Shown: one piece after another, positions 1 through 64,000 of the stretch | How positions within the stretch are numbered: the first letter of the stretch is position 1 | Layout: each line of letters begins with the position of its first letter | Made by a program: the position numbers and the translations under genes | Source of the DNA: Escherichia coli | GTDB taxonomy: Bacteria > Pseudomonadota > Gammaproteobacteria > Enterobacterales > Enterobacteriaceae | Reading direction: 5' to 3' (one strand) | DNA length: 64,000 nt | Assembly (NCBI RefSeq): GCF_030013205.1 | Contig: NZ_CP122648.1 | Notes under the pieces: generated by a model | What the model was told of the DNA's origin: nothing | What the model saw: only the letters and a program-made list of their open reading frames with translations | The model's database searches: none

Positions 1-59
1 CAATGATTAATGTTGCGTCTTTGTTAGAGGTCAGATCAGTTGTTTTGGGACTCTGCCTC

Positions 60-383
60 AAAATCCGGTAGGGGGTGCGGAAACGGGTTACAAAGGTTAC
101 ACCCCCCTAAAACACACTATAATCATATGATTTTAAAACATATTTCTTGTAACCTTTTTGAGGTTACAGAAGGTTACACGAGGTTACAGCTCTCAAAAAC
201 AGATTAATTATCAATTAATTATAAATTTAACCTGTAACCAACAGTAACCACTACATAAAGGTTACATGTAACCCTGTTGTAACCCGTTTGTAACCTTTTA
301 AATTTATTATAATATATTGATATATAATACGTTTTTCTGTTTGTAACCTTTGTAACCCGTTTCCGCACCCCCCCCCGGATTTT
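60..383. repeat. iteron-like array: about 14 copies of heptamer GGTTACA/TGTAACC in AT-rich DNA, bracketed by about 43-bp near-perfect inverted repeats (60-102 and 341-383)
   Basis: direct reading; IR arms AAAATCCGGTAGGGGGTGCGGAAACGGGTTACAAAGGTTACA vs reverse complement of 341-383 differ at 1-2 positions. Confidence 0.8.
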
Positions 384-628
384 AGCGCGACCCTTTAAAA
401 TGTTAATTAAACTCACTAACTCTGTATCACTCTCATTAACTCTCTATGATTGAAATGTATCTCACTGCTGTTTAACTCTTTCTGATAATCAAGAAAGGAG
501 AGCAAAAAACTGATGGCGCTACCGCTGCAATATGGCCACCATCGCATTGCTGTTACCGTTGGCTTTGGCCAACAAAAAAGGCCAGTGGAAAACTGACCTC
601 TTTTGCTGTGAATGTAGTGTTCTGCGGG

Positions 629-1630
629 TTACTCTACTGGCTCTTTTTGTTCAGTGAATGCCATGTTAGCTATCGGGTTAAACCTCATGGCATCCGCCAG
701 ATAGTCGGGGGAAAAATGCGCATAAGTCATCGTTTGCTGGATAGTCGCATGTCCAAGAATCCGTTGTAATGTAACGATATTCCCACCGTTAATCATAAAG
801 TGTGTGGCAAATGTATGACGCATGACATGCGTAGCCTGCCCCTTCGGTAAATCCGGCTTCACCTCCTGAAGGATCTCCCGGAACTTCAGATAATCAACCT
901 GATACAACAACCCCGTCCGGCGGGTCTTAATCAGCGGCACGACCGAATCAGCCACAGGAACCGAACGGGATTTTCCGTTTTTGGTGTTAAAGAACGTCAC
1001 CCGGTTGCCAATGATGTGCTCTCCACGTAGTTCCGATGCTTCACTCCATCGGGCACCAGTAGAAAGACACAGAATGGCAACACGACGCGCATCACCCTCC
1101 AGTCGCTCAAGAAGCCGCTCAATCTCATCATCAGAAAGAAAGGCCATCTCTGTATTCTGAATTTTTAGCTTGCGTATACCGCGTACAGGGTTCGGGTTGT
1201 GAAAGACCTCAGCTTCAATCAGCACCGTGAACATGGTAGACAGAACGCACAAGTCACGATTAATGCTGGATGGCATTAAGCCGGCCTGTAATTTCTCTGA
1301 CCGATACTCAAGCATAAATTTTTGCGTCATCTGGCTGGCACGCGGATCTCCCATTTCACGAATCACTTTCTCCATCCGGATCCTGTAGGTATCACCGTAA
1401 GCCTGGTTACGGCCATCAAGCATCCACCATATATCAAGCAGCTCTGATAATCTCCGTCGATCAGCAGGTTTAGCCAGCCATGGGTTGTTATGGAAATTCT
1501 GTAAAATATGTTCTTTGAAGGCCTCCGCACTCCCTTTCCTGACAAAAATTTTACGTATCCGTTTGCCGTACGCCCCTTGGGGCCTGATATCGAGCAGCCA
1601 TCGCCCATCATCCATCTTTCTGATCGACAT
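629..1630 (-). CDS. int: tyrosine recombinase, P2-type phage integrase family
   Basis: 333 aa; N-terminus and C-terminal HxxR...Y catalytic region (HTFATHFMINGGNIVTLQRILGH...YAHF) resemble P2 Int; ATG and TAA verified on minus strand. Confidence 0.85.
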   Translation of the reverse strand: MSIRKMDDGRWLLDIRPQGAYGKRIRKIFVRKGSAEAFKEHILQNFHNNPWLAKPADRRRLSELLDIWWMLDGRNQAYGDTYRIRMEKVIREMGDPRASQMTQKFMLEYRSEKLQAGLMPSSINRDLCVLSTMFTVLIEAEVFHNPNPVRGIRKLKIQNTEMAFLSDDEIERLLERLEGDARRVAILCLSTGARWSEASELRGEHIIGNRVTFFNTKNGKSRSVPVADSVVPLIKTRRTGLLYQVDYLKFREILQEVKPDLPKGQATHVMRHTFATHFMINGGNIVTLQRILGHATIQQTMTYAHFSPDYLADAMRFNPIANMAFTEQKEPVE

Positions 1631-1632
1631 AC

Positions 1633-4302
1633 TTAAGCCCCCTCCTTGTTACTAAATATCCAGCATTTCAATACCTCCTTCTCTCTGGCCTCGGCTATTC
1701 CCCTCCCGGCGTTCGCCTGTCTGGATACCTCGCTACGGACGGGCTTGTATCCAATCAGCGATCGAGAACGGCCAGCCTTGAGAAGCTTTATCATTTCGGG
1801 ATTGGTTTGGGTCTTCACGTGGTGAACGGCGGCAACCTGCTCAAGTTGCGGGATACTGACGGCAAACTCATTCTGCCGTCCCTTGCCAAAATGATTTACG
1901 CCGTATGCTGTGATGCCGTCCAGATAGTCGAACGCCTCCCAGAACGCCATCACTTCCGGCAAGTCATCCATTACCGCTTTAGCCTGCTCCTCTGCCATTC
2001 GCTCCAGTTCCAGACATGTGGCATCAAGCCATTCATCCGGGATATCAATAACGCATTTCAGCGCCCTGACCAGTGCAATTAGTTGCGCGTGATTTTTGGC
2101 AATACGCTGATGGCGAATATTCTCGCAACCGTAAAGGCGGGTTGTTTCAGAATCCGAGAGTGCCATAAACAGATCCATAATCGCCCGCTCCTGGCTTACT
2201 GCCCGATGGATAAAACCTGATACCTGCTCAACGGGGTAAAGCTCCAGCCGTTTTGCTGCCAGTCGGCTATCTGGTGAGTGGCGTTTTTTATCGGTGTATA
2301 TACGTACCAGACGCTCGATAATTGCCGATGAGGCGTTTACCGTGGCATTCTGCGCAATCACGACAGCCCCTTTAAAAACGGGGTCATATGTGGCGTTATC
2401 ATTAGTTTTAACACCACGTACCCCAATACCACCGCCGTTATAGAGGCTTTTCAGGTTATCAAAGTCAAACGCACCTCTTTTTTGCGCATTGTCCCCCCGG
2501 TCTGCTTCAATCAGAACAACAGGTAATCCGGCGACCTGTCCAAAAGTTCGCTTCCAGCCTGATTCCGATCCTTTGGTTGGATCAACACCTTCATAGTTGT
2601 CACGGCCACACAAACGCCAACAAAAATCAATCAGCGTTGTTTTACCCGTTCCAGGCTCTCCGGTAATCTCAAGAAAAGGGTAAGACGTGTTTTTCTGCCT
2701 GATTTGTTCGCTGAACAACGAACCCAGCCAGAAGGCCAGGGTAATAATTCCCTTTTCACCAAAAGCCAGCCAGAGATCTTCCACCCAGGATATTGTGAAT
2801 TTATCCGGTTTTTTATAGTTAATCTGCAATATTGGTTTTTTATTCAATGGTTTTGCGTTTATGCCATCAATTTCAAAATAATCCTCTTCATTGATTTCGT
2901 AGGTTTTACCATTACAAACCGCGACATCATTAAACAGCCACGCGCCAATCTCTTTGTTGTATCCGATAAAATCCTGACCGATAACATTTTTTATTGCGGG
3001 AAGGTCATTTTTTATTAATGCATCAAGGTGCGCAGTCGTTCCGGTATAAATACCGCCTTTTGCCACATGCAACAGGCGTTTTTTAAATTCAGATGCGGAT
3101 GTTAATTGTCCTGATGTAAAGGTGTTTTTCACCGTCGCACCATCCGGGAACGTAACACGGAAGTAATACCATGCTTCATCCGTGTCATTGTTTCGAATGT
3201 AATAAAGCGGCGCCGGGTTACAGTTTGCGATTTCTTTTACAGCGCCGGATTCCTTAAGTGCAATTTTGCGCGCTTCATCTTCGTCAACATTTCGCTCATT
3301 TATGACGCGTTCAACAGCCTTCATATGGCGCTCAATATCCAGTTTGAACCAGAAAACACGGTTATCAAAAGTAAAATGAAATTCCTTTCGCTCACGAAAG
3401 GAAAACATTATCAGCGCCTTATCTCTCGGAGATTTTGCCAGCAATAAATCACCGTAATAACGGTATCTTTTCACATCATGGCCACGCAGCTTTCCGGCGA
3501 TGTGTAAATCATTCCAGTCGCGTTTATTGCTGTTTTTTCCTGGTAACGCCGCTGCCGTTCTCCAGCCGTCTTCGGCGCTGCGTTCTGCATGTTTTTTCGC
3601 ATAACGCTCACCCGCACGCCCGTTATCCAGCGCCCACACGATAACCGGACGGGGATTATCCCCGCACAGCTTCGCCAGCTCTTCCAGCGCCTTATCAGGG
3701 TAGTTTACGGCAGACATGACAGAAACGGCCGCAATGCCATTCTGGTTAAGGCTGATGGCATCAAAGATACCCTCACAAATCCAGATTTCTTTGGCCTTGC
3801 TTAAATCATCTCCCGGATAAGCCCACCACAACCCCTTGTAGCTGCCGGAAAAATTCGCCTTGCGCGCGAAGCGTTCCGGTCGGTCTATGATGCGCTCCCA
3901 CCACACGCCGTCAGCCAGTGTAAAACGCACAGTAGCGGCCTGTTCGCCGCTTTCCTTGTCCTGGTATCGCTCCTGAGTAAATGCTCCCTTCAGTGGCTCC
4001 ACAGCAATATTGCGTGCTTCCAGAAGATAAGCTGTCGCCGCTGCGTATGGATTGTCTTTCGTGCTGATATAGCGATCTGACCATGATGAAAACACATCCG
4101 GGTAAAGTTCTTTGGTCAACAGGTCTGTACCGCATTTATTTTCGCGCCCACAGTGCACGATGTACGGCCTTTCAAGGCTGGTAAAGAGCTCCTTCTTTCC
4201 ACATTGCGGACAAACACCATACCGGAGGTAGTTATTTTCTTCTTTGAAGTTGTAATCACGGATAAGACGGTTAATAATCTCTTTTCTGGTGTTATGTTTC
4301 AT
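1633..4302 (-). CDS. replicative primase-helicase (N-terminal zinc ribbon, TOPRIM-like primase core, C-terminal P-loop NTPase)
   Basis: 889 aa; CPQCG...HCGREN zinc motif, WICEGIFDAISL, Walker A GEPGTGKTT; stop lies 2 nt from integrase start. Confidence 0.8.
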   Translation of the reverse strand: MKHNTRKEIINRLIRDYNFKEENNYLRYGVCPQCGKKELFTSLERPYIVHCGRENKCGTDLLTKELYPDVFSSWSDRYISTKDNPYAAATAYLLEARNIAVEPLKGAFTQERYQDKESGEQAATVRFTLADGVWWERIIDRPERFARKANFSGSYKGLWWAYPGDDLSKAKEIWICEGIFDAISLNQNGIAAVSVMSAVNYPDKALEELAKLCGDNPRPVIVWALDNGRAGERYAKKHAERSAEDGWRTAAALPGKNSNKRDWNDLHIAGKLRGHDVKRYRYYGDLLLAKSPRDKALIMFSFRERKEFHFTFDNRVFWFKLDIERHMKAVERVINERNVDEDEARKIALKESGAVKEIANCNPAPLYYIRNNDTDEAWYYFRVTFPDGATVKNTFTSGQLTSASEFKKRLLHVAKGGIYTGTTAHLDALIKNDLPAIKNVIGQDFIGYNKEIGAWLFNDVAVCNGKTYEINEEDYFEIDGINAKPLNKKPILQINYKKPDKFTISWVEDLWLAFGEKGIITLAFWLGSLFSEQIRQKNTSYPFLEITGEPGTGKTTLIDFCWRLCGRDNYEGVDPTKGSESGWKRTFGQVAGLPVVLIEADRGDNAQKRGAFDFDNLKSLYNGGGIGVRGVKTNDNATYDPVFKGAVVIAQNATVNASSAIIERLVRIYTDKKRHSPDSRLAAKRLELYPVEQVSGFIHRAVSQERAIMDLFMALSDSETTRLYGCENIRHQRIAKNHAQLIALVRALKCVIDIPDEWLDATCLELERMAEEQAKAVMDDLPEVMAFWEAFDYLDGITAYGVNHFGKGRQNEFAVSIPQLEQVAAVHHVKTQTNPEMIKLLKAGRSRSLIGYKPVRSEVSRQANAGRGIAEAREKEVLKCWIFSNKEGA

Positions 4303-4310
4303 ATATAAAT

Positions 4311-4343
4311 CCCCCCCACTGCACCTTTTGCAGTGGGTTTTTT
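4311..4343 (+). terminator. hairpin CCCACTGCA-N4-TGCAGTGGG followed by T6 (plus-strand orientation)
   Basis: seen in sequence between 99-aa ORF stop and primase start; would block antisense read-through. Confidence 0.45.
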
Positions 4344-4348
4344 ATTAA

Positions 4349-4648
4349 TTACTCGTTGCTTATTGCTTTGGCAATCCCGGCGGTTTCGGCGCTATGCCAT
4401 GAAAAAATTCCGCCGGATGAATGCATACCAGATTTTATTGATTGTAATTCCCTATAAATAATGTTAGACAGAGATGCAATTTCTTCATTTATAATTTCTG
4501 CTGATGCTCCGCCATTTTTATCGTCAAAAACCACAGATATTAAACTGACGAGATTAATCACATCTGTGAGATCTTCCTTTGCACTTTCTGTAAAAAAGCC
4601 AACATATTCTCTATCTAAAAAATTTTCGCTATTCTGACGTTTAGACAT
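4349..4648 (-). CDS. hypothetical protein, 99 aa, AT-rich
   Basis: ORF track; low GC, no recognisable motif. Confidence 0.45.
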   Translation of the reverse strand: MSKRQNSENFLDREYVGFFTESAKEDLTDVINLVSLISVVFDDKNGGASAEIINEEIASLSNIIYRELQSIKSGMHSSGGIFSWHSAETAGIAKAISNE

Positions 4649-4715
4649 AAAAACTCCCCGACCCGTTAAGGCCGAAATATAAATTTAATTCAGTTATCAG
4701 TTGGTAATTCGGGAA

Positions 4716-4934
4716 TCAGGCGGAAAGCTGCGTCACCTTCAACGCCCTGAAATGTGTCATTCCCAGCTCTTCCAGCCCTTCGGCTGCGCGGCGTATGGCT
4801 TCGCCCGGTCCCGTTCCGTATACCGTTGCATGTGCATGTTTGGTTAACCCACGTTTATTAACGGCATAACCCAACACAAAGAAACGTTTTTCACCACTGC
4901 CATTATTTTTACGGGATGTTGAACGGGTTTTCAT
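4716..4934 (-). CDS. hypothetical small protein, 72 aa
   Basis: ORF track; start overlaps upstream stop (ATGA), suggesting translational coupling. Confidence 0.45.
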   Translation of the reverse strand: MKTRSTSRKNNGSGEKRFFVLGYAVNKRGLTKHAHATVYGTGPGEAIRRAAEGLEELGMTHFRALKVTQLSA

Positions 4935-5119
4935 TTCTTCACCTTTACCACTGATGCTGTGAGTTCTTCTTCTGGCAACTGATATTTCGGCGCAATTTCT
5001 TCCGTATACCTGATAGCGTCCCTTGCCGCTTTTCCTTTTGATTTATATTTATATGTGGTCCGGTAGTTTTCTTCCTCTCCTGTTACCACATTACGCAATT
5101 TAATATGAATCTCGTACAT
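4931..5119 (-). CDS. hypothetical small protein, about 62 aa (start at MYEIH)
   Basis: ORF track 4931..5149; internal ATG preceded by GGAGGGG and placed 2 nt after upstream stop. Confidence 0.4.
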   Translation of the reverse strand: MYEIHIKLRNVVTGEEENYRTTYKYKSKGKAARDAIRYTEEIAPKYQLPEEELTASVVKVKK

Positions 5120-5121
5120 CG

Positions 5122-5304
5122 TTACCCCTCCATGATTTTTACTGCGCATTTGTGGGTTAATCGCCCCTGTTCATTCGTGCGGCTGTACTCCATGCGGCTG
5201 GCAGCACGCAGGGCATCATCACAGGTCTGATATTCCCTGACATGAAAAAACTGACGAACGTCGCCGCTCTGGCAGTTAATCAGGGTGATAAGGAGCTTAA
5301 ACAT
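5122..5304 (-). CDS. hypothetical small protein, about 60 aa (MFKLLITLINCQ...)
   Basis: ORF track 5122..5382; ATG overlaps stop of upstream 57-aa ORF (ATGTTTAA). Confidence 0.4.
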   Translation of the reverse strand: MFKLLITLINCQSGDVRQFFHVREYQTCDDALRAASRMEYSRTNEQGRLTHKCAVKIMEG

Positions 5305-5470
5305 TGCACGCCTCCCGGATACGAATACGGGCAACAGAGACCAGACGGGATGCCGGAAGCAGGGCGCGCGCTTCGCGCTCACTGGCGGCGGTAACGGTAT
5401 GAAGGCGGATATTTTTACCGTGGCACTGCATAAAGCGCCAGATAAAATCAGGGCGTGTTGATATAGCCAT
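5297..5470 (-). CDS. hypothetical small protein, about 57 aa (MAISTRPDFIWRF...)
   Basis: C-terminal part of track ORF 5297..5824; ATG preceded by AAGGAG; upstream part of the track ORF judged noncoding. Confidence 0.4.
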   Translation of the reverse strand: MAISTRPDFIWRFMQCHGKNIRLHTVTAASEREARALLPASRLVSVARIRIREACNV

Positions 5471-5594
5471 TTTGGCGGCTCCTTTGTCTAATTTACGGAG
5501 TCTCGCCAGCACGCTGCTAAACATGGTGGCGGGACGTAACAGGGTTAGCAGACTGGTGACAAAGAAACCAGCAGGCCTTACGGCCTCCCCATTA

Positions 5595-5718
5595 CGCCCC
5601 GCCATAATACGGGAAAGGGTGGTATTACGGGCACAAAAAAACCGCATTACGGAAATATAGCGGCTACCCGCTTTGTCAATCAGGCTGCTAAACCCGGCAC
5701 CCGCTTTATGAGGTGCGG
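5595..5718 (-). ncRNA. conserved three-block noncoding element, copy A (hairpin, then T7-terminated block, then ATTATGGCGGGGCG on minus strand); candidate sRNA or leader attenuator
   Basis: blocks CGCCCCGCCATAAT, GCACAAAAAAACCGC and CAGGCTGC.AAACCCGGCACCCG.TT..TGAGGTGC recur in same order and similar spacing at 59946-60075. Confidence 0.4.
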
Positions 5719-5865
5719 GCAAACGATACGCCATGACAAAAAAGCGAGTCAAGCAATATTGCAAATTATTTTTGCGTGATTGCGCTGAGTAATTGATTTT
5801 TAAGAGTAAAAAAGCCATAATCATTTCTGCCTATTATTTCTTATTGTTGGTTTCAGGTGCACTAA

Positions 5866-5925
5866 ATGCACATCCTTGACTGGTTGGCTCGCTAGCTTTA
5901 GCGAGCTTCTTTTTTGCTCTGCAGC
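5866..5925 (+). terminator. two stem-loops (GTGCA-CTAAA-TGCAC; GCTCGCTAGCTTTAGCGAGC) followed by TTCTTTTTT; intrinsic terminator or sRNA 3' end
   Basis: seen in sequence; no convincing ORF on plus strand upstream. Confidence 0.45.
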
Positions 5926-6377
5926 CAGTACCCGGCCTCCTTCCCTCACATGTAGTCATGTGCTCATTCCAGTCAGGTGGATAATGCTGTATTACCGGAC
6001 ATCCGGTTATGATGTTTAAAGCGTTTGTTTGTTTATGCCACGTGGAGAATATACCCACGCCGCCATTACTTGTATTTATCATAACAGTTCATCCAATTCG
6101 GTTAATGTAACCGGAATAACTCAATTTCATACACTGTAAATAAATGCTGATTTTAAACTTAGCTCCTTGGAATATATTTCTTACGTGTGACGTACAGGTG
6201 AAAATATCCCTCTGATAGTCCATTTTCTTTTATTGGGTCACATCTTTTTACTCCGGTTCCCTTAACAAGGGTAGAGCATCTTTTAAACCATGAATGCATC
6301 TTTGGTTAAGTGATGTTTCTTATTGAATGAAATGTTTAGGCGCATATCGCGCCATGCTGACTATAAAGTGAAAATAA

Positions 6378-6599
6378 TTAAGCCTGAAAACGTTGTTGTT
6401 TTCTTTCTTCTATCCAGTCGATAATTTCCTCTTCAACCCATGCAACCGCACGAGGGCCTATTTTTATTGGTTTGGGGAATATATCCGATTTTATATCTTC
6501 GTAAATTCGAGCTCTCGATCTCCCTGTGATTTCAATGACTCTGGGGAGTCTTATTAATTTTTGAATCCGCCTTTCGCTGGTCTGTGAGTATGCTGACAT
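6378..6599 (-). CDS. alpA: AlpA-family transcriptional regulator / excisionase-like (prophage CP4-57 AlpA type)
   Basis: 73 aa; helix-turn-helix region ...RLPRVIEITGRSRARIYEDIKSDIFPKPIKIGPRAVAWVEEEIIDWI... typical of AlpA. Confidence 0.8.
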   Translation of the reverse strand: MSAYSQTSERRIQKLIRLPRVIEITGRSRARIYEDIKSDIFPKPIKIGPRAVAWVEEEIIDWIEERKQQRFQA

Positions 6600-7117
6600 A
6601 TTGGCCTCCTGTATATGCTGAACACTTTACGTTAGCTCACAGTGGGAGCATGTAAGATCTCGCGGTCGTCTGCGGGACGAGAAAAATCATAAACAACGAA
6701 AAGCGGATTTGTAAATCAGGTCGATTTTTAGACGGGGTTGACATGGACAGTTAGATTTGTTCCATGCGTGAAATATACATTTAGAGCCACTTTAAACCAC
6801 CAGAAAGCGACAAAGAATAACAAGTTAGTGCCAGAAAGGTTTGCTGACTTACCCTTTTAGGCACCAGAAAAGCCCTTTCAGGTCGGTGTAATGCTTGTGA
6901 ACGCTGAAATAGTGGATTCTGAAAACAAAAAAAGAGTTGAAAATGTGATGTGCATCAAAAAATAATATCGATAAAACAGTTTGATTTTTATTTTCTTATC
7001 AAAAGCACTGGTTGATTATGGGAAATGCATTATAAATCAAATGGATATATCTATTTTTTTAGGTTAAAAATCACCAGGTGCTTTTAGTGAGGTCTTATTC
7101 TATTGATTTTAAAAGAT

Positions 7118-7152
7118 AAAAAAATCGGCGTGTCCACATATTGTCCACGCCT
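7118..7152 (-). terminator. intrinsic terminator downstream of integrase (hairpin GGCGTG...CACGCC plus T7 on minus strand)
   Basis: seen in sequence about 45 nt after int stop. Confidence 0.5.
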
Positions 7153-7198
7153 TGAGTTTAATTCAGCCGCTTGGGGTAGTTTAGTTTGTTGAGTTGAT

Positions 7199-8461
7199 TC
7201 AGTTTGTTTCGTTAGCCCATTTAAAATCATAGGGGGCAATATATGCCGTCTTGCAGGTGTCGAGATAATCAGCCCACCATTGCAACATTCGGCGGCGTTC
7301 CTGCATATGTTCAGCTCTGTGAACGTATGCAGCCCGGACACTGCCTCTTTCCCTGTGACTCATCTGAAGCTCAACGGCTTCTCTTGTCCACCTGCCTGAC
7401 TCTGTCAGCGCCGAACAGGCCATGGCCCTGAATCCGTGACCACAAATATCTTTTTTGGTGTCGTATCCCATGTGGCGTAATGCCTTGTTAATGGTGTTTT
7501 CGCTCATCGGTTTTATCTGGTAATGGTCGCCGGGGAAAATAAACACTTCATCACCGGATATATTTCTTATATCGTCAAGAAGCTGCATGGCCTGAGTGGG
7601 TAAAGGGATGGCGTGAGGGGTCCCCATTTTCGTTCCACGATATGAATATTTTACGCCTTCTATTTTTTCGCGTTCTGCTGGTATTACCCACATTGATTTA
7701 TCAAAATCAATTTCATTCCAACGAGCAAAGCGCAATTCACTTGAGCGAATAAAAATTAATAAATTTAATTTTAGTGCAAATTGCGTTAATAACCGTCCAT
7801 TCATCTTATGGTGGTAATCATTTATTTTGCCAAGTAATTCAGGTAATCGCTCAAGGGGAAGAGCGGGGCGATGTTTGGTTTTATTGGTTTCTATTGCACC
7901 GTTCAGTTCCTGTGCTGGATTGTATTTAATCATTCCATTCTGTACAGCGTAGCGCATAATGGCGTTCATTCGCTGCTTGTTACGAGATGCTGTCTCAAGC
8001 ACTCCTTTATCTTCCATTTTGCGTAAAGGAATCAGTAGATCCATGGTTGTGATCTCGTTAATTGGTCTTTTACCAAGAATGGGGAAGATGTGGTTTTCCA
8101 GGTCTTTTAAGACTTTTTGTGCGTGCAATTCGCTCCAGCCTTTTTTCCGGCTGTGCCACTCTCTGGCAACGTCTTCAAAAAGCACTATTTGAGGTTTTGG
8201 AGTGTGCAGTGGGTCAATGCCTTTAGCCAGGCTCGCCAGATATTCATCACGAGCGTTCCTTGCCTGTGCAAGTGTTACGGCAGGATAAATGCCTAAAGCT
8301 CGGGTCGTTTCTTTACCGTTGATAACCTTGCGAAAGCGCCAGTATTTTGAGCCGTTGGGGTGAACATAGAGATACAGCCCTTTCCCGTCACGAAGTTTTT
8401 TAATTTTGTTGTTGTCCTTATCTGGTTTGGCGTTACGTACAGCTACATCAGTCAGTTTCAT
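7199..8461 (-). CDS. int: P4-type (tRNA-associated) tyrosine integrase
   Basis: track ORF 7199..8503 is labelled '+', but the reverse complement from 8503 reads TTG GTT CGA ... ATG AAA CTG ACT and plus strand at 7199-7201 is the stop; likely ATG start at 8461 (MKLTDVAVRNAKPD...). Confidence 0.9.
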   Translation of the reverse strand: MKLTDVAVRNAKPDKDNNKIKKLRDGKGLYLYVHPNGSKYWRFRKVINGKETTRALGIYPAVTLAQARNARDEYLASLAKGIDPLHTPKPQIVLFEDVAREWHSRKKGWSELHAQKVLKDLENHIFPILGKRPINEITTMDLLIPLRKMEDKGVLETASRNKQRMNAIMRYAVQNGMIKYNPAQELNGAIETNKTKHRPALPLERLPELLGKINDYHHKMNGRLLTQFALKLNLLIFIRSSELRFARWNEIDFDKSMWVIPAEREKIEGVKYSYRGTKMGTPHAIPLPTQAMQLLDDIRNISGDEVFIFPGDHYQIKPMSENTINKALRHMGYDTKKDICGHGFRAMACSALTESGRWTREAVELQMSHRERGSVRAAYVHRAEHMQERRRMLQWWADYLDTCKTAYIAPYDFKWANETN

Positions 8462-8639
8462 TATGTTGCTCCTCCAGACGGGTACAAATAAAAATCGAAC
8501 CAAGCATACCCGTTTTTATACCCATTTTAATATGGGCTTCAGGCAAATTTAACGAGAGATAACGAGACAATGGAAGAGGTTTAACTCATTGAAAATCAAT
8601 GGGTAATGGTTTTTTCTGAGAGATTGCGAGAAGTTGCGA

Positions 8640-8714
8640 TGGTGTCCCCTGCAGGAATCGAACCTGCAATTAGCCCTTAGGAGGGGCTCGTTATATCCAT
8701 TTAACTAAGAGGAC
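8640..8714 (-). tRNA. argW: tRNA-Arg (anticodon CCU)
   Basis: reverse complement reads GTCCTCTTAGTTAAATGGATATAACGAGCCCCTCCTAAGGGCTAATTGCAGGTTCGATTCCTGCAGGGGACACCA with T-arm GGTTCGATTCC and CCA end. Confidence 0.9.
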
Positions 8715-8789
8715 AATGCGGCATGAGTATACCCGCTAATGGACTGCGGGGTAAGTACGCTGCCGCTCGATTGCTTAAACCCTCGCCAT

Positions 8790-33540: not shown

Positions 33541-34761
33541 ATGAAACGTGCAGTGATTACTGGCCTGGGCATTGTTTCCAGCATCGGTAATAACCAGCAG
33601 GAAGTCCTGGCATCTCTGCGTGAAGGACGTTCAGGGATCACTTTCTCTCAGGAGCTGAAGGATTCCGGCATGCGTAGCCACGTCTGGGGCAACGTAAAAC
33701 TGGATACCACTGGCCTCATTGACCGCAAAGTTGTGCGCTTTATGAGCGACGCATCCATTTATGCATTCCTTTCTATGGAGCAGGCAATTGCAGATGCTGG
33801 CCTCTCCCCGGAAGCTTACCAGAATAACCCGCGCGTTGGCCTGATTGCAGGTTCTGGCGGCGGTTCCCCGCGTTTCCAGGTCTTCGGCGCTGACGCAATG
33901 CGCGGCCCGCGCGGCCTGAAAGCGGTTGGCCCGTATGTGGTCACCAAAGCGATGGCATCTGGCGTTTCTGCCTGCCTCGCCACGCCGTTTAAAATTCACG
34001 GCGTTAACTACTCCATCAGCTCCGCGTGTGCGACCTCCGCACACTGTATCGGTAACGCAGTAGAGCAGATCCAACTGGGCAAACAGGACATCGTGTTTGC
34101 TGGCGGCGGCGAAGAGCTGTGCTGGGAAATGGCTTGCGAATTCGACGCAATGGGCGCGCTGTCTACCAAATACAACGACACCCCGGAAAAAGCCTCCCGT
34201 ACTTATGACGCTCACCGTGACGGTTTCGTTATCGCTGGCGGCGGCGGTATGGTGGTGGTCGAAGAACTGGAACACGCGTTGGCACGTGGTGCTCATATCT
34301 ACGCTGAAATCGTTGGCTACGGCGCAACGTCTGATGGCGCAGACATGGTTGCTCCGTCTGGCGAAGGCGCAGTGCGTTGCATGAAGATGGCGATGCACGG
34401 TGTTGATACCCCAATCGACTACCTGAACTCCCACGGTACTTCGACTCCGGTTGGCGACGTGAAAGAGCTGGCGGCTATCCGTGAAGTGTTCGGCGATAAG
34501 AGCCCGGCGATTTCTGCAACCAAAGCAATGACCGGTCACTCTCTGGGCGCTGCTGGCGTACAGGAAGCTATCTACTCTCTGCTGATGCTGGAACACGGCT
34601 TTATCGCCCCGAGCATCAACATTGAAGAGCTGGACGAACAGGCTGCGGGTCTGAACATCGTGACCGAAACGACCGATCGCGAACTGACCACCGTGATGTC
34701 TAACAGCTTCGGCTTCGGCGGCACCAACGCCACGCTGGTAATGCGTAAGCTGAAAGATTAA
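33541..34761 (+). CDS. fabB: 3-oxoacyl-ACP synthase I FabB
   Basis: 406 aa; KAS I sequence. Confidence 0.97.
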
Positions 34762-34767
34762 TTCGGA

Positions 34768-34803
34768 GTAGGTCGGATAGGACGCGTCAGCGTCGCATCC
34801 GAC
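34768..34803. repeat. REP element
   Basis: GTAGGTCGGATAGGACGCGTCAGCGTCGCATCCGAC downstream of fabB. Confidence 0.7.
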
Positions 34804-35022
34804 GATATGCGGCAATGCTGCCTCCGGTACTAAAGAATAAGGGAACCCGATGGTTCCCTTTTTCACATTATTGACAATCGCCGCCTGTTCCAGGCAAACT
34901 TCCCGCTTTGTCGATTTCCTTCTGAAAAGACGTACGCGTTAAATCCTGCCAACGCACCGTAACCCTGAAACCAGAGATATGAGACGGGGAAATTCCTCGC
35001 CTTGCGCTGCATTCTGGAGTAA

Positions 35023-37196
<2,174 letters not shown>

Positions 37197-37396
37197 TACG
37201 TATCCTTATACCTGAAATCTTCGCAAGTATGCCTGGCCGCGAGATTATGGCACACTTGTCCGGTTAACTCTCGTCTCATACAGGTAACACAAACGTGAAA
37301 ATCCTTGTTGATGAAAAAAATGATGATTTAATTTATTGATATAAAAGGATTTATATCAGCACGTGTCCACGTAGTGACCACATTTTCGAGTTACAG

Positions 37397-37432
37397 ATAA
37401 CACAAAGCCCGTTTTCACGGGCTTTGTGTTAT
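37397..37432. terminator. 13-bp perfect inverted repeat with 6-nt loop (AACACAAAGCCCG/CGGGCTTTGTGTT) at the core/insert junction; terminator-like without strong U tract
   Basis: seen in sequence between 297-aa ORF stop and flk upstream region. Confidence 0.4.
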
Positions 37433-37462
37433 CTGGATTGTGGCTAAGCCACATGATTTATG

Positions 37463-38356
37463 CTATTTCCAGTTACAAGCAGCTTGAAGTGGTTTTAGCG
37501 CGTTTGACAGGCCGTTTAAATTGAAAGTTGCACTTACAGGGCTCTCATTATAAGGAGTTATTTTTGTATACATTTTGTTTGAGTTGGCTAGTTTTCGGAT
37601 GAAATCAATGTCATTACCTTTATAAAAAACAGCCTTTGTATCTGTAGATACTAGCCAGTTTCGCTCAACTGCTTTCTGTTTATCAAGACGATAAAGCATG
37701 CTGGTTTGTTCAAGGCCTAAATATACATCCCAACTAAGAAATACTTCGGTTTTCTTTTCTCGGCAAGCTATAAACAGAGTGGGAGTAACCGCTTCTCCAA
37801 ATGGAGTTCTGATATAATCATCACTTTCTAACGATAAAATTACATTTTTCGAATCATCAATTGGCGATGTAGTAATGGATGTGTGCCATTTTCCTACATC
37901 TGTGGCTTTCTCTAATTTTGATTCAGCTTGAACAGCTTTATCCTGTGGGAATAGTTTATCGTAGCAGTTTAGTCTGGCTTCTTTATCATTTTCTGCTCGG
38001 CATTTAGATATCTCAGAAAGATTTGGTTGCTGAGCCTCTGTTGTTACTGGCTTTTCCGTTTTAGATTTTGAGTTTACAGATGGAGTAAATGTTGGAGAAA
38101 AAAAACGATCATAACAAGATAAACGTCTGTCATCATCTTTCTCATCAGGGCATTGATCTCTGCTTTCGAATTTTTCAGCAACTTTCGTTCGAGTCGGTTG
38201 TATTGACTTATCGTAACAAGAAAGTCTGTCTTTATTATTTTCTATTGCTCGGCACTGGAGTACTGCATTGAAGTTATTATGTTCAGTTGCTGCGTGAACA
38301 GGCAGTACACTAATTGATATAAATGATGCACCTATAGAAAAAATTATATTTTTCAT
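37463..38356 (-). CDS. secreted protein with three tandem Cys-containing repeats (RLSCYDK-type) and a C-terminal domain; function unknown
   Basis: 297 aa; signal peptide MKNIIFSIGASFISISVLPVHA; AT-rich; not in the remembered K-12 flk neighbourhood. Confidence 0.6.
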   Translation of the reverse strand: MKNIIFSIGASFISISVLPVHAATEHNNFNAVLQCRAIENNKDRLSCYDKSIQPTRTKVAEKFESRDQCPDEKDDDRRLSCYDRFFSPTFTPSVNSKSKTEKPVTTEAQQPNLSEISKCRAENDKEARLNCYDKLFPQDKAVQAESKLEKATDVGKWHTSITTSPIDDSKNVILSLESDDYIRTPFGEAVTPTLFIACREKKTEVFLSWDVYLGLEQTSMLYRLDKQKAVERNWLVSTDTKAVFYKGNDIDFIRKLANSNKMYTKITPYNESPVSATFNLNGLSNALKPLQAACNWK

Positions 38357-38360
38357 TTTG

Positions 38361-38702
38361 TTATCCTTTTGGTTTAGTAAGAAATACTAAAATTCCGATA
38401 ATGATATCGCCAATAACCCATAAACTTCCAATGGTAATTAAACCTAAGCCTGTACCAATAACTGCACCGGCTTTTTCGGCATCGGATGTAGCATTATTTA
38501 TTATTTCACTAGTGCCTCCCAGTCCAACTAAAAGCGTATAGATCATAAAAATATTAAATAATATAAATATCCACTTGATGAGCTTTCCAAAAAATGAACG
38601 CTTAAGTTTTTTTATTTGTTTACCGCAAGCAGGGCAATACAATGCTGAATCGCTCACCTCTTTCTGGCATTCAGGACATTTGATTAATGCCATGTAATCC
38701 AC
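38361..38702 (-). CDS. zinc-ribbon membrane protein (CPECQ...CPACG then two TM helices), GTG start
   Basis: 113 aa; starts 5 nt after upstream ORF. Confidence 0.55.
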   Translation of the reverse strand: MDYMALIKCPECQKEVSDSALYCPACGKQIKKLKRSFFGKLIKWIFILFNIFMIYTLLVGLGGTSEIINNATSDAEKAGAVIGTGLGLITIGSLWVIGDIIIGILVFLTKPKG

Positions 38703-38954
38703 CTCCTTTGGATCAATACGAGTTGATATTTGTTACAAAACATTTTGATTTTATCAGATTTTTTTTTATTGATAAGTGTCAATTGATTAGCTGGTATAGA
38801 GTGAGACATATAGAAGGGCAGATCTGTATCAGTAGTGATGCAAAAATCCCACAGTTTCATGGAATTTTTGCATTTAGAGCCGTGAGATAGGGTGCCTTAT
38901 CGACCTTACCCTGGCAACCGATTGACGGGGGATTACTCCCCCGTCGCGGTTTCC

Positions 38955-39095
38955 TTACTGCTTACACTGTAAGAACGCCGCAAACTCCGCTCCCCAGAAA
39001 CTCATCCGTATTTCGCACAGCGAACCGTGCAACATCCAGATGATGAGGATTACCGTCACGCAGAACGTGATGGCTGTAAGCGATTTTTGCGACAT
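38955..39095 (-). CDS. Hok/Gef-family type I toxin-like peptide, 46 aa (not in ORF track)
   Basis: hand translation MSQKSLTAITFCVTVILIIWMLHGSLCEIRMSFWGAEFAAFLQCKQ; AAGGAG 8 nt upstream; N-terminal TM helix plus SLCE and AAFL motifs as in HokA. Confidence 0.5.
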   Translation of the reverse strand: MSQKSLTAITFCVTVILIIWMLHGSLCEIRMSFWGAEFAAFLQCKQ

Positions 39096-39285
39096 AGCAC
39101 TTGCTCCTTTTCCGGAGAGGCGCTAACCTTTCACTTGCTTAGGGTAGACGGTTAGGGCCTCGGTTAAACAAAAGTGTTTTCCGGGGCCTTTCCACATCTG
39201 GCCTTCGGGTATTCCCTCCGACCATCAGCCGAAAGGCACCCGCGCGTAATCTATCGCTTTTTTGTTACTCCGGCAATTCTGCTTG

Positions 39286-39546
39286 TTAATTCTGAGGTAA
39301 AGGCAAACTCATCTGATTGTTTCCCCTGTGTGAAGCTGGTAGCTCATGCCACGGGATACCTTCTGAAGAGTGAACGCCGGAGGCGTGTTTCGATGTGAAT
39401 TTATGGAAAGCTTCCAGTGTTGAGAAGCATACGCCGCATTCCAGATTGTTACACTGGTAATACTTTTGCCGCACGGTGTTTGAATCATTTTCCGGACGAC
39501 TTGTGCGGATACGGGCAGATGCGCCACAAAGCGGACAACGGAACAT
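39286..39546 (-). CDS. ogr: Ogr/Delta-family zinc-finger late-gene activator
   Basis: N-terminus MFRCPLCGASARIRTSR...YYQCNNLECGVCF matches the Ogr Cys4 motif. Confidence 0.85.
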   Translation of the reverse strand: MFRCPLCGASARIRTSRPENDSNTVRQKYYQCNNLECGVCFSTLEAFHKFTSKHASGVHSSEGIPWHELPASHRGNNQMSLPLPQN

Positions 39547-39737
39547 AGCGACCTCCCTTAACGTGGTGTTGCCGCTATTCTAGATTGTACGTTCCCTAAT
39601 TCCAACTAACAGCTCGCTCTGTGCGAAGAGTGAAAATTGAACTTTCAATAGTTGTTGAACTTTCATACATCCAATGTGAAAATTCATACGTTCATAATAG
39701 TTAAAATTTAAAATATTGTATATCAGGTGAATAAAGC

Positions 39738-40760
39738 ATGGGAAGAGATATAACGCTGTACCCTAAAAAAGCAACTAGAAACGAACTTAAAAATTACCTT
39801 GAAAATTTAGGTTTTAAAAGGTGTAAACATTTGTGGGAATGGCCCCAAGGAACGTTGAATTACTCTTGGTTTGATGATACGGACTTCAAATCTACAGATG
39901 GAGTTTCGGCTGATATATATCCTGTTTCAAATGACGAATTACACATATCTGGTAATAAATGGGCATTGCATGTGCGTAATTTATATAGCGCTAGTTGGCA
40001 TGATGTAAAAATGCTTAATGATGTTCTAAAAGGCGCAAGGAGTCTTTTTGGTGGAACACTTATAGGTGATTATGGGAAAAATAGGTACGCTCCTCTATGG
40101 AAGGATTCTAGTAGTCCGATCAGTCGTGGCATTTCTTCAATATTTAATCATGTCCATCATGAGATTTCCGCTGTTAAACATGCCTTACCTGAACCTTCTA
40201 TTAAATTAAACCTACCGGAAGATGGCGGCTTATCCGAATACTTTGATTACATGCAATGTATGGATCCCAGTAGAGTTATATATAATGGATTAGTACCTTT
40301 TGCGGTTGCTATGTTTGAATACTTTTTCTCTAGAGCTTTTCAAATACTTATAAAGTACGATCCTTTCGCAATAGCAAAAAGAACATCGTATAAGCAAAAA
40401 GTTGATTTTGATATTCTGCTTGAGATAGAGAAAGGAAATATTTCAATAGAAAGTGTTATTGCAAGAAATTACACTTTTCAAAACTTAACCCACCTAAACA
40501 AAGCATATAAAGAGTGGCTGGATATAGATGTGAGAGCGATTCTTTATAAGAAAAAAAGAATTGGAAAATCAGTTGATTTTCTTGAGAATCGAATTTCTGA
40601 AATCATACAATATAGACATGGGATAGTTCATCACTTTGAGTTGGATAGGACCTTAAATCGGGATGGATATATTCATATATTAGATGCGCTAGAAAAAAGC
40701 ATAATTGAATTTATCCATTACATAGAAGGCAAATACAAATTTAAATTAAATGCGTATTAA
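39738..40760 (+). CDS. hypothetical protein, 340 aa, strongly AT-rich accessory gene between ogr and D; no recognisable domain
   Basis: ORF track; opposite strand to flanking late genes; own AT-rich upstream region with direct repeats; hairpin terminator after stop. Confidence 0.6.
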   Translation: MGRDITLYPKKATRNELKNYLENLGFKRCKHLWEWPQGTLNYSWFDDTDFKSTDGVSADIYPVSNDELHISGNKWALHVRNLYSASWHDVKMLNDVLKGARSLFGGTLIGDYGKNRYAPLWKDSSSPISRGISSIFNHVHHEISAVKHALPEPSIKLNLPEDGGLSEYFDYMQCMDPSRVIYNGLVPFAVAMFEYFFSRAFQILIKYDPFAIAKRTSYKQKVDFDILLEIEKGNISIESVIARNYTFQNLTHLNKAYKEWLDIDVRAILYKKKRIGKSVDFLENRISEIIQYRHGIVHHFELDRTLNRDGYIHILDALEKSIIEFIHYIEGKYKFKLNAY

Positions 40761-40788
40761 GCAATCAACCTTACATAGGGATGACAAA

Positions 40789-40815
40789 GTCCGCTTCTGA
40801 CACGGAGCGGACCGT
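40789..40815. terminator. hairpin GTCCGCT-N10-AGCGGAC between convergent 340-aa gene and D
   Basis: seen in sequence. Confidence 0.5.
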
Positions 40816-40880
40816 CGTTTATGTTTAATTCTATACTGTAAACTTGCCAGTTTAAGTTTGAGCTAATATGTCTAAGTTGC

Positions 40881-41990
40881 TCACTCTGTTTCTGCTATCC
40901 ATTCCGGGATTTTTGCCTCAAGCTCAAGCTGTGTGGTAAAGCCGCTGTTATCAATGGTGTGCTCGGCTTTCGCAATAATCCAGTCCTGATTATCAATCTC
41001 GCTTTTAAATCCTGTTACCGTGCCATGCATTTCGGGGTAGAGTTCTGCACGTCCACGCACCAGCGTGATGGAAAACGATGCGGCTCCGCGTTGTAGCTGC
41101 TGCCACTTTGCCGCCGCTGCGCGTCTTGCTGCCTGCTCGTTCTGATAAGTCTTGCGTAACACAAACACATTGCCTTCCGCGCCTTCCATATAATCACCTT
41201 CACGGCTGCTGCTTTTCTCCTTTTTGGGTTTTGGCGGTTTGCGGCGTTTCACGCTGACTTTTTTCTTTTTCCCGTAATTAAGATCAAGCCAGTAAGCGCG
41301 TACCCCCGTATACGCCTCGCGGTCAGCAATGCGGAACTGATGGCGATCGCCGCTGCTGCGTGTGATGGCGAACGATGGCAACGGCTGGCCCTGTGCGTTC
41401 ACGCCACCGCCGGGCATGATGAATAACAGATTACCGCTTTTTACCGTGGTGATTGCGCCCAGCATTTCCGCCATGCGCGTAAGGAAGGACATGTCGCTTT
41501 CTTCAGTCTGGTCGGCGTGGTCGATTTCGATATCCATCAGCATTTCGCTGATTTGCGGTTTCAGGCCGTACCGATGAGCGATGGCGGATACCACACGTTC
41601 AACGGTCACATCATGCCAGGACGCCTCACGTTTAACATTAAATTCATCCCGAAAATCTGCGCTTCTGGCTGAAACAGTCAGCCTGTCCGGCGGTCCTTCG
41701 TGAGCGATTTCATCAATAATGTAAGTGCCTTTTTCTGTCAGCGGTTCCCCTTTCCAGCCAATGAGAACCGTCAGACGCGCGCCCCGTGGCGGTAGCTGCA
41801 ACTGGCCATCGGCATCATCCAGCGTGATGGTGAGCTGGTCCGCCTCAAATCCCCGGTTGTCGGTCAGTGACAGGCTCATCAGGCGTTCTGCCACGCCGGA
41901 CAGCGTTTTACCCTCGGCGAGAATATCAAAATCCGGCATTTTCACGGGGTCTGTGCCCTGACTGAGCAATTGCATGGTGGTGTCGGTCAT
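40881..41990 (-). CDS. D: P2 gpD-like tail protein (late control D)
   Basis: similarity to P2 D (LSLTDNRGF..., DGPPD, RSADFRD); start chosen at ATG 41990 with GAGGGA RBS, track ORF extends to 42122. Confidence 0.85.
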   Translation of the reverse strand: MTDTTMQLLSQGTDPVKMPDFDILAEGKTLSGVAERLMSLSLTDNRGFEADQLTITLDDADGQLQLPPRGARLTVLIGWKGEPLTEKGTYIIDEIAHEGPPDRLTVSARSADFRDEFNVKREASWHDVTVERVVSAIAHRYGLKPQISEMLMDIEIDHADQTEESDMSFLTRMAEMLGAITTVKSGNLLFIMPGGGVNAQGQPLPSFAITRSSGDRHQFRIADREAYTGVRAYWLDLNYGKKKKVSVKRRKPPKPKKEKSSSREGDYMEGAEGNVFVLRKTYQNEQAARRAAAAKWQQLQRGAASFSITLVRGRAELYPEMHGTVTGFKSEIDNQDWIIAKAEHTIDNSGFTTQLELEAKIPEWIAETE

Positions 41991-42147
41991 CTGTTCCCTC
42001 CCTGTGCGGCATGGTCGCATGTGCGTGCGGAGGGGGTTACTGCTTTTTGTTGTCGCCGTGGCGGGAGAATAGCGCAGGGGTGAGATTACGCGCGTGGTGG
42101 GTGATGATTGTTGCTGAATCATTTAACGGATACAAGGGGCTGAAGCT

Positions 42148-43332
42148 ATGAGTGAAACTCGTTTTCATGGTGCCCGTGTTACGGAAAATACCGACCTGGT
42201 AACAGCGATTAACGATGTTGATTCCAGCGTTATCGGTATCGTGGCAACGGCGGATGATGCGGACGCGAAGCTGTTCCCGCTGAACAAGCCCACATTGCTG
42301 ACCCGCGTCAATGACGTGCTGGGAAAATGCGGAACAACGGGGACGCTTTATCGTGCGCTTAAGGCCATCGCAGACCAGGTGAGCACAAAGGTGATCGTCG
42401 TTCGCGTGGCTGAACACAAAGAAGAAGACGGAAAGACGCAGGATCAACTGGTTATCGGTGGTTCTGAGGATGACGGCAGCTATACGGGGATGTATGCGCT
42501 GCTTGTTGCAGAGCAGGATGAAAGCATCGGATACCGTCCGCGTATTCTGGCCGCGCCGGAGCTGGACACGGAGGCTGTAACAAAATCCCTGTGCGTGATT
42601 GCAGGTAAACTGCGCGCGTTTGTGTATGCCTCATGTCACGGCTGTAACACGATGGCTGAGGCGATTACCTACCGCCAGAAATTCAACGAACGTGAGGTGA
42701 TGCTCTTATGGCCGGACTTCATCGCCTACAACCCGAAAAGTGGCAAAAACGAAACGTTCCCCGCGCCTGCCTATGCGTGCGGCCTTCGTGCGTACATTGA
42801 CCATGAGCAGGGCTGGCACAAATCGCTGTCCAACGTTCCGGTTAAAAATGTGCTGGGGATGTCCAGGCATGTGTTCTGGTCGTTGCAGGCCGAAGACAGT
42901 GATGCCAACAGCCTCAACAACAAAGAAATCACGACCATTATTCGTCGCAACGGGTTCCGCTTCTGGGGCAACCGCACACCGGAAACGAACGCCTACATCT
43001 TTGAGGTGTATACCCGAACCGCACAGGTGCTGGCTGATTCAATTGCGGAAGCGCAGTTTGAAACCATCGACAGTCCACTGACGCCTGCGAACGTGAAAGA
43101 TGTTATCAGTGCCATCAGGGCAAAACTGGATTCACTGGTTACTGCCGGGAAACTGATTGGGGCGTCGTGCTGGTATGACGTGGTGGATAACGGCACCACG
43201 AATTTACGTCAGGGGCGCGTGCGTATTCGCTACAAATATACGCCTGTTCCCCCGCTGGAAGACATGGAGCTTTACCAGTCGTTTACTGATGAATTCTTTG
43301 GTCCCGCATTTGCGGTGCTGGGAGGTGCCTGA
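42148..43332 (+). CDS. FI: P2 FI-like tail sheath protein
   Basis: 394 aa contractile tail sheath sequence. Confidence 0.9.
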   Translation: MSETRFHGARVTENTDLVTAINDVDSSVIGIVATADDADAKLFPLNKPTLLTRVNDVLGKCGTTGTLYRALKAIADQVSTKVIVVRVAEHKEEDGKTQDQLVIGGSEDDGSYTGMYALLVAEQDESIGYRPRILAAPELDTEAVTKSLCVIAGKLRAFVYASCHGCNTMAEAITYRQKFNEREVMLLWPDFIAYNPKSGKNETFPAPAYACGLRAYIDHEQGWHKSLSNVPVKNVLGMSRHVFWSLQAEDSDANSLNNKEITTIIRRNGFRFWGNRTPETNAYIFEVYTRTAQVLADSIAEAQFETIDSPLTPANVKDVISAIRAKLDSLVTAGKLIGASCWYDVVDNGTTNLRQGRVRIRYKYTPVPPLEDMELYQSFTDEFFGPAFAVLGGA

Positions 43333-43844
43333 TGGCTGTACCAAAACATCTTCGCTTTTTTACGCTGTTTGTGGATGGTGAAAACGAAGTGGGTAAGGTG
43401 ACGTCCGTCACTCTGCCTAAGCTGACGCGCAAAACCGACAGCTACCGGGGTGGTGGCATGATGGGTGCGGTAAGTATTGATCTCGGTCTGGACGACTCCG
43501 CGCTTGATGCGAGCTTTGTCATGGGGGGCGCAGTTCGTGAGCTGTTCCTTAAGTATGGCGGCACGATTGACGGCACGCTGCTGCGTTTTGCGGGTGAATA
43601 CTACACCGATGCAGAAAGCGACCTGTATGAAGTCGAAATGCGCGGACGTGTGACGGAAATTGATATGGGGGAAGCCAAACAGGGCGAAGCCACATCACAC
43701 ACTTACGCCATTAAAAACACCTACTACAAGCTGAGTGTTAACGATCGCCCGTTGTGGGAGATTGACCTGCTGAACTTCATTTACCGGAAGGACGGCAAGG
43801 ACATTGTGCCCGATCGCATCCGTTCCGCGCTCGGGCTTGGCTGA
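43332..43844 (+). CDS. FII: P2 FII-like tail tube protein
   Basis: 170 aa; start overlaps FI stop. Confidence 0.9.
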   Translation: MAVPKHLRFFTLFVDGENEVGKVTSVTLPKLTRKTDSYRGGGMMGAVSIDLGLDDSALDASFVMGGAVRELFLKYGGTIDGTLLRFAGEYYTDAESDLYEVEMRGRVTEIDMGEAKQGEATSHTYAIKNTYYKLSVNDRPLWEIDLLNFIYRKDGKDIVPDRIRSALGLG

Positions 43845-43899
43845 TAAGTAATATGCAGGCGGCGCAGTGCGTCGCCTCTGACTGAAAAGGAGACAACTG

Positions 43900-44274
43900 A
43901 TGAAAGACATCGATACTGAAACCCGGAATAACACCGTGGCGGATGATGTGACGGCAGGTGAGGATATGGCTGTCGAACATGGCGTAAAACTGACCCGACC
44001 AATTGAGCGTGGTGGCGAAAAAATCACGTATGTGGAGATCACCGGGGCTATTGAACAGGCTGGATCCCTGCGTGGTCTGTCGCTGTCTGATGTGCTGAAT
44101 CTGAAAGCGGATACCATGTTCACGCTGTTGCCTCGCGTGACCTCGCCACGACTGGATGAAGTGATGATTAAAAAAATGTCGTCACGCGATTTTATTCAGT
44201 TGTGCGCTGTGGCTGTAAATTTTATGAGCGAGCCAGACTCTGGCGCGAAGAGCGTGCAGGAGACGGCAGCGTAA
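43900..44274 (+). CDS. E: P2 gpE-like tail assembly chaperone
   Basis: 124 aa; position between FII and tape measure. Confidence 0.8.
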   Translation: MKDIDTETRNNTVADDVTAGEDMAVEHGVKLTRPIERGGEKITYVEITGAIEQAGSLRGLSLSDVLNLKADTMFTLLPRVTSPRLDEVMIKKMSSRDFIQLCAVAVNFMSEPDSGAKSVQETAA

Positions 44275-44438
44275 TCACCCTGGTGTGCTTTGAGCACATC
44301 GAAGATCTGGTGGCAGATATCGCCGCCATTTTTAACTGGTCGCCCGCCGAAATCTTCATGATGACGCCCGGCGAAGTGGTTAGCTGGCGTGAGCGGGCGG
44401 CACTTCGCAGCGGGAATGCAGACAATGAAGACTCTTGA
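44202..44438 (+). CDS. -1 frame extension (E'-like) overlapping E 3' end and T start; candidate programmed frameshift product E+E'
   Basis: open -1 frame across the E/T junction; candidate slippery heptamer AAATTTT near 44217-44223. Confidence 0.5.
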   Translation: MRCGCKFYERARLWREERAGDGSVITLVCFEHIEDLVADIAAIFNWSPAEIFMMTPGEVVSWRERAALRSGNADNEDS

Positions 44439-47232
44439 CATCCGGGTCGCTTTCAGCGCCGTTGACAGGCTGACCCGGCCTGCCGAAAACGCCCGCCGCC
44501 TGATGGGGCAGTTTGGTGACTCCATCCAGCGAACGCAGGGGGCGATCAAAAATCTCGAGCGTCAGGCGCGTTCATTTGAGCGCGCCCGTGACGCTGTCAG
44601 TAAAGCGGATGCTGGCATATTGAAAGCACGACGCCAGCTTAACGCCCTTAATCAGTTACAACGCACGGGTACAGTGCTCAGCGAAAAACAACAAAAGCTG
44701 ATGCAGCAGTTAAGCACCCGGCTTGAACGCCTGAATGAATCGCGCACACGGGAAATTCAGAAAATGCGGGAGCTTGGCGGAGAGCTGAAACGCCACGGCA
44801 TTTCCCTGACAGGCAGCGATAACACCATCCAGCAGGCCATCAGACGCACCGAACAGTACAACAACCAGCTTGAACGCGAACGGCAGGCGCTTGCGCGTGT
44901 AACACGGGCGCGTGAGCGGTATTCGCGCGCGCAGGAAACAGCGGGAAAACTGAAAACAGGTGGTGCGCTGGCAATTGGTGCGGCAACGGCGGGCGGCTAT
45001 GCTGCCGGGCGTTTTTTGCAGCCTGCGATCGGGTTCGGCAAAGAGATGTCCCGCGTTCAGGCACTGACGCGAATCGACAAAAACAGCCCGCAGTTTAAGG
45101 CGCTGCGTGAGCAGGCGTTAAAACTTGGCTCTGAAACACAGTTTACTGCGAGTGATGCCGCCAGTGGGCAGAGCTTTCTGGCAATGGCTGGTTTTACTCC
45201 GCAGGCCATTCAGGCCGCATTGCCCGGTGTTCTTAATATGGCGCTGGCAGGTGGCGTCGAACTCGGCGAGACGGCTGATATAGGCTCCAATATCCTCACA
45301 CAGTTCAACCTGACAGCCGATCAAATGGACCGTGTTGGCGATACGCTGACAGCAGCATTCACCCGGACCAATACTGATTTACGCGCGCTGGGCGAAACCA
45401 TGAAGTATACCGGTCCGGTTGCCGCAAAACTTGGTATCAGTCTTGAAGAAGCGGCGGCCATGGCCGGGATGCTTGCCAATAATGGTCTTCGCGGAAGCGA
45501 TGCTGGTACGGCCATGCGCGCAAGTCTGTCCCGCCTTGCATCACCGCCAAAAGCTGCGGCTGATGCACTGAAAGAGCTGGGGGTGTCAGTTGCTGACGCC
45601 AGAGGCAAAATGCGCCCGATGGAGGATGTGCTGCTTGATCTCTATAAGGCGACACAAAAATACGGACAGGTGGACCAGGTTTCCTTCTTCAAGGACATCG
45701 CCGGAGAAGAGGCGTTCGTTGGTTTGCAGACGCTTGTTGCGGCGGCTGGTTCAGGAGAGCTGCAAAAACTGACCAGAGAATTGCAGGGGGCAAGGGGAGA
45801 GGCCGATCGCGTCGCAAAAGTAATGGCCGATAATCTTGATGGGGACCTGAAAAATCTCGACAGCGCATGGGAAGGTCTTCGTATTCGCATCAGTGATCTG
45901 GTTGACGGTCCGCTGCGTTCTGTCACGCAGTGGCTCACGCGGGTGCTTGAAAAAATCACCTCGCTGGCGCAGGCCCATCCGGTACTGACGCGCCAGCTAC
46001 TGATAGCAGGCGGTGCGTTGCTGGCAATGACTGCAACGATTGGCTCGTTGTCGCTGGTTATTGGGGTGCTTTACGGGAAGCTGGCCACCCTGCGTCTTGG
46101 TTTTGACATTCTTACCCGGTCAATGAATGTCGTCAGGGTGTTGCCTGCGCTGTGGGGAATGGTGACGGGTTCCGTTTCTTTACTGGGAGGCGCCATCGGG
46201 GCGTTGTTCAGTCCGGTTGGTCTTATCGTGGCTGCGCTTGCCGGAGCTGCCGTTCTTATCTGGAAATACTGGGATCCCATCAGGGCATTTTTTGCCGGGG
46301 TGTTCAGCGGGATTATGGAAAGGCTGACCCCGTTGCGCGAAACCTTTGAACGGTTTGGTCCTGTTTTTGACACAATCGGAAGCGGGATCAGCCAGGTGTT
46401 TAACTGGTTTAAATCGCTGCTGTCACCGATGGAGTCCAGCAAGGAAACGCTGGATAAATGTACCAGTGCTGGCGAGATATTCGGTAACGTTCTTGGCGGT
46501 GCGTTACAGCTTGTTCTGACACCTGCAAAAATGCTACTGGATACGCTGGCGTGGATACTTGAAAAACTTGGCGTCCTTCCGGATGAAGCGGAAAGGGCGC
46601 GCAAGAAAATCGAAGACGCACAGCGTGCGGCCATTCTTCAGGACAAGGTTGTCTTGCTTCAGGGTGACCTGGCGAAAATCAATCCGCCGAAGCCTGTGGA
46701 AAATGGCAATGGCACCGGAGGTAATAAACCCAAAGACAACAAACCGCTCACAGACAGCAATACCGGGACGCTACGCAGACTCAGCAAAATTGCTGATAAC
46801 ACAGGTAAGCTGGTTGATGAGACGAAAAAACGCATTGGCCCCGGCGATATTGTCTTTAAGAACCTGCCCCGCGCACTTGCTGTTCGTGGAGAGTGGCAGG
46901 AGCGGAAGATTGCGCAGGTCAGTAAGCCTGCCCCCGCAATTAATATCACACCCGTGGTCCCGGCTCCGCTGCCTCCGGCGCTGGTCCCTGTTGTTGCGGC
47001 CAGCTCCCGCCCGGTGGCGGAGGCCATACGATCTCCAGTGGCATCAGTTCCTGTAACTTCCCGTAACCGGGAGCCTGTTGCCTCCGGATTTGGTGGTGAA
47101 ATTCATGTTCATCTGCATAACGTTGTTACGCAGAATCCCCGCGAACTGGCGAAACTGGTCGGTGAAATGGTCAGGGCAGAAATGGAACGGCGCGCCCGTG
47201 CCGGGCGTGGCAGTTTTTACGATAAAGATTGA
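44389..47232 (+). CDS. T: P2 gpT-like tail tape measure protein (true start probably 44416 or 44425)
   Basis: 947 aa, coiled-coil and Gly/Ala-rich membrane-like segments typical of tape measure proteins. Confidence 0.9.
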   Translation: MSGRHFAAGMQTMKTLDIRVAFSAVDRLTRPAENARRLMGQFGDSIQRTQGAIKNLERQARSFERARDAVSKADAGILKARRQLNALNQLQRTGTVLSEKQQKLMQQLSTRLERLNESRTREIQKMRELGGELKRHGISLTGSDNTIQQAIRRTEQYNNQLERERQALARVTRARERYSRAQETAGKLKTGGALAIGAATAGGYAAGRFLQPAIGFGKEMSRVQALTRIDKNSPQFKALREQALKLGSETQFTASDAASGQSFLAMAGFTPQAIQAALPGVLNMALAGGVELGETADIGSNILTQFNLTADQMDRVGDTLTAAFTRTNTDLRALGETMKYTGPVAAKLGISLEEAAAMAGMLANNGLRGSDAGTAMRASLSRLASPPKAAADALKELGVSVADARGKMRPMEDVLLDLYKATQKYGQVDQVSFFKDIAGEEAFVGLQTLVAAAGSGELQKLTRELQGARGEADRVAKVMADNLDGDLKNLDSAWEGLRIRISDLVDGPLRSVTQWLTRVLEKITSLAQAHPVLTRQLLIAGGALLAMTATIGSLSLVIGVLYGKLATLRLGFDILTRSMNVVRVLPALWGMVTGSVSLLGGAIGALFSPVGLIVAALAGAAVLIWKYWDPIRAFFAGVFSGIMERLTPLRETFERFGPVFDTIGSGISQVFNWFKSLLSPMESSKETLDKCTSAGEIFGNVLGGALQLVLTPAKMLLDTLAWILEKLGVLPDEAERARKKIEDAQRAAILQDKVVLLQGDLAKINPPKPVENGNGTGGNKPKDNKPLTDSNTGTLRRLSKIADNTGKLVDETKKRIGPGDIVFKNLPRALAVRGEWQERKIAQVSKPAPAINITPVVPAPLPPALVPVVAASSRPVAEAIRSPVASVPVTSRNREPVASGFGGEIHVHLHNVVTQNPRELAKLVGEMVRAEMERRARAGRGSFYDKD

Positions 47233-47238
47233 GGAGTC

Positions 47239-47733
47239 ATGGCCATGATGATGATCTACGGCATGTTTGTTTTTGAGCTGCGCACGCTGCCGCATCAGCA
47301 GTTACAGCAAAACAAAAGCTGGCGGCATGTGAAAAATGAACGCGTTAACCGTTCAGCAAGCTGGCAGTATATCGGTGCAGGTGATGATCGCATCGTTCTT
47401 TCTGGTGTGCTTTATCCTGAAATTACAGGTGGCGAAGTGTCGCTGTCGCTGCTGACCACGCAGGCGTATACAGGACGCCCCTGGCCTCTTATTGATGGCG
47501 TCGGGCAGATTTACGGCATGTATGTCCTGACCGAAACGAATACGACCCGTTCCGAGTTTGATCGCTACGGTAAGGCGAAAAAGATAGAATTTTCACTGAC
47601 CCTTGAACGCTGTGATGAGGATTTGCGGGAGCGCCTGCAATCCTCATCGTTCAGCGATATGCTGTCCGGCTTCAAAGATAAAGTGACATCATCCCTTAAC
47701 AGCGCGGCCAGTTCAGTTAAAGGGCTGTTCTGA
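47239..47733 (+). CDS. U: P2 gpU-like tail protein
   Basis: 164 aa; N-terminus and WQYIGAGDDRIVLSGVLYPEITGG match remembered P2 U. Confidence 0.85.
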   Translation: MAMMMIYGMFVFELRTLPHQQLQQNKSWRHVKNERVNRSASWQYIGAGDDRIVLSGVLYPEITGGEVSLSLLTTQAYTGRPWPLIDGVGQIYGMYVLTETNTTRSEFDRYGKAKKIEFSLTLERCDEDLRERLQSSSFSDMLSGFKDKVTSSLNSAASSVKGLF

Positions 47734-47903
47734 TTTAATGCTGGCCACTCATACCCTCATACCTGGTAATAAGTGGCCAGTCTTAACACTCACCATTTGA
47801 TTGCACCAGTGTTAACGATTTGTTACTGGACATCAGGCACGCTGGATAGCCAGTAGAAACATACCATTAAAATTATTACAATAATTGGTCACATGATTAT
47901 CTT

Positions 47904-48467
47904 ATGCTGAATAATAGAGATATGAATATTAATGAACTTAAAGATTGTATTCACTATGAAGTAATCGGTAGCGAGCGTCCTTTCTCCTGGCGAAAGGCAA
48001 TTGTTCGCGCAATAAAACATAGAAGAGTTCGTTATTTATTTTGGTGGCGCATAGCCAAATACCTTTTTGATAAAGGCGGATACTGTCGGAAGATTGCGGG
48101 GAAAATAGAACGTTTCATTCTTGATAAATATAATGTAACAGTCCCTTTAACTGTAAATATAGGGAAAGGCTTTGATATTTCTTATCTCAACAGTGTTGTT
48201 ATCGGTCACAAAGTAACAATCGGTGAAAATTGTTCAATAAAACCAGGGGTAACTATTGGGCTGCGTGGTGATTTTAATGATATGGATATTGTTATAGGAC
48301 ATAATGTGACCATTGGTTGTAATGCCACCATTCTTGGTGGCAAAGTGCGTATAGGAAACAATGTCACAATAGGTGCTCATGCATTGGTATTGCATGATAT
48401 TCCAGATGATTCAACATTCATCACTAAATTTCAGTCTGAAGTTATCTGCTCGTCCTCCCGCACATAA
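47904..48467 (+). CDS. hexapeptide-repeat acyl/acetyltransferase; AT-rich accessory gene, possible surface-polysaccharide modification
   Basis: 187 aa with repeated [LIV]GxxxxIG hexapeptide motifs; 3' end overlaps tfa by 37 nt convergently. Confidence 0.7.
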
Positions 48468-49048
48468 CCCTGATTCATCAGCTCTGGCCATACGATATCC
48501 GGAGCTGTACTGGTGTCAATTCTACTCACTAATACTCTGTATTTTCTCCAGGAATCCAGTTGTGAATTTTCCTCGTTTGTTGCTATTTCAAGATTAACTG
48601 CATCCTGCAGAATTGCGATGTTATCTGTTGCTTCCTGGATCAACCTTGCCTTTTTCTCTTCCGCTTCCCGTATCCGAAACAGTTTTTCTGCTTCCTCATC
48701 CTTCACCCAGGATACGCCGTCCCACTTCTGATACTCCCCTGCTGGCGACAACCAGGTGACATTCTCTGGTAGCGGTCCGGGTTCAGAAATAAACAACGCG
48801 TCCCCCGATGCCACGTCATAGACCGTTTTACCACGATGGTCTTCAACAATATTCCACGATTCATTTTCACTGTTAAAAACTGCCACAAAGCCAGCAGGAA
48901 TTTCCGGTGGGGCGATATCTGTAGAATTGGCTGGCAGCCCTGTATGAGGTGGAATATATGCGTCACCTTCACCAATAAACTCATTAGTTCCGGCCAGCAG
49001 GTTATAAATTTTTACAGTACGTGATTGTTCACTCATTCTGAATGCCAT
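48431..49048 (-). CDS. G: tail fibre assembly protein (lambda Tfa / P2 gpG type)
   Basis: 205 aa; N-terminus [34 protein letters not shown] matches remembered lambda Tfa. Confidence 0.9.
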
Positions 49049-49400
49049 TATGCAAGCCTCACAATATAATTAAATGCGATGTTTTTAACGGTGTTTTCCG
49101 CGTTACCAGCAGCGTTAACGGTGATGGTGTGTCCATGTGAACCAATCGCAACAGAGTGCGTATGAGCGCCAATAGCTGATTGAGTGTGACGCCATACGCC
49201 CCACGGACCATCAGTGCCATTCCACTTATTGGCGAGTTTACGCATGTATACATTGCCGTCTCTCGTGATAAAACGTTGCGTGCCTGCAAAATTGCCAGCT
49301 GCAAAAACCTCAAGCACACCGACAGCATTATCTTCCGGGAAATTTTTCTCCAGTGTTGCGTTGGTGGATGTTGCTTTAGACCAGATGCCAGTGCATCAGC
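49048..49400 (-). pseudogene. H: C-terminal fragment (about 117 codons) of tail fibre protein (gpH/Stf type), 5'-truncated
   Basis: frame open from stop near 49400 to ...[19 protein letters not shown]; no start codon or N-terminal domain. Confidence 0.75.
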
Positions 49401-50033
49401 GTTCGCATACTTACCCGCGTGCGCCACGGTGTTGTCCATGTTACGGGAGGTCAGCGTCACGTCATTCATAACGCGTTCGCTGGCGTCGGTTCTGATGTGC
49501 TCCAGCCACCCCACGTTAACGTCCTGAAGCAACTTGTTGGTGCTGAAGTTGGACTCATCCGCGTGAGACGTGCCGTTGAAACCGATCATGATTCGGTCAA
49601 GCGCCACCTGTCGGGCAATCTGTGCGCTGATGCGGGACTGAAAATCGCTGTGTGCCGACCAGGCATCAAGCTGCGGATACGAAATAAACGTGTCGTAGTT
49701 CACCTGTTCGCACTGGTATTTGCGGTTTTTCAGATCAACCACGTTATTCGGGTTACGGCGTTTTGTTCCGTCATAACTGGTATTCGTGCGCGCAATCGGT
49801 CCTGTGGTATCCAGGAGGATTTTTTCGCCCTTCTGGTCGGTCACGCCGATCACGTTAATTCTTTTTGTAAATTCGGTGCTTTCCTTTGAGGCGTTTTCAA
49901 AACGCTGCTGTACCGAGGGTTCCACGGTAAATCGCGATACCAGTGCGGAAACCGGGATATTGTTAAGCGACGCCTGCTGCGCCATATAGCAACCCAGCTT
50001 GTTGCGGGTAATATCTGACATCACCAGATTCAT
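49400..50033 (-). pseudogene. N: major capsid protein gpN, N-terminal about 210 codons only, fused out of frame to tail-fibre fragment
   Basis: homology to P2 N (FTVEPSV, NKYxCEQ, IMxGFNG) ends near HAGKYANADALASG; track ORF 49059..50033 continues in a non-homologous frame. Confidence 0.75.
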
Positions 50034-50056
50034 AAAAAATTTGCTCCTTTGTCTTA

Positions 50057-50893
50057 TCAGAAGTCAGCCAACTGGTCGGAGGCTGCGCCTGTTGCGGTGA
50101 ACCGGTTCTGCGGATCGCCGTCCTGCGTGCGCAGTTTTTCCTTCAGTTCTGCCAGCTCTGTGGTCAGTAAAGTGATTTTCTGGCTGTCCTGCTGATGGCG
50201 GGTTTCCAGCACATTAAAACGGTCGATAATGTCGGCCTGTGACGTTGCGACACCTTCCACCGCTTCCTGAATACGGGAGAAACTGGCGTCATCCGCTTTG
50301 CGGCCACGGCCAATAATCCCCATAACGCGGTTAAACCACTGGGTGCCTTCCTCCTGACGTTGTTCGGTGAGTTCGATAAGTTCTGACTCCATAGCGGCGG
50401 TAAACATCGCCACGTCTCCCTGCTGACAGTTGAATGTCATCAGTTGCATACGTTGTTGTGCCGCAAAGGCCAGACGTTCCGTGCCCAGGCTGGCGGGGGT
50501 GTCGGTCATTGCCAGCCCGCGCAGGTAAGGGCCTCCCGTGATGGTTGACTGTGGTTCCAGCTCAATACTGGAGTAAATTTTTTTACCATCGTTAAGCAGG
50601 GACATCATGCGAGCGGTCGGCTCAATTTCGGCATACAGTGCCGTGCGACCTGCCAGCGGGCCATCGGTTATGTCTTCGGTGCTCAACCCCACAACATCGC
50701 CCATAGCGGAAAACTCGCTACCGGGGAGTGGTGACAGGATGTGCTCAATATTCACACGTGCACCATAAACGGACGGGTTATAACTGGTGGCGGCAGCTTT
50801 CAGCATGTCGCCGTTGATTTCGCGCCCGTCTGCCGTTACACCGGAGACAGCCACGCGAAACTTTTTGCGGGATGTCTTTTTTTCATTAGCCAT
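50057..50893 (-). CDS. O: P2 gpO-like capsid scaffolding protein/protease
   Basis: start chosen at MANEKK with GAGGGG RBS; track ORF extends to 50926. Confidence 0.85.
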   Translation of the reverse strand: MANEKKTSRKKFRVAVSGVTADGREINGDMLKAAATSYNPSVYGARVNIEHILSPLPGSEFSAMGDVVGLSTEDITDGPLAGRTALYAEIEPTARMMSLLNDGKKIYSSIELEPQSTITGGPYLRGLAMTDTPASLGTERLAFAAQQRMQLMTFNCQQGDVAMFTAAMESELIELTEQRQEEGTQWFNRVMGIIGRGRKADDASFSRIQEAVEGVATSQADIIDRFNVLETRHQQDSQKITLLTTELAELKEKLRTQDGDPQNRFTATGAASDQLADF

Positions 50894-51047
50894 AGTTTTT
50901 GCCCCTCTGACTGGTTCTTCAGTCATGATGGCAAAGCGTAACAGGCTGATACAAAGGGCTTTTGTTGTAAGAAAACAGTCAGAACAGGGGGTTAAGGAGA
51001 ACGGTTTCGCGCGCGGGTAATCTTCCTGTAATTACTCAGGGGGAGCA

Positions 51048-52799
51048 ATGATTCAGGACGCTTTTGTGCGCCAGCGTGCGCGACAACTTTACTGGCAGGG
51101 TTATCCGCCCGCAGAAATATCACGTCTGATGGGAATAAACCCGAACACGATTTATGCGTGGAAAAAACGCGACCAGTGGGATGAAACGCCACCCGTGCAG
51201 CGTGTCACGCAGTCCATCGATGCGCGCCTCATCCAGCTTACTGAAAAACAGAATAAAACAGGCGGTGACTTTAAGGAAATAGACCTGCTGACCCGGCAGC
51301 TTAAAAAACTGCATGATGGCCAGCCGGATGTGACGGCCACAGGAAAGAAAGGCCGGGCGAAAAAACTCAAAAATCATTTCACGCCGGAACAGATTGCCGC
51401 ACTGCGGGAAAAAATCATCAGCAGGCTGGAGTGGCATCAGCGGGGCTGGTTTGACTCCCTGACCCTTTGCAGGGAAGCCGGGATACGTAACAGGATGATC
51501 CTGAAATCCCGACAGATTGGGGCGACCTGGTATTTTGCACAGGAAGCACTGCTGATGGCGCTGCGTGACGATGTGGCGCAACCTTACCAGCGTAACCAGA
51601 TTTTTTTGTCTGCGTCGCGTCGTCAGGCGTTCCAGTTTAAAAGCATTATTCAGAAGGCCGCGGCTGAAGTTGATGTGGAGCTGAAAGGGGGCGATAAAAT
51701 CATCCTCTCCAACGGCGCAGAGCTGCATTTTCTCGGCACTTCTGCTGCGTCGGCACAGTCCTATACGGGCAATTTTTATTTTGATGAATTCTTCTGGGTC
51801 AGTCGCTTTGCTGAACTGCGCAAGGTGGCTGGCGCTATGGCAACCCTCAGCGGACTGCGGCGCACCTACTTCTCCACGCCATCCACCGAAACGCACGAGG
51901 CATACGCCTACTGGAACGGCGACCGCTGGAACGAGAAAAAGGCCACGCATAAACGCCAGCGTTTTTCTGTGGACTGGAAAACGCTGCATAACGGGCTTAT
52001 CTGCCCTGACCGGACGTGGCGGCAAATTGTCACGCTGGAAGATGTGGTTAATCACGGCTGGAAACACACCGATATTGACGAAATCCGTGATGAAAACACC
52101 GAAGACGAGTTCCTCAATCTCTATATGTGTGAGTTTGTTCGCGAAGGGGAATCGGCATTTAACCTGAATATCCTGATTGGCTGCGGTGTTGACGGATACG
52201 ACGACTGGAAAGACTGGAAACCTTTTGCTCCCCGCCCGATGGGGAATCGTCCGGTATGGATTGGGTATGACGCAAACGGCAGCAGTGGCAACGGCGACAG
52301 CGGCGCTGTGTCCGTGGTGGTTCCTCCGGCTGTTCCTGGTGGCCGTTTTCGAACGGTGGAGACGCGACGCGTTCAGGGGCTGGAGTTTGAAGAACAGGCC
52401 AGAGTCATTGAAGAGTTCACGTATCGCTACAACGTGGAACACATCGGCATTGATGTGACGGGCGGGAACGGGGAGGCTGTTTATCAGATAGTGAAACGGT
52501 TTTTCCCTGCTGCTATTCCGTACACCTTCACGCTGTCATCAAAACGGTCGCTGGTACTGAAAATGCTGCAAATAATGCGTGCCGGGCGGTGGGAATACGA
52601 TCGCGCCGAACGCGAGCTGGTCGCGGCCTTTAACGCCGTGCGTAAGGTGAAAACACCGGGCGGCTTTATCACTTACGAAACGGACCGCGCGAGGGGGATC
52701 AGCCACGGCGACCTTGCGTGGGCAACCATGCTTGCTGTCATTAACGAACCGATTGGCGGCGAAGGAGAAAACGAGCGTTTCACGGTTATGGAGTTCTGA
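51048..52799 (+). CDS. P: P2 gpP-like terminase large (ATPase) subunit
   Basis: 583 aa; divergent from O as in P2. Confidence 0.85.
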   Translation: MIQDAFVRQRARQLYWQGYPPAEISRLMGINPNTIYAWKKRDQWDETPPVQRVTQSIDARLIQLTEKQNKTGGDFKEIDLLTRQLKKLHDGQPDVTATGKKGRAKKLKNHFTPEQIAALREKIISRLEWHQRGWFDSLTLCREAGIRNRMILKSRQIGATWYFAQEALLMALRDDVAQPYQRNQIFLSASRRQAFQFKSIIQKAAAEVDVELKGGDKIILSNGAELHFLGTSAASAQSYTGNFYFDEFFWVSRFAELRKVAGAMATLSGLRRTYFSTPSTETHEAYAYWNGDRWNEKKATHKRQRFSVDWKTLHNGLICPDRTWRQIVTLEDVVNHGWKHTDIDEIRDENTEDEFLNLYMCEFVREGESAFNLNILIGCGVDGYDDWKDWKPFAPRPMGNRPVWIGYDANGSSGNGDSGAVSVVVPPAVPGGRFRTVETRRVQGLEFEEQARVIEEFTYRYNVEHIGIDVTGGNGEAVYQIVKRFFPAAIPYTFTLSSKRSLVLKMLQIMRAGRWEYDRAERELVAAFNAVRKVKTPGGFITYETDRARGISHGDLAWATMLAVINEPIGGEGENERFTVMEF

Positions 52800-53845
52800 T
52801 GAGCAGAAAAAATAAAAAAGTGCGCATGAGTTCACGCATTGATCTCGCTGATGCGCTCAGGAAAGAATCATCGCTCAGTGCATTCACATTTGATGGTCCT
52901 TATCGCCTGACCGGGCATGACCTGCTGGACAATATGTACTGTGCTGATAACGGGCGGTGGTATGAAACCCCGGTGGACTGGTACGGTCTGGCAAGAGCAG
53001 CCCGGCAAACGTCCTGGCATCAGTCTGCGCTTTACTTTAAGCGCAATGTATTACTCGGTTGCTACATCCCGCACCCGCTGCTTTCCCGGCAGGATTTCTC
53101 GGCGCTGGCGCTGGACTGGTTTGTGTTCGGTAACGCATTCCTTGAGCTTCGAAGCAATATGCTCGGCGAACCGCTTAAATTACGGCACGCACTGGCGAAA
53201 TACATGCGACGCGGAAGCGATCTTGAATCATGGTGGTATGTGCAGGATGGCAAGGACGCGTTCCAGTTTCGCCCTGGCAAAGTGTGCCACCTGATGAATC
53301 CGGACATTAACCAGGAAATTTACGGCATGCCGGAATATCTTGGCGCATTACTCTCGGCAAGCCTGTCTCATTCGGCGGACATGTTCAGAAAACTGTATTA
53401 CGACAATGGATCCCACGCCGGGTGCATTATCTACATCGGTGCAGCGCAGGTAAACCGCGAAAGCATGGACTCCCTGAAAGAAACGCTACAGGGTGCGCGT
53501 GGTGGTGGTGCGTTTAAAAACGTGCTCATTCATGCGCCCAACGGGGGCAAAGAGGGGGTGCAAATTTTGCCGTTCCAGCAGATCACCGCAAAGGATGAGT
53601 TCATGAATGTTAAGGCGGCATCCCGTGATGATGTGCTGGCTGCGCACCGCGTTCCGCCGCAACTGATGGGGGCGATGCCGGGTGAAAAAAGTGCGTTTGG
53701 TGATGTGGAGAAGGCCGCGCGGGTTTACGCAATTAACGAGCTGATGCCCGTCATGGAGGCCATGAAGCACATCAATGACTGGCTTGGCGAAGAGGTGATC
53801 CGCTTTAACCCTTACGCACTGTTAGACACCCAGCCCACATCCTGA
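52799..53845 (+). CDS. Q: P2 gpQ-like portal protein
   Basis: 348 aa; start overlaps P stop (TGATG). Confidence 0.85.
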   Translation: MSRKNKKVRMSSRIDLADALRKESSLSAFTFDGPYRLTGHDLLDNMYCADNGRWYETPVDWYGLARAARQTSWHQSALYFKRNVLLGCYIPHPLLSRQDFSALALDWFVFGNAFLELRSNMLGEPLKLRHALAKYMRRGSDLESWWYVQDGKDAFQFRPGKVCHLMNPDINQEIYGMPEYLGALLSASLSHSADMFRKLYYDNGSHAGCIIYIGAAQVNRESMDSLKETLQGARGGGAFKNVLIHAPNGGKEGVQILPFQQITAKDEFMNVKAASRDDVLAAHRVPPQLMGAMPGEKSAFGDVEKAARVYAINELMPVMEAMKHINDWLGEEVIRFNPYALLDTQPTS

Positions 53846-53862
53846 CGCGCTTCGCTTGTCTG

Positions 53863-53905
53863 CTGCTTCGCCGGGGCATAAAAAATTTATGCCCCGGCGA
53901 AGCAG
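53863..53905. other. 18-bp perfect inverted repeat with 7-nt loop (CTGCTTCGCCGGGGCATA / TATGCCCCGGCGAAGCAG) just after Q; terminator or cos-adjacent site
   Basis: seen in sequence; no U tract on either side. Confidence 0.5.
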
Positions 53906-54298
53906 CTCCTGTATCAGTCAGATAATTTCACGACGCTTTCCTGCTTATTGCCATCATCGACGGTCAGACTCTTACGCAATCCCACCGCGTTGACTGCATG
54001 TTCTTCGACGCCTCAGTGCGATTTTGACGGCCTTACCTTTCACCCCATCAAATTAGAATCCCTCACGTCTTTTTCACACTCAGCGTGAGAAATACAGCCA
54101 TTCTGTTGTGTTGCTGCGACATCGTTCAGGGGATGCTATTTACCCCCTGAAACGCGGGCTGTTCCCCCGTCACCTGCGCGCAGAAAAAACGCGTTTTTTT
54201 GTGCACGTACGGATCCTTGACGGATCCAGCCACCACGCGGGCCGGAAGTACAAAAAGTCGTTCAAAAAAATTGTGCAAACTTGTGCACTATCGTGCAA

Positions 54299-54326
54299 AC
54301 AAAAAAAGCGCCTTATCGGCGCTTCA
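54299..54326 (-). terminator. intrinsic terminator (AGCGCC-loop-GGCGCT, T7 on minus strand) after 89-aa ORF
   Basis: seen in sequence. Confidence 0.6.
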
Positions 54327-54332
54327 AAAGTA

Positions 54333-54602
54333 TCAATTGTTGCTGTGTATTAATCGCCAACCACGAACATATGCTTCATAGGCATCTCTGTGCCTTACAG
54401 TTCCAGCCTGGCTAAACGGAATGTTAGCTAAAACTAAATCATTCTGAGCCATAGCGCGTCCTTCAAGCGCATCTTTTATGCCTAGCTCAAAAGCACAGGC
54501 AGCGCATTTGTGCCGACCTTCTTGTCCTTGATATTCAGGGAGAGACAGAAATGTTGGATTATAACGATGAGGGTTCTTGCAAATACCTGTTTTAGCCCGC
54601 AC
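54333..54602 (-). CDS. hypothetical 89-aa protein with Cys/His cluster (CKNPH...RHKCAAC); possible zinc-binding
   Basis: ORF track; sits beside cos in the tin/old position; own terminator. Confidence 0.45.
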   Translation of the reverse strand: MRAKTGICKNPHRYNPTFLSLPEYQGQEGRHKCAACAFELGIKDALEGRAMAQNDLVLANIPFSQAGTVRHRDAYEAYVRGWRLIHSNN

Positions 54603-54619
54603 TTTATTTACCTCATAGG

Positions 54620-54766
54620 AAAAATATGCGTGCCTTTACAGAGGTGCGTGTAAGCAATAAAATATACGACGCACATTTTGATTTACTTCGGAAGGCACGC
54701 ATATCAGGTTAAGTGAGTCCGACCGAGTTTTACGCCCCAATAGTTGCTGCTATTGGGGCGTTTTGC
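54620..54766 (+). ncRNA. candidate structured small RNA: 12-bp outer stem (TATGCGTGCCTT/AAGGCACGCATA) enclosing an inner hairpin, then 12-bp-stem intrinsic terminator with T4
   Basis: seen in sequence; no ORF; divergent from 89-aa gene. Confidence 0.35.
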
Positions 54767-54966
54767 ATGGACAATGCCGCGCAATTATCTTGTCGCTCAC
54801 AATGCGAACGATCTTACAAAAAGGCACATTACTGTCAAGATAATTGATCGTTTTAATCGATAGATAATAGACAATCTATTTGTTTAACAGATCGATTATT
54901 GAAGTAAGTGTGCCAAGTGGAATGATACTGTCTCTATAAACGTGAGCATTTTTCGCGCAGATGCTT

Positions 54967-55278
54967 TTACTCAGGAAATAACGCCCGGATATTCCCAGCC
55001 ATCTGGCTGGTTATCTTAGCCACTGGTGCAGACTGTGCTTCAAACTTTTTTGAGCTGATTTGTGTCACAGGTAACATCTCATCATCAGCCCATGCGGCCA
55101 GTCGGTAAGCCTCTGCCGGATTCGTCTTCAGAAGTGCCAGCCCGGCCAGAAAAGCCACGCGTTGGCCGCTTTTGCGGGCTTCTGGTGTAAGGCTGTCCAG
55201 CCAGGCGCATGCTTCTCCTTCGTTCTTGACGGCAGCTGGCTTCAGATAGAAACTTATCCGTCTGGTTGGTGTTGTCAT
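54967..55278 (-). CDS. ParR-like DNA-binding adaptor, about 104 aa from MTTPTRRISFYLK
   Basis: resembles remembered plasmid R1 ParR N-terminus (RRTIAFKL...LDSIPQGERSRLNRAALTAGLALY vs RRISFYLK...LDSLTPEARKSGQRVAFLAGLALL); AAGGAG inside parM 3' end. Confidence 0.6.
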   Translation of the reverse strand: MTTPTRRISFYLKPAAVKNEGEACAWLDSLTPEARKSGQRVAFLAGLALLKTNPAEAYRLAAWADDEMLPVTQISSKKFEAQSAPVAKITSQMAGNIRALFPE

Positions 55279-55282
55279 TGGT

Positions 55283-56242
55283 TTACTCCTTGTCCATTGC
55301 GTACAGCCCATTAACCAGAGCAAACTGTGGCACCCCGTCCGCGATGAAAGTCGCATTAACTCCGCAGGCTTCGCGGATAGCGGGTGCCACAATCTCCGCC
55401 CCGCCACCGACAACCATCACCCGCCCGTAACCCGAAAAACCCGCCAGCGCGCGGATCACGCGTTGTTTCAGTGTTTCTTCCTTTTCACGAATAACCGCCA
55501 TCAGGCTGGCGTAATGCGCGTCATTGTGGATGTGCTGGCGCAGCCAGGCTTCATCATGGCGATGTTCGATAATGGTATTGGCGATGTGGTGACTGGTACG
55601 CATACCGTTAGTGGCCATCACCGACAGTACGGCATCGGCCATCAGGGAAACGCCTACGTGTGGATCGCAAAACACCTGGCTGATACCTGCCAGTTGTCCC
55701 TGAACCTTTGCCACATCCAGCGTGGTTCCGCCTAAATCCACAATCAGCAGGGATTCAAACGGACTCATGTCAGCCAGTGCTTTAAAGCCAGCCGGAATGG
55801 ATTCAGGCATAACCCGTACGTTACGGATAGTGAATGCTTCGCCGTTCTGGTACTCCACCGGGCGCATGACGTTCGCTTTTTTGCGGTTGATGTTGGCCAT
55901 GTCCGGCTGTGCGTTTGTGTCGAAATATTCGCTCAGTGGCAGGGTGACAACCACATCCACTTCCTGTGGTGTGATGCCTGATTTGACCAGCGCGTGATGA
56001 ATGGCAATGACATTCACATCGCTGTACTGGTATTGCGTGTCGGTCGTCTGGACAAAGCGATCGCTGACCGGATCAAAACCATAGCGCACGCCATCAAGCA
56101 TGTAGTTCGCGGGCTGCGTGCCACCGAACGGCGCAGACCATTCCGACTTGAAGCTGTTCGGGCTGATGGCGTTGCGGCGTTCGCCGTTCTCAGTCCATGC
56201 CAGCTTGATGTTGGTGGAGCCGTCATCGATACAAATTTTCAT
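55283..56242 (-). CDS. ParM/StbA-like actin-family ATPase
   Basis: 319 aa; N-terminal MKICIDDGSTNIKLAW and LIVDLGGTTLD phosphate-binding motifs as in plasmid R1 ParM. Confidence 0.75.
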   Translation of the reverse strand: MKICIDDGSTNIKLAWTENGERRNAISPNSFKSEWSAPFGGTQPANYMLDGVRYGFDPVSDRFVQTTDTQYQYSDVNVIAIHHALVKSGITPQEVDVVVTLPLSEYFDTNAQPDMANINRKKANVMRPVEYQNGEAFTIRNVRVMPESIPAGFKALADMSPFESLLIVDLGGTTLDVAKVQGQLAGISQVFCDPHVGVSLMADAVLSVMATNGMRTSHHIANTIIEHRHDEAWLRQHIHNDAHYASLMAVIREKEETLKQRVIRALAGFSGYGRVMVVGGGAEIVAPAIREACGVNATFIADGVPQFALVNGLYAMDKE

Positions 56243-56272
56243 GTCGCTTTTCCTTATGTTGATTAATTAATC

Positions 56273-56383
56273 GCTTACGGGATTCTGAAATCCCGTTTTT
56301 GCCTGTTTTATGCGCGCTTCATATATCGCGGCGCGTTTTTTGCTCATTTACGGGATTTGTGAATCCCGTTTCTGTCTGTTTTT
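56273..56383. repeat. two about 37-bp direct repeats, each a hairpin followed by a T-run (ACGGGATTCTGAAATCCCGT TTTTGCCTGTTTT; ACGGGATTTGTGAATCCCGT TTCTGTCTGTTTTTT)
   Basis: seen in sequence upstream of parM-like gene, second copy inside 3' end of A. Confidence 0.5.
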
Positions 56384-59141
56384 TGTTTCCACTGGTCAGG
56401 CCTCCCCGCAGCAGGTCTGCTTTGCGGCGGGCGCGTTCAGTGGTTTCACTGATTCTCTGTGCGTGCTCTGCGTCGCGGATGGCGCGCAGCATGTCAGAAA
56501 GCACGGTAACGGGTGTTTTCATGGTGTTCTGGTCCTGCTGAAGTGTGGATGCCAGGCGTGCGGCGGCTTCGGGGTCTGATGCCCCCAGCTGTTCCAGATA
56601 GCTGGCGACCGGGTTATGGCGGATCTCCGTGCTGCTTACGCCGTGGTTACGGCTCAGGCGCTGCCAGAGCTGCGTGATCCGGCTGTCCGGTCGGGTATCC
56701 GGTTTGCGTACAATTTCAAATCCCTGCGGTGCAATGATGCTGCCGTCGACGTACAGACTGCCGCCCCGTAACAGGTGCTGCATCTGCTGTTCACCGATAT
56801 GCAGGCCGAGAGATTCAGCAGACTCCCGCCATTCTTTAGCGAGTAACTCGTGGTTATCAGGCAAAGGCCGTGGCTGTTTGCGGCTCTGTGTCCAGTTCTG
56901 CATTTCATCACTGCTGTTTTTTGCCTGTTTGTCACGCAGCGAACGCATCAGCGCCCGGCGTTCGTGCCGTTTCAGTGAGCGCATCCATTCATTCACGTCA
57001 ACGCCGTCAGGAAGCTGCGGCCACGGTGCTGGCCGTTCTTCCGGCTGTTCTGTCCCGTTGTTGTCCGTTTCCTGTACACGGGGACAGTTATTGCCACGAG
57101 TCCAAGGGGCGGCAGGGCCGCCCTGAAGGTCAAAACCATTTTCGCGGGCGCTGTCTTCCGCTTCCGGTTTACGTCTTACCAGCTTCCAGTTATCCGGATG
57201 TGTGCACACACGGGAAGACTCCCCGATGAGCGGTGACCAGATCCCGTAAATCTGTACGCTCTGTTCGCCGTAATCGTTCAGCTCATCTGCGAGGTCGTAG
57301 GCGGTGCGAATCAGGTAGTCTTTGCGTGGAACAAGTACGCCGCCCTGTTTTTCAATGTAGGAGGCAAAACACCCGGCATCAGCGGCAGCGAGCACTGCAT
57401 CCATTGCGTCATCCTTCAGTCGTTGCGGGCCTTCCGGGTTGCGTGCCATCTGGCTGGCAAGGCGGCGCAGTTCACGCCACACCTGACGGGAGGGGATGCC
57501 AAAGAACTGGAACTGGCGGACCCGGTGAAGGCGCGCCCAGCCGATGGCGCGCTCCACGCTCTCGGCCATTGATTTTCCGGTTTCGTGGTCAACGCGTGGC
57601 TTGCCCGTTTTCGGGTCGATACCATCCACGGCGCGGCTGTCCAGGTTCTTTCCGATGTAGGTGGCGATGTAGCTGGTTGGCGTGCCTTTTGAGCCGTCGA
57701 CGTACTCCGCCTTAAAACGCGGAGTTATGTCATCGCCCAGCTCGTGGCGGTCTTCCTGAATGGCAATATCGCAGACGTGGGACACGATGGTTTCAATCTC
57801 GTCCGGATGTGCAAAGACCATCATATGCCAGTGCACAGTGCCGTCATGGTGAGGCTCCACCGTGCGGATGCCATACCAGCGAAGACCGTCGCGGTTCAGT
57901 TTTTTGCGGACCGCCGCAAAAAACGTGTTAACCAGGTAATCGCTGGAGTCGCGCATGGTGGCCCCGTTCCATTTGGGATTCGGATGACCGTTCTCTGTTG
58001 TGGCGTGGTATTTTGACGGGCAGGTGACAGTCAGAAACACCGCTCTGTCGCCACGGGCTTCGGCCAGAAGTTCCAGTCCCTTCATGGTGGCCATCATTTC
58101 TGCCTTACGGTGAACCGGGTTACTTACTCCCGCGTAATACACCGTCTCGAGATCAATCGTGAACCCGTCTTCATTTTCCAGCATGAAACTTTTCAGGAAA
58201 TCGCGTGTTTTCTCGCGCTGTGCGCGAAACTCGCTTAACGCGTCCTGGCTCAGATAGGGTGATGTTTTTCTGGAAACCAGACAGGCGGCGCGGAGTTGTT
58301 CTTCTCTCCACTCGCAACGTAACAGCCACAGTTTGCGTTTCCACCATTCCGCACAGGTCAGGCGAAGGATTGCGCCCGGCAGCAGCTCCGTGTCCGGTTC
58401 GTTCCTCCGGTCTTTGTCTGTTGTCAGTGCGTCATAATGTGGAGGCATGGCGTGCAGGTGTAACGCCATGCGGGCCAGCATCTGATACGCCTTCAGCGTT
58501 ACATCCATGGTCAGTTCGCCATCAGTAGCGCCAAAGCCATCGCAGAGTTTTTCGAAGGTGCTGCTGAACATCGCCGCCGTCATGGTGGCCAGCGTCTGTA
58601 TCTGGTGTTTGTTGAGCTGCGGCAGGTAAAGCAAATCGTCCAGGCGTTCGCGTCCGGCAAGGGAGCGATAACCCGGTGTCAGCCAGCGGTGATCGGTGCG
58701 GTCCAGACGTTCGAATATTTTGCGCAGGGTTCCGCGCGCGTAGCGTTCCGCCTGCCAGCTCTTTTTGCCTTTCTGACGATCGGCTTCCTGCTTCTTGCGC
58801 AGGAAGGAGAGGTGGCGAATAAGCGGATCGCGCAGATAGGACGGCAGCAGGCGCAGCGAGGCCATGGCTTCATCCACCGCGCCGCGTGCCTGTTTTCTGG
58901 CGTCTCCTGCCAGTGTGATGGTTTTGTCCTGTTTTTCCTGTGCGTCCAGGCTTTTATTAATCAGGTTGCCCAGCGGCGTGGCGGAGAACGCCGCATCAGC
59001 CATTTCCTGGCGGCGCTCGTTCTCTACCCGGTAGGCATCCAGCCAGGAGGAAAGCGCGGATTCAGGAGCGGAGATCCCCGTTCCTTCACGCCCCACTGCG
59101 TGGCGCGGTTGTTGCCAGTCCCTGATGTACTCTGCCGTCAT
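56319..59141 (-). CDS. A: P2 gpA-like replication initiation endonuclease, extended (940 aa)
   Basis: rolling-circle Rep motifs and tyrosine region; about 180 aa longer than remembered P2 A. Confidence 0.85.
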   Translation of the reverse strand: MTAEYIRDWQQPRHAVGREGTGISAPESALSSWLDAYRVENERRQEMADAAFSATPLGNLINKSLDAQEKQDKTITLAGDARKQARGAVDEAMASLRLLPSYLRDPLIRHLSFLRKKQEADRQKGKKSWQAERYARGTLRKIFERLDRTDHRWLTPGYRSLAGRERLDDLLYLPQLNKHQIQTLATMTAAMFSSTFEKLCDGFGATDGELTMDVTLKAYQMLARMALHLHAMPPHYDALTTDKDRRNEPDTELLPGAILRLTCAEWWKRKLWLLRCEWREEQLRAACLVSRKTSPYLSQDALSEFRAQREKTRDFLKSFMLENEDGFTIDLETVYYAGVSNPVHRKAEMMATMKGLELLAEARGDRAVFLTVTCPSKYHATTENGHPNPKWNGATMRDSSDYLVNTFFAAVRKKLNRDGLRWYGIRTVEPHHDGTVHWHMMVFAHPDEIETIVSHVCDIAIQEDRHELGDDITPRFKAEYVDGSKGTPTSYIATYIGKNLDSRAVDGIDPKTGKPRVDHETGKSMAESVERAIGWARLHRVRQFQFFGIPSRQVWRELRRLASQMARNPEGPQRLKDDAMDAVLAAADAGCFASYIEKQGGVLVPRKDYLIRTAYDLADELNDYGEQSVQIYGIWSPLIGESSRVCTHPDNWKLVRRKPEAEDSARENGFDLQGGPAAPWTRGNNCPRVQETDNNGTEQPEERPAPWPQLPDGVDVNEWMRSLKRHERRALMRSLRDKQAKNSSDEMQNWTQSRKQPRPLPDNHELLAKEWRESAESLGLHIGEQQMQHLLRGGSLYVDGSIIAPQGFEIVRKPDTRPDSRITQLWQRLSRNHGVSSTEIRHNPVASYLEQLGASDPEAAARLASTLQQDQNTMKTPVTVLSDMLRAIRDAEHAQRISETTERARRKADLLRGGLTSGNKKQTETGFTNPVNEQKTRRDI

Positions 59142-59147
59142 AGTGAT

Positions 59148-59513
59148 TTACTTCGTCATGCCATTCAGGGTGTCGCGGCAGACTGTAGCCAGCCGCTGAA
59201 TTTCCAGCACGGTGTCTTCTGTGTCGGCATGGCGATGTGTGATGCGGATGCTGTCGGCAATCACATCGACGATTGCAGAGGATGGGCGCTGGTAAATGCC
59301 AATAACGGACGGGGTGCCACCTTCAATGCGGTAAAGCCTGTAATTTCCCTCGTGGCTGTCAATCATGTAGCGACCATCAATAACAATCTTTCCGTCAGCG
59401 AGCTGCGGTACAGGCAGGGATTTCAGGTACATGTCATAACGATCACGCACGCGAGCGGCAAGATCACGCTCTGTGTTGAGCAGGTATTCAAGAAAGTCGT
59501 TGGCGAGAATCAT
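59148..59513 (-). CDS. hypothetical early-operon protein, 121 aa
   Basis: ORF track; immediately upstream of A. Confidence 0.5.
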   Translation of the reverse strand: MILANDFLEYLLNTERDLAARVRDRYDMYLKSLPVPQLADGKIVIDGRYMIDSHEGNYRLYRIEGGTPSVIGIYQRPSSAIVDVIADSIRITHRHADTEDTVLEIQRLATVCRDTLNGMTK

Positions 59514-59585
59514 TGCGGCAATCCTCTTGTTACAGATGTGCGAAGGCCTCCCGCCGCAAGGTGCAGGAAAGGCCCGGAACAGGAA

Positions 59586-59816
59586 TTAATGGAGTTTGTT
59601 TTGCTGCTGGATGAGCTGTTGAAGCTCGTGCAGATCATCCGCCAGATAGCTGAAAACAGAGGCGGAATAAATGTTTGATAGTGCGTGGCTGCGCTCATGC
59701 AACATATTGATGTGCATGATTTGCGCGACGCGTGATGCGCGGGAAAGTCTGCGGTTGATTTCAGTCTGGATGTGACGACGCTCCGCGATAGCGCGGTGTG
59801 GTTTGCGGTTTGCCAT
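59586..59816 (-). CDS. hypothetical early-operon protein, 76 aa
   Basis: ORF track. Confidence 0.45.
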   Translation of the reverse strand: MANRKPHRAIAERRHIQTEINRRLSRASRVAQIMHINMLHERSHALSNIYSASVFSYLADDLHELQQLIQQQNKLH

Positions 59817-59945
59817 GGTGTGGCCCCTTGTGTAGTAAGTTGTGAAAACTCACCATCCAGAGCTGCGAAACTGTGGGTGGCGAGACGTACGAGGTTCGCA
59901 GTACCGGCTACACAAGAACCCGGCCCGACCGAAGTCGGCCCCGTA

Positions 59946-60075
59946 CGCCCCGCCATAATTCTGACGCGAAAAAAACGTGGCAATACAGTACGCACAAAAA
60001 AACCGCTGGCGCGGTTGTGCGCTTGTGTAGTCAGCAGGCTGCGAAACCCGGCACCCGTTTTGTGAGGTGCAGCGG
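59946..60075 (-). ncRNA. conserved three-block noncoding element, copy B (candidate sRNA/attenuator; minus-strand hairpin plus ACCGC-GCCA-GCGGT-T7 terminator)
   Basis: same three blocks as 5595-5718 in same order; track ORF 59510..60127 judged a spurious translation. Confidence 0.4.
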
Positions 60076-60138
60076 AAATGTAACCTGACTGATTGCGGCA
60101 TGGCAAGCGGTTTTTTTGTGTGTGCATGTTCTGGTTTC

Positions 60139-60438
60139 TTAGTGGTTCAGAAAAAAATCAAAAACCTTGTCAATGCGTTGCAGCAGCTCTTGCTGTATTG
60201 CTTTCGGCGTTTCCGGTTCGCCTGGCGCCTCCAACGTCGCGCAGAAATCCTCGATTTCATGACGGAGCGTCAGGCGAATGGCGAGAGGTGTGGTTCTGGC
60301 GTGCTCCAGCTCATCCAGCAGCGCCAGCACAGCAGACGGCGAGAGCATTGCGCGAAACGCCAGTAATTTTTGAGGCGTTGCCATTCGTTGCAGGTCAGTC
60401 GCCAGTTCGCGTAATTCCTGGTGGTTGATGGCGCTCAT
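60139..60438 (-). CDS. hypothetical early-operon protein, 99 aa
   Basis: ORF track. Confidence 0.45.
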   Translation of the reverse strand: MSAINHQELRELATDLQRMATPQKLLAFRAMLSPSAVLALLDELEHARTTPLAIRLTLRHEIEDFCATLEAPGEPETPKAIQQELLQRIDKVFDFFLNH

Positions 60439-60680
60439 GCTCTGGCTTCCTTCAGTAGCTGGTTAAACGTGTTGGTAAGTGGATTGCCGCACCCGAACGG
60501 CATCGGGTTTATCTGGTAAGAAAAGCGACCGCCTGTTTTGCGCTCTTTTCTTATGACTGAACCGCTGCGCCAGAGTCGGCGTAACTCCGCATTAATGGCT
60601 GTGGTTGGGGTATTCAGTGCTGCGGCGATTTCTCCACCGCTACACCCCGGATTGGCGGCGATATAGTCCAGAATGGTCAT
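60435..60680 (-). CDS. putative winged-helix DNA-binding protein, 81 aa
   Basis: ORF track; overlapping start/stop with neighbours. Confidence 0.45.
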   Translation of the reverse strand: MTILDYIAANPGCSGGEIAAALNTPTTAINAELRRLWRSGSVIRKERKTGGRFSYQINPMPFGCGNPLTNTFNQLLKEARA

Positions 60681-60880
60681 CTGCGTGACTCCTGTACCTG
60701 TCGGATAAGGTTCACCCGCACCACATTCGTGGCGCAGAAGTAAGTGCCGTCAGTGAGATAGATGTGATGTGCATCCTTTTCTGAACGGTGTTTGTCGATT
60801 GTGGTAATCAGGCGTTCGTCGACTTCGTATTCACGCCCTCTGGAGGTAAAACGAACGACAGGAAAATGCTTAATTGCCAT
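60677..60880 (-). CDS. hypothetical early-operon protein, 67 aa
   Basis: ORF track. Confidence 0.4.
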   Translation of the reverse strand: MAIKHFPVVRFTSRGREYEVDERLITTIDKHRSEKDAHHIYLTDGTYFCATNVVRVNLIRQVQESRR

Positions 60881-61076
60881 TACGCCTCCTTGGCGTGTGC
60901 GAATACCTCCGCGAATGCGGATTGTTTTTACATTTTCTTATTTAATCTGTGGTTTTATTTGCTCTGTTATTCGCCAGTGAAAAAGCGTTCAATCTTTTTT
61001 ATTGAATGAATAATTCGCATAATCCCAATAGCGCAGGCCACCGAAATAATCAGAACAAGCCATGAGATAAATATAC

Positions 61077-61319
61077 TCATGCGATATTCCCCAGCTCATA
61101 CGGTTCAATATGTTCCCCGCATTCTGCGGCACAGATCAGCTCGGAAAGTTCGTTAAGTGCATCCAGATCATCAGCGTAAAAAGCCACGTCATACAGACTT
61201 CGGATTGCTCTGGTCAATGAGTCACGGGCCGCACGTTCAGCATGAGCGCCTGATGCACTTAAGCGAAAATAAAAGCGCTCAAGTGCTTTGTTAATGAGAG
61301 TTTTATATTCTTTGCCCAT
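61077..61319 (-). CDS. hypothetical early-operon protein, 80 aa
   Basis: ORF track. Confidence 0.4.
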   Translation of the reverse strand: MGKEYKTLINKALERFYFRLSASGAHAERAARDSLTRAIRSLYDVAFYADDLDALNELSELICAAECGEHIEPYELGNIA

Positions 61320-61330
61320 CGCAACGCCCT

Positions 61331-61618
61331 TTAATCTGCTTTCTGAATTTCAGTTTCTGAATCCATACAGATAATTTCGATATAGGGTTTATCGCCATTA
61401 ACCTGACGAGCCTTTTCAGCTTCGCTAATGATTTCGCGTACGGTCTGGTACGGAAGTTCCACGATCAGTCGCGTGCCGTTCAGATAAACGTAAGTGGCTT
61501 CGGCGGCTCCGTTTTTCCCCGCCGGAGCCACTCCATCAATAGCGGATGCGCGTAATAACAGTTCACCGCGAAAATCAATAAAGCGGATAAATACACCTTG
61601 AGTATGGTCTTTAGTCAT
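61331..61618 (-). CDS. hypothetical early-operon protein, about 95 aa (start at MTKDHTQG)
   Basis: track ORF 61331..61717 trimmed to avoid overlap with upstream gene. Confidence 0.4.
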   Translation of the reverse strand: MTKDHTQGVFIRFIDFRGELLLRASAIDGVAPAGKNGAAEATYVYLNGTRLIVELPYQTVREIISEAEKARQVNGDKPYIEIICMDSETEIQKAD

Positions 61619-61628
61619 AAAGCACCTG

Positions 61629-61970
61629 TTATAAATCAGCCTGTTTAATAAAACTCTGTCCACGCAGCAGACGATCAACCGTGCGAAGCGCTTCGTATAA
61701 TGTGAAATCCTGCCCAAACTGATTGTCGCCGCTGCTCAGAGCAAAAATGCGGTTTCCGGTAAACGGATTGCGCGGGCATTTGTGGACCACGATTCCAGCT
61801 TTCTCAATCAGCCAGGCATGCTCGCCGATTTGTTTTACTGGGTAGCCATCCGGCGTTGCGTGTGTATCACTCAGGCTGTAGCGGATGTTGCTGCGTGATG
61901 CACTGGTAGCAAAACGGTTAGCGTGGCGTTCTGCACCATTGCGAAAGCGTGAATTACGTTGCTGTTTCAT
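61629..61970 (-). CDS. hypothetical early-operon protein, 113 aa
   Basis: ORF track. Confidence 0.4.
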   Translation of the reverse strand: MKQQRNSRFRNGAERHANRFATSASRSNIRYSLSDTHATPDGYPVKQIGEHAWLIEKAGIVVHKCPRNPFTGNRIFALSSGDNQFGQDFTLYEALRTVDRLLRGQSFIKQADL

Positions 61971-62222
61971 GTTAAAGACTCTGTACAGATTTAATTATTC
62001 CGGCATAGAGGCCGAACTCAAAATATTTGCGATTAAATCGCATCGCATTGTTTTCACGTTTTGCGGACTGCTGGTTCATTTTCGTTTGCCTCCGCACATG
62101 AGAATTGCGCCGCTTAAGAGGTAACCGAAGTTAATTGATAGTATTACAATTAACATAAGGTCCAATTTGTCCATGCCACACATAATTACCCTCATTGCAG
62201 TAGTTGTGGGTTGTCAGGTTTC

Positions 62223-62429
62223 TCACCCGATAAACCAGATAACAAACGCTATCAACATCGCCCCAATAGCTGCCGGGAAAAGTCCTTTGGTATAAGCGGC
62301 GATATATTCAATGCTGAGTTCAATAAAGCGTTCTTTATGTCCCGTTAACTTGCGAAACAAATAGATCTCTATTACGCCTATCTCAATAAAAACAAGGGTC
62401 AGAATGGCGCTGATGATATGGCTGGTCAT
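62223..62429 (-). CDS. small membrane protein, 68 aa
   Basis: ORF track; two hydrophobic segments; directly downstream of cox. Confidence 0.45.
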   Translation of the reverse strand: MTSHIISAILTLVFIEIGVIEIYLFRKLTGHKERFIELSIEYIAAYTKGLFPAAIGAMLIAFVIWFIG

Positions 62430-62435
62430 TTATGA

Positions 62436-62723
62436 CTAAAGTCCCAGCCACAACAACCATGCGTCGCGGCGTTCTTTCGGTTGCTCAAAAAACGCTTTGC
62501 GCATGCCTTCGTTAAATGCTGGCAGATATACCCAGTTTTCTGATGCACGCGTCTTTACTGAACCTGGTTTCACAAAGTCAATTGTTGGTAGCTTTGCTGC
62601 GTCAATCATGGTTCTGACTGTGGATTCCTTGCGGCCGATCATCTTGGCGAATAGTTGATATGGCACCGCTTCAAGTGGATATGGTGCTACCTGAATGAAC
62701 CCCCCAAGCTCTGATTCGCTCAT
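62436..62723 (-). CDS. cox: P2 Cox-like excisionase / early-operon repressor
   Basis: ...PYQLFAKMIGRKESTVRTMIDAAKLPTIDF...WVYLPAFNEG...RRDAWLLWLGL matches remembered P2 Cox. Confidence 0.85.
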   Translation of the reverse strand: MSESELGGFIQVAPYPLEAVPYQLFAKMIGRKESTVRTMIDAAKLPTIDFVKPGSVKTRASENWVYLPAFNEGMRKAFFEQPKERRDAWLLWLGL

Positions 62724-62836
62724 TGTGGTAATCTCCCTAATTCGTTCGAATGGCTCAAAATGGCTTATATCGGCTTATTTGAGTGTTTTTATGTTTGTGC
62801 CCGATGTGGCATGTTGTGATGGAGGATATGCCCGAT
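62724..62836. promoter_or_regulatory. divergent Pe/Pc-like switch region with three GGCT repeats at 10-bp spacing (62752-62780), candidate C-repressor operators
   Basis: seen in sequence between divergent cox and C. Confidence 0.5.
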
Positions 62837-63157
62837 ATGGCATCTTTGTCAAGCATGGGTGAAAAATTTCGCCTGATTCGTGAAGCAGAAGGTATGACCC
62901 GCCAGGAGTTTGCGGATTGTGTTGGGCTGCCTTATGGGACGGTAACTAACTATGAGGTGAGGGGGAAGCAAGTAACAGAGGGTGCCTTACTTAAGGTTAC
63001 GAAACACCCTAAATTTAAGAAGTATGCTTATTGGTTATCAACAGATGAAACGATGCCGGAGGTCGGGCAAATTTCTCCGGCTCTCTCTCTTGATGGTTCC
63101 TGCAATTCGGAGGGAGATCGCGTTTCAACCGAAACAATCCAAAAATTATCCCGCTGA
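62837..63157 (+). CDS. C: P2 C-like immunity repressor (start uncertain; track ORF begins 62783)
   Basis: HTH region ...MTRQEFADCVGLPYGTVTNYE...KYAYWL...GQISPAL matches remembered P2 C; GGAGG 11 nt upstream of ATG 62837. Confidence 0.8.
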   Translation: MASLSSMGEKFRLIREAEGMTRQEFADCVGLPYGTVTNYEVRGKQVTEGALLKVTKHPKFKKYAYWLSTDETMPEVGQISPALSLDGSCNSEGDRVSTETIQKLSR

Positions 63158-63253
63158 GGCCAGAAAACTGGTTAGACCTGCTTTTTGTCTGGTCTGATTA
63201 TTGCTGGAAAGAGGCTGGAGAAATTGTAGAGCGGTTCATTGGAGGGCTTCGTA

Positions 63254-64000: not shown

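Follow-up and report, generated by a model that had tools for sequence, protein, structure and literature searches.

The origin of the PICI EcCICFT073 has been tested on plasmids, and PICI origins of the layout considered here are sufficient with pri-rep alone (PMC6092414; Fillol-Salom et al. 2018). In SaPIs (Ubeda et al. 2007 and 2012; as set out in PMC7145576), sets of iterons lie around an AT-rich region immediately 3′ of rep. The P4 record annotates as crr 300 bp of DNA just 3′ of alpha that contain 10 octamers (TGTTCACC, the type 1 repeats to which the alpha primase-helicase binds) in both orientations, and ori is a second cluster 4.5 kb from crr; repeats on the same strand are spaced 9 bp apart in crr and 10–11 bp apart in ori.

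Here we describe an array of short repeats on the chromosome of Escherichia coli ETEC4067. It occupies positions 60–383 of a 64,000-nucleotide stretch of DNA (the window), whose start corresponds to NZ_CP122685.1 position 1551867. Comparative evidence indicates that this region is very probably an iteron origin recognised by the primase-helicase of the satellite that carries it. The relevant features, in window coordinates, are as follows.

1633–4302, minus strand: primase-helicase of 889 aa (phrog_1139, "DNA primase"), the proposed iteron binder
629–1630, minus strand: int333, a 333-aa P2-family tyrosine integrase encoded between the primase-helicase gene and the array
60–101, plus strand: left terminal inverted-repeat arm, with a G-run, then CGGAAAC, then GGTTACA at 86–92 and 95–101, 9 bp apart
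102–147, no strand: first AT-rich spacer, with block ATGATTTTA conserved in the alignment of 16 relatives
96–123, plus strand: promoter-like match GTTACA-16-TATAAT from a motif scan, the count of such matches being not above chance
148–188, plus strand: inner left heptamer group, with an inverted copy at 148–154 and direct GGTTACA at 162, 172 and 182 (10-bp spacing)
189–232, no strand: central AT-rich segment, the putative site of bending and melting, which contains an exact IHF consensus (TATCAATTAATTA) at 209–221
233–295, minus strand: inner right heptamer group, with TGTAACC at 233, the variant AGTAACC at 243, the palindrome GGTTACA-TGTAACC at 260–273, and TGTAACC at 278 and 289 (11-bp spacing)
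296–341, no strand: second AT-rich segment, with a minus-strand IHF-consensus match at 310–322
342–383, minus strand: right terminal inverted-repeat arm, with TGTAACC at 342–348 and 351–357, then GTTTCCG, then a C-run

A sequence-only reading of this DNA had described about 14 copies of the heptamer bracketed by a near-perfect 43-bp inverted repeat. By motif count, the 324-bp region holds 13 exact copies of GGTTACA/TGTAACC (window 86–357) together with two one-mismatch copies (226–232 and 243–249), and five further exact copies are found elsewhere in the 64-kb window. The enrichment that had been proposed is real: 5000 dinucleotide-preserving shuffles of region 60–383 itself gave a mean of 0.17 heptamers and a maximum of three, against the 13 observed, and the commonest 7-mer of any sequence in a shuffled region reached no more than nine copies. 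The inverted repeat is likewise present and 95% complementary, with arms of 42 rather than 43 nt (60–101 and 342–383) and 240 nt between them. The region is AT-rich (35% G+C) and lies directly downstream, on the minus strand, of an operon (629–4302) made up of the primase-helicase and integrase genes, both as previously stated.

Heptamers on the same strand follow one another at intervals of 9, 10 or 11 bp. As in PICI and SaPI origins, groups of repeats (86–188 and 233–357) are arranged around AT-rich DNA (189–232), and a second AT-rich stretch follows at 296–341. Exact matches to the IHF consensus number two in the array versus four across the remaining 63.7 kb of the window, and the central match is retained in the arrays of seven of nine relatives, including arrays built from other heptamers. 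A motif scan of the array found no DnaA box, promoter and terminator scans returned matches no more numerous than chance, and an Rfam search placed no RNA family in the array, its only matches being C4, isrK and the tRNA elsewhere. As a single strand, the 324-bp region folds into one long hairpin (−76 kcal/mol, z = −14.7). Between the array and int333 lies a conserved non-coding block (384–628) that carries TAACTCT three times (417, 437 and 473). A terminator-like hairpin was noted by eye on its minus strand at ≈573–599 (GGTCAGT-TTTCC-ACTGGCC followed by a T-run) and is absent from the output of the terminator scan.

The array is contained in a 12.6-kb satellite integrated at a tRNA-Arg gene (window 8640–8714), the other end of which is marked by a degenerate copy of the tRNA 3′ end ≈4 kb to the left of the window. 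Reading leftward from the tRNA along the minus strand, the satellite first encodes a P4-type integrase and an AlpA-like HTH regulator, then the C4 and isrK RNAs together with an Icd-like gene, several small ORFs, the 889-aa Toprim/P-loop protein and int333; beyond the array, 1.1 kb without coding sequence is followed by an Ogr/Delta zinc-finger gene, a gene for a P2-family major capsid homologue, and MazEF. The element is thus a phage satellite with a mixture of P4-like and PICI-like traits. With the EcCICFT073 element it shares a terminal integrase, an AlpA-like regulator, an Icd-like gene and a helper-phage capsid homologue, and with P4 it shares the C4/isrK immunity RNAs and a Delta/Ogr-like gene. 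Its helper is likely P2-like rather than lambdoid. No similarity to P4 cos was found anywhere in the satellite.

Several other features of the element were recorded, some in coordinates of locus L001, in which 19818–19844 corresponds to window −182 to −156. The C4 antisense RNA (79.7 bits; window 5522–5609) and isrK (52.1 bits; 5635–5716), both on the minus strand and above the Rfam gathering threshold, overlap the 175-aa Icd-like ORF (window 5297–5824) in an arrangement that resembles the P4/P1-type immunity region. The capsid homologue (423 aa; L001 16842–18113, minus strand, ≈1.9–3.2 kb left of window position 1) adjoins a 236-aa ORF of no assigned function and parallels the lambda-type capsid gene of EcCICFT073; no sid or psu gene is recognisable in the satellite. 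The Ogr/Delta zinc-finger gene (L001 19273–19455) and a 77-aa ORF are surrounded by ≈10 copies of the near-palindrome GTAWTAC(G) spread over 1.1 kb (L001 18835–19913), which may be operators of some regulator. The motif TTGTGCA occurs three times at an exact 10-bp spacing at L001 19818–19844 and a fourth time at L001 19746, just left of the array, and TGCACAA/TTGTGCA clusters also stand beside the arrays of loci L003 (7640–7745) and L044 from Arsenophonus (9720–9745). Two tandem copies of TTGTACCCGTTT near the distal end of the satellite (L001 16042–16066) and one inverted copy near the P4-type int gene (28478–28488) are likely arm-type sites of the P4-type integrase; TTGTACCCGTTT differs by one base from the array unit TTGTAACCCGTTT. 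The satellite stands in tandem with a degraded KplE1/CPS-53-like prophage (intS, gtrA-family genes and torI; L001 2700–16000), and the two have the argW attachment sequence in common, with a repeat at L001 2709–2723.

The presumed initiator, the 889-aa protein, comprises an N-terminal CxxC motif, a Toprim domain (aa 172–268) and a P-loop (aa ≈545), followed by a winged-helix-like domain at the C terminus. This order parallels that of the P4 initiator, with its zinc motif, Toprim primase, SF3-type P-loop helicase and C-terminal binding domain. BLASTP similarity to P4 alpha is only marginal, being confined to short stretches of the Toprim domain and of the Walker A motif (E of 6e-4 and 5e-3), and the two proteins carry different PHROG and Pfam signatures, which speaks against orthology. 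The 584-aa Pri-Rep of EcCICFT073 has only the P-loop region in common with the 889-aa protein, and a comparison with PDB sequences gave no match. Members of phrog_1139 occur in E. coli satellites and in P2-like phages of Escherichia, Ralstonia and Pseudomonas.

The last 260 residues were modelled with AF2 (pLDDT 76; beyond residue 80 mostly above 85), and the model terminates in a winged-helix-like unit. The only long structural matches of this modelled region were to two replicative helicases, SCCmec Cch and the Rep of a SaPI; the matches are weak (Foldseek E = 0.017) and amid helical-bundle noise, and the origin-binding domain of P4 alpha was absent among the fold matches listed. The C-terminal region bears a faint resemblance to the SaPI and SCCmec proteins. 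SaPIs, which are elements of Gram-positive bacteria, keep pri and rep as separate genes and show no sequence similarity to the locus described here.

The array itself can be set against the same systems. Like the EcCICFT073 origin, whose retrieved sequence is a TCTACC/GGTAGA repeat array of the same general layout, it consists of short repeats (6–7 bp) in both orientations, in sets around AT-rich DNA and on the 3′ side of the primase/initiator gene. It differs in the repeat itself (GGTTACA rather than TCTACC), in the integrase gene that intervenes between initiator gene and array, and in a 42-nt terminal inverted repeat that reaches past the heptamers. Like the P4 repeats, the heptamers occur in both orientations one helical turn apart, and the region matches crr in its length of ≈300 bp. 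The P4 octamer TGTTCACC is replaced here by GGTTACA, a single cluster stands in place of the separate ori and crr, and the inverted symmetry of the array contrasts with crr, which is composed of two direct 120-bp repeats. Overall, the comparison with P4 ori/crr and PICI origins that had been proposed shows the array to be similar to both P4 crr and the tested EcCICFT073 origin (PMC6092414).

We next looked at arrays near relatives of the primase, using a one-genome-per-species scan that identified 35 loci encoding such relatives. Several of these loci have an array laid out like that in the window: on one side two outer heptamers, an AT stretch and three inner heptamers, in the middle an AT-rich centre with ATCAA, and on the other side three inverted heptamers, another AT stretch and two inverted outer heptamers. 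In these distant relatives, too, the array ends form an inverted repeat. GGTTACA arrays accompany primases of 54–90% identity in Escherichia sp., Erwinia/Izhakiella and Arsenophonus, whereas the repeat is GGTAAC(A) in a Neisseriales genome (45% identity) and AGGTAAT in Psychrobacter (38% identity). Escherichia phage ESSI2_ev239, which is P2-like and has a primase 51% identical, carries an array of the same architecture built from [CA]RTCACA. In L002 and L039 the array comes straight after the stop codon of the primase gene, in other relatives it lies 1–4.5 kb off, and in the window the 1-kb int gene comes in between; in L002, an E. coli relative, int333 lies on the other side of the array. A k-mer scan within ≈4 kb of the primase gene found no array in Pseudomonas, sphingomonads, Xanthomonas, Edwardsiella and others, many of them GC-rich; their arrays may lie further off or consist of longer degenerate repeats. 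In these comparisons the architecture goes with the primase family from genus to genus while the heptamer changes.

Of 5426 complete E. coli genomes, 64 carry the region at 80–100% identity, in each case on the chromosome, and window positions 1–700 gave no DNA match in phage and plasmid collections. When 16 relatives are aligned, the spacers vary but most heptamer cores do not, and the inner left heptamers (148–188) are kept in almost all. The array is therefore real and conserved. The 16 arrays split into two subtypes: type A is built from RGGTTACA with the arm GCGGAAACGGGTTACAAAGGTTACA, and type B has CGGTTACA at nearly every copy with the arm GCGCAAAGCGGTTACAACGGTTACA.

We then asked which neighbouring genes follow this division, aligning nine full-length loci from ogr to the start of the primase gene and counting sites fixed between the subtypes. 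Fixed sites number 51 in the array and 119 in primase codons ≈400–867 (window ≈1700–3100), compared with 0–1 in the int333 gene, where several hundred polymorphisms are shared between the subtypes, and none in the Toprim half of the primase gene or the upstream flank. The part of the primase gene coupled to array subtype is thus its 3′ part. Likewise, when 16 loci are compared, 22 columns in the final 186 aa of the primase are diagnostic and none in int333. Some of the 22 fall within the predicted wing and helix, one is a KCW→KCR change, and the residues fixed between types include K140G, Y150R and W179R, as numbered in this alignment. There are three int333 alleles, each found with both array subtypes.

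The array subtype therefore co-segregates with the helicase/C-terminal half of the primase-helicase, in complete linkage across a freely reassorting int333 gene, in a set of 9–16 related loci that are phylogenetically non-independent and in which a cassette-like double crossover swapping int333 alone would also preserve the linkage. Although recombination within this family is common over distances of about 1 kb, array and helicase/C-terminal half remain paired, which is the behaviour expected of an initiator and its iterons. In SaPIs, origin specificity resides in the C-terminal part of the initiator. A match between iteron and initiator, as in PICIs and SaPIs, is seen here both in the A/B linkage and in the change of heptamer as the primase diverges. 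The earlier proposal of an origin-like array targeted by the adjacent primase-helicase thus has strong indirect support from the subtype linkage, from the architecture conserved with other heptamers in distant relatives, and from the similarity to P4 crr and the EcCICFT073 origin, with the primase-helicase as the probable binder.

The position of the array next to int333 raises the alternative, also put forward in the sequence-only reading, that it is an attP, an arm-type site set or a multimer-resolution site of this integrase. int333 shares 49% identity with P2 Int and 88% with the Int of a P2-like phage, and the array adjoins its gene on the 3′ side, where P2-like phages keep attP; P2-family Ints moreover bind 7–8-bp arm repeats spaced ≈11 bp apart, an IHF consensus sits at the array centre, and in distant relatives the array is often beside an integrase and close to the element end. 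Against this, the arm repeats that abut the int stop codon in P2-like phages (TGTCCACA, TGTCCAT and TGTGGAC) are different from the heptamer, and phage ESSI2_ev239 has both elements at once, with its attP and TGTGGAC arm repeats next to the phage int gene and its own array 1.4 kb away. The N-terminal arm-binding part differs by ≈50% among the three int333 alleles, all of which occur with both subtypes without any change in the heptamer core. Arrays of the same layout stand beside integrases that are not int333 homologues in Neisseriales and Psychrobacter, and the Arsenophonus locus has no recombinase nearby. An attachment site would be split into attL and attR, whereas in every genome among the matches listed the array is whole and internal to the integrated element. 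We consider this reading very unlikely, and int333 appears from these comparisons to be a neighbour of the array and not its partner. It is the second integrase of the satellite, besides the P4-type integrase at the tRNA end; its three alleles reassort among otherwise similar satellites, and matching the helper phage is one possibility for its role.

A short segment with flanking inverted repeats next to a tyrosine recombinase gene, with promoter-like matches at both edges, also recalls the fim switch, in which case int333 would invert the 240 bp enclosed by the 42-nt repeats. All 58 near-full-length matches listed (90–100% of the query) align as a single co-linear piece in one orientation, no inversion of the segment was seen among the 60 genomes listed, and the interior of the putative switch is itself a quasi-palindromic iteron array. 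The promoter-like matches at the edges are not above chance expectation, and the uncoupling of int333 alleles from array type argues against a switch as it does against an attachment site, making inversion extremely improbable. Because the array is never split or inverted in the genomes listed and no arm repeat links it to int333, the attachment, resolution and inversion readings are all unlikely.

Taken together, the subtype coupling, the layout conserved with a changing heptamer, the separate attP of the phage and the match to known origins argue for an origin-type array that serves the primase-helicase rather than a site of int333. We think it probable that the array is the satellite's replication origin, or origin and crr-like cis region in one place. 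A point against it is that P4 requires two iteron regions, where the present satellite has a single cluster. A distinctly unlikely variant of this assignment is that the primase-helicase binds the array as an accessory cis element, either crr-like or a site for copy number or incompatibility (handcuffing), and that the true origin lies elsewhere. The position and size of the array do fit P4 crr rather than P4 ori, and the A/B subtypes look like incompatibility or specificity groups. The 12.6-kb satellite, on the other hand, has no second heptamer cluster, only single copies at chance level; AT-rich segments suited to melting lie inside the array; and PICI origins laid out in this way need no more than pri-rep to function (PMC6092414).

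If the array acts as the origin, initiation might proceed as follows. The C-terminal DNA-binding part of the Toprim/SF3-type protein would bind the heptamers one helical turn apart, and their opposed orientation in the two halves would cause two helicase assemblies to load head to head. IHF would bend the array centre and one of the AT-rich segments would melt, whereupon the Toprim domain would prime and the host polymerase would replicate bidirectionally after helper induction. In such a scheme, a single array would combine the roles of P4 ori and crr.

Heptamer binding does not account for the whole of the terminal inverted repeat. All four arm differences between types A and B are mirrored in the opposite arm, and arm sequence varies by lineage, yet the two arms match within each lineage. 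This holds for the part outside the heptamers (the G-run and xCGGAAAC), which changes between lineages always in both arms and is not explained by binding to the heptamers. Such covariation could reflect an extra role for the terminal repeat, beyond that of two outward-facing heptamer pairs, as a cruciform or single-strand hairpin over the 324 bp or as a second symmetric protein site, although we regard this idea as doubtful. Were it correct, P4's separate ori and crr would here be merged as one palindromic origin, and the A/B subtypes would be compatibility groups that allow several satellites to coexist per cell.

A literature search for GGTTACA iterons returned nothing relevant, and the literature searched describes no origin for the phrog_1139 primase family. 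Origins of this kind are well known from PICIs and P4, and what is new is most likely the example for the phrog_1139 family; the principles of origin function in satellites and phages are unchanged by it. For that family, the locus provides a concrete candidate origin and a predicted initiator–iteron specificity pair in the form of types A and B. It may also aid the annotation of satellites that combine P4-like immunity, a PICI-like origin and a helper-type capsid gene, and it would offer a compact pri-ori cassette for replicon building.

Follow-up and report, generated by a model that had tools for sequence, protein, structure and literature searches.

A conserved second integrase in the replication operon of an Escherichia coli phage satellite

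The right two-thirds of a single satellite of about 12.7 kb, located at argW, occupies positions 1 to about 8660 of the DNA analysed here, a 64,000-nt stretch of Escherichia coli contig NZ_CP122648.1 (assembly GCF_030013205.1) that we call the window (Table 1). The satellite contains two integrases, a primase, a replication origin, ogr/delta, a capsid gene and MazEF. The Ogr/Delta gene lies just left of the window (annotation and phrog_603). The capsid gene is of the gpN type and is accompanied by one upstream gene of 236 aa, for which Pfam and PHROG searches returned no match; a cos-like sequence was spotted by eye outside the window. Taken together, ogr/delta, the gpN-type capsid gene and the cos-like sequence suggest that the satellite depends on a P2-like helper for packaging. 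Among the other genes, the AlpA-type regulator has orthologues at loci L015 and L016 that carry the Phage_AlpA domain (PF05930), a 175-aa ORF found no match in Pfam, and two 72-aa ORFs found none in PHROG or NCBIfam.

Table 1. Coordinates of the satellite features, its insertion site and the prophage integrase at the right end of the window.
Feature	Position	Strand	Basis or remark
Iteron replication origin	60-383	.	42-nt inverted-repeat arms 60-101/342-383, 13 GGTTACA, AT-rich centre
Intrinsic terminator closing primase-integrase operon	570-608	-	17-bp stem, A-tract and U-tract flanks
Inner P2-type tyrosine integrase, 333-aa, intact	629-1630	-	Int_N + Phage_integrase
Predicted coupling junction	1628-1647	-	AAGGAGG 1647-1641, TAA 1635-1633, GT 1632-1631, ATG 1630-1628
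889-aa Toprim + P-loop replication protein (primase, probable helicase)	1633-4302	-	ORF; phrog_1139
99-aa ORF directly upstream of primase	4349-4648	-	Second hypervariable operon gene
Icd-like (host cell-division inhibitor-like) protein	5297-5824	-	NCBIfam NF033153, E 2e-11
AlpA-type excisionase/regulator	6378-6599	-	phrog_2790, phrog_66
Outer-integrase terminator hairpin	7127-7151	-	Holds GTGGACA-N4-GTGGACA, P2-family arm-type motif
Outer P4-type integrase	7199-8461/8503	-	NF007246, E 5e-63; annotated 420-aa; Arm-DNA-bind type
tRNA-Arg(CCT) argW	8639-8714 (ARAGORN: 8640-8714)	-	ARAGORN; 3' ~20 nt = attL core
Repeat of argW 3' end	L001 20695-20714 = window -4031 to -4012		Outside window
Prophage integrase, 5' part, runs off window	63254-64000	+	Apparently complete P2-like prophage beside pdxB

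The replication operon runs in the order small variable ORF, primase, P2-type integrase, terminator. As the initial annotation had stated, the primase gene stops 2 nt before the integrase start: TAA-GT-ATG is read in the sequence, and an AAGGAGG Shine-Dalgarno motif falls within the end of the primase gene, 10 nt upstream. In relatives the two genes are separated by a 2-nt gap or a 4-nt gap, or share a 4-nt overlap (ATGA), a junction that recurs at every related E. coli, Yersinia and Salmonella locus inspected. Judging from this recurrence, together with the 60 best E. coli matches, the arrangement is not due to chance, and it fits a translationally coupled gene pair, the coupling being predicted. 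The 889-aa protein, labelled a primase-helicase, matches phrog_1139 'DNA primase' (E 4e-302), has Toprim_2/Toprim_3 domains (E 2e-12), a P-loop (GEPGTGKT) and a weak DUF5906 match, and is 42-51% identical to the replication proteins of the P2-like phages phiCTX, RSY1 and ESSI2_ev239. By these matches the primase half of the label is solid, while the helicase half is a probable function. Downstream, the operon terminator is stable (dG -23.7 kcal/mol, z -4.45) and shows compensatory changes in its L004 version. The 99-aa ORF had zero matches in Pfam, PHROG and NCBIfam, and varies between satellites, with 33-84% identity where the primases share 97-100%.

The inner integrase has the P2/HP1-type architecture, with Int_N (PF24624) and Phage_integrase (PF00589) domains (E 1.4e-28 and 1.6e-15) in a protein of about 330 aa. 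Identity is 55% with P2 Int and 87.5% with the enzyme of Peduoviridae phage vB_EcoM-569R5, and the best PDB matches are 'Integrase' 5c6k (E 5e-95) and 5dor and the HP1 integrase 1aih (E 8e-46). On this evidence we consider it a bona fide member of the P2/HP1-type family. The catalytic hexad (R194, K217, H268, R271, H294, Y303) is kept in all eight aligned satellite alleles; by its residues the enzyme appears catalytically intact, and att recombination activity is predicted. Between two satellite-resident copies, those of the window and of L008, dN/dS is 0.08 at a dS of 0.34, against a looser 0.16 for the neighbouring primase, which points to strong purifying selection on the integrase. The initial annotation had seen two integrases of different subfamilies, and its reading would have failed had one of them been a decayed fragment; both proved intact and full length.

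The second of these, the outer P4-type integrase, is distinct from the inner one and does adjoin argW, lying 137 nt from this tRNA-Arg(CCT) gene. A search for att direct repeats with the tRNA 3' end, proposed by the initial annotation, found argW 3'-end repeats that bound one element and bracket both integrases; the left one, in the degenerate form GATTtCTGCAGGG-ACACCAT, lies immediately ahead of intS, about 4 kb outside the left edge of the window. Satellites located between hpt and gcd have a different outer integrase of about 400 aa and the same inner module. An identical inner integrase protein occurs at argW and at hpt-gcd, and four different inner alleles are found at hpt-gcd behind one type of outer integrase. 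All 11 satellite loci inspected end on one side in an outer integrase, and in E. coli and Yersinia each chromosomal site goes with its own type of this enzyme. From this comparison it is the outer integrase, not the inner one, that sets the insertion site. The terminator hairpin of the outer integrase gene, with its arm-type motif, is kept in L005 and in the Yersinia locus L015 and is absent from the hpt-gcd satellites.

No attachment site belonging to the inner integrase was found in the satellites searched. The phage att region, arm repeats and 20-nt core were absent from the satellite with the window's allele. A scan of six E. coli satellites for arm repeats gave none in those at hpt-gcd and a single pair in those at argW, and a complete paired-arm attP was not found in the satellites scanned. 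A cognate attP beside the integrase 3' end, the family's usual arrangement, is likewise lacking in the satellite with the window's allele. In each of the 60 best matches the alignment continues without a break for 630 nt past the inner integrase, where a P2-type attP would lie.

Next to the replication operon lies a 42-nt inverted repeat enclosing 13 copies of GGTTACA, whose layout and orientation, with the same number of copies, recur in 7/7 loci. Its identity tracks that of the primase (77% versus 97-100%) and not the integrase allele, its inverted-repeat arms change in concert, and in Enterobacter (L018) it directly follows the primase, ahead of the integrase. Because origin identity co-varies with the initiator, and because of this position in L018, sequence comparison identifies the repeat as the iteron origin of the primase. 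An invertible promoter switch of the Fim type, operated by a tyrosine recombinase, was also considered and rejected, the segment being in one orientation in 7/7 loci.

Conservation of the inner integrase extends well beyond this genome. All 60 best E. coli matches to the segment made of primase end, integrase and origin cover about 2.4 kb and thus have the gene. The primase-integrase pair is also present in Yersinia, Salmonella and Enterobacter satellites, whose primases share 77%, 59% and 54% identity with the window's, and the integrase follows the primase directly except in Enterobacter. By this distribution the inner integrase is a conserved core gene of the satellite family and not casual cargo. 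The initial annotation's suggestion of an integrase recruited as cargo is thus borne out for its P2-like phage ancestry and fails for its accessory nature, the gene having a fixed position across four genera.

The gene is nevertheless highly variable. Satellites with 97-100% identical primases have integrase alleles merely 47-58% identical. L008 and L010, for example, are 99-100% identical in the primase, 43-55% in the integrase and 94-100% in the downstream DNA; L004 and L005 have 99-100% identical integrases within flanks of 93-97% identity. The exchanged cassette has one breakpoint at the Shine-Dalgarno sequence or around codon 17 and the other within the final ~25 codons, the last ~13-25 codons being satellite-specific. 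Divergence between alleles peaks in residues 17-180, with about 41% identity over residues 57-180 in the one pair measured by domain. Past residue 57 lies the core-binding domain, on which the choice of integration site depends in P2-like integrases (PMC3448106). As read from these alignments, the specificity-determining middle of the inner integrase is swapped as a cassette among near-identical satellites. Similarity among the integrases does not follow the primase tree, and when whole elements were compared, there was no further block varying together with the integrase allele. For three of the four E. coli allele classes the nearest relative is a Peduoviridae integrase (77-89%; top phage identities 87.5%, 82% and 77%), not another satellite allele, and the L009 allele has no phage relative above 58%.

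P2-like prophages provide further relatives in the same genome. The initial annotation had pointed to a paralogue in the prophage at the right end of the window. A homologue is indeed there, its full gene with GTGTCCAC arm repeats being present in L012, but it is distant: 48% identical to the satellite integrase and about 80-82% identical to the L004/L005 satellite allele, a different allele class. A closer relative (87.9% overall, 98% for the catalytic and 90% for the core-binding domain) belongs to a defective P2-like prophage between dmsA and serS, which makes this prophage a candidate target of the inner integrase in this genome. Of 20 genomes with the window's allele class, seven hold a second similar copy, compared with about 5.6% of other genomes, kinship being ignored; similarity was set at the level of DNA similarity of the dmsA-serS copy, and the identity of the second copy was inspected in ETEC4079 alone. 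Such co-occurrence is also predicted by simple helper dependence or gene flow.

No description of this arrangement was found in the literature searched, and an inner integrase of this kind is not mentioned in PMC8628076, PMC10085698, PMC9122126 or the 2026 preprint 10.64898/2026.02.27.708500. P4-like satellites are defined by the components int, alpA, epsilon, alpha, sid, delta and psu (PMC8628076). The present element has an integrase at its att end, AlpA and Delta (Ogr_Delta), and further resembles P4 and its kin in its size of ~12.7 kb at a tRNA gene, P4-type integrase, primase with iteron origin, cos-like sequence, toxin-antitoxin system at one end, and P2-like relatives and helper-type genes. 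Unlike P4, it has a Toprim/P-loop primase of the phiCTX/ESSI2 type instead of the alpha type (PF03288), encodes a gpN-type capsid protein, and has a second, P2-type integrase in its replication operon. Sid and Psu are absent from the element annotation, the 236-aa neighbour of the capsid gene being without a Pfam or PHROG match; epsilon (PF10554) was not detected by Pfam in the 99-aa and 175-aa ORFs, and the Enterobacter relative carries PF10554 and PF25738 genes. With the P2 Int/attP/Cox module the inner integrase shares domains, catalytic residues, sequence identity and PDB matches. In phages, however, int belongs to an int-C | cox switch at the prophage edge, with two GTGTCCAY arm repeats at its 3' end and a core within about 150 nt, whereas in the satellite it follows the primase, ends in satellite-specific codons and has no attP alongside; the element annotation contains no C or cox gene. 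Like cf-PICIs, the satellite encodes its own major capsid protein, but it has the gpN-type gene and one upstream gene only (portal, head-tail connectors and small terminase were not seen in the element), and lineage and helper type differ. In SaPIs an iteron origin with an AT-rich core lies beside the initiator gene. The SaPI/PICI pri-rep-ori unit is thus similar in having iterons that flank an AT-rich core directly beside the initiator; here an integrase gene intervenes between initiator and origin in most members. Finally, P2-like phages with a Toprim primase (phiCTX, RSY1, ESSI2_ev239/Evevirus and prophages L019-L021) have replication proteins 42-52% identical to that of the satellite and also carry P2-type integrase, ogr and gpN genes, but they are full phages, whose integrase stands at the att end by C/cox or is of the P4 type (RSY1) and is never coupled to the primase.

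With insertion attributed to the outer integrase, and the inner one wired to a replication gene and swapped, the inner integrase probably acts on helper DNA and not on the satellite's own. We tentatively propose, as a reading that may be right, that its substrates are the helper's att sites, where it would work in trans and stand in for the integrase not made by a P2-type prophage expressing Cox, because it is an intact, conserved core gene, exchanged as a cassette, with phage relatives and no site in cis. Several observations count against this proposal. In four of the six satellite-bearing genomes examined, blastn found no other P2-type integrase. The dmsA-serS prophage has lost its replication and head genes, and its integrase is just 61% identical to the inner one in the arm-binding N-domain. 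The nearest phage alleles, at 77-89% identity, correspond to a dS of 0.4-0.55, so the allele pool looks old and satellite-resident, not constantly resampled from helpers. The variable 99-aa ORF is not in strict co-variation with the integrase allele. Lastly, helper excision is, to our knowledge, not needed by satellite P4.

The same evidence for a target in trans would suit an action at the helper's cost, which we consider unlikely. Here the inner integrase would target the att DNA of the helper or the integrase that the helper makes, poisoning integrase tetramers or pushing an infecting helper towards or away from integration, with the outcome that helper DNA stays unpackaged or that the lysis-lysogeny decision suits the satellite. 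Cassette-like diversity is typical of conflict genes, and the four genomes lacking a resident P2-type integrase suggest that the satellite may usually meet its helper as an infecting phage. An acidic, satellite-specific C-terminal tail common to the Escherichia alleles could also point this way; it is, however, not conserved in Yersinia, Salmonella or Enterobacter, and the position of the crossover explains it. Moreover, a pure binding decoy would not need the full catalytic hexad, and forced integration during lytic growth is improbable, as Cox blocks integrative recombination (PMC3936717).

That the gene always adjoins the primase/origin module, in one operon directly after the primase except in Enterobacter, would also suit replicon housekeeping, in which the integrase resolves multimers of the satellite circle near the origin into monomers for packaging. 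P2-type packaging uses monomeric circles. This role is nonetheless quite improbable: where origins and flanks are 97-100% identical and alleles 47-58% identical, one shared cis site cannot serve all of them; arm-type repeats are missing from the satellites at hpt-gcd; variation in the iterons follows the primase and not the integrase; and we know of no arm-dependent integrase that is a resolvase.

That the satellite uses the inner integrase to enter a helper-type attB once its primary site is taken is very unlikely, although the integrase is complete and near kin of working phage integrases and argW-type satellites contain one arm-like repeat pair. Against it stand the missing core and P/P' arm set in the satellite with the window's allele, the lack of arm pairs at hpt-gcd, the unbroken downstream DNA and the site-tracking outer integrase described above. 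There is similarly little to be said for a gene without present function, a relic of the module's P2-like ancestry kept intact-looking by repeated gene conversion. P2-like phages have relatives of the primase, ogr, the capsid gene and the integrase alike, and recombination with homologous integrase genes clearly occurs; but the dN/dS of 0.08 that separates satellite-resident copies, whose dS equals that of the adjacent primase, indicates constrained vertical inheritance. Moreover, the gene is present in every one of the 60 genomes and in all four genera, and the predicted coupling is kept in the three genera where the gene directly follows the primase. The initial annotation's tandem elements with one integrase each are already contradicted by the boundaries found: argW does carry an array, but the neighbour in tandem with the satellite is a distinct CPS-53/KpLE1-like remnant that encodes IntS itself, the att repeat is found on the far side of MazEF and not between the integrases, the inner integrase sits between the primase and that primase's own origin, and the layout is identical at a second chromosomal site.

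Action in trans on the helper's att sites thus remains our preferred, if tentative, account. Cox is a repressor of the C-integrase promoter that prevents integration and favours excision (PMC3936717). The helper's Cox, a lytic-mode regulator, would therefore shut the integrase promoter at a time when excision needs integrase. By switching on its replication operon, the satellite would provide the missing, matching enzyme; the helper prophage could then be excised, able to replicate and to serve the satellite, and exchange of integrase alleles would retune which helper attachment site is recognised.

Two bases, GT, separate the TAA stop of the 889-aa primase gene from the ATG of a 333-aa P2-type integrase gene (hereafter the inner integrase), the spacing described in the initial annotation. 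All genes of this region lie on the minus strand, and an AAGGAGG motif stands 10 nt 5' of the integrase ATG, within the end of the primase gene. The 889-aa product, which had been called a primase-helicase, combines a Toprim domain with a GEPGTGKT P-loop (Pfam Toprim_2, E 2e-12; DUF5906, weak), matches phrog_1139 (E 4e-302) and has no PDB relative by sequence; the name primase is thus solid, and the helicase role is one that we infer. Sequence, domains (Int_N plus Phage_integrase) and catalytic residues place the inner integrase in the P2/HP1 family: it is 55% identical to P2 Int, and its top PDB matches are the 'Integrase' entries 5c6k/5dor and HP1 integrase. Unlike other members, it lacks the usual genomic setting of that family (attP, C/cox). 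PADLOC did not match it to a known defence system. The distinct P4-type integrase beside argW and the homologue in the P2-like prophage at the right end of the window are likewise where they had been placed.

Coordinates of the features discussed; positions without a locus handle are those of the window
Feature	Record	Position	Strand	Remark
Primase (889-aa ORF)	window	1633-4302	-	stop TAA at 1635-1633
Inner integrase (333-aa ORF)	window	629-1630	-	ATG at 1630-1628
Outer P4-type integrase	window	7199-8461	-	137 nt from tRNA-Arg(CCT)
tRNA-Arg(CCT), argW	window	8640-8714		
P2-like prophage integrase	window	from 63254		runs out of the window; 48% identical to inner integrase
340-aa ORF	window	39738-40760	+	left edge of the P2-like prophage region
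99-aa ORF	window	4349-4648	-	5' of the primase
Hairpin of outer-integrase terminator	window	7127-7151	-	
Terminator 3' of inner integrase	window	570-608		
42-nt inverted repeats	window	60-101 and 342-383		
CPS-53/KpLE1-like remnant	L001 (annotated ETEC4079 record)	~7435-20700		
MazE/MazF-type pair	L001	20932-21524		
Satellite capsid gene and preceding 236-aa gene	L001	21568-23549		~1.2-3.2 kb left of window position 1
Defective dmsA-serS prophage	L014 (same genome)	~22740-43790		
Prophage-satellite tandem	L018 (Enterobacter sp. PTB)	1-2627		
350-aa-type gene	L004 (hpt-gcd satellite)	15447-16499		
350-aa-type gene	L008 (hpt-gcd satellite)	16477-17517		
350-aa-type gene	L009 (hpt-gcd satellite)	16468-17499		
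350-aa-type gene	L010 (hpt-gcd satellite)	16453-17505		

The presence of two integrases had raised the question of tandem elements. The window is identical to part of NZ_CP122643.1 from E. coli ETEC4079. In that annotated record the genes to the left of the window are ogr/delta, a pair of unknown genes, one for a "P2 family major capsid protein", and MazEF, followed by the intS of a CPS-53/KpLE1-like remnant. A slightly degenerate copy of the argW 3' end (GATTtCTGCAGGG-ACACCAT) separates MazEF from intS, and the 3' end recurs once more at the remnant's far end; argW therefore carries a tandem array, with an internal boundary ~4 kb left of the window. Tandem elements are thus present at argW, but the two integrases do not mark them: both fall inside a single element of ~12.7 kb, made up of the P4-type integrase, an AlpA-type regulator, an Icd-like gene, small ORFs, the primase, the P2-type integrase, ogr/delta, the capsid gene and MazEF. 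The MazE/MazF-type pair forms the att-distal end in both argW and hpt-gcd members, and Hok/Gef or RelB/ParE take its position in other relatives. The remnant in tandem with this element at argW derives from a P22-type prophage. Besides IntS it holds O-antigen modification genes of the gtrA type, an IS1 and truncated head/tail genes, and further partial argW repeats bound it.

The ~12.7-kb element resembles a P2-dependent satellite. It probably works as P4-type satellites do, although it fails four of the seven component markers for P4-like satellites, and it is not a cf-PICI. No P4 alpha-type primase was found in it and Sid, Psu and epsilon were not detected there; it has a gpN-type capsid gene (phrog_70, E 3e-76), gpN being the P2 major capsid protein. 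The 423-aa product has an N-terminal extension of ~118 aa, and a 236-aa gene without family match precedes it; in L005, an argW-type E. coli relative, this capsid pair is placed between alpA and the Icd-like gene instead. The lineage is common, its primase clusters holding more than 1,000 sequences, and apparently so far undescribed: neither gpN-encoding P4-like satellites nor an inner P2-type integrase in satellites is reported in the literature searched, most subscription journals lying outside its coverage.

When the primase end, integrase and origin were searched together, the best 60 E. coli matches each spanned ~2.4 kb, so that the inner integrase gene is always present among them. Five inspected loci lie at hpt-gcd behind a different outer integrase of ~400 aa, and two at argW behind the P4-type one. 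A contig scan with the primase, which reaches close relatives only, added one locus, in Escherichia sp.; wider relatives came from protein search and contig look-ups. The same gene pair occurs in satellites of Yersinia enterocolitica, Salmonella enterica and Enterobacter sp. (primases 77%, 59% and 54% identical), all of which also carry an outer Arm-DNA-bind_3 integrase, an AlpA- or HTH_17-type regulator and Ogr_Delta, with a P2-type capsid gene in the first two. Primase relatives at or below 52% identity are complete P2-like phages, with the integrase in the usual position by C and cox (int-C/cox). As the integrase lies elsewhere in those phages, and is not coupled to the primase in phiCTX and RSY1, the coupling is a satellite feature. 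Inheritance of the pair as a phage module was accordingly rejected, the integrase lying elsewhere in phiCTX, RSY1, ESSI2 and three prophages. In Enterobacter sp. PTB, helper and satellite stand in tandem, the satellite following directly on the gpD-ogr end of the P2-like prophage; unlike the E. coli members, this satellite has PF10554 (Ash) and PF25738 (Derepression) genes.

The inner integrase gene is predicted to be functional: all eight alleles are full length and keep the R-K-H-R-H-Y residues. Between the ETEC4079 and L008 copies dS is 0.34 and dN/dS 0.08, as against 0.36 and 0.16 for the adjacent primase. These similar dS values, with the lower dN/dS of the integrase, indicate that the allele was inherited with the backbone, under stronger constraint than the replication gene.

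Among the four hpt-gcd satellites L004, L008, L009 and L010, primases are 97-99.8% and origins 97-100% identical; their integrases are 47-58% identical to one another. Sliding identity between L008 and L010 changes abruptly, from 99-100% in the primase to 43-55% in the integrase and 94-100% in the downstream DNA, while L004 and L005 share an integrase at 99-100% within flanks at 93-97%. Left breakpoints of the exchanged cassette fall at the Shine-Dalgarno sequence or near codon 17, and right breakpoints within the last ~25 codons, so that a satellite-specific tail is common to the Escherichia alleles. Divergence peaks in residues 17-180; beyond residue 57 this stretch belongs to the core-binding domain, which sets integration specificity in P2-like integrases (PMC3448106). 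For three of the four E. coli allele classes the closest sequence is a Peduoviridae integrase and not another satellite allele, namely that of vB_EcoM-569R5 (87.5%), phage Chuche/Xuanwuvirus P884B11 (82%) or P88 (77%); for the fourth class no relative exceeds 58%. Similarity among integrases does not follow the primase tree: in the Salmonella satellite, for instance, the integrase is 75% and the primase 59% identical to those of the present element.

An identical inner protein occurs at both argW and hpt-gcd, and four alleles occur at hpt-gcd alone; the inner integrase thus does not choose the insertion site. Its closest relative within the genome (87.9% identity) belongs to a defective P2-like prophage at dmsA-serS, which has lost all or part of its replication, portal, terminase, scaffold and capsid genes and keeps its tail genes, ogr, C, cox and the integrase. 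By domain, the two enzymes are 61% (arm), 90% (core-binding) and 98% (catalytic) identical. Even with up to 3 mismatches allowed, the 20-nt att core of this prophage, AAAGCGCCCGCAGGCGCTTT, does not occur in the 35-kb region. The phage att region, aligned sensitively, has no counterpart in the satellite, and when arm pairs were scanned for against shuffles the hpt-gcd satellites gave no paired arm repeats. An attP 3' of the inner integrase or elsewhere in the satellite was rejected on these searches, whose single arm-like pair lies within the outer-integrase terminator of argW-type elements. There the hairpin contains GTGGACA-N4-GTGGACA, which matches the arm-type repeat of P2-family integrases with the same 11-bp period; it is kept in E. 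coli L005 and the Yersinia satellite and missing from the hpt-gcd satellites, with a chance expectation of at most 0.13 per element. Near-identical backbones carrying very different core-binding domains would hardly sustain a shared cis target, and the target most likely lies outside the satellite.

Downstream of the inner integrase, a strong terminator (dG -23.7 kcal/mol, z -4.45) is followed by 42-nt inverted repeats around 240 nt of AT-rich DNA; GGTTACA occurs 13 times across the region. Seven related loci share this layout in one and the same orientation. Identity of this region is 77% where primases are ~90% identical and 97-100% where primases are 97-100% identical, independently of the integrase allele, and in the Enterobacter relative the same iteron block stands directly 3' of the primase, ahead of the integrase. 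The block is the iteron origin of the primase. Both repeat arms are altered in concert between satellite lineages (TGCGGAAACGGGTTACAAAGGTTACA versus TGCGCAAAGCGGTTACAACGGTTACA), a sign that symmetry is selected for or that the arms co-evolve with the primase. Two other readings were rejected: an invertible switch between the repeats, given the single orientation in seven loci and the co-variation of iterons with the primase; and GGTTACA as arm sites of the inner integrase, since phages with 87.5%-identical integrases use GTGTCCAY and have no GGTTACA (in one, the integrase gene has GTGTCCAT repeats at its 3' end) and since the iterons are unchanged beside unrelated integrase alleles.

Whole-element comparisons led us to reject a second block co-varying with the integrase allele: two other genes vary, and neither tracks it. 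The 99-aa ORF 5' of the primase, which has no family match, is 33-84% identical among satellites with 97-100% identical primases; its ends are conserved and its centre is variable, and its alleles follow the integrase class partly, not strictly. An epsilon-like derepressor in this position was rejected for lack of a Pfam match and of similarity to the Enterobacter PF25738 protein. The third swapped block, found in hpt-gcd satellites, is a 350-aa gene lying between the outer integrase and alpA, with 34-53% nucleotide identity between L008 and L010; it is common to L004 and L010 despite their different integrases, and its site may be an accessory or defence hotspot.

Enzymes of this type are not known to act on anything but P2-like phage att sites. 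In P2 the lytic-mode regulator Cox represses the promoter from which C and integrase are made, blocks integration and promotes excision, and P4 is activated by Cox (PMC3936717). The best explanation, which we hold tentatively, is that the satellite would express a matching integrase along with its primase and so supply the single component missing from a Cox-expressing helper prophage. The fuller proposal, that this replication-operon integrase excises and mobilises a P2-like helper, with core-binding cassette swaps tracking helper att specificity in a "helper activation kit", is somewhat less probable. Several points weigh against helper excision: identity to the nearest phage alleles reaches only 77-89% (dS 0.4-0.55), divergence has affected the arm-binding domain, ETEC4079's matching prophage is defective, and four of six satellite genomes show no other P2-type integrase; a second integrase copy co-occurs in 7 of 20 genomes with this allele class against ~5.6% of other genomes, an uncontrolled comparison. 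The closest rival is an anti-helper role, which would act on the same helper targets. Multimer resolution by the inner integrase would suit its place beside the primase and origin; it is unlikely, since near-identical origins and flanks go with very different alleles. An alternative integration module would suit a complete integrase close to those of phages, and is improbable given the missing att core and arm set. A functionless relic, likewise improbable, is at odds with the full-length, constrained alleles. The tandem-element reading of the two integrases is contradicted by the boundaries of the satellite.

Satellites are known to hijack the regulators, capsids and packaging of their helpers. 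If helper excision holds, a recombinase aimed at helper att sites would be a further way of controlling if, and at what time, a helper prophage leaves the chromosome, and would be the first satellite-encoded recombinase to target the helper genome, not the satellite's own. It would also explain how satellites use P2-type prophages that cannot be induced by themselves, and would make the integrase allele a simple genetic marker predicting satellite-helper pairings. Mechanism aside, the locus defines a satellite lineage without Sid or Psu and with its own gpN-type capsid gene, and the sharp replacement of a cassette within elements otherwise 97-100% identical offers a clean natural experiment on integrase specificity.

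Follow-up and report, generated by a model that had tools for sequence, protein, structure and literature searches.

Four small, tightly overlapping open reading frames (ORFs) lie upstream of a primase gene in Escherichia coli. What kind of element do they belong to, what controls them, and what might their products do? We examined these questions in a 64,000-nucleotide stretch of contig NZ_CP122648.1 (the window), to which all positions below refer. Very likely, the four-ORF chain is the first translated part of the early (replication) operon, under antisense-RNA control, of a phage satellite of the P4-like type that is integrated at tRNA-Arg(CCU) in E. coli.

Four small genes under purifying selection

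The chain on the minus strand runs exactly from the ORF1 start at 5470 to the ORF4 stop at 4716. It consists of ORF1 (5297..5470, 57 aa, pI 11.5, Icd/Kil-like and the first translated gene), ORF2 (5122..5304, 60 aa, pI 8.6), ORF3 (4931..5119, 62 aa, pI 9.2, lysine-rich) and ORF4 (4716..4934, 72 aa, pI 10.7). ORF2 overlaps ORF1 by 8 nt (ATGTTTAA), the ATG of ORF3 lies 2 nt past the ORF2 stop, and ORF4 overlaps ORF3 through an ATGA. The Shine-Dalgarno (SD) sequence of ORF1, AAGGAG (5484..5479), lies 8 nt ahead of its ATG at 5470, and those of ORF2 (GGGAGG), ORF3 (GGAGGGG) and ORF4 (AAGGTGA) are each located within the preceding ORF. The original prediction had claimed both such a chain and internal SD sequences, and both are real. 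The same four genes are called by RefSeq/PGAP. A 72-aa version of ORF3 starting from an ATG at 5149 was dropped, since 62 aa is favoured by its SD, by PGAP and by the lengths of the homologues.

Comparable chains (four ORFs of at least 50 aa with junctions of -11 to +15 nt, SD not demanded) arose by chance in 4 of 2000 dinucleotide-preserving shuffles. The original prediction had named lost reading frames in homologous islands as the result that would speak against it; we checked for this, and the frames proved to be conserved. With the exception of the frameshifted L003, all four were open across seven E. coli loci (85–100% DNA identity), and in the seven-locus alignment the indels (+6 nt in ORF2, +3 nt in ORF3) keep the frame. 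The pN/pS in the called frames was 0.16, 0.45, 0.43 and 0.29 for ORF1 to ORF4, which for ORF2 and ORF3 means only moderate constraint, compared with 0.7–6.6 in the two alternative frames. L017, a distant island, has ORF2-like, ORF3-like and ORF4-like genes in the same order, with junctions of -8, -8 and -4. Frameshifted or truncated variants were found as well (L003, P0009, P0034, P0035 and P0054). These results demonstrated the gene calls of the chain and purifying selection on it; by frame-specific pN/pS and by conserved frames and junctions, these are genuine, tightly coupled satellite-island genes upstream of the primase, as had been proposed.

The island and its setting

The gene for tRNA-Arg(CCU) (8640..8714, minus strand; ARAGORN; Rfam tRNA, 63.4 bits) is the integration site and the right-hand boundary of the island, with yfdC and mlaA annotated beyond it. 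The island integrase (7199..8503, minus strand; Pfam Arm-DNA-bind_3, Phage_int_M and Phage_integrase) adjoins this attachment tRNA, and the AlpA-family regulator/excisionase of the island is encoded at 6378..6599 (minus strand; Pfam Phage_AlpA, 5.5e-17). P4-like core features are thus present, namely an integrase and an AlpA-type regulator beside a tRNA attachment site, and a primase/helicase gene downstream of the immunity region. This primase/helicase (1633..4302, minus strand, 889 aa; Pfam Toprim_2, 6.4e-13, and a weak DUF5906 match; PHROG 1139 'DNA primase', 1005 bits) is the distal operon product; PF03288, the Pfam model used for P4 alpha, was absent from its Pfam matches. A second tyrosine recombinase (629..1630, minus strand; Int_N and Phage_integrase) begins 2 nt past the primase stop. 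The same gene comes after the replicase in L002–L007, L013, L014 and L017, unlike in P4.

The core set of P4-like satellites according to SatelliteFinder comprises int, alpA, epsilon/Ash, alpha, psu, sid and delta. No ORF of the region, a 175-aa frame that contains ORF1 included (see below), had a Pfam match to epsilon (PF25738) or Phage_ASH (PF10554). The left part of the island exceeds the window; in strain K_EC180 (NZ_CP062203), which carries an identical module (100% identity over window positions 4300–6650), the flank has an ogr/delta-like gene and a gene annotated 'P2 family major capsid protein', with no psu or sid annotated. By annotation, relatives differ from P4 here: the place of sid and psu in the P4 record is taken by an ogr/delta-like gene and a major capsid gene of P2 type.

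A C4-type antisense RNA and its targets upstream of ORF1

The four genes had been taken for an operon in themselves, but they are not self-contained: a promoter-like site, an isrK/seqA-like leader and a C4/CI RNA lie upstream, and ORF5 and the primase downstream. The candidate sigma-70-like promoter TTGACT-18-TATCGT (5723..5752, minus strand; consensus scan, 9/12 matches) would start RNA near 5716, where the isrK-like leader begins. Its position fits the Rfam isrK start and is analogous to that of P4 PLE and of P1 P1c4/P2c4. The isrK/seqA-like leader RNA (5635..5716, minus strand) ends in a hairpin and U-run and matches Rfam RF01394 with 52.1 bits, barely exceeding the gathering score of 50; the RF03163 c4-a1b1 model reached 29 bits, below gathering. 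It contains the decoy targets a1 (5691..5685, UUAGCAG) and b1 (5678..5671, UGACAAAG) on the same strand. The C4/CI-type antisense immunity RNA (5522..5609, minus strand) matches Rfam RF01695 over its full length (1–87) with 79.7 bits (gathering 45), and carries the recognition elements b' (5567..5557, UUUCUUUGUCA), in a hairpin loop, and a' (5551..5545, CUGCUAA). Its first hairpin shows compensatory changes between loci, and the folding of the leader gave z = -3.8. The downstream target region (5479..5520, minus strand) contains a2 (5520..5514, UUAGCAG) and b2 (5488..5479, GACAAAGGAG), and the b2 helix takes in the GGAG of the ORF1 SD.

Pairing between the C4 elements and their targets was compared between sequences. 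All 119 cells of a'/b' against a2/b2, from seven sequences, were paired, and seven pairs changed on both sides; when the 3' partners were slid as a control, 32–53% of the cells paired and at most one pair changed on both sides. Similarly, 99% of 105 cells of a'/b' against a1/b1 were paired, with eight pairs changed on both sides. Slid controls over both target sets gave 24–53% pairing. Eight islands fell into two a-types and five b-types, and in each of them the three sites agreed in type. In P1/P7 heteroimmunity, specificity loops and targets likewise covary between variants. A co-resident P2-like prophage lies at 55–64 kb in the same window, with a helper C repressor at 62783..63157. Its C4 module, at 59.9 kb, represents a further specificity type, and the first ORF past that C4 is an epsilon-family protein (PF25738, 32.5 bits). 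C4 was found upstream of a chain like the present one in 10/10 elements examined.

ORF1, an Icd-like protein

The original prediction had seen no recognisable motif in any of the four proteins, which proved wrong for ORF1. Residues 9–50 match NCBIfam phage_ICD_like (NF033153) with 46.6 bits (cut-off 25), and ORF1 is 48.9% identical to P1 Icd by tblastn. This was the sole match of a tblastn search of ORF1–5 against 50,697 phage records, with no P4 match. Judged by sequence, ORF1 is a homologue of P1 Icd and P4 Kil, and it would be the direct target of the RNA switch. The note in the curated P1 record gives the function of P1 Icd as cell-division inhibitor, and P4 Kil has a host inhibition/killing function (PMC10111431). 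ORF1 was predicted to fold as beta-beta-alpha-beta (pLDDT about 70).

The 'Icd-like' CDS of PGAP is a longer open frame of 175 aa (5824..5297) in which ORF1 is nested in frame. We rejected the 175-aa product as a constrained protein, because the upstream extension overlies the C4 and isrK RNAs and has a pN/pS of 1.06, against 0.16 for the 57-aa core. The longer frame was open in all seven loci, and given this persistent openness, translation from 5824 in an Eta-like mode, by analogy with P4, may occur; it would alter the reading of the switch. A C>G-rich stretch within ORF1 (5460–5380) is a weak hint at a Rho site.

ORF2, ORF3 and ORF4

ORF2 and ORF3 are paralogues (hhalign of ORF2 against the ORF3 family, Prob 96%, E 3.8e-9), best explained by tandem duplication. 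The relationship of ORF4 to ORF2 and to ORF3 was not significant by hhalign. Comparison of Icd with the ORF2, ORF3 and ORF4 families gave P = 0.57, 0.045 and 0.013, with probabilities of at most 3.4%, and none of the three proteins matched the NCBIfam Icd family. ORF2–4 had nothing above cut-off in Pfam, NCBIfam, PHROGs or PADLOC and no sequence match in the PDB; tblastn against P4 returned nothing for ORF2–5, and ORF2 and ORF4 showed no sequence or profile similarity to epsilon. Weak family matches of ORF2–5 to CSD, CotG and CATSPERG were set aside as noise, and a weak PDB match to a designed repeat protein was dismissed. A word-indexed and an exhaustive HMMER search (the latter queried with a concatenated ORF2+3+4 profile) of 1.84 billion cluster representatives found only 29, none of them named; ORF2 has about 10 representatives worldwide and ORF3 about 8.

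The homologues, at 35–50% identity, retain invariant residues and lengths. For five distant homologues the context was examined, and each has a C4/Icd module on one side and a replicase (Toprim primase, gpA or DUF927) on the other. The core of ORF4 (KRFFVLGYAVNKRGLT...TVY) is the most conserved among ORF2–4. All four proteins of the chain, ORF1 included, were predicted to be beta-beta-alpha-beta, with the topologies of ORF1–3 coming from an artificial concatenated model: ORF2 with pLDDT 79–89, ORF3 with pLDDT about 80, and ORF4 as a compact domain of this topology behind a basic, disordered N-terminal tail.

Between ORF4 and the primase

The 67-nt gap past ORF4 contains a terminator-like hairpin with U-run (4656..4677, minus strand; pattern scan), conserved in the seven-locus alignment, whose 3' arm holds the ORF5 SD GGGGAG. 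It is possibly an attenuator or RBS-masking structure. ORF5 (4349..4648, minus strand; 99 aa, acidic, pI 4.7) is a member of a conserved family marked by the motif G(M/L)H..GGIF(S/T), has a pN/pS of 0.48 and homologues in L013, L014 and L016, and had no Pfam, NCBIfam, PHROG or PADLOC match. It takes the slot just ahead of the replicase, occupied in P4 by cnr, but we rejected it as a P4 Cnr (DUF5375): hhalign of the ORF5 family against P4 ORF106 gave P = 0.31, and no Pfam match was found. A GC-rich hairpin after an A-run lies directly upstream of the primase start (4315..4337), and equivalent pre-replicase hairpins occur in L010, L014, L016 and L017. The hairpins after ORF4 and before the primase could make ORF1–4 a separate transcription unit.

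Comparison with P1, P4 and Gifsy-1

The order of elements in immI of P1/P7 (a1, b1, C4, a2, b2, icd; curated P1 record) is that of the present island. Both have an Icd-family first ORF whose RBS abuts b2 and a next gene that overlaps its stop. The payload differs: in P1 it is the antirepressor Ant, and here three unrelated mini-proteins (unrelated to Ant, that is), ORF5 and the primase. P1 is also a plasmid prophage rather than a satellite island, C1-operator-type control is a P1 feature absent here, and the isrK-type terminator hairpin between a1/b1 and C4 is present here, unlike in P1.

P4 is the same type of element, with int, an AlpA/Vis-like gene, an immunity RNA and a primase. Its left operon is ordered PLE, seqA, CI RNA, seqC, kil/eta, epsilon, orf151, cnr, alpha. 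P4 itself matched the isrK and C4 models inside its 'cI ORF', the C-terminus of which is Icd-like (73.9 bits); this frame is followed by epsilon (-8 nt), orf151 (-8 nt), a gap, cnr and alpha. Where the 'cI ORF' matches Phage_ASH it overlaps the CI/C4 RNA gene, and the Pfam model therefore covers a translated RNA gene, at least there. As in P4 eta/kil, a long open frame over the RNA gene here has a shorter gene nested in it (PMC10111431). Homologues of epsilon (PF25738), orf151 and cnr (DUF5375) are absent from the island; ORF2–4 occupy the slots of the first two and ORF5 that of cnr. The primase, with its Toprim_2 and weak DUF5906 matches, is another family member than that of P4.

A similar arrangement has been described in Salmonella Gifsy-1 (isrK - orf45 (STnc1160) - anrP), where an IsrK leader with a terminator precedes a processed C4-like RNA in a poorly conserved ORF, the downstream gene encodes the antirepressor AnrP and is translated by AUGA coupling, and activation of translation by IsrK in trans was demonstrated (PMC4825925). 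Here, too, the RNA region is conserved as DNA and not as protein, but the first product is Icd-like and heads a four-gene chain with replication genes, as read from the sequence. IsrK and C4 have been equated with P4 seqA and CI, and the logic of coupling and termination has been described (PMC3632133, PMC10111431, PMC4825925). Taken together, our results demonstrated C4-target complementarity with covariation, RNA family matches, Icd homology and conserved synteny. We conclude that the locus is a new example of a known design, not a new kind of system.

Discussion

A constitutive-type promoter near 5750 would produce a leader carrying, in order, the isrK/seqA-like element with a1 and b1, the C4/CI RNA, and a2 and b2. 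In the quiescent island, a'/b' of C4 would pair with a2/b2 and block ribosome entry at ORF1. ORF2–4 would then receive few ribosomes, because their starts lie inside the preceding gene or at most 2 nt from its stop, and the untranslated RNA would be open to premature Rho-type termination; the outcome would be that the chain, ORF5 and the primase are all kept off. Premature termination has been shown experimentally for P1 icd-ant and for P4. Excess a1/b1 decoy RNA might bring relief, as might read-through out of an upstream helper-activated promoter. With repression lifted, ORF1 would be translated, ribosomes would relay through ORF2–4 and transcription would arrive at the primase. The direction of this regulation, the coupling and polarity, the means of relief and any biochemical role of ORF2–4 are what we infer, with coupling and Rho polarity borrowed from P1 and P4.

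Our best guess is that ORF2–4 act early, as effectors with host or helper proteins as binding partners. The original prediction suggested that such proteins often include regulators or interference factors. Position makes this plausible, since the equivalent slot holds epsilon in P4, Ant in P1 and AnrP in Gifsy-1, but for ORF2–4 no homology was found in its support. More specifically, ORF2–4 might be antirepressors directed at the helper, functionally analogous to P4 epsilon, or might serve helper takeover in another way, and the duplication of ORF2/ORF3 would widen the range of helper repressors open to inactivation; we entertain this tentatively and consider it rather doubtful. In P1 (ant), P4 (epsilon) and Gifsy-1 (anrP; PMC4825925), an antirepressor is encoded by the gene whose translation is coupled to the first ORF under C4/CI/IsrK control, the P2-like prophage of the same window has its epsilon-family gene in this very place, and the island itself has no detectable epsilon homologue. 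ORF2–4 homologues are also not confined to one replicase type, which makes a host or helper target more likely. This is, however, an argument from position only: ORF2–4 have no similarity to epsilon or to any Ant/Bro family, and L010 and L016 carry a true epsilon homologue alongside their ORF2-like and ORF4-like genes, which are therefore not simple epsilon replacements. It is unlikely that ORF2–4 are further Icd/Kil-type host inhibitors (of cell division, RNA polymerase or similar) and distant paralogues of ORF1 through serial tandem duplication. The common predicted topology and similar size of all four proteins, the demonstrable duplication of ORF2/ORF3, the tandem Icd-like domains or genes in L010 and L008 and the in-register alignment of the beta2-alpha segment in the Icd and ORF4 profiles (P = 0.013) would fit such an origin. 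Against it, hhalign found neither Icd and ORF2–4 nor ORF4 and ORF2/ORF3 significantly related, the fold is small and generic (its best matches were ribosomal protein eL20 and unrelated proteins), and the shared topology of ORF1–3 was drawn from the artificial concatenated model. A wider reading, improbable as it stands, would make ORF2–4, and maybe Icd, one fast-evolving beta-beta-alpha-beta superfamily that grows by tandem duplication, its cassettes with 8-nt junctions being shuffled behind the C4 switch in many satellites. It would form an unrecognised class of early effectors, every member neutralising another host or helper protein, and would stand in for epsilon where that is absent. If so, the targets might include helper repressors, the division machinery or RNA polymerase.

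We also considered whether the amino-acid sequences matter little. ORF2–4 could owe their retention mainly to a relay function, as translated spacers that shield the transcript from Rho and hand ribosomes on from the regulated ORF1 in the direction of the replication genes. The moderate pN/pS of ORF2 and ORF3, the tiny families, the frameshifted and fused variants and a slot whose cassette content varies between islands while the junction design (-8, -4, SD) stays constant all point this way, and the open upstream extension of ORF1, with its pN/pS of about 1, is a local precedent for unconstrained translation. Invariant residues and lengths in homologues at 35–50% identity, confident fold predictions (pLDDT up to 96), the ORF2-3-4 order held in distant L017 and the lower pN/pS of ORF4 nevertheless argue for proteins that matter as such, and we regard a pure relay as quite unlikely. 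The reading of the ORFs as open frames arisen by chance, or as artefacts of annotation in a non-coding leader, is effectively refuted. Shuffled sequences do give such chains occasionally, and a CDS annotation does wrongly cover the RNA gene just upstream; yet frame-specific purifying selection, an SD ahead of every start, in-frame indels, homologues down to 35% identity in conserved synteny and confident fold predictions are all contrary to it.

The underlying principle was established for P1 and P4 decades ago and is unchanged by the present locus. What the locus adds is a reading for four 'hypothetical' genes, which can be placed in an RNA-gated switch governing satellite replication; in addition, the RefSeq CDS of the Icd-like gene here engulfs two RNA genes. 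The matched variation of C4 loops and targets provides a ready catalogue of immunity specificities among E. coli satellites. ORF2–4, which would be expressed at the moment of take-over, are compact, satellite-specific and predicted to be well folded, and are reasonable candidates for new helper- or host-directed inhibitors.

ORF1–ORF4 form a chain of genuine genes

Four small ORFs are chained on the minus strand at 4716–5470, exactly from the stop of ORF4 to the start of ORF1, as the original prediction had it from sequence. ORF1 (5470..5297, 57 aa) comes first, with a Shine-Dalgarno sequence (SD), AAGGAG, 8 nt 5' of its ATG. ORF2 (5304..5122, 60 aa; SD GGGAGG) overlaps it by 8 nt (ATGTTTAA), ORF3 (5119..4931, 62 aa; SD GGAGGGG) follows after a 2-nt gap, and ORF4 (4934..4716, 72 aa; SD AAGGTGA) overlaps ORF3 by the four nucleotides ATGA. 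The SDs of ORF2, ORF3 and ORF4 each sit in the 3' end of the ORF before, and the predicted junctions with internal SDs were all present in the sequence. Even when SDs were not demanded, a chain of four linked ORFs arose in only 4 of 2000 dinucleotide shuffles. On the identical copy in E. coli K_EC180, RefSeq calls the same genes, its version of ORF1 being a 175-aa 'Icd-like' CDS extended upstream.

Among complete E. coli genomes, 72 of 5,426 carried the module. In an alignment of seven loci (85–100% DNA identity), the frames of ORF1–4 were open and their junctions kept, with the exception of an icd frameshift in one locus (L003), and there were in-frame indels of +6 nt in ORF2 and +3 nt in ORF3. 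In the same alignment, pN/pS was 0.16, 0.45, 0.43 and 0.29 in the called frames of ORF1, ORF2, ORF3 and ORF4, respectively, and 0.7–6.6 in the other two frames. The protein families of ORF2–4 are small and count 9, 13 and 14 clusters when grouped at 90% identity. Almost all of these homologues come from E. coli, an exception being an ORF4 homologue of Yersinia enterocolitica, and those that a source names are all 'hypothetical'. An exhaustive HMMER pass of a concatenated ORF2+3+4 profile over 1.84 billion representatives returned 29 proteins in total. The most distant homologues (35–50% identity) retained length, invariant residues and position, and a further island locus, L017, carries ORF2-like, ORF3-like and ORF4-like genes in the same order with junctions of -8, -8 and -4 nt. 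Had related islands lost these frames, that outcome would, as set beforehand, have spoken against the genes; instead, frames, lengths and positions were kept in the related loci. We conclude that ORF1–4 are real genes under purifying selection; their designation as genuine phage-type genes is borne out by frame-specific purifying selection, in-frame indels, homologues and kept junctions.

Decayed versions also occur. In L003 (E. coli ETEC1734, NZ_CP122801, 3825..4532), an 11-nt duplication (CCTGCATCCCG) within icd, at about window position 5356, causes a frameshift that fuses the Icd-like ORF to ORF2, and PGAP annotates one 708-bp CDS. The protein database holds an ORF2–ORF3 fusion (P0009) and truncated forms of ORF4 (P0034, P0035 and P0054).

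ORF1 is Icd-like and follows isrK and C4 RNA elements

No motif had been recognised in any of the four products from sequence. ORF1, however, matches the Icd-like model NCBIfam NF033153 (46.6 bits vs a cut-off of 25) and shares 48.9% identity with Icd of phage P1. Directly 5' of ORF1 lie two RNA elements, an isrK match (5635..5716 (-), Rfam 52.1 bits, gathering threshold 50) and a full-length match to the C4 antisense RNA (5522..5609 (-), Rfam 79.7 bits, gathering threshold 45). A promoter-like site, TTGACT-18-TATCGT (5752..5723 (-)), has its predicted transcription start at the 5' end of isrK. The C4 recognition elements are loop b' (5567..5557 (-), UUUCUUUGUCA) and segment a' (5551..5545 (-), CUGCUAA). 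Complementary targets lie both in the leader (a1, 5691..5685; b1, 5678..5671; (-)) and downstream of C4 (a2, 5520..5514; b2, 5488..5479; (-)), and the GGAG of the ORF1 SD falls within the b2 helix.

Across eight islands (the window and L002–L008) the a/b elements vary, with two a-types and five b-types; a change at one of the three places is always matched at the other two. Formal pair counts were made on an alignment of seven. C4 paired with a2/b2 in 100% of 119 cells, with 7 pairs changed on both sides, compared with 32–53% paired and at most one such pair in slid controls; with a1/b1 it paired in 99% of 105 cells, with 8 pairs changed on both sides (slid controls, 24–48% paired). At the ORF1 ribosome-binding site, sequence complementarity is accompanied by covariation. 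Because C4 and its targets pair and covary and the slid controls are low, these comparisons argue strongly for a functional antisense pairing by which this site would be masked.

The RefSeq 'Icd-like' CDS (5297..5824 (-), 175 aa) spans the promoter-like site and both RNAs; its upstream 118 codons have a pN/pS of 1.06, yet are open in 7/7 loci. In the P4 record (L018, 8168..8584), the Phage_ASH match (residues 22–85 of the 'cI ORF') and the CI/C4 RNA gene overlap. For this reason, what Phage_ASH models may be for the most part a translated RNA gene, or else a frame of the Eta type in which translation matters and protein sequence does not. Elsewhere, Icd-like domains are tandemly duplicated, as two adjacent CDSs in L008 (3977..4640), where one precedes the isrK/C4 region, or as one ORF with two repeats (L010, 3199..3969).

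The layout is shared with P1, P4 and other islands

The regulatory design is textbook knowledge for P1 and P4. The curated P1 record has the order a1, b1, c4, a2, b2, icd, after which ant1 overlaps the icd stop by ATGA, and its note on icd reads 'apparently required for expression of ant'. On the P4 record Rfam finds both isrK and C4. The historical 'cI ORF' of P4 spans C4; its N-terminal part is Pfam Phage_ASH and its C-terminal residues 85–132 are Icd-like (73.9 bits). Downstream are epsilon and orf151, each with an 8-nt overlap, and then, past a gap of 135 nt, cnr and alpha. P4 has the same layout as the window but another payload, with epsilon and orf151 in the slot of ORF2–4 and cnr in that of ORF5. 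IsrK corresponds to seqA and C4 to the CI RNA, and CI-dependent premature termination has been described (PMC3632133, PMC4825925). In P4, Kil is nested within Eta and termination is prevented by translation (PMC10111431); in Gifsy-1, translational coupling of orf45 and anrP via AUGA was demonstrated experimentally (PMC4825925). Detection of C4/isrK in satellites by Rfam is already published (PMC10111431, PMC3632133).

Junctions were compared in nine elements (the window, P4, P1, L008, L010, L013, L014, L016 and L017). The Icd-type ORF was always followed by ORFs joined by overlaps of -11, -8 or -4 nt or gaps of ≤13 nt, each with a G-rich SD; in the satellite islands and P4 there usually came next a 67–135 nt gap, a last small ORF, a GC hairpin and the replicase. 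With the window's prophage module added as a tenth element for this check only, C4 RNA lay upstream in 10/10. The replicase type (Toprim primase, gpA or DUF927) and the cassette content both varied, and ORF2-like and ORF4-like genes recurred beside different replicases, with or without an epsilon homologue. Because the junction design is constant and the replicase and cassette content are variable, the small ORFs behave as shuffled cassettes inside a fixed regulatory frame.

Island context and a co-resident prophage

The island is inserted at tRNA-Arg(CCU) (8640..8714), beside yfdC and mlaA. Its genes are all on the minus strand, in the order integrase (7199..8503), AlpA (6378..6599), ORF1–4 region, ORF5, Toprim primase (889 aa, 1633..4302) and a second tyrosine recombinase of the Int_N type; its left end is outside the window. 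The predicted position 5' of the primase is correct, with the 99-aa ORF5 intervening. In the 67-nt ORF4–ORF5 gap, a terminator-like hairpin with a U-run (4656..4677 (-)) holds the ORF5 SD, GGGGAG, in its 3' arm; it could attenuate transcription or mask the ORF5 ribosome-binding site, splitting the operon into ORF1–4 and ORF5–primase. Just 5' of the replicase start codon, five island types have a GC-rich hairpin with an A-run before and a weak U-tract after it (window 4315..4337; L010 ~4905–4935; L014 ~5830–5855; L016 ~4805–4830; L017 ~5800–5830), which on the opposite strand resembles a strong intrinsic terminator.

The second recombinase (Pfam Int_N + Phage_integrase) follows the replicase in the window (629..1630 (-)), L013 (7773..8804), L014 (8404..9381) and L017 (8548..9534), starts 2–4 nt past the replicase stop in the window and L017, and is present with every replicase family (Toprim primase, gpA, DUF927); candidate roles include multimer resolution and a second integration specificity. 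In K_EC180 (L001 1632..2331; 100% identical over window 4300–6650), the counterpart of this single 333-aa ORF is annotated by PGAP as a shorter, 627-bp 'phage integrase' and an overlapping ogr/Delta-like zinc-finger CDS, which may reflect a difference in sequence or one in annotation alone. Relatives of the satellite also carry a 'P2 family phage major capsid protein' gene, in the AlpA/HTH-to-immunity interval in L002 (5616..6668) and L007 (4331..5383) and past the primase side in L001 (1..472). This is unusual by comparison with P4, which classically has sid and psu but no capsid gene.

A second isrK (64.1 bits) and C4 (83.2 bits) module lies at 59873..60070 (-) inside an apparent P2-like prophage with Cox, a C-like HTH protein, gpA (940 aa) and ParM (ORFs listed with the module: 59586..59816 (-), 56319..59141 (-), 62436..62723 (-) and 62783..63157 (+)). 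This prophage could plausibly serve the satellite as its helper. C4 is followed first by an ORF for an epsilon-family 'Derepression' protein (PF25738, 32.5 bits), with an SD, AAGGGG, directly next to a b2-like site. The a' (CUGCGAA) and b' (UUCUUGUGUAG) of this module are unlike those of the satellite and, since these sequences differ, the two elements should be heteroimmune.

Proteins encoded by ORF2–ORF5

ORF1–4 are all basic (pI 8.6–11.5). ORF2 and ORF3 are paralogues (hhalign Prob 96%, E 3.8e-9, 62 columns in register); ORF4 showed no significant hhalign profile similarity to ORF2, ORF3 or Icd (best P = 0.013, to Icd over the beta2-alpha segment). AlphaFold2 predicted for ORF4, with confidence, a beta-beta-alpha-beta domain after a disordered basic tail (pLDDT 85.5, core 96), and for ORF1, ORF2 and ORF3, in an artificial linker-joined construct, a beta-beta-alpha-beta arrangement each (pLDDT ~70, 80–89 and ~80). 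A scan with defence-system models gave no match, and profile comparison detected no relationship of ORF2 or ORF4 to epsilon, or of ORF5 to P4 Cnr. ORF5 (99 aa, acidic, 4349..4648 (-)) has its own conserved family, without a Pfam, NCBIfam or PHROG model, with members in L013 (120 aa), L014 (90 aa) and L016 (94 aa, alongside epsilon) and a motif, G(M/L)H..GGIF(S/T), common to members across island types.

Judged by position, ORF2–4 most likely bind helper or host proteins at take-over, since P1, P4 and Gifsy-1 all have an antirepressor gene in the equivalent place; in the window's P2-like prophage the equivalent gene encodes an epsilon-family protein. ORF2–4 are, however, no simple substitutes for epsilon, which is present alongside ORF2-like and ORF4-like genes in both L010 and L016.

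Proposed mechanism and significance

By analogy with P1, P4 and Gifsy-1, ORF1 translation in the quiescent island would be blocked by C4 RNA. Ribosomes would reach ORF2–4 only via the internal SDs, starting at or inside the previous stop. With ORF1 blocked and ORF2–4 lacking independent ribosome access, the chain would be left untranslated and transcription would end before the primase; a C>G-rich stretch within ORF1 is compatible with, but no proof of, a Rho site. Upon relief, ribosomes would relay through ORF1–4 and the replication genes would be switched on. Candidate triggers are decoy a1/b1 RNA and, as for P4 Eta, read-through translation of the long open frame driven by an upstream promoter.

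The P1/P4 design was already known and ORF1 already named by PGAP. The novelty is modest. It comprises three uncharacterised mini-protein families that are rare and include one duplicated pair, a predicted fold held in common, and immunity types that covary as a clean set. The most novel, though unlikely, reading would make ORF2–4 satellite early effectors of a new class whose fold goes back to an Icd-like one.

Follow-up and report, generated by a model that had tools for sequence, protein, structure and literature searches.

IsrK-C4-type antisense RNA cassettes upstream of replication genes in an argW island and a P2-family prophage of Escherichia coli

The two loci and their RNA elements

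The window, i.e. the whole stretch of 64,000 nucleotides of E. coli DNA that was analyzed, matches the swine ETEC strains K_EC180 and ETEC4079 at 100% and carries two copies of an RNA element on its minus strand, one in an island on the left and one in a P2-family prophage on the right. The left island shows the order tRNA-Arg, integrase, AlpA-like HTH gene, RNA cassette, Icd-like gene, small ORFs, and primase. In the K_EC180 annotation, this argW island goes on past the primase (window 629-1630, minus strand, and, beyond the left end of the window, locus L011 18201-21967) with a second tyrosine recombinase, an ogr/Delta-like zinc-finger gene, two hypothetical genes, and a P2-family major capsid gene, followed by a MazEF toxin-antitoxin pair and then intS of CPS-53. 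Unlike P4, it has neither sid nor psu annotated in this region, where the annotation places the ogr/Delta-like and P2-family capsid genes instead, and it resembles a capsid-encoding satellite of P2-type phages more than a classical P4 element.

The preliminary description of this DNA had reported three noncoding blocks lying in the same order at 5595-5718 and 59946-60075 on the minus strand, and both the order and the coordinates proved correct. Pairwise alignment of 5545-5770 with 59896-60125 (minus strand) gave 77% column identity. In the window, block 3, ATTATGGCGGGGCG, has its sole matches at 5595-5608 and 59946-59959, and the 27-nt hairpin block at 5690-5716 and 60044-60070; in 100 dinucleotide shuffles each was matched 0 times, none being expected by chance. 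A recent transfer between the left and right elements was considered and rejected, the two being only 77% alike and the left C4 being nearer to P1/P7 than to the right copy.

Scanning with the Rfam covariance models identified both places above the gathering score, with E values from 3e-8 to 7e-15. The isrK family (RF01394, gathering score 50) matched over its full length at 5716-5635 on the left (52.1 bits, barely over the threshold) and at 60070-59996 on the right (64.1 bits), and the C4 antisense RNA family (RF01695, gathering score 45) matched at 5609-5522 (79.7 bits) and 59960-59873 (83.2 bits), all on the minus strand. Blocks 1 and 2 are hairpin 1 and the terminator of the IsrK-type leader, while block 3 belongs to a second, longer RNA (C4) that had gone unrecognized: the blocks as first delimited take in the whole leader, but of the 88-nt C4 element they include just the initial 14 nt, and they omit the downstream target sites and the ribosome-binding site. 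The functional units, about 5752-5468 on the left and about 60106-59814 on the right, extend for another ~125 nt, as far as the start codon of the gene that follows.

Features of the left copy and its operon:
5723-5752, minus strand: sigma-70-like promoter TTGACT-18-TATCGT, a promoter-like site ending 7 nt before the leader 5' end
5635-5716, minus strand: IsrK-type leader (Rfam isrK, 52.1 bits, and folding)
5716-5697, minus strand: leader hairpin 1
5696-5681, minus strand: leader hairpin 2, carrying a1
5691-5685, minus strand: a1, TTAGCAG
5678-5671, minus strand: b1, TGACAAAG
5672-5659, minus strand: alternative hairpin of the leader
5665-5640, minus strand: terminator stem, with a U7 run at 5641-5635
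5522-5609, minus strand: C4 antisense RNA (Rfam C4, 79.7 bits)
5603-5525, minus strand: predicted mature C4 (homology with the annotated P1 c4)
5567-5557, minus strand: C4 b' loop, TTTCTTTGTCA
5551-5545, minus strand: C4 a' joint, CTGCTAA
5468-5521, minus strand: downstream target region
5520-5514, minus strand: a2, TTAGCAG
5488-5482, minus strand: b2, GACAAAG, overlapping the Shine-Dalgarno (SD) sequence AAGGAG at 5484-5479
5470-5468, minus strand: start codon ATG of the first gene
5297-5470, minus strand: Icd-like small protein, 57 aa (NCBIfam NF033153, E 2.5e-12)
1633-4302, minus strand: toprim DNA primase, 889 aa (PHROG 1139, E 4e-302; annotated toprim domain protein)

Features of the right copy and its downstream genes:
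60077-60106, minus strand: sigma-70-like promoter TTGCCA-18-TACATT, a promoter-like site ending 7 nt before the leader 5' end
59996-60070, minus strand: IsrK-type leader (Rfam isrK, 64.1 bits, and terminator scan)
60070-60051, minus strand: leader hairpin 1
60050-60035, minus strand: leader hairpin 2, carrying a1
60045-60039, minus strand: a1, TTCGCAG
60030-60022, minus strand: b1, CTACACAAG
60016-60001, minus strand: terminator, with a U7 run at 60002-59996
59873-59960, minus strand: C4 antisense RNA (Rfam C4, 83.2 bits)
59954-59876, minus strand: predicted mature C4
59919-59908, minus strand: C4 b' loop, GTTCTTGTGTAG
59901-59895, minus strand: C4 a' joint, CTGCGAA
59814-59872, minus strand: downstream target region
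59869-59863, minus strand: a2, TTCGCAG
59835-59827, minus strand: b2, CTACACAAG, overlapping the SD sequence AAGGGG at 59829-59824
59816-59814, minus strand: start codon ATG of the first gene
59586-59816, minus strand: P4-epsilon-like "derepression protein", 76 aa (Pfam PF25738, E 8e-8; PHROG 3688)
56319-59141, minus strand: gpA-type replication endonuclease, 940 aa (PHROG 91 "nicking at origin of replication", E 6e-275)

Replication genes lie downstream of both copies, as had been proposed: a primase on the left (4302-1633) and a gpA-type nickase on the right (59141-56319). The Icd-like gene opens a compact operon whose last gene is the primase; the Icd-like stop codon lies 8 nt past the start of the following CDS, and overlapping or abutting small ORFs fill the interval up to the primase. 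The four small ORFs following the Icd-like gene had no family match, and none is Ant-like. On the right, family searches of the ORFs found no icd, and the first gene is epsilon-like, with 29% identity to P4 epsilon over 66 aa (E 4e-9); it is followed by an unknown ORF and then by the nickase gene. In P88, the counterparts of these two proteins are annotated as derepression protein and replication endonuclease, respectively. The right-hand identifications came from Pfam and PHROGs, NCBIfam having returned nothing useful on these ORFs. P88-type phages in GenBank (genus Xuanwuvirus, family Peduoviridae) carry a copy 100% identical to the right one, and the 50 nt upstream of the right copy are the same in P88 and Shae_phiSM.

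The IsrK and C4 RNAs have been described as structural homologs of seqA and the CI RNA of P4 in P4-like prophages (PMC3632133), and the C4 and c4-a1b1 motifs were cataloged by Weinberg et al. 2010 (PMC2864571). When the Rfam models were run on fetched loci, isrK and C4 were found together in P4, P88, Shae_phiSM, and four lambdoid phages, and c4-a1b1 and C4 together in P1, P7, and D6; the P4 matches fall where the literature places seqA and the CI RNA. The c4-a1b1 model (RF03163) also matched both window leaders, below threshold (29 bits on the left and 20.9 bits on the right), and the isrK and c4-a1b1 models therefore model one and the same leader position. The GenBank record of P1 lists, in order, promoters, a1, b1, c4, a2, b2, icd, and ant1/2, and the left copy is homologous to the annotated c4 region of P1/P7, with 77-80% identity. 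By family and by arrangement, both copies belong to an already known and curated RNA system, an IsrK-type leader plus C4 as in P1/P4, and the order of their parts is that of a1-b1 / c4 / a2-b2 in the immI region of P1/P7 and of seqA / CI RNA / seqC in P4. In the Rfam clans, c4-a1b1 is grouped with C4 and isrK is in no clan. The left leader (5635-5729, minus strand) is a hybrid, with an isrK-type hairpin 1 and with a hairpin 2, a b1-adjacent hairpin, and a large-loop terminator that resemble those of P1/P7.

Complementary sites, covariation, and address diversity

The C4 element of the window lies ~25-35 nt past the leader and consists of a 17-bp acceptor-like stem ending in ACC(A) plus two hairpins. 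Its b' loop and a' joint are complementary both to the leader pair a1/b1 and to the downstream pair a2/b2, and all three site pairs are perfectly matched in both copies. The b2 site overlaps the SD sequence (AAGGAG on the left and AAGGGG on the right), 8-9 nt before the ATG. Pairing of C4 with its own downstream target is predicted at -19.9 kcal/mol for the left copy and -24.2 kcal/mol for the right one. Over 12 cassettes, pairing of a'+b' with the downstream targets reached -22.6 kcal/mol for cognate and -12.6 kcal/mol (sd 3.2) for non-cognate combinations, and with the leader targets -21.9 and -12.1 kcal/mol (sd 3.2), respectively.

This comparison was extended to 97 unique cassettes taken from the window and from loci L001-L131 (viral-contig scan), which hold 43 distinct (b', a') combinations; the sites in this 43-specificity set were parsed by a stem search, and P4 was kept only in the 12-cassette analysis. 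The cognate target was the best in its row for 37 of the 43 specificities with a2b2 and for 40 of 43 with a1b1. Covariation was counted on an alignment with one cassette per specificity (n = 43). In isrK, 6/6 pairs of hairpin 1 show compensatory changes and pairing reaches 99% there, vs 89% in hairpin 2; the 17-bp closing stem of C4 is 100% paired, its hairpin 1 shows compensatory changes in 5/5 pairs with 92% pairing, and its hairpin 2 is 100% paired over the 43 sequences. The long-range pairing between a1 and a' has both sides changed in 6/7 pairs and is 86% paired, vs ~41% with slid partners. The column counts for a'-a2 (67-70% paired) are depressed because the distance between b2 and the SD varies and MAFFT loses register. 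For the same reason, the varying b2-to-SD distance, the MAFFT columns do not hold b'/b1/b2 in register, and the b sites were judged instead by cognate vs non-cognate energy. In the alignment of the 43 cassettes, the ATG never varies and keeps a constant distance from the preceding b2/SD.

In seven sampled E. coli relatives of the island (L132-L138; window 5280-5830), the scaffold is 81-98% identical and the substitutions cluster in b1, b', and b2, which change together. At least five different matched b1/b'/b2 sequences are found there on a barely changed scaffold. The b site and its b' read as follows:
Window: GACAAAG / CTTTGTC
Relative L133: ACCAAAG / CTTTGGT
Relatives L134 and L137: GTAAGAG / CTCTTAC
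Relatives L135 and L136: GTTAGAG / CTCTAAC
Relative L138: CAGATAG / CTATCTG

In L136, a1, a', and a2 have also switched together. These coordinated changes look like diversifying selection acting on the address, and they would provide a clean natural example, within one island lineage, of such selection on an RNA address by three-way site change. Diversification of this kind could guide the design of orthogonal antisense switches. The specificities look combinatorial, 34 b' and 17 a' alleles giving 43 combinations among the 97 cassettes. Cassettes with different downstream gene classes have 8 of the 17 a' alleles and only 5 of the 34 b' alleles in common, and the a' of the left copy is that of phage P7. 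A viral contig (IMGVR_UViG_2910425090_000003; L018 2410-2426 and 3415-3431, plus strand) carries two isrK-C4 cassettes ~1 kb apart with the same b' and different a'.

Long ORFs run across both elements, 5297-5824 (175 aa) on the left and 59510-60127 (205 aa) on the right, and the conserved sequence might accordingly be read as protein-coding. Both frames are open, and PGAP calls a 173-175-aa ORF "Icd-like protein" in every related E. coli genome examined. Nevertheless, we give hardly any credence to the idea that they are real genes. The 175-aa ORF has no Pfam match, and its similarity to the Icd-like family is confined to the C-terminal 57 aa; the two copies are set apart by indels of 10 and 7 nt; and the 205-aa ORF overlaps the well-supported epsilon-like gene in a different reading frame. 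In the 175-aa frame, variable columns at the three codon positions number 3/5/4 in isrK and 5/6/4 in C4, with no third-position excess, vs 3/2/7 in the Icd-like part, all of these being small numbers. The substitutions are compensatory in the RNA helices and in the three-way a/b sites. No conserved protein-coding frame runs across the isrK and C4 parts, the two copies are matched by RNA families, and the conservation is at the RNA rather than the protein level, as had been suspected from the patchy amino acid identity of the ORFs. The long ORFs across both elements are annotation artifacts.

Predicted regulation and alternative readings

C4 RNAs of the P1/P4 kind are cut by RNase P from the operon transcript and are stable and ~77 nt long; in the window, the trait of such processing that can be seen is the tRNA-like stem ending in ACC(A). 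RNase P processing and Rho-dependent polarity have reportedly been documented in P1/P4. Considering the features described above, each copy is very probably a self-contained antisense RNA immunity cassette of the P1 immI / P4 seqA-CI-seqC type. By analogy with these systems, transcripts stopping at the leader terminator would give a short IsrK-like sRNA, and read-through transcripts would be processed (by RNase P in P1/P4) into a stable C4 of ~79 nt. C4 would then pair with a2/b2 and prevent the first gene from being translated (an Icd-like gene on the left, that of an epsilon-like antirepressor on the right), and translational coupling together with polarity would keep the downstream primase or gpA off in the lysogen. 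C4 binding to a1/b1 of the nascent leader could also favor termination, like P4 CI at seqA. Alternatively or additionally, the short leader RNA may titrate C4, as in the case of Gifsy-1 IsrK. C4 is required for full repression of ant in P1 (PMC8198154), and P4 CI pairs with seqA and seqC, leading to premature termination (PMC4825925, discussion). The preliminary reading of the element as a candidate sRNA or leader attenuator fits with this scheme, the predicted products being a terminated leader of ~75-82 nt with a U7 run and an antisense RNA acting on a replication-gene operon.

To look at leader termination, the leaders were folded with and without masking of a1/b1, which mimics bound C4; this is an equilibrium proxy and does not constitute strong evidence. 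The probability of the outer stem of the left terminator was 0.01 in the free state and 0.93 with a1/b1 masked, and that of the right terminator, which forms either way, was 0.83 and 0.93; the terminator being defined from the masked-state structure, which favors that state, only the free-state probabilities are informative. On the left, hairpin 5672-5659 competes for the CCGC arm of the terminator and b1 abuts that hairpin, pointing to a predicted structural switch in which occupation of b1 would break up the competing hairpin. The mean terminator probability over 42 cassettes went from 0.62 free to 0.92 masked, with 15/42 below 0.5 when free. Since only these 15 cassettes show a clear switch, either the attenuator component is probably not general across cassettes or equilibrium folding is a poor proxy. 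According to these folding models, the P4 scheme, in which CI promotes termination at seqA, would fit the left copy only.

The main role of the leader could instead be that of a Gifsy-1-type activator, in which the downstream gene is turned on in trans by the short IsrK-like RNA, its target being either the folded, translationally inactive read-through mRNA or C4, so that the leader would be chiefly an inducer rather than an attenuator. The a1/b1 sites lie in the leader, so a terminated sRNA can pair with a'/b', and the right leader terminator looks constitutive by folding, which would yield abundant short RNA. In Salmonella, IsrK provided in trans activates orf45/anrP translation >100-fold, and STnc1160, a ~80-nt RNA from the read-through transcript, is complementary to IsrK (PMC4825925). 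On the other hand, the homologous seqA site of P4 is a target where CI promotes termination (PMC4825925), and the left leader has the predicted C4-dependent terminator switch. We hold the activator role only tentatively, as the lesser chance, and it is a variant of the immunity-cassette reading, not an exclusive rival. That the cassettes are decayed remnants, inherited fossils without present function, is worth asking since decaying modules are common in prophages and islands and the complete P1 gene set is absent from both copies, the left having an icd-like gene without an Ant homolog and the right an epsilon-like gene without icd. We judge this very improbable, however: neither copy shows a mismatch in any of its three site pairs, both retain promoter-like sites, terminator elements, and an undamaged ATG and SD, the right copy is identical to that of P88-type phage genomes, and coordinated site change is ongoing in the island lineage.

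The preliminary description had further suggested that the shared element mediates cross-talk, i.e. that the C4 or IsrK-like RNA of the prophage acts on the targets of the island, or the reverse, which would couple the induction of satellite and helper or let the prophage repress the satellite. Both elements have the same chassis, the island resembles a satellite of P2-type phages and a P2-family prophage lies in the same genome, the a sites differ by one base (TTAGCAG vs TTCGCAG), and a related defense idea was floated previously (PMC3632133). The b sites, however, differ at several positions (GACAAAG vs CTACACAAG), and the computed pairings go against cross-talk. The left C4 pairs with the right targets at -12.0 kcal/mol (downstream) and -11.6 to -15.2 kcal/mol (leader), and the right C4 with the left targets at -13.9 to -15.3 and -11.5 to -14.9 kcal/mol, vs -19.9 to -24.2 (downstream) and -18.8 to -26.4 kcal/mol (leader) for the cognate pairs, the ranges reflecting two definitions of the site window. 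Taken together, cross-pairing stands at -12 to -15 kcal/mol vs -19 to -26 kcal/mol for cognate pairing. The cross energies fall at the 28th-69th percentile of non-cognate pairs from unrelated cassettes and resemble those of P1 x P7 (-11.0 and -16.4 kcal/mol), two phages reported to be heteroimmune via minor immI differences (PMC6906374). Moreover, no complete specificity is common to the epsilon-like and Icd-like classes in the sampled cassettes. The shared blocks are the structural scaffold (hairpin 1, terminator, and the acceptor-like stem of C4), with specificity residing in the sites between them, and since the addresses differ, direct RNA cross-talk is not predicted; we consider it improbable, and the two copies probably do not talk to each other. 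Given the different a/b addresses, each cassette is predicted to control only its own element, like the heteroimmune P1/P7.

A helper relationship between island and prophage is plausible, though not via this RNA as it stands. One might imagine that a satellite-like island and its likely P2-family helper use the same chassis with deliberately orthogonal addresses, and that partial recognition of the a site, or one to two mutations, could allow one element to sense or repress the other; we regard this scenario as unlikely. Such partial recognition is conceivable given that element classes exchange a' alleles and that a single base separates the a sites of the two copies. If the scenario were true, address switching would be part of an arms race between satellite and helper.

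Relation to known systems and annotation

The cassettes of the window share further traits with P1/P7 immI besides the element order and the homologous C4: there too, a'/b' can pair with two sets of targets, one of which places b2 on the ribosome-binding site of a short opening gene (Icd-like on the left here), and a few bases decide the specificity, in line with reports on the heteroimmune P1 and P7. They differ in that immI has icd and the translationally coupled antirepressor genes ant1/2, whereas here no Ant1/2 homolog follows either cassette, the left one leading to the primase operon and the right one to the epsilon-like gene and gpA; moreover, hairpin 1 of the leader is isrK-type and not P1-type. 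As in P4 immunity, the left cassette lies upstream of a replication operon (primase) in an integrase-bearing island, an epsilon homolog stands downstream of the RNA in the right copy, and the cognate pairing energies are alike. In P4, however, the spacer between leader and CI is 107 nt vs 25-35 nt here, and P4 is a satellite while the right copy sits in a complete P2-family phage. With the Gifsy-1 IsrK / orf45 (STnc1160) / anrP region, they have in common the leader family, the three-hairpin architecture with its terminator, and a small first ORF that is coupled to a gene of the antirepressor type. In Gifsy-1, the leader is followed immediately by a processed ~80-nt RNA complementary to it, and C4, whose size is predicted, occupies the same place here. 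Gifsy-1 differs by its lambdoid host element and by its published mechanism, trans-activation by the short RNA. The isrK family is characterized by expression as a short Hfq-binding sRNA.

These results leave the known working of the system unchanged; their main value is that of a correction and of a detailed example. Blocks that look identical in two mobile elements can be mere scaffold, the short variable sites between them carrying the specificity. In standard annotation, these RNAs go unseen and spurious or over-extended proteins are called across them, which hides the regulatory logic of a common class of islands and P2-family prophages. The first ~118 codons of the "Icd-like protein" annotated at 5297-5824 (minus strand; L011 14007-14534) are in fact promoter, isrK leader, and C4. 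In the P88 record (L003 5033-5221, minus strand), a hypothetical CDS lies antisense to isrK-C4, and in lambdoid records (L007 846-1997), "antirepressor/Rha" CDSs are extended over both RNAs.

Finally, two observations concern the right-hand prophage. A complete P2-family (P88-type) phage has as the first gene under predicted C4 control a homolog of P4 epsilon, the helper-derepression protein of the satellite; the literature searched yielded no paper on such an arrangement. Just downstream of gpA, the prophage encodes a ParM-like partition protein (55283-56242, minus strand), and P88 has one annotated at the same place, which suggests that phages of the P88-type group may be capable of maintenance as plasmids.

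Follow-up and report, generated by a model that had tools for sequence, protein, structure and literature searches.

The integrase gene beside argW

The DNA analyzed here, hereafter the window, is a 64,000-nt stretch of the Escherichia coli chromosome. It corresponds to the chromosome of ETEC4079, a porcine ETEC strain (NZ_CP122643.1, from position 1599726), and the match is exact over window positions 1–11500 and 11275–61274. Two genes of the minus strand stand next to each other in it:

8640–8714, minus strand: argW, tRNA-Arg (CCU), intact and identical to K-12 argW (ARAGORN; Rfam tRNA, 63.4 bits)
7199–8461, minus strand: integrase coding sequence, 420 aa, P4-family tyrosine recombinase, RefSeq WP_021534766.1 (ORF list, six-frame check, Shine-Dalgarno sequence, Pfam, PGAP)

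The integrase gene has the same orientation as argW and is transcribed away from it, since the 3′ end of the tRNA gene lies at 8640 and the start codon at 8461, 178 nt downstream on the same strand. K-12 shows the same geometry, with argW and intS on one strand and intS starting 161 nt after argW, as does P4, in which about 150 nt separate int from the attP core upstream of it. The original prediction that the gene runs away from argW on the minus strand, in the usual tRNA–integrase arrangement, is thus borne out.

The same prediction held that the ORF track lists this gene on the plus strand, in contradiction to the sequence. Such a listing was not reproduced: the entry in the mechanical ORF list is "7199..8503 - 434aa TTG", i.e., the minus strand, and in the PGAP annotation of ETEC4079 the complement strand at window positions 7199–8461 carries WP_021534766.1 ("tyrosine-type recombinase/integrase", 420 aa). 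What had been read from the DNA, by comparison, is correct. The plus strand at 7199–7201 is TCA, the reverse complement of the stop codon TGA. When the six-frame translation was re-run over 7199–8503, the stops in the plus-strand frames numbered 20, 15, and 14, none of these frames stayed open for more than 79 codons, and none yielded the integrase protein; minus frame 0 is uninterrupted for 434 codons and is terminated by TGA. Integrase domains were likewise detected by Pfam in the minus-strand product only. A gene on the plus strand, whose sole support is the reported label, has practically no chance of being real against these stops, the two annotations, and the domain matches. As the ORF tool and RefSeq both give the minus strand, there is no contradiction in the DNA itself, and the supposed one is a matter of labelling or reading without biological content, useful as a quality check on the ORF track or its reading. 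The gene is already annotated in RefSeq, its arrangement with the tRNA gene is the textbook one, and it presents no biological anomaly.

Translation from 8503, also part of that prediction, holds for the frame and probably not for the start. The open minus frame does reach TTG 8503, the first possible start codon past the upstream stop, but this codon has no Shine-Dalgarno sequence, whereas GGAGGAG stands 7 nt upstream of ATG 8461. Moreover, PGAP chooses 8461, and the alignments of P4 Int, IntS, and a relative with 92% identity begin at the MKLT... position, so that their N-termini match a start at ATG 8461. The most likely start is ATG 8461, giving 420 aa. Initiation at TTG 8503 with a 434-aa product is very improbable, and the longer form seems to be an artefact of the "first possible start" rule.

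The 420-aa protein contains Arm-DNA-bind_3 (residues 3–86), Phage_int_M (residues 95–189), and Phage_integrase (residues 209–384) domains, all far above the Pfam gathering scores (2.2e-15 for the catalytic domain, PF00589). In an alignment with P4 Int, IntS, and the 92%-identical relative, residues R239, K278, H342, R345, H369, and Y379 are invariant, which indicates that the catalytic apparatus is intact; both the catalytic pentad and the tyrosine nucleophile that define tyrosine recombinases are present. The best characterized relative is P4 Int (440 aa), with 52.5% identity over 97% of the length (E 2e-128). Its three-domain architecture is the same, its catalytic residues are conserved, and the homology is full-length, as in P4-type integrases generally. 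A sequence search of the PDB returned solved structures only for isolated N-terminal or central domains of relatives (3ju0, 3jtz, 2kkv, and 2kj8; CP4-like and CPS-53 integrases).

Further features in common with P4 are a target at the 3′ end of a tRNA gene, a core 150–180 nt upstream of int, and a Vis/AlpA-type partner. The differences lie in the core (GAGTCCGGCCTTCGGCACCA in P4, CTGCAGGGGACACCA here), in the arm motif (GGGGGCAT in P4, GGGTAYAAA here), and in the target, which for P4 is leuX, unlike argW here. In addition, P4 int is followed by cII/beta/gop and late genes, whereas int is followed here directly by alpA and an immunity–replication block. Another comparison is offered by CP4-57 (IntA/AlpA, at ssrA) and other CP4-type islands, in which a P4-type integrase lies beside a tRNA or tmRNA gene and is followed by an AlpA-family regulator, as observed here, although the target and cargo of CP4-57 differ. 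AlpA-driven excision is described as established for CP4-57 (Kirby et al. 1994, as cited in PMC8628076).

The possibility that the gene encodes the integrase of CPS-53 (KpLE1) was considered and rejected. The true intS (WP_000958656.1) is a separate gene 12.7 kb away in the genome, and IntS shares only 33% identity with the argW-adjacent integrase, so the two are not orthologs. IntS belongs to the same family, has the same orientation relative to argW, and uses an identical 15-nt core at the argW end. Yet it is a different protein of 385 aa without the insertion around the β-hairpin, and its partner is TorI, a recombination directionality factor (RDF) that is not of the AlpA type.

Attachment sites and insertion boundaries

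The end of argW and the spacer between argW and the integrase gene contain the following elements:

8640–8654, minus strand: att core CTGCAGGGGACACCA, at the very end of argW (15 nt); the CPS-53 core in K-12 (pawZ) has the same sequence
8462–8639, minus strand: int-proximal arm of the att site (P′ arm of attL), from a motif scan
8515–8523, minus strand: candidate arm-type repeat GGGTAYAAA, from a motif scan
about 8504–8511, minus strand: tandem partial copy of the arm repeat, GGGTATGC, from a motif scan
8480–8488, plus strand: inverted copy of the arm repeat, just upstream of the int ribosome-binding site

In the direction of the tRNA, the argW end reads ...GGTTCGATTCCTGCAGGGGACACCA and continues into element DNA (TCGCAACTTCTCGC...). 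The far end of the element, 12.7 kb off, reads ...AAGATGATTT-CTGCAGGGACACCA and continues into TTTATCAGTTCGCTCCCATCC.... The core copy at this end, CTGCAGGG-ACACCA, matches 14 of the 15 nt and lies next to intS, outside the window (4970–4983 in the coordinates of L002, in which 8679–8844 corresponds to 156–321 nt left of window position 1). TTTATCAGTTCGCTCCCATCC is exactly the sequence that follows argW in K-12, i.e., the start of the cryptic prophage CPS-53. Since the sequence at K-12 argW matches the far flank, the K-12 arrangement represents the state before insertion. The predicted restored junction between argW and CPS-53 is ...CTGCAGGGGACACCATTTATCAGTTCGC..., and in K-12 argW directly abuts the CPS-53 sequence. 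The core of CPS-53 is likewise the 15-nt sequence at the end of argW, as is evident from pawZ at the other end of that prophage. The hallmarks of P4-type integration, namely a core at the 3′ end of a tRNA gene, a direct repeat at the far end, and a regenerated tRNA gene, are all present. Furthermore, a query was built in which argW runs straight into the flank outside the STEC316 element. Many E. coli genomes match this empty-site sequence without interruption (502/502), and its coverage is at least 80% in 1415 genomes. The insertion at argW is precise, and the empty site exists in other genomes, for example in strains 120899 and M217.

The far core is one G shorter than the core within argW. 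A random mutation was rejected as the cause, given that the short form recurs in K_EC180, ETEC4079, STEC316, and ECCNB12-2 with three different outer flanks; this recurrence indicates that the short core is carried by the element. As attL has GGGG and attR has GGG, strand exchange would take place 3′ of the G run, and the crossover probably falls in the last ≤9 nt of argW (GGGACACCA).

The 64-kb window has just two exact copies of GGGTAYAAA, and the 178 nt separating argW from int contain both. Two more, in tandem, are found close to the opposite end of the element, on its inner side (L002 5042–5061), and the layout of the repeats is conserved in the diverged STEC316 element. It mirrors P4 attP, which has two tandem repeats per arm and an inverted one at the start of int, with another motif. 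The integrase probably binds the GGGTAYAAA repeats.

In the same region, a simple sigma-70 scan of 6300–8800 called no promoter directly upstream of int, and the promoter and terminator counts over this range were at chance level overall. A terminator-like hairpin with a T-run lies on the plus strand at 8584–8604, between argW and int and antisense to both. Read on the minus strand, this hairpin comes after argW and lacks a T-run.

A mechanism can be proposed by analogy with the integrase family. GGGTAYAAA-type repeats flanking attP would be bound by the N-terminal arm-binding domain and the core sites at the argW end by the central and catalytic domains, and Tyr379 would exchange the strands within the final ≤9 nt of the tRNA gene. 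By this route, the element would have inserted between argW and a resident CPS-53-like element sharing its 15-nt core, producing a tandem array; argW would have been preserved whole (attL), with an imperfect 14-nt copy of the core marking the far end (attR). The AlpA/Vis-like protein encoded downstream would act as the excision factor. The argW–dsdCXA region is described as a highly variable hotspot in E. coli (Moritz and Welch 2006, as cited in PMC3032704 and PMC2808357).

Gene content and relation to P2-family phages

Within the window, the rest of the element has these features:

6378–6599, minus strand: AlpA/Vis-like helix-turn-helix (HTH) protein, 73 aa (Pfam Phage_AlpA, 5.5e-17; PHROG "excisionase and transcriptional regulator")
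5297–5824, minus strand: Icd-like ORF enclosing the C4-type and isrK-like RNAs (NCBIfam phage_ICD_like)
5635–5716, minus strand: isrK-like RNA (Rfam RF01394, 52.1 bits)
5522–5609, minus strand: C4-type antisense RNA (Rfam RF01695, 79.7 bits)
1633–4302, minus strand: primase-helicase, 889 aa (PHROG 1139 DNA primase, 4e-302; Pfam Toprim_2)
629–1630, minus strand: P2-type tyrosine recombinase, 333 aa, directly downstream of the primase-helicase (Pfam Int_N, Phage_integrase)
60–383, no strand assigned: iteron-like array with 13 GGTTACA/TGTAACC copies in both orientations and an AT-rich center

Leftwards from argW, and all on the minus strand, int is followed by a 600-bp AT-rich spacer, the alpA/Vis-like gene, the C4 and isrK RNAs in the Icd-like ORF, four small ORFs, the primase-helicase gene, the P2-type integrase gene, and a gene-free segment of 1.17 kb. 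The element extends past the window on the left with an Ogr/Delta zinc-finger gene, two hypothetical genes, a P2-family capsid homologue, and MazEF, followed by the far att site and intS.

The AlpA/Vis-like protein shares 36% identity with P4 Vis over 45 aa and is a likely candidate for both the excision factor (RDF) and the regulator of the integration module. The segment 5522–5716 appears to be the RNA immunity region of the element, of the P4/P1 type. The primase-helicase has the zinc finger, Toprim, and Walker A architecture of P4 alpha, with BLASTP similarity at the motif level only (E 6e-4). The P2-type integrase shows no meaningful similarity to the argW integrase; it is 55% identical to Peduovirus integrases and 87.5% identical to Int of phage vB_EcoM-569R5. 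Matches to the pair formed by this integrase and the primase occur in 363 of 5426 E. coli genomes, only 20 of which cover at least 80% of the 2.5-kb query. This second recombinase might provide a second integration module, multimer resolution, or helper interference. The iteron-like array is bounded by 42-nt inverted repeats (60–101 and 342–383) that are 95% complementary. The whole window contains 18 GGTTACA/TGTAACC sites, compared with 5.9 expected, and 13 of them fall within 86–357. The array looks like a replication origin comparable to P4 ori/crr and is a candidate for that function.

Just outside the window, the 60-aa Ogr_Delta zinc-finger protein shares 39% identity with P4 delta over the first half of the latter. 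The capsid homologue (L002 5842–7113, minus strand) is a 423-aa relative of P2-family major capsid proteins (Phage_cap_P2, 5e-73), with an N-terminal extension of about 120 aa and 38% identity to the gpN fragment of the resident prophage. It is preceded by a 236-aa protein without a family match (L002 7113–7823, minus strand). In STEC316 (L005 13355–15293), a very different pair, with 24% identity, lies between alpA and the Icd-like gene. At the distal end of the element, a MazE/MazF toxin–antitoxin pair (L002 5206–5798, plus strand) adjoins attR. Variable anti-phage cargo hotspots are among the features that PMC9122126 describes for P4-like satellites; the MazEF site may correspond to them.

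P4-like satellites have been defined by int, psu, delta, and sid together with alpA, epsilon, and alpha (PMC8628076). Similar to those described by Moura de Sousa and Rocha (PMC8628076, PMC10085698), the argW element has an integrase, AlpA, a delta-like zinc finger, a primase-helicase, RNA immunity of the CI/C4 type, a size of about 12 kb, and variable cargo at one end, in this case MazEF. It differs from them in carrying the capsid homologue and the P2-type integrase in addition, and its gene order is not that of P4. A tblastn search of all P4 proteins against the whole element matched Int and Vis only; at E 1e-3 there was no match to alpha, sid, psu, or epsilon, a threshold at which very distant homologues could escape. 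Thus, with integrase and AlpA present and the canonical sid, psu, and epsilon undetected, the term "P4-like satellite" applies only loosely: judged by its gene content, the element is P4-like in logic and stands outside the published seven-gene definition (PMC8628076). The 19-nt cos sequence of P2/P4 had no match in the element with up to three mismatches, and a BLAST comparison of the P4 cos region with the gene-free segment of the element gave nothing.

A degraded P88-like prophage (Peduoviridae, Xuanwuvirus-type) occupies positions ~38950–64000 of the window, about 30 kb from the element. It contains Hok/Gef, ogr/Delta, tail genes, terminase, portal, ParM, and a replication endonuclease, and its capsid and tail-fibre genes are annotated as truncated pseudogenes. 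Two segments of this prophage have counterparts in the element. One is a 167-bp segment of the gene-free region (L002 8679–8844), which is 79% identical to window positions 54132–54297, between the portal and partition genes of the prophage; the same segment adjoins the portal gene in phage P88. Since P2-type phages have cos at that position, it may be a packaging site matched to the helper. That the segment of about 160 bp is the attP arm of the P2-type integrase was rejected, as in P88 it adjoins the portal gene, at the cos position. The other counterpart is the pair of C4 and isrK-like RNAs, found on the minus strand at 5522–5716 in the element and at 59873–60070 in the prophage, with 69% identity over about 200 nt. 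The similarity suggests that the RNA immunity regions of the satellite and its putative helper are related. As the helper-type prophage in the window is degraded, present-day mobilization in this strain is doubtful.

An alternative is that the integrase is part of a PICI-type element or of some generic genomic island rather than of a satellite that depends on a P2-family helper. The int-alpA-primase order resembles that of Gram-negative PICIs, and such an origin would be in keeping with the undetected P4 sid, psu, epsilon, and close alpha homologue and with the absent P2/P4 cos sequence. It would leave unaccounted for the Ogr/Delta-type activator, the P2-family capsid homologue, and the P2-type integrase that the element carries, as well as the portal-adjacent 167-bp similarity to the P88-like prophage and the C4 immunity region of the P4 type. 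On balance, a generic island or PICI is unlikely. With a probability of roughly 0.9, the minus-strand gene at 7199–8461 is an intact 420-aa P4-family integrase that serves as the integration module of a satellite of about 12.7 kb, apparently dependent on a P2-family helper, at the 3′ end of argW.

Distribution, module exchange, and activity

Among 5426 complete E. coli genomes, 26 have this integrase at argW. Most are porcine ETEC, and bovine, chicken, and human isolates are also represented. This patchy presence across different hosts and countries argues for recent mobility. In mip270_05 (L008 6001–18600), the same backbone, from MazEF to the Icd-like gene, is present with 92.7% identity between hpt and gcd. 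It does not lie at a tRNA gene there, and the genes that accompany it are those of another integrase (399 aa), a hypothetical protein of 350 aa, and another HTH protein. A backbone with another integrase module indicates that the int/alpA block (about 5955–8640) is exchangeable and sets the insertion site. Such an exchange would be in line with published work that regards integrase swapping in satellites as frequent (PMC8628076). Other copies of the element have been altered: in K_EC180 (L001 ~6060–6101), a 1.7-kb internal deletion fuses ogr/delta to the P2-type integrase, and in the bovine strains E92 and E94 an IS5 lies inside the argW integrase gene and splits it.

These losses bear on whether the integrase is an intact-looking but inactive relic, in an island that has become fixed and cryptic like CPS-53 in K-12. 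Besides the decay of its relatives, the truncation of the nearby P2-family prophage would fit such a state, and the predicted attP junction (...AAGATGATTTCTGCAGGGACACCATCGCAACTTCTCGC...) had no match in IMG/VR viral contigs or JGI metagenome contigs. However, the ORF is full length with every catalytic residue in place, the arm repeats are kept at both ends and also in an 87%-identical relative, the insertion boundaries are precise, and the element is patchily distributed. An inactive relic is accordingly less favored and appears rather unlikely. The four features just named speak for an integrase that is functional or was so recently.

A broader reading, which we put forward tentatively and regard as possible though doubtful, is that the argW integrase is the swappable, site-determining module of an undescribed lineage of satellites of P2-family (P88/Xuanwuvirus-type) phages. 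The lineage would lack sid, psu, and epsilon. It would encode a gpN-type capsid homologue of its own, in diverged form, and a second integrase of the P2 type, and would contain a GGTTACA iteron origin together with a helper-like segment in the portal-adjacent (cos) position and a helper-like C4/isrK RNA pair. A literature search found no description of such satellites, including Xuanwuvirus satellites. If the reading is true, the capsid protein of the satellite itself, instead of an external scaffold, might serve to remodel or replace the capsid of the helper.

For E. coli, the integrase marks the boundary of a mobile element at the argW–dsdCXA hotspot, where two unrelated elements with one common 15-nt core form a tandem array. 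For the satellite, it illustrates a backbone that accepts different integrase modules. The wider value of the locus is modest and lies in an element with apparently helper-derived parts, i.e., the capsid homologue, the P2-type integrase, and the segment at the cos position.

Follow-up and report, generated by a model that had tools for sequence, protein, structure and literature searches.

Downstream of flk, where E. coli K-12 carries pdxB, the 64,000-nucleotide stretch of E. coli DNA analysed here (the window) instead contains two AT-rich genes on the minus strand. The questions raised by this locus are to which element the gene pair belongs and what its products, a 297-aa and a 110-aa protein, do for the cell that carries them. 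The initial annotation placed the pair between flk and a neighbouring prophage, suggested an effector/immunity or envelope-modifying arrangement, and assigned no function.

The break in the flk-pdxB gene order noticed in that annotation is real. Identity to other E. coli genomes ends at 37317, within the opening codons of pdxB. Of 5,426 E. coli genomes, 5,425 have a pdxB region that matches bases 37197-37317, and everything to the right of 37317 is phage DNA. The 17-bp att sequence of PhiSM, ATCCTTGTTGATGAAAA, is found at 37301-37317, and this Citrobacter rodentium phage integrates within pdxB at its 5' end (PMC6456863). Because host identity ends at 37317, at the PhiSM att core, the gene pair is assigned to the prophage as an att-proximal operon: rather than separating flk from the prophage, it is inside the latter, adjoining attP.

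Comparison with related elements is consistent with this assignment. The 20 nt of the attL core recur without change at attR of an identical prophage in strain ETEC1748, ahead of an intact pdxB, to which attR brings a phage-supplied TTG start; PhiSM has the same att core in the pdxB 5' end and likewise supplies the TTG. In the Escherichia phage P88_4B11 (Xuanwuvirus), attP carries these 20 nt with one mismatch, and the cos-permuted genome reads integrase, attP, VasI-like gene, zinc-ribbon gene. In Klebsiella phage 3LV2017 the pair lies just within the annotated attR. PhiSM ORF1 ('T6SS VasI family protein') with its adjacent gene, and gp37/gp36 of P88_4B11, are the same pair at 96.7% and 91.9% nucleotide identity, respectively, and in both phages it adjoins attP. 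Here, too, insertion is at the 17-bp att site in the 5' end of pdxB, with the cargo inside the att-delimited element; the locus differs from these phages essentially only in its host strain and in the deleted, defective state of the prophage. A 'phage' record, 500465-2, is 99.9% identical and was dropped as proof of packaging: it includes flk, yfcJ, fabB and mnmC and is therefore a mis-delimited prophage. The comparison is based instead on P88_4B11, PhiSM and 3LV2017.

The pair is thus almost certainly an att-proximal accessory operon of a PhiSM/P88-type prophage of the P2 family (Peduoviridae) in pdxB. Family membership was judged from the RefSeq annotation of the identical ETEC1748 region, the open reading frames of the window and an NCBIfam match to Ogr. 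The genes of a P2-like layout are present: Ogr; gpD; tail sheath and tube; tape measure; the gpA replication nickase; and Cox, C and integrase. Ogr, whose product RefSeq names an 'ogr/Delta-like zinc finger' protein, marks the region as the right arm of the prophage. The hok-like reading frame reported beside the pair holds up (38955-39095; NCBIfam HokA, E 6e-9; also phrog_251), and the sok-like RNA at 39082-39241 scores 51.9 bits, below the Rfam gathering score of 59. In a PADLOC search, neither hok nor a 340-aa ORF was matched. The features are collected in Table 1.

Table 1. Positions in the window of the operon, its protein features and the adjoining prophage and host elements
Feature	Position	Strand	Basis or remark
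pdxB 5' remnant, truncated	37295..37339	+	GTG AAA ATC CTT GTT GAT GAA, then phage DNA to a stop
attL core AAAATCCTTGTTGATGAAAA, host/prophage junction	37298..37317		contains the published 17-bp PhiSM att sequence
Hairpin, 19-bp perfect stem, 4-nt loop	37394..37435		directly downstream of the VasI-like gene
297-aa VasI/TagO-like protein, predicted exported (WP_000789404.1)	37463..38356 (including stop codon)	-	Pfam VasI, RefSeq
C-terminal beta-rich domain, residues 150-297, modelled VasI/IalB-like fold	37466..37909	-	C198 and C294 invariant
Cys motif 3, C119-x11-RLNC131YD	37958..38002	-	copy kept in every homologue
Cys motif 2, C69-x11-RLSC81YD	38108..38152	-	weak Pfam VasI N-terminal match, residues 68-103
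Cys motif 1, C35-x11-RLSC47YD	38210..38254	-	AF2: helical hairpin, helices 29-35 and 41-51
Sec signal peptide, predicted, residues 1-22, cleavage after VHA	38291..38356	-	read from sequence
110-aa protein, predicted inner-membrane (WP_001173927.1)	38361..38693	-	N-terminal Cys4 zinc ribbon and DrpB-like two-helix hairpin
Membrane hairpin, helices 34-66 and 71-105	38379..38594	-	AF2, hydrophobic pattern
Zinc ribbon C6-x2-C9 ... C20-x2-C23, predicted cytoplasmic	38613..38678	-	Pfam, AF2
Sigma-70-like promoter candidate for the operon	38748..38775	-	TTATCA, 16-nt spacer, TG-n-TAAAAT
hok-like toxin gene and sok-like antisense RNA (context)	38955..39241	-	next module of the prophage arm
Ogr, P2-type late activator (context)	39286..39546	-	NCBIfam PRK09678, E 1.6e-11

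The description of the pair as AT-rich, horizontally acquired and tightly coupled is confirmed. GC content is 0.33-0.38 over 37350-38850, as compared to 0.49-0.62 for the host genes on the left side, and 4 nt separate the stop of the small reading frame (38361, minus strand) from the ATG of the 297-aa reading frame. Along the minus strand, the order is: promoter-like site; 110-aa gene; the 4-nt gap; 297-aa gene; hairpin; and attL. The promoter candidate is a consensus match only, of a kind no commoner in this region than expected by chance. The hairpin had been described as a 13-bp perfect stem, and the perfect pairing stands, but its arms (37394-37412 and 37417-37435) are each 19 nt long and 100% complementary. 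It probably terminates the operon, belongs to the attP arm, or both, and P88_4B11 carries a similar hairpin in the same place. A simple terminator scan left it uncalled because no run of T follows the stem.

The 297-aa protein has a signal-like N-terminus and, as first described, three RLxCYD repeats. The N-terminal sequence, MKNIIFSIGASFISISVLPVHA, followed by AT, is that of a putative Sec signal peptide, with cleavage predicted after VHA; AF2 pLDDT is below 50 over residues 1-28. The repeats are three C-x11-RLxCYD motifs, CRAIENNKDRLSCYD, CPDEKDDDRRLSCYD and CRAENDKEARLNCYD, pictured as three helical hairpins. Homologues have one, two or three copies, and in the third motif C119, R128, L129, C131 and D133 are invariant across 47 sequences. 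Pfam VasI (PF11319) matches significantly over the full length of the model (E 1.7e-16, 60.8 bits; residues 118-296, model positions 1-184 of 184), and two extra weak matches involve the first 26-36 positions of the model, the one at Cys motif 1 covering residues 34-59. RefSeq calls the protein TagO. The NCBIfam equivalog for the protein from type VI secretion systems (T6SS), TIGR03360, nonetheless scores 75.9 bits against a cut-off of 124.2. The protein also matches phrog_1848 (E 2e-37), a family without an assigned function. Its modelled fold is a beta-sandwich like that of IalB/VasI. When PDB chains were searched with the profile of the family, no match was meaningful (best E 0.42), and a fold search of AFDB50 returned only entries named 'VasI/TagO', 'prophage exported protein' or, wrongly, 'DNA primase', with no functional lead among them.

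Two known protein groups resemble the 297-aa protein. With VasI/TagO (PF11319, TIGR03360; V. cholerae VCA0118) it shares the signal peptide, the C...RLxCYD motif, a beta-rich domain and a predicted periplasmic location. In contrast to the T6SS proteins, it falls below the equivalog cut-off, has the motif in triplicate, is phage-borne at att without T6SS neighbours, and usually has as its coupled partner a two-helix membrane protein with a zinc ribbon. The second group comprises IalB (PF06776, PDB 3dtd) and RgsG, which are likewise envelope or periplasmic proteins. Here the identity is 14-18%, the Pfam IalB match is marginal (E 9e-4), and no Cys-motif repeats are seen in IalB. As the mechanism of IalB has not been described, this likeness predicts no activity.

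For the partner, the Cys4 motif (CPEC...CPAC) and two long predicted helices of the initial description remain, but the length of 113 aa does not. The most likely start on sequence grounds is the ATG at 38693, which is preceded by a GGAGG ribosome-binding site; the GTG at 38702 falls inside that site, and the resulting 110 aa is the length common to RefSeq and all homologues. Pfam Zn_Ribbon_1 matches with E 2.6e-7, and none of the four cysteines (C6, C9, C20 and C23) varies among 32 sequences. The AF2 model (pLDDT 81) has a beta ribbon at residues 1-27, ahead of the two helices, and the C-terminus is a conserved T-[RK]-P-K. The protein belongs to phrog_6586 (E 8e-43), also without an assigned function.

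The closest named relative is DrpB (YedR), a septal-ring protein of E. coli that activates Rcs in multicopy. The predicted topology is of the DrpB type: a small protein with two membrane helices, a short periplasmic loop and both ends in the cytoplasm. Conserved in both are G-K-x3-W-x-F, at helix 1, and T-R-P-[KR], which follows helix 2. An hhalign comparison of the 110-aa family with K-12 DrpB covers both helices (probability 68.6%, E 4.6e-5) and aligns the invariant T106 with DrpB T89; the NCBIfam DrpB model (NF038392) gives E 1.5e-4 and 22 bits, short of its 50-bit cut-off. Unlike DrpB, the 110-aa protein has an added N-terminal Cys4 zinc ribbon, and its family is phage-borne and extends well past the narrow enterobacterial range reported for DrpB. 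Septal localisation, ftsEX suppression and Rcs activation are properties known only for E. coli DrpB.

Both genes are under purifying selection (dN/dS 0.05-0.34 for the pair; 0.09-0.34 for the 297-aa gene and 0.05-0.34 for the 110-aa gene). The pair is accessory, occurring in 236 of 5,426 complete E. coli genomes, and so is not a widespread core locus with a known function. Among 80 IMG/VR loci, the zinc-ribbon gene lies directly upstream of the VasI-like gene on the same strand in 58, and this synteny still holds where the VasI-like proteins are as low as 47-57% in identity; the other 22 have a VasI-like gene without this partner. A lone VasI-like gene is also found in a Photobacterium chromosome, and the zinc-ribbon/DrpB-like gene stands without it in a Haemophilus chromosome and a Tn3-type element. 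As each gene is also found without the other, the pair is not obligate. In other P2-like prophages, the VasI-like gene is beside a different small protein, which combines a zinc ribbon with a TM2-domain hairpin. A fusion of zinc ribbon and VasI-like protein, P0052, was considered as a 'Rosetta stone' and given little weight; a deletion is more likely, since the junction is at the VasI-like signal peptide and the fusion is one sequence on one contig.

The position of the VasI-like gene in phage genomes is recurrent. At least five IMG/VR loci, as well as the P2-like prophages L100/L101, have the order C repressor, VasI-like gene, integrase. In Brucella phage BiPBO1 and Klebsiella phage ST11-VIM1phi8.1 the gene comes immediately downstream of the repressor, and in Labrenzia phage vB_LagS-V1 it is within the immunity region. 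In the sampled neighbourhoods of this locus and its relatives there are no T6SS genes, but prophage, integrase or repressor genes instead. The VasI/IalB superfamily as a whole comprises 5,936 representatives at 50% identity. Environmental, plant-associated and marine bacteria, as well as phages of these, are among the carriers of the VasI-like protein.

Taken in aggregate, these data suggest that the operon probably provides an envelope function expressed in the lysogen, a form of lysogenic conversion. Expression in lysogeny is proposed because VasI-like genes sit beside repressor, integrase or att. The 297-aa protein would be exported by Sec and form four disulfides in the periplasm, and the 110-aa protein would be an inner-membrane protein whose zinc ribbon faces the cytoplasm. 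The earlier suggestion of an envelope-acting arrangement is reasonable in this respect, one product being exported and the other a small membrane protein, both by prediction. In such a system, the periplasmic protein could do the blocking or sensing, with the membrane protein as its anchor or transducer.

The likeliest role would be to shield the lysogen from infecting phages or other injection devices. Genes for superinfection exclusion are typically placed in a comparable way: rexAB of lambda follows cI, and the lactococcal sie2009 and the streptococcal ltp each lie between repressor and int. Exclusion modules have their genes beside repressor, integrase or att, with expression in the lysogen, and the proteins concerned (T4 Imm/Sp, lactococcal Sie2009, streptococcal Ltp and lambda RexAB) are small membrane and/or exported phage proteins that protect the cell. 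VasI-like genes are found in positions of these kinds. This is a likeness of position and architecture only; no sequence or fold relationship of the pair to these modules was found. Neither protein matched any defence model of PADLOC-DB 2.0 at E up to 0.1. Superinfection exclusion specifically is named as a possible but doubtful role, and the overall explanation, a prophage operon with a lysogen-protective envelope role, is advanced tentatively, at somewhat less than an even chance. A narrower idea, in which the VasI-like protein blocks spikes of P2 or T6SS type, is weakened because VasI-like genes occur in phages that do not look P2-like (BiPBO1, vB_LagS-V1 and ST11-VIM1phi8.1).

Other readings take one of the two homologies more literally. 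If the name given to the 297-aa protein were correct, it would be a TagO/VasI accessory subunit supplied by the prophage to assist or tune a host T6SS. The full-length Pfam match is consistent with this, as are the TagO/VasI names of close relatives in RefSeq and UniProt and the placement of canonical vasI between vasH and tssA in Vibrio T6SS clusters. The shortfall against TIGR03360 points the other way, no T6SS gene stands beside the 297-aa gene or any sampled relative, every one of the nearest relatives is on a prophage or mobile element, and even canonical TagO is described as having no known function. To our knowledge, E. coli K-12 MG1655 has no T6SS, which also counts against such a subunit, as does the finding that PhiSM lysogenises this strain (PMC6456863). 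A T6SS role is improbable on this evidence. Alternatively, the DrpB-like protein may be the key player, acting on the divisome or switching on Rcs (capsule) with the VasI-like protein as periplasmic modulator, so that the lysogen surface is altered. In addition to the hhalign and NCBIfam matches, Pfam DrpB (PF28000) has weak precomputed matches on many homologues, T89 is the sole DrpB residue, among those tested, at which a change did away with Rcs activation, and RgsG of Sinorhizobium, which has an IalB domain, is a periplasmic protein of the growth zone and of division. The homology is nevertheless weak by the curated cut-off, DrpB itself lacks the zinc ribbon, and the VasI-like gene is often without this partner or has a TM2-domain partner instead, making this reading unlikely.

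As a phage-borne IalB-like 'invasion' protein, the 297-aa protein would be a host-interaction (virulence) factor, and PhiSM ORF1 has indeed been classed as 'virulence' cargo, on blastp grounds only (PMC6456863). The low identity to IalB, its reported location at the inner membrane with no mechanism described, and the environmental, plant-associated and marine carriers all argue against this. The protein carries only a predicted Sec signal and therefore should stop in the producer's periplasm, with no predicted route beyond it. A virulence role is, in sum, very improbable. As the initial annotation allowed, the genes could in principle be an effector/immunity pair, in which a secreted effector or toxin is matched by a small immunity protein in the membrane, or the roles are exchanged. 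Tight coupling of the genes, predicted export of one product and membrane location of the other, and AT-rich mobile cargo fit such a pair. Neither protein has a toxin or enzyme domain in NCBIfam, Pfam, PADLOC or PHROGs, the modelled IalB/VasI-like beta-sandwich of the exported protein is a non-enzymatic fold, and each gene often stands alone, which an effector/immunity pair could not tolerate. The probability left to this arrangement is close to negligible.

As it stands, the locus is an ordinary prophage accessory operon. The pair is already catalogued in RefSeq, Pfam and PHROGs and is published cargo of PhiSM, although the PhiSM paper lists only the VasI-like gene and names it from blastp (PMC6456863). 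That no function could be assigned agrees with the literature: publications on TagO/VasI function, PF11319, P2 hotspots and IalB gave no experimental function, and in those on TagO/VasI, PF11319 and IalB no member of the VasI/IalB superfamily with a known molecular activity was found. What the analysis does indicate is that the name 'type VI secretion', attached to thousands of prophage copies, is unsupported by score or gene context and can therefore mislead surveys of virulence and of T6SS.

The VasI-like gene recurs beside att, integrase or repressor in unrelated temperate phages. Its coupling to a two-helix membrane protein with a zinc ribbon is also repeated, and two different families supply this partner. 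Together, recurrent position and coupling mark a testable candidate for a lysogen-protective envelope function in the VasI/IalB superfamily. A broader proposal, which we regard as speculative and rather unlikely, is that the prophage 'TagO/VasI' proteins are mis-named and, with their zinc-ribbon two-helix partners, form a widespread, unrecognised, lysogen-expressed envelope system of temperate phages for the periplasmic blocking or sensing of incoming phages or contractile injection devices. If true, this phage envelope system would hint at what the T6SS accessory protein VasI binds.

The VasI-like gene and its zinc-ribbon partner lie inside a P2-like prophage integrated at the start of pdxB. 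When 37197-38960 was compared by megablast with 5,426 complete E. coli genomes, the first 121 bases, covering the pdxB start region, matched in 5,425, while the remainder was carried by only 236 (4.3%). Read from the sequence, pdxB begins at 37295 with GTG AAA ATC CTT GTT GAT GAA and diverges past 37317. Comparison of flk neighbourhoods across E. coli genomes, as suggested in the initial annotation, sets the insert boundary at 37317, inside the pdxB start. Strain ETEC1748, which carries an identical prophage, is 100% identical across the query. Its other element end reads ...AAGGAGCCTTAGA TTG TCA GAG ACT GAA AAA GGG TTA AAA ATC CTT GTT GAT GAA AAT ATG CCT..., and intact pdxB is entered from that end, directly behind the phage integrase. 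A 20-nt core, AAAATCCTTGTTGATGAAAA, is common to both ends (here 37298-37317). The Citrobacter rodentium phage PhiSM has a 17-bp att site, ATCCTTGTTGATGAAAA, 6 bp inside pdxB; it provides a Shine-Dalgarno sequence and a TTG start, and its lysogens stay prototrophic (PMC6456863). As judged from sequence, the junction here corresponds exactly to this published situation.

Integration severs pdxB after its first codons (37295-37339), and attR lies outside the window (L007, a retrieved locus, 8606-8660). There the phage end supplies AAGGAG and a TTG start, giving a PdxB longer by seven residues (385 aa in ETEC1748), which matches the PhiSM publication (PMC6456863).

Phage gene order agrees with this placement. 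The stretch 37318-38960 is 96.7% identical to the deposited PhiSM genome. The cos-permuted genome of P88_4B11 runs Cox, C, integrase, attP, VasI-like gene, zinc-ribbon gene, further genes, hok, ogr and gpD, and Klebsiella phage 3LV2017 has a homologue (67% nucleotide identity) just inside its annotated attR. Together with the att core and the ETEC1748 attR, these orders place the gene pair within the prophage as its att-proximal operon, establishing both what the element is and where its boundaries lie. What had been described as cargo between flk and the prophage is thus no separate island. One RefSeq 'complete phage genome' (NC_049343.1, 'Escherichia phage 500465-2') was rejected as a packaged genome: it contains the host genes flk, yfcJ, fabB and mnmC as well as an IS transposase, and is a mis-delimited prophage.

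G+C content is 33-38% over 37350-38850, against 49-62% in flk, yfcJ and farther left, which bears out the AT-rich character first noted for the region. The perfect hairpin reported there is present with longer arms than the 13 bp given, and profile matches confirm the hok-like neighbour. With the sok-like RNA, this ORF forms a type I toxin-antitoxin module in the prophage arm (38955-39241, -). Between the zinc-ribbon gene and hok (38703-38954) the prophage arm has a small, variable cargo hotspot. Nothing occupies it here. Strain CMZE046 has a RES-family NAD+ phosphorylase gene at this place, P88_4B11 has two unknown genes, and three IMG/VR loci have some 1.8 kb of additional DNA (compared loci: L002 13489-15244, L004 7362-9115 and L027-L029). 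The 340-aa ORF has no match in NCBIfam, PADLOC or PHROG; it has a weak Pfam HEPN_RiboL-PSP match (E 3.7e-4, residues 181-329), occurs in no more than 5 of the 80 related viral loci, and is a possible HEPN-type moron for abortive infection or defence. The ParM-type gene pair occupies the classical P2 old/tin hotspot.

Features of the att-proximal operon and neighbouring prophage modules
Feature	Coordinates	Strand	Basis or remark
Perfect inverted repeat	37394-37435		19-nt arms, 4-nt loop
297-aa ORF (VasI-like)	37463-38356	-	ORF list
Hok-like ORF	38955-39095	-	NCBIfam and PHROG matches
sok-like antisense RNA	39082-39241	-	RF01794, 51.9 bits, below gathering score 59; E 5e-10
Ogr	39286-39546	-	NCBIfam match; beyond hok/sok
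340-aa ORF	39738-40760	+	31-38% GC; lies between ogr and gpD
ParM-type plasmid segregation gene and small partition/stability gene	54967-56242	-	In prophage, portal to replication gene A

Domain composition is established for both proteins. The N-terminus of the 297-aa protein, MKNIIFSIGASFISISVLPVHA|AT, resembles a Sec signal peptide. The three RLSCYD-type repeats originally described are confirmed in the general form C-x11-RLxCYD (residues 35-49, 69-83 and 119-133). Pfam VasI (PF11319) matches across its whole model (E 1.7e-16), and the extra Cys motifs give two further, weak matches to the first 26-36 positions of that model. The number of motifs ranges from one to three among homologues (206-220, 247-250 or 294-298 aa); the last motif (C119, R128, L129, C131, D133) and C198/C294 show little or no variation. 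The AlphaFold2 model has pLDDT >90 for most of residues 150-297 and a short helical hairpin per motif, with low-confidence linkers between. The family profile retrieves 5,936 representatives at 50% identity, mostly of about 200 aa, and phrog_1848, which also matches, has no assigned function.

The partner ORF ends at 38361 (-), 4 nt upstream of the 297-aa ORF. A GGAGG ribosome-binding site lies 7 nt ahead of the ATG at 38693, where RefSeq and all homologues begin (MALIKCPEC...); the product is therefore 110 aa, not the 113 first given, while its ribbon and two helices stand. CPEC-x10-CPAC is followed by two long hydrophobic helices; the model shows a beta ribbon (1-27) and then a helical hairpin (34-66 and 71-105). 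Zinc-ribbon Pfam families match, as does phrog_6586, a family without known function. Similarity to DrpB is weak: NCBIfam DrpB scores 22 bits against a 50-bit cut-off (E 1.5e-4), hhalign with K-12 DrpB gives a probability of 68.6% (E 4.6e-5), and homologues have weak precomputed Pfam DrpB matches.

Scanning IMG/VR with the VasI-like alignment yielded 80 loci. In 58 the zinc-ribbon gene, next to ogr and gpD, directly precedes the VasI-like gene in the same orientation, and the VasI-like gene is usually the final gene of the predicted provirus. Among divergent loci the zinc-ribbon partner is better conserved (66-75% amino acid identity versus 47-63%). The pair is kept in synteny, and dN/dS values of 0.05-0.34 indicate purifying selection on both genes. 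Other arrangements exist. In four P2-like loci the VasI-like gene stands by itself, and at tamB/ytfP a further E. coli P2-like prophage pairs a two-motif VasI-like gene with a different small protein. Like the 110-aa protein, this has CxxC...CxxC followed by a membrane hairpin, but of another family, TM2-domain (PF05154). In other prophages this alternative neighbour of VasI-like genes has 98-100 aa and an N-terminal zinc ribbon (L008 7830-8126 (-) and L090 6848-7150 (-)). In another recurrent layout the VasI-like gene stands between C repressor and integrase (L081-L087, L089 and L100, with 11 nt to int in the last). Beyond P2, the VasI-like gene follows the repressor at a distance of 9 nt in Brucella phage BiPBO1 and of 128 nt in Klebsiella phage ST11-VIM1phi8.1, and is inside the immunity region of Labrenzia phage vB_LagS-V1; further relatives adjoin an S24 repressor-like or TIR-domain gene. 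Zn/DrpB-like proteins occur without the VasI-like gene on a Haemophilus chromosome and a Tn3-type element; in Photobacterium a VasI-like protein is found by itself.

In a single metagenomic P2-like prophage (L018 6001-6732, P0052), a zinc ribbon is joined directly to a signal peptide and VasI-like domain, probably through deletion between the two genes rather than as a designed fusion. A prophage remnant, a fragment with 91.8% identity that comprises ogr, hok, the zinc-ribbon gene and a VasI-like gene split into two ORFs, is carried by large IncF plasmids: pCss165Kan (NC_022333.1, 145330-147346; L105) and a further 10 from E. coli, most of those listed being from human stool samples.

The prophage itself is defective. 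No phage record spans 47700-51100, around 49388 (ORF 49059-50033, -). Matches are to tail-fibre genes in the left half and to capsid, scaffold and terminase genes in the right; in the identical ETEC1748 prophage, the genes on either side are labelled partial in RefSeq. The baseplate, lysis and head-completion block has therefore been lost. The element measures about 27 kb versus 33-37 kb, yet the cargo operon is kept.

Several features suggest that the operon would be expressed in the lysogen: a promoter-like site of its own, moron-like AT-richness, location at the att end, and the occurrence of relatives in repressor-integrase operons. Combined with the predicted export, disulfide bonding and membrane topology of the two proteins, this points to a lysogenic-conversion function that would act at the envelope. 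Known exclusion genes occupy comparable positions: rexAB after cI, and sie2009 and ltp between repressor and int. Given such positions and the architecture of an exported protein with a small membrane protein, superinfection exclusion is the leading single candidate, offered tentatively.

Other roles fit less well. The 297-aa protein is annotated as a T6SS accessory, but it scores 75.9 bits against the 124.2-bit cut-off of TIGR03360, the NCBIfam T6SS equivalog model, and T6SS genes are absent from all of these VasI-like neighbourhoods; a genuine T6SS role thus fails on both equivalog and context. DrpB-like action on the divisome or Rcs pathway would be an attractive parallel: T106, invariant in the 110-aa family, aligns with DrpB T89, the only tested residue at which mutation stopped overproduced DrpB from activating Rcs, though the homology is weak. 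Fold similarity is the one observation pointing to an IalB-like virulence role, and no mechanism is known for either IalB or RgsG. The initial annotation, largely correct apart from placing the genes outside the prophage, also raised an effector/immunity pair; this is unsupported, as a toxin domain is absent and the genes are not obligately paired.

The gene pair is already known: its products are annotated in RefSeq as 'type VI secretion system-associated protein TagO' and 'zinc ribbon domain-containing protein', TagO being described as without known function, and ORF1 of PhiSM is listed, on blastp grounds, as 'T6SS VasI family protein' (PMC6456863). The locus is essentially the same as the PhiSM/P88 cargo. 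A literature search found no paper on the pairing of VasI-like with Zn-ribbon/DrpB-like proteins, on the alternative Zn-ribbon/TM2 partner, or on the recurrent repressor-adjacent placement. This pattern of partners and repressor-adjacent placement around the gene pair represents a modest, testable lead.

Follow-up and report, generated by a model that had tools for sequence, protein, structure and literature searches.

The DNA analysed here is a 64,000-nucleotide stretch of an Escherichia coli genome (the window), in which a reading frame of only 46 codons adjoins the ogr gene of a P2-like prophage. A frame of this size falls below the length cut-off of the gene track with which the window was first read, and it raises two questions: whether it encodes a genuine toxin of the Hok family, and whether it is accompanied by the structured mRNA and the antisense RNA that are expected of a type I toxin–antitoxin module. 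In our assessment the locus is very probably (at about 0.9) a hok/sok-type type I toxin–antitoxin module that forms part of the cargo of a P2-like (Peduoviridae) prophage and lies between ogr and the attachment-site end.

The peptide, its family and its recurrence

38955 to 39095, minus strand: hok coding sequence, with an ATG start, 46 codons and a TAA stop; identical to RefSeq WP_000078920.1

A sequence-only reading of the window had described a minus-strand frame of 46 codons, an N-terminal transmembrane helix, the SLCE and AAFL motifs of Hok toxins and a good Shine–Dalgarno (SD) sequence, and each of these elements is present: The listing of open reading frames places the frame exactly at 38955..39095 (−) with the 46-aa product MSQKSLTAITFCVTVILIIWMLHGSLCEIRMSFWGAEFAAFLQCKQ, which contains the hydrophobic stretch LTAITFCVTVILIIWML. 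SLCE (residues 25–28) and AAFL (residues 39–42) are aligned with their counterparts in K-12 HokA, and AAGGAG at 39109–39104 is situated 8 nt 5′ of the hok ATG (39095–39093). A comparison with the Hok family, which the same reading had proposed as a check, returned significant similarity in Pfam, NCBIfam and PHROG as well as in the alignment with HokA. In Pfam, HOK_GEF (PF01848) matches residues 7–44 over model positions 5–42 of 42 (E 4.3e-7, 29.9 bits), while PHROG 251 (“MokW-like host killing”, category moron) matches over the full length (E 2.5e-23). The two NCBIfam models score lower relative to their curated cut-offs, with 35.8 bits vs 89 for HokA (E 6e-9) and 23.6 bits vs 73 for generic Hok (E 3.5e-5), and the peptide consequently falls outside the HokA equivalog NF007290. 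Because both NCBIfam scores lie well under the curated cut-offs, we assign the peptide on sequence grounds to a separate subgroup of Hok and exclude that it is a HokA orthologue; HokA is its nearest K-12 paralogue (43% identity), and SLCE and AAFL-x-CK are common to both. In the sequence logo of a Hok catalogue, M1, C16, T18, L30, C31, E32 and E41 are conserved in >80% of 1264 Hok peptides (10.1101/2025.08.07.668861). All seven family-conserved residues are found in the window peptide, as M1, C12, T14, L26, C27, E28 and E37. By homology, the short gene is to be regarded as a real Hok-family membrane toxin.

The statement that the gene is unannotated applies to the length-limited track of the sequence-only reading and does not extend to RefSeq, where the identical locus is annotated as WP_000078920.1: A length cut-off in ORF tracks conceals a toxin gene that the database already lists. 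When a 901-bp segment surrounding the ORF served as query, several complete E. coli chromosomes matched it at 100% identity, and in RefSeq the product is a “Hok/Gef family protein” adjoining an “ogr/Delta-like zinc finger family protein”. The Peduoviridae phage records 500465-2, P88, P884B11 and Chuche name the same gene “MokW-like host killing”. Because HokW of the Stx2 prophage Sp5 is a different Hok of 51 aa, “MokW-like” is to be understood as a family label that carries no evidence of orthology.

Toxicity within this subgroup is likewise on record. According to the text of the Hok catalogue, a 2026 preprint (10.1101/2025.08.07.668861), hok genes show enrichment within prophages, and 42 of the 45 homologues tested were toxic; three non-toxic ones are named there, none of which belongs to cluster 72. 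Its Table S2 lists the constructs 72_1621 and 72_1589 among those tested for toxicity. The former is the window peptide except for V15A and equals the copy beside ogr at L010, the latter is the copy beside lom in O157:H7 (L003). From the text of the preprint together with Table S2 (10.1101/2025.08.07.668861) we infer that the V15A variant 72_1621 is toxic; the window peptide has V15. The gene and its family have been reported before, as have its enrichment in prophages and the toxic effect of near-identical peptides, which makes the feature a known one, and beyond its annotation the locus matters little.

The gene recurs as part of a larger unit: Of 5426 complete E. coli genomes, 1749 contain the block from about 39253 to 38889, as do 35 plasmids, with an identity of 75–100%. 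It follows ogr in P2-like prophages, lies beside lom or J in lambdoid prophages, forms a triple tandem array beside serS and occurs on IncF and IncI plasmids; within the 64-kb window, no second copy of the module was found. Among 12 diverged copies, the ORF is intact in 11, with 45–46 codons in each of these. Across the copies dN/dS amounts to 0.06–0.62, and the variable columns number 24, 12 and 30 at codon positions 1, 2 and 3, respectively; we read this pattern as purifying selection on the peptide. Short ORFs are common, with 38 of at least 20 aa in the surrounding 3 kb, and the frame could on this count alone be taken for a functionless product of chance in an intergenic region, a reading that is already refuted by the family matches, the conservation, the selection and the RNA structure described below, and to which we assign a negligible probability.

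Two groups of copies deserve a separate mention. In E. coli N51 (L006 557–1870), three head-to-tail copies of the hok module are located beside serS about 470 bp apart; two of them specify the same diverged peptide (MPQKTIIV...), the third a peptide close to that of the window. On the E. albertii plasmid pEA5_1 (L007 601–885), a degenerate copy, in which codon 2 is a stop and an internal part is deleted, is still annotated as a 33-aa “hok/gef family protein”.

Predicted transcripts and their folds

The elements that we assign to the sense strand are the following.

39248 to 39276, minus strand: predicted hok promoter, with −35 TTGCCG at 39276–39271, a 17-nt spacer and −10 TAGATT at 39253–39248; putative start at about G39241
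38840 to 39241, minus strand: predicted full-length hok mRNA of about 350–400 nt; 5′ end from the promoter and the Rfam model, 3′ end approximate
39231 to 39241, minus strand: tac, the 5′ translational-activator element GGGUGCCUUUC, pairing with fbi in the full-length fold and with ucb after removal of the 3′ end
39183 to 39193, minus strand: ucb GGAAAGGCCCC, the alternative partner of tac in the fold of the truncated mRNA and in the RNAalifold consensus
39104 to 39120, minus strand: hok ribosome-binding site AAGGAG (39109–39104) and anti-SD CCUCUCC (39120–39114), predicted to pair with each other
38923 to 38946, minus strand: GC-rich hairpin GACGGGGGAG-UAAU-CCCCCGUC directly after the hok stop codon
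38890 to 38898, minus strand: fbi, the fold-back inhibitory element AAGGCACCC, complementary to tac
38840 to 38871, minus strand: 3′ terminal AT-rich hairpin of 13 bp in the minimum free energy (MFE) fold, 18 nt after fbi and outside the conserved module

The promoters of hok and of the antisense RNA were both located from their conservation and from a comparison with sokB and sokC as annotated in K-12; a consensus promoter scan of 38700–39400 reported neither of them at its thresholds. For hok, the −35 TTGC and the −10 TA(G/A/C)A(T/A/G)T are kept in 10 of 11 related copies despite differing flanks, and 39241 is the position to which base 1 of the Rfam leader model aligns. This model, RF01794 (“sok”), aligns over its full length to 39241–39082 (−) with an E value of 6.8e-10 and 51.9 bits, which is below its gathering score of 59 bits; K-12 hokC and hokB reach 118 and 110 bits, and the 46-aa subgroup 35–52 bits. 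A reading of the match as the antisense RNA itself was considered and rejected: In K-12 the model fits the strand on which hokC and hokB lie, opposite to that of the annotated sokC and sokB, and despite the name “sok antitoxin” we take RF01794 to represent the sense-strand leader of the hok mRNA. Apart from the match in the window (39082–39241, −), the model was found at L012 602–754 and at L014 1067–1218. Because the Rfam score stays under the threshold, both the antisense RNA and the hok mRNA of the subgroup carry no annotation in the records examined.

The 402-nt predicted transcript (39241–38840) folds with an MFE of −174.8 kcal/mol (z −8.67 vs shuffles). In the MFE fold its two ends are joined by nine consecutive pairs between tac and fbi, GGGUGCCUU (39241–39233) with AAGGCACCC (38898–38890). 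In the truncated fold and in the RNAalifold consensus, columns 1–11 pair with columns 50–59 instead, which corresponds to tac–ucb. tac is invariant among the intact copies, GGCACCC of fbi is kept in them as well, and the homology between copies stops directly 3′ of fbi. Both the tac–fbi closure and the tac–ucb alternative are predictions made here, with partners that are invariant, so that covariation speaks for neither helix. The consensus as a whole contains 90 pairs; in 13 of them both partners have changed in a compensatory manner, for the most part in the 5′ hairpin and in the hairpin after the stop codon; the latter (columns 303–328) holds six of the 13. Moreover, columns 128–131 pair with columns 140–143, which connects the SD with its anti-SD, and in the thermodynamic model the probability that the SD is unpaired in the full-length window RNA is 0.00. 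The 3′ hairpin at 38840..38871 is likely to be the transcript end or a protective hairpin; its function as a terminator is uncertain, as no clear U-tract follows it. Other copies possess a different hairpin or a terminator at the same distance from fbi.

A further predicted pairing involves the start region of hok: AUGUCGCAAA (39095–39086, −) is complementary in the model to UUUGCGGCGU (38984–38975, −), which sits within the codons for the conserved FAAF motif, so that the start region would pair with codons 38–41. Since both sides are invariant across the copies, constraint on the RNA and constraint on the protein are inseparable at AUGUCGCAAA and UUUGCGGCGU.

On the opposite strand, two elements were assigned.

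39101 to 39129, plus strand: predicted Sok promoter, with −35 TTGCTC at 39101–39106, 17 nt, −10 TAACCT at 39124–39129, 7 nt and G39137
39137 to 39197, plus strand: predicted Sok-like antisense RNA of about 60 nt, with putative ends; its position, via the Rfam model, matches sokC and sokB

The sequence-only reading had recommended a search for a sok-like promoter in 39096–39285, and a candidate does lie within this region, at 39101–39129 (+), overlapping the hok ribosome-binding site on the complementary strand. By consensus it is weak (three of six positions in each hexamer), and it was missed by the promoter scan because only 6 of 12 positions match. The −10 TAACCT is invariant, the −35 reads TTGCTC or TTGACT in 11 of 11 copies, and every copy retains −35, −10 and the G start; this invariance could stem in part from structural constraints on the sense-strand RNA. 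The antisense RNA is predicted to consist of a single-stranded 5′ tail of about 17 nt, a long hairpin (39155–39188) and a UUUCC tail, with a folding energy of −31 kcal/mol (z −3.75). The design of tail, hairpin and GGGGCCUUU is found in every related copy, and changes in the inner stem preserve the pairing. A comparable arrangement is provided by sokB of MG1655, with TTGCCG-17-TAAGAT-7-G, a hairpin of GGCCUCGG...CGGGGCC and a U-rich tail; sokC is similar. We strongly infer a Sok-like antisense RNA from these correspondences, short of a demonstration. A YUNR U-turn motif in the loop of the Sok target was considered as well: CUAA is present, and it was set aside as too degenerate to serve as evidence. 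What was observed in the present analysis comprises the family membership, the sequence elements, the two alternative predicted folds and the conservation with covariation.

A leader with no conserved mok frame

In plasmid R1, translation of mok up to the hok SD is mandatory, and in R1 as well as in K-12 hokB and hokC the mok frame has its start within the Sok target and extends to the hok SD (R1 paradigm: PMC9841398). At the window locus, a leader frame from the Sok target to the hok SD is absent: No AUG is found at the mok position, and stops interrupt all three frames (TAA 39141–39139, TGA 39133–39131 and TAG 39125–39123). The copies differ in their leader ORFs and have frame-shifting indels throughout the leader. 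One upstream frame was examined as a possible substitute.

39123 to 39197, minus strand: 24-codon upstream ORF in the hok frame; its TAG lies 27 nt before the hok ATG and just before the anti-SD; not conserved

Translation of this frame could open the anti-SD. As a mok equivalent it was rejected: In related copies the same ATG leads to a stop after 1, 8, 15, 21 or 61 codons, with an immediate stop in three of them, and its TAG owes its conservation to the Sok −10, of which it is the complement. The 24-codon frame is probably no mok equivalent. A mini-ORF of three codons, GUG-NNN-GGU-UAG, was dismissed too; it recurs and is missing in two copies, and its UAG is explained by the Sok −10.

Because a conserved mok frame is missing, the mode in which Sok blocks translation in R1 is not directly transferable to this locus. 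We regard this as the sole departure from the textbook system and as the sole mildly new point of the analysis, which, if confirmed, would amount to a modest refinement of the hok/sok regulatory paradigm.

The same observation bears on whether the module is still productive. A silent relic would have retained an intact peptide gene and lost toxin production together with the mok-dependent route, as has been reported for several K-12 hok loci. In its favour are the stops in all three frames before the hok ribosome-binding site, the lack of a conserved leader ORF, the requirement of R1 for mok translation up to the hok SD, and the modest predicted opening of the SD after truncation (0.09). It is at odds, however, with the purifying selection on the peptide and with the retention of promoters, tac, ucb, fbi and Sok hairpin at 75% identity across phages, plasmids and chromosomes; moreover, the hok of the window, unlike that of R1, possesses its own strong SD. 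We consider a relic improbable and continue with the reading of a functional module.

How hok could be translated in such a module is addressed by the accessibility of the SD. Thermodynamic modelling over 11 copies gives a mean unpaired probability for the SD of 0.01 with the full-length RNA, 0.14 after truncation and 0.02 after truncation with the Sok target masked; the shift has the same direction in 9 of 11 copies, and the SD of the window reaches 0.09 after truncation. These values are weakly compatible with a mok-independent relay, in which the former mok ribosome-binding box GAGGC (~39161–39157) may act as nothing but an RNA relay: Once the 3′ end is trimmed, GAGGC may capture the anti-SD GCCUC (39121–39117), whereupon the strong SD of hok opens, and binding of Sok may remove the relay, re-close the SD and mark the mRNA for RNase III. 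That the 46-aa Hok subgroup (cluster 72) is a mok-independent hok/sok variant with the GAGGC box as RNA relay is a tentative proposal on our part, which may well prove wrong.

Prophage setting, proposed mechanism and known systems

The sequence-only reading had located the gene beside the ogr end of the prophage, which is correct in that the module adjoins ogr and inaccurate in that it is not at the edge of the element, with about 1.6 kb of AT-rich cargo before the junction. The chromosomal junction lies at 37317/37318: K-12 homology covers flk and the first 23 nt of pdxB and stops at window position 37317. The cargo, with about 35% GC, occupies 37318 to about 38884 and is followed by hok/sok and ogr with about 50% GC. 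These boundaries place the module inside the prophage, near the ogr-side end and not at it.

Several neighbouring features were noted in passing. The cargo encodes a 297-aa “TagO”-like protein with repeated CYD motifs (37463–38356) and a 113-aa zinc-ribbon membrane protein (38361–38702); both match PHROGs of unknown function, and the cargo is shared with PhiR44_2 and not with P88. A search of the neighbouring cargo genes with PADLOC defence models gave no matches. Between ogr and gpD lies an insertion of 1288 bp (39583–40870, 34% GC), which is absent from PhiR44_2 and P88. Its ORF of 340 aa (39738–40760, +) shows a weak Pfam match to HEPN_RiboL-PSP (E 3.7e-4) with an RHGIVH (Rx4H) motif and no match in PHROG or PADLOC; it could be an uncharacterised moron for HEPN-type defence or abortive infection. 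The adjacent tail gene gpD (40881–41990, −) has 1110 nt in PhiR44_2 and 801 nt (“VgrG/Pvc8 family”) in the identical RefSeq record, and may represent a truncated gene or a shifted start. Elsewhere in the window, two pairs of C4 antisense RNA and isrK sRNA, at 5522–5716 (−) and 59873–60070 (−), score above the Rfam gathering scores; one is near a tRNA-Arg gene, the other inside the P2-like prophage. Such pairs are typical of prophage immunity or antirepressor regions. The tRNA-Arg(CCU) gene (8640–8714, −) is probably argW, a common site of prophage integration, and the C4/isrK pair nearby suggests a second prophage in the window.

For the module itself we propose a mechanism whose transcript ends, 3′ processing, RNase III cleavage, Sok instability and biological role are modelled by analogy on R1 hok/sok and hokW-sokW. 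A structured hok mRNA of about 350–400 nt would start near 39241 (−). In its full-length form, the tac–fbi closure would hold the ends together and the upstream CCUCUCC would lock the ribosome-binding site, with the result that no toxin is made. Slow trimming of the 3′ end would then remove fbi, which would allow tac to pair with ucb and would free the region complementary to Sok. In the presence of the constitutive and presumably unstable Sok-like RNA of about 60 nt (+, ~39137–39197), pairing at this region would silence the mRNA and mark it for destruction. The 3′ exonucleolytic activation and the RNase III cleavage of the Sok–hok duplex are assumed here after the models of R1 (PMC9841398) and hokW-sokW (PMC8621323). 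Once the supply of Sok stops, be it by loss of the prophage or by a transcription shut-off caused by an infecting phage, the stable processed mRNA would be translated, and the 46-aa peptide would insert into the inner membrane via its N-terminal helix and kill or arrest the cell.

The role that we favour for the module is prophage stabilisation or abortive defence, which is probable by the same analogy. The same module could instead act mainly in host lysis and phage release after induction, as hokW-sokW does in Sp5, where mitomycin C lowers sokW RNA and raises HokW and where the release of Sp5 halves without hokW-sokW (PMC8621323). Its position would permit such a role, as the module immediately follows the late-gene activator ogr, shares its strand and is separated from it by no evident terminator, which makes late read-through conceivable. 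HokW, however, is a different Hok of 51 aa, and phage release plays no part for the copies of the 46-aa module that reside on conjugative plasmids or in tandem arrays next to chromosomal serS; we consider lysis as the main role rather unlikely, though less so than a relic.

Compared with hok/mok/sok (parB) of R1, the window locus has in common a small membrane toxin, the tac–fbi closure and the tac–ucb alternative, both predicted here, a predicted antisense RNA within the leader whose promoter overlaps the hok ribosome-binding region, and a GC hairpin after the stop codon. It differs in the length of the peptide (46 aa vs 52), in having no conserved mok frame, in its own strong AAGGAG, in its location on a prophage instead of a plasmid, and in a leader that scores below the RF01794 gathering threshold. 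With sokB and sokC of K-12, the predicted Sok shares the G start, the hairpin of GGCCUCGG...CGGGGCC and the U-rich tail; the K-12 RNAs start 48–49 nt upstream of the hok ATG vs 42 nt in the window, and the annotated mokB and mokC begin inside the Sok target, where the window has no AUG. The cluster 72 members 72_1621 and 72_1589 are 46 aa long like the window peptide and belong to a high-abundance cluster; the preprint that describes them (10.1101/2025.08.07.668861) deals with the coding sequence only, with Mok, Sok and mRNA structure outside its analysis. The hokW-sokW module of the Stx2 prophage Sp5 (PMC8621323), finally, is a hok/sok system borne by a prophage like that of the window, and its toxin HokW comprises 51 aa vs the 46 aa of the peptide described here.

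Follow-up and report, generated by a model that had tools for sequence, protein, structure and literature searches.

The gene at 39738..40760 (+) of the 64-kb stretch of Escherichia coli DNA analysed here (the window) encodes a 340-aa protein of two domains, in which a family-specific N-terminal domain is followed by a HEPN domain of the RiboL-PSP type whose catalytic motif is invariant. The gene occupies a polymorphic cargo slot between the ogr and D genes of a P2-related prophage. The assignment draws on the ORF list of the window, a match to Pfam family PF18735, an AlphaFold2 (AF2) model and dN/dS. We consider the chances somewhat better than even that the protein is a self-contained single-protein HEPN ribonuclease, carried as swappable ogr-D cargo and most likely protecting the lysogen by abortive infection.

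The open reading frame starts with ATG and has a good Shine-Dalgarno sequence, AGGTG, 8 nt before it (39725..39729, +). Its left neighbour, which borders the slot, is an ogr/Delta-like gene for a zinc-finger late activator (39286..39546, −), and the right border is the gene of tail protein D (late control D / VgrG-related; 40881..42122, −). The initial annotation had described an AT-rich gene on the strand opposite to both neighbours, and both points were confirmed. The GC content is 0.337 for the gene against 0.494 for the whole window and about 0.53 for the flanks, with values of 0.30–0.37 over the gene and 0.52–0.55 in ogr and D in a 300-nt profile, and the gene, on the plus strand, faces away from the late operon. 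The region is 100% identical to that of the swine ETEC strain K_EC180.

The initial annotation had found no recognisable motif in the protein, a description that did not hold. The sole Pfam match of the E. coli protein was HEPN_RiboL-PSP (PF18735) at residues 181–329 (i-E 3.7e-4, model positions 29–189 of 191), which is weak for this protein itself. Among 53 family members, the same profile reached E ≤ 1e-3 in 32 and E ≤ 0.1 in 44 (best 7.9e-9), and precomputed annotation already assigns it to most close homologues. In the alignment of 53 sequences, with identities as low as about 20%, no more than five positions are invariant (G55, D89, E194, R293 and H298), and N183 and H294 are nearly so. 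R293 and H298 delimit the catalytic HEPN motif R293-H-G-I-V-H298 (Rx4H), which was located by alignment and by direct reading of the codons at 40614..40631 (+).

The AF2 model (pLDDT 81.4, pTM 0.73) comprises an N-terminal alpha/beta domain from residue 1 to about 125 (39738..40112, +) with a pLDDT of 95, a long linker helix at 127–149 and an all-alpha domain at residues about 167–333 (40236..40736, +), in which the helical bundle of HEPN proteins is predicted. Confidence is low exactly around the catalytic motif (residues 272–301). Using the full-length model, Foldseek returned end-to-end matches annotated as RiboL-PSP-HEPN. By profile match, motif and predicted fold, the protein is a HEPN protein of the RiboL-PSP type, its C-terminal half being the HEPN domain with the invariant catalytic motif.

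The N-terminal domain occurs only in this 340-aa HEPN family. No Pfam family matches it, and Foldseek with the domain alone retrieved only this protein's family, followed by weak matches to DUF1828 and DUF3822 (TM about 0.45). In a search for fusions of the domain to other effectors, only truncated or frameshifted copies of the same family were found. The two-domain architecture is fixed across the family, with S52, G55, S86, D89, N94, F104-G105-G106 and G113 as the conserved residues of the N-terminal part, which we propose as a sensor or regulatory domain. Neither the protein alone nor the family profile matched any solved chain in sequence searches of the PDB, and scans of the protein against NCBIfam and PHROGs gave nothing significant. 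No similarity to a phage structural or housekeeping protein was found, in line with the accessory role that had been suggested for the gene.

The protein had also been called an orphan, and this was overturned by the family searches. An exhaustive profile search of 1.84 billion representatives gave at least 341 clusters at 50% identity, most of them of 330–350 aa and matching end to end, while a word-indexed search gave 295 clusters at 90% identity. The best 120 of these 295 are all 64–99% identical over the full 340 aa and include proteins of Pantoea, Proteus, Shewanella, Aeromonas, Pseudomonas, Halochromatium and Methylococcaceae. Altogether, hundreds of full-length relatives with 20–87% identity are spread across Proteobacteria, Bacteroidota and Firmicutes. 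Foldseek added full-length relatives from Bacteroidota (Maribacter, Bacteroides, Mucilaginibacter), Firmicutes (Agathobacter) and Leptospira, and the E. coli and Maribacter proteins are about 66% identical. The E. coli protein is labelled "hypothetical" in all sources, and relatives carry the UniProt label "RiboL-PSP-HEPN domain-containing protein".

The gene is under strong purifying selection. Comparison with six orthologues gave pS values of 0.64–1.0, which are saturated, and pN values of 0.10–0.24; the dN/dS of about 0.07 comes from the one unsaturated orthologue pair. In each of the 64 E. coli carriers the gene is present once, on the chromosome and at full length, with 98–100% identity, and no decay was seen among them. 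The carriers span ETEC, ST131, ExPEC and IHE3034, and correspond to about 1% of complete E. coli genomes.

The family is mobile. In each of the seven genomes examined, the gene had a lower GC content than its host, and one cluster at 90% identity spans Shewanella, Gallaecimonas and Halomonas. Homologues at accessory positions of other phages are 81–83% identical. One is next to the genes for the tail fibre and its assembly in another P2-like phage (a Z/fun-type position), one lies at a prophage end, adjoining umuDC-like genes near a tail-fibre gene, and one after a lambda-P-like replication gene in a Pantoea lambdoid prophage. Others were found in small chromosomal islands outside recognisable prophages, in Shewanella, Aeromonas and Halochromatium. 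The plasmid collection contained no homologue, and the phage collection contained one only in the prophage-derived record 500465-2. No conserved partner gene was found, the six contexts inspected in different genera having no common neighbour. The low GC, the polymorphic junction described below and the homologues in accessory positions of other phages agree with the earlier view of a horizontally acquired prophage accessory gene, of a class in which defence functions are frequent.

The closest phage record is Escherichia phage 500465-2 (Peduoviridae, Gemsvirus). In this phage and in every related E. coli locus opened, the FI-FII-E-T-U block is opposite to D, and the prophage is a Gemsvirus-type member of Peduoviridae and not canonical P2. 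In the window it is defective, with a truncated capsid gene and tail-fibre fragments. The gene had been described as inserted between D and ogr of a canonical P2 arrangement. The insertion itself is correct, since strain C7 has an empty allele of the same lineage in which only 42 nt, holding nothing, separate the start codon of ogr from the stop codon of D, but the comparison with canonical P2 needs qualification.

Occupancy of the junction across P2-like prophages, a comparison that the initial annotation had suggested, proved to be variable. The joined ogr and D sequences were searched in 5,426 complete E. coli genomes, and an evenly spaced sample of 60 rows was inspected. The junction could be identified in 46 of the 60 rows, with an empty span in 27, the 340-aa gene in 3 and other inserts in 16, so that the slot is empty in about 60% of the sampled related prophages. 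The alternative occupants include a complete SIR2-HerA system (PADLOC 2.5e-155 and 2e-252), a DUF2971 protein that corresponds to the PADLOC candidate PDC-S31 (5.6e-27), a PIN-domain protein, a DUF3800 protein in O104:H4, a YecA-family protein in O26:H11 and another strain, and proteins of 221 and 487 aa of unknown type. IS elements were also among the inserts. Since the junction is either empty or holds alternative cargo that includes SIR2-HerA, it is a polymorphic cargo slot carrying validated defence systems, and the 340-aa gene thus shares with anti-phage systems a variable locus that also holds SIR2-HerA and PDC-S31.

Comparison with five other ogr-D loci showed that the slot is bracketed by a repeat of about 9 bp, present as a single copy in the empty allele. 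The left copy, TCTAGATTG (39579..39587), overlaps the -10 element of an ogr promoter-like site (TTGGAA, 17 nt, TAGAAT; 39605-39577, −), and the right copy, TCTAAGTTG (40871..40879), lies just before the D stop codon. All occupied alleles share short conserved ends, which are the ogr promoter-like site on the left and GAGCTAATRYATCTAAGTTG on the right.

Since a HEPN half is joined to a fixed N-terminal domain with invariant residues and no partner gene accompanies them, we propose a self-contained abortive-infection ribonuclease with the N-terminal domain as its sensor. The gene, which lies on the other strand from the late genes, would be expressed in the lysogen from its own promoter, and the HEPN protein would be kept inactive before infection. 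On infection by another phage, the family-specific alpha/beta domain would sense a cue, and the composite Rx4H active site of a HEPN dimer or oligomer would be freed. The active site would then cut cellular RNA, by analogy tRNA anticodon loops or mRNA, and translation and phage production would stop. We infer the RNase activity, its activation by infection, sensing by the N-terminal domain, the RNA target and the anti-phage phenotype from these features of the protein and its locus. No experimental data on any family member were found in the searched literature. PADLOC 2.0.0 had no model matching the protein, and among ten distant relatives it gave one chance-level hit only.

Several observations count against a defence function. 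The Pfam match is weak and AF2 confidence is low at the motif (272–301), the consensus scan gave no strong promoter, and the family is unusually conserved for a defence gene, as the identity of about 66% with the Maribacter protein illustrates. Such conservation could mean that the protein has another, more housekeeping-like role on mobile elements.

The same conservation can be accommodated by a narrower form of the proposal, which we hold tentatively and at well below even chances. The protein would be the founding member of an unnamed family of single-protein abortive-infection RNases, and the N-terminal domain would sense a conserved non-protein cue, such as a nucleotide-derived small molecule or a nucleic-acid structure. 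Between an E. coli and a Maribacter protein the identity is about 66–69%, and S52, G55, D89 and the GG motif are kept. As a speculation, the strong conservation of this domain would fit a cue that is itself conserved better than a phage protein that evolves fast.

It is unlikely, though the best placed of the alternatives, that the ribonuclease serves the phage and not the lysogen, as a moron acting, for example, as an addiction or stabilisation toxin, in the processing or degradation of host or phage transcripts at induction, or as a weapon against satellites such as P4. Phages carry the gene at several different positions, it is kept intact even in the defective prophage of the window, and it adjoins the late regulator ogr, near hok/sok. 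However, the gene is not confined to recognisable prophages, as the Shewanella, Aeromonas and Halochromatium islands show, the slot is without any cargo in most prophages of the same lineage, and the alternatives found there include the validated host-defence system SIR2-HerA. In addition, the gene runs against the late operon and is therefore not part of the lytic programme.

The region upstream of the gene bears on a further alternative. The direct repeats that had been noticed at 39629-39690 are present, with GTGAAAATT at 39630-38 and 39676-84 and GAACTTTCA at 39639-47 and 39657-65. The cluster is better described as three 10-bp TGAAnnTTCA palindromes (39638-47, 39656-65 and 39677-86), with a spacing of 18 and 21 nt, than as direct repeats. 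The three are the only matches to TGAAnnTTCA in the 64-kb window and all lie upstream of the gene, against an expectation of 1.6 scattered over the whole window. Two of them overlap a candidate sigma-70 promoter read by eye, TTGAAC, 17 nt, TGtGAAAAT with an extended -10 (39655..39683, +). This is an operator-type arrangement, and the palindromes are possible operator sites. The candidate promoter scores 8 of 12, under the threshold of the scan, and is therefore put forward as a putative element; the consensus scan gave no stronger plus-strand promoter upstream of the ORF. The palindromes were not found upstream of orthologues in other species and are thus part of the E. coli cassette, not of the family. 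Downstream, the gene had been credited with its own hairpin terminator, and this was only partly borne out. A terminator-like hairpin with a 9-bp stem is present 28 nt after the stop codon (40789..40812, +), but the T-run after it is weak and its flank is partly common to the DUF2971 allele of the slot, so the hairpin may belong to the slot and not to the gene.

An AbiF-like or type III-like toxin–antitoxin system would place the repeats in a different role and seems to us improbable. Here a constitutively toxic HEPN RNase would be neutralised by a small RNA from the repeats at 39629-39690, and depletion of the RNA would result in defence or prophage addiction. The idea is suggested by the description of RiboL-PSP-HEPN as distantly related to AbiD/AbiF (PMC3710099), by the neutralisation of C. 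difficile AbiF by an upstream ncRNA with two abiF motifs (PMC12373285), and by the presence, immediately before the ORF, of three imperfect repeats about 20 nt long. Nevertheless, Rfam at E ≤ 10 gave no abiF motif in 38800-41000 and no other family in 39250-40900, the only match being sok, further left. Folding of the leader was no more stable than that of shuffled sequence (z = -1.24), and there is no terminator between the repeats and the ORF. Upstream of orthologues there were neither tandem repeats (six inspected) nor palindromes, and palindromes 18–21 nt apart over a candidate promoter look more like protein operators. These results lend no support to an RNA antitoxin.

A similarly low probability was given to a non-catalytic, HEPN-like nucleotide- or ligand-binding regulator, with no toxicity and no part in phage defence. 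Some HEPN families are indeed non-catalytic binders, the uncertain model around the motif and the weak Pfam E-value would fit, and fast-evolving immune genes do not typically show such high conservation between phyla. Against it, R293, H298 and E194 are invariant and N183 and H294 near-invariant in 53 divergent members, whereas catalytically dead HEPN families usually lose the Rx4H motif (PMC3710099), and the mobile, low-GC gene in a hotspot location fits a conflict system. Finally, a decaying remnant of acquired DNA with a chance open reading frame, as the defective state of the prophage and the lack of a strong promoter in the consensus scan might suggest, is effectively refuted by the dN/dS of 0.07 and the full-length copies in 64/64 E. 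coli genomes of diverse lineages, and the 340-aa length is also kept in hundreds of relatives.

Should the phenotype be borne out, the defence repertoire of E. coli would gain a small HEPN immune protein of 340 aa that has no partner and carries a new sensor domain, and a conserved non-protein cue with its N-terminal domain, if true, would be a trigger–sensor pair new to HEPN immunity. The PADLOC models used miss this family, which is present across several bacterial phyla. The extreme conservation of the family makes the question of the trigger tractable, with the conserved residues of the N-terminal domain as targets for mutagenesis. In addition, the ogr-D junction of Gemsvirus-type P2 relatives is a further cargo slot, small and well delimited. 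Holding SIR2-HerA as well as uncharacterised single genes (PIN, DUF3800, DUF2971, YecA-like, 221-aa and 487-aa), it is a place to seek new systems.

The slot can be compared with the defence hotspots of P2 and P4, where cargo is swapped between phage core genes (Rousset et al. 2022, PMC9122126; Moura de Sousa et al. 2026, 10.64898/2026.02.27.708500). As in those hotspots, many alternative defence systems occur at one locus and near-identical phages differ in their cargo. P2 hotspots have been described in the interval from gpA to the portal gene, downstream of the tail-fibre genes at Z/fun, and in the neighbourhood of int or att (PMC9122126; 10.64898/2026.02.27.708500), and the ogr-D junction is not named as a hotspot in the searched P2/P4 literature. 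The present slot differs from them in belonging to a Gemsvirus-type relative and not to P2 itself.

Among HEPN families, the C-terminal half matches RiboL-PSP-HEPN (PF18735; Anantharaman et al. 2013, PMC3710099) with the Rx4H motif kept. The founding members of that family are fused to an endoRNase L-PSP domain or encoded in operons with ParB (PMC3710099); unlike them, the present subfamily lacks a partner gene and begins with an alpha/beta domain of its own, about 125 aa long. AbiD/AbiF (Abi_2, PF07751) is likewise a phage-borne HEPN protein with repeats upstream, and membership was rejected since Abi_2 was absent from the 53 members, no Rfam abiF motif was present and the repeats are not conserved. 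A HEPN-MNT (HepT/MntA) toxin–antitoxin pair was also rejected, since the slot has no second gene and the six other contexts no conserved neighbour.

Likenesses are also found among the known single-protein HEPN anticodon nucleases that act by abortive infection, which give the proposal a precedent. HepS, from the Gifsy-1 prophage of Salmonella, senses the siphovirus tail-tip protein J and cleaves tRNA anticodons (PMC13043305). The present protein is, like HepS, a single prophage-encoded HEPN protein in an accessory-gene position, and the position equivalent to that of HepS, after the replication genes, is held by the homologue in the Pantoea lambdoid prophage. However, HepS is a tetramer whose homologues are defined as standalone single-domain proteins under 250 aa (PMC13043305), and the 340 aa and two domains found here fall outside this definition, so membership was rejected.

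In ApeA (Gao et al. 2020), also a single protein, a non-HEPN N-terminal part precedes a C-terminal HEPN domain. Deoxydinucleotides that bind at a distance from the active site switch ApeA on, and it cleaves anticodons, causing abortive infection; it has about 580 aa in three mostly helical domains, with a split HEPN, assembled into decamers or dodecamers (10.64898/2026.01.26.701840). InterPro labels two of the Foldseek matches of the present model as ApeA. The Pfam families ApeA_NTD1 and HEPN_Apea had no match in the 53 family members at E ≤ 0.1, and the PADLOC ApeA model had none to the protein or to ten distant relatives. Given the lack of a profile match, together with an alpha/beta N-terminal domain and a contiguous HEPN domain within 340 aa, membership in ApeA was rejected as well.

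DARNA (PD-T7-3), another single HEPN protein with a separate non-HEPN domain in E. coli, is an anticodon nuclease activated by ssDNA that the phage SSB presents, and its 456 aa comprise an N-terminal HEPN domain and a C-terminal helical ssDNA-binding domain (10.64898/2026.02.22.705581). Here the HEPN domain is C-terminal and PADLOC gave no match, and this assignment too was rejected. In HepS, ApeA and DARNA alike, a HEPN dimer is kept inactive and switched on through a cue sensed by the non-catalytic part. On paper, the pairing of a HEPN half with a non-catalytic part would follow the same logic in the present protein, which in our best reading is a member of this single-protein HEPN kind that belongs to none of the three families.

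The ogr–D junction (39547-40880), between the late activator gene ogr and the tail gene D, is a polymorphic cargo slot in this prophage lineage, as judged from the window and the ten loci of related E. coli prophages opened at the same position. In a 60-row sample of ogr–D junctions, the slot carried no cargo in about 60%. In the window it holds the 340-aa HEPN gene, and the other occupants among the related loci are SIR2-HerA, PDC-S31/DUF2971, PIN, DUF3800, a YecA-like protein, 221-aa and 487-aa proteins of unknown type, and IS elements. The junction is not named in the hotspot papers compared (PMC9122126; 10.64898/2026.02.27.708500).

The window has a TCTAAGTTG-like repeat, about 9 bp long, at 39579-39587 and 40871-40879. 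Comparison with L014-L018, five of the related loci, showed it on both sides of the cargo in all occupied alleles and as a single copy in the empty allele. In the same set, otherwise unrelated cargo genes are bounded by short conserved ends: the left one is the ogr promoter-like TTGGAA/TAGAAT, the right one GAGCTAATRYAT. Repeat and shared ends together would fit two origins, duplication of a target site or a deletion that ran through the repeat, with cargo later exchanged by way of the shared ends.

Upstream of the HEPN gene, three TGAAnnTTCA palindromes (39638-39686), spaced by 18 and 21 nt, overlap its weak candidate promoter; the motif has no further match in the window. Escherichia phage 500465-2, the nearest phage record, keeps just two of the three.

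On the other side of ogr, a hok/gef-family toxin gene (38955-39095, minus strand) and a sok-like antisense RNA (39082-39241, minus strand; Rfam 51.9 bits, E 3.7e-10, slightly below the gathering score) occupy 38955-39241, and the pair adjoins ogr in all related prophages opened. Between flk and hok lies an AT-rich gene pair (37463-38702, GC about 0.33-0.38), which is either part of the prophage end or a separate islet. One gene encodes a 297-aa product with a sub-threshold match to VasI/TagO (75.9 bits vs a cut-off of 124), a T6SS-associated family, and the second a 113-aa zinc-ribbon membrane protein. PADLOC gave no match for either.

The prophage of this strain is defective. According to the RefSeq annotation of the identical region in the swine ETEC strain K_EC180, the major capsid gene is truncated and joined to tail-fibre fragments (window 47700-50100), and therefore most of the genes for head completion, lysis and the baseplate have been lost by deletion. 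After tail gene U lies a hexapeptide-repeat acetyltransferase gene (47904-48467, plus strand), a place taken in related prophages by a gene resembling serine O-acetyltransferase or by one for a DNA invertase.

Homologues of the HEPN gene were also found in other settings. In one metagenomic context (L011), a 233-aa gene (5236-5937) lies directly upstream of the homologue, and BLAST gave no match to any neighbour other than this gene. Its product contains a segment, LVFLNSYVAFETFLSDLFLAYINK, similar to the first HEPN helix of the family and, on this resemblance, may be a second HEPN-like protein. In Pseudomonas (L007, 7121-10167), the homologue resides inside an integrative element with a DUF927 primase-helicase and an MvaT-like gene. 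Next to it are a 276-aa gene and a convergent gene for a UvrD helicase, possibly another defence pair.
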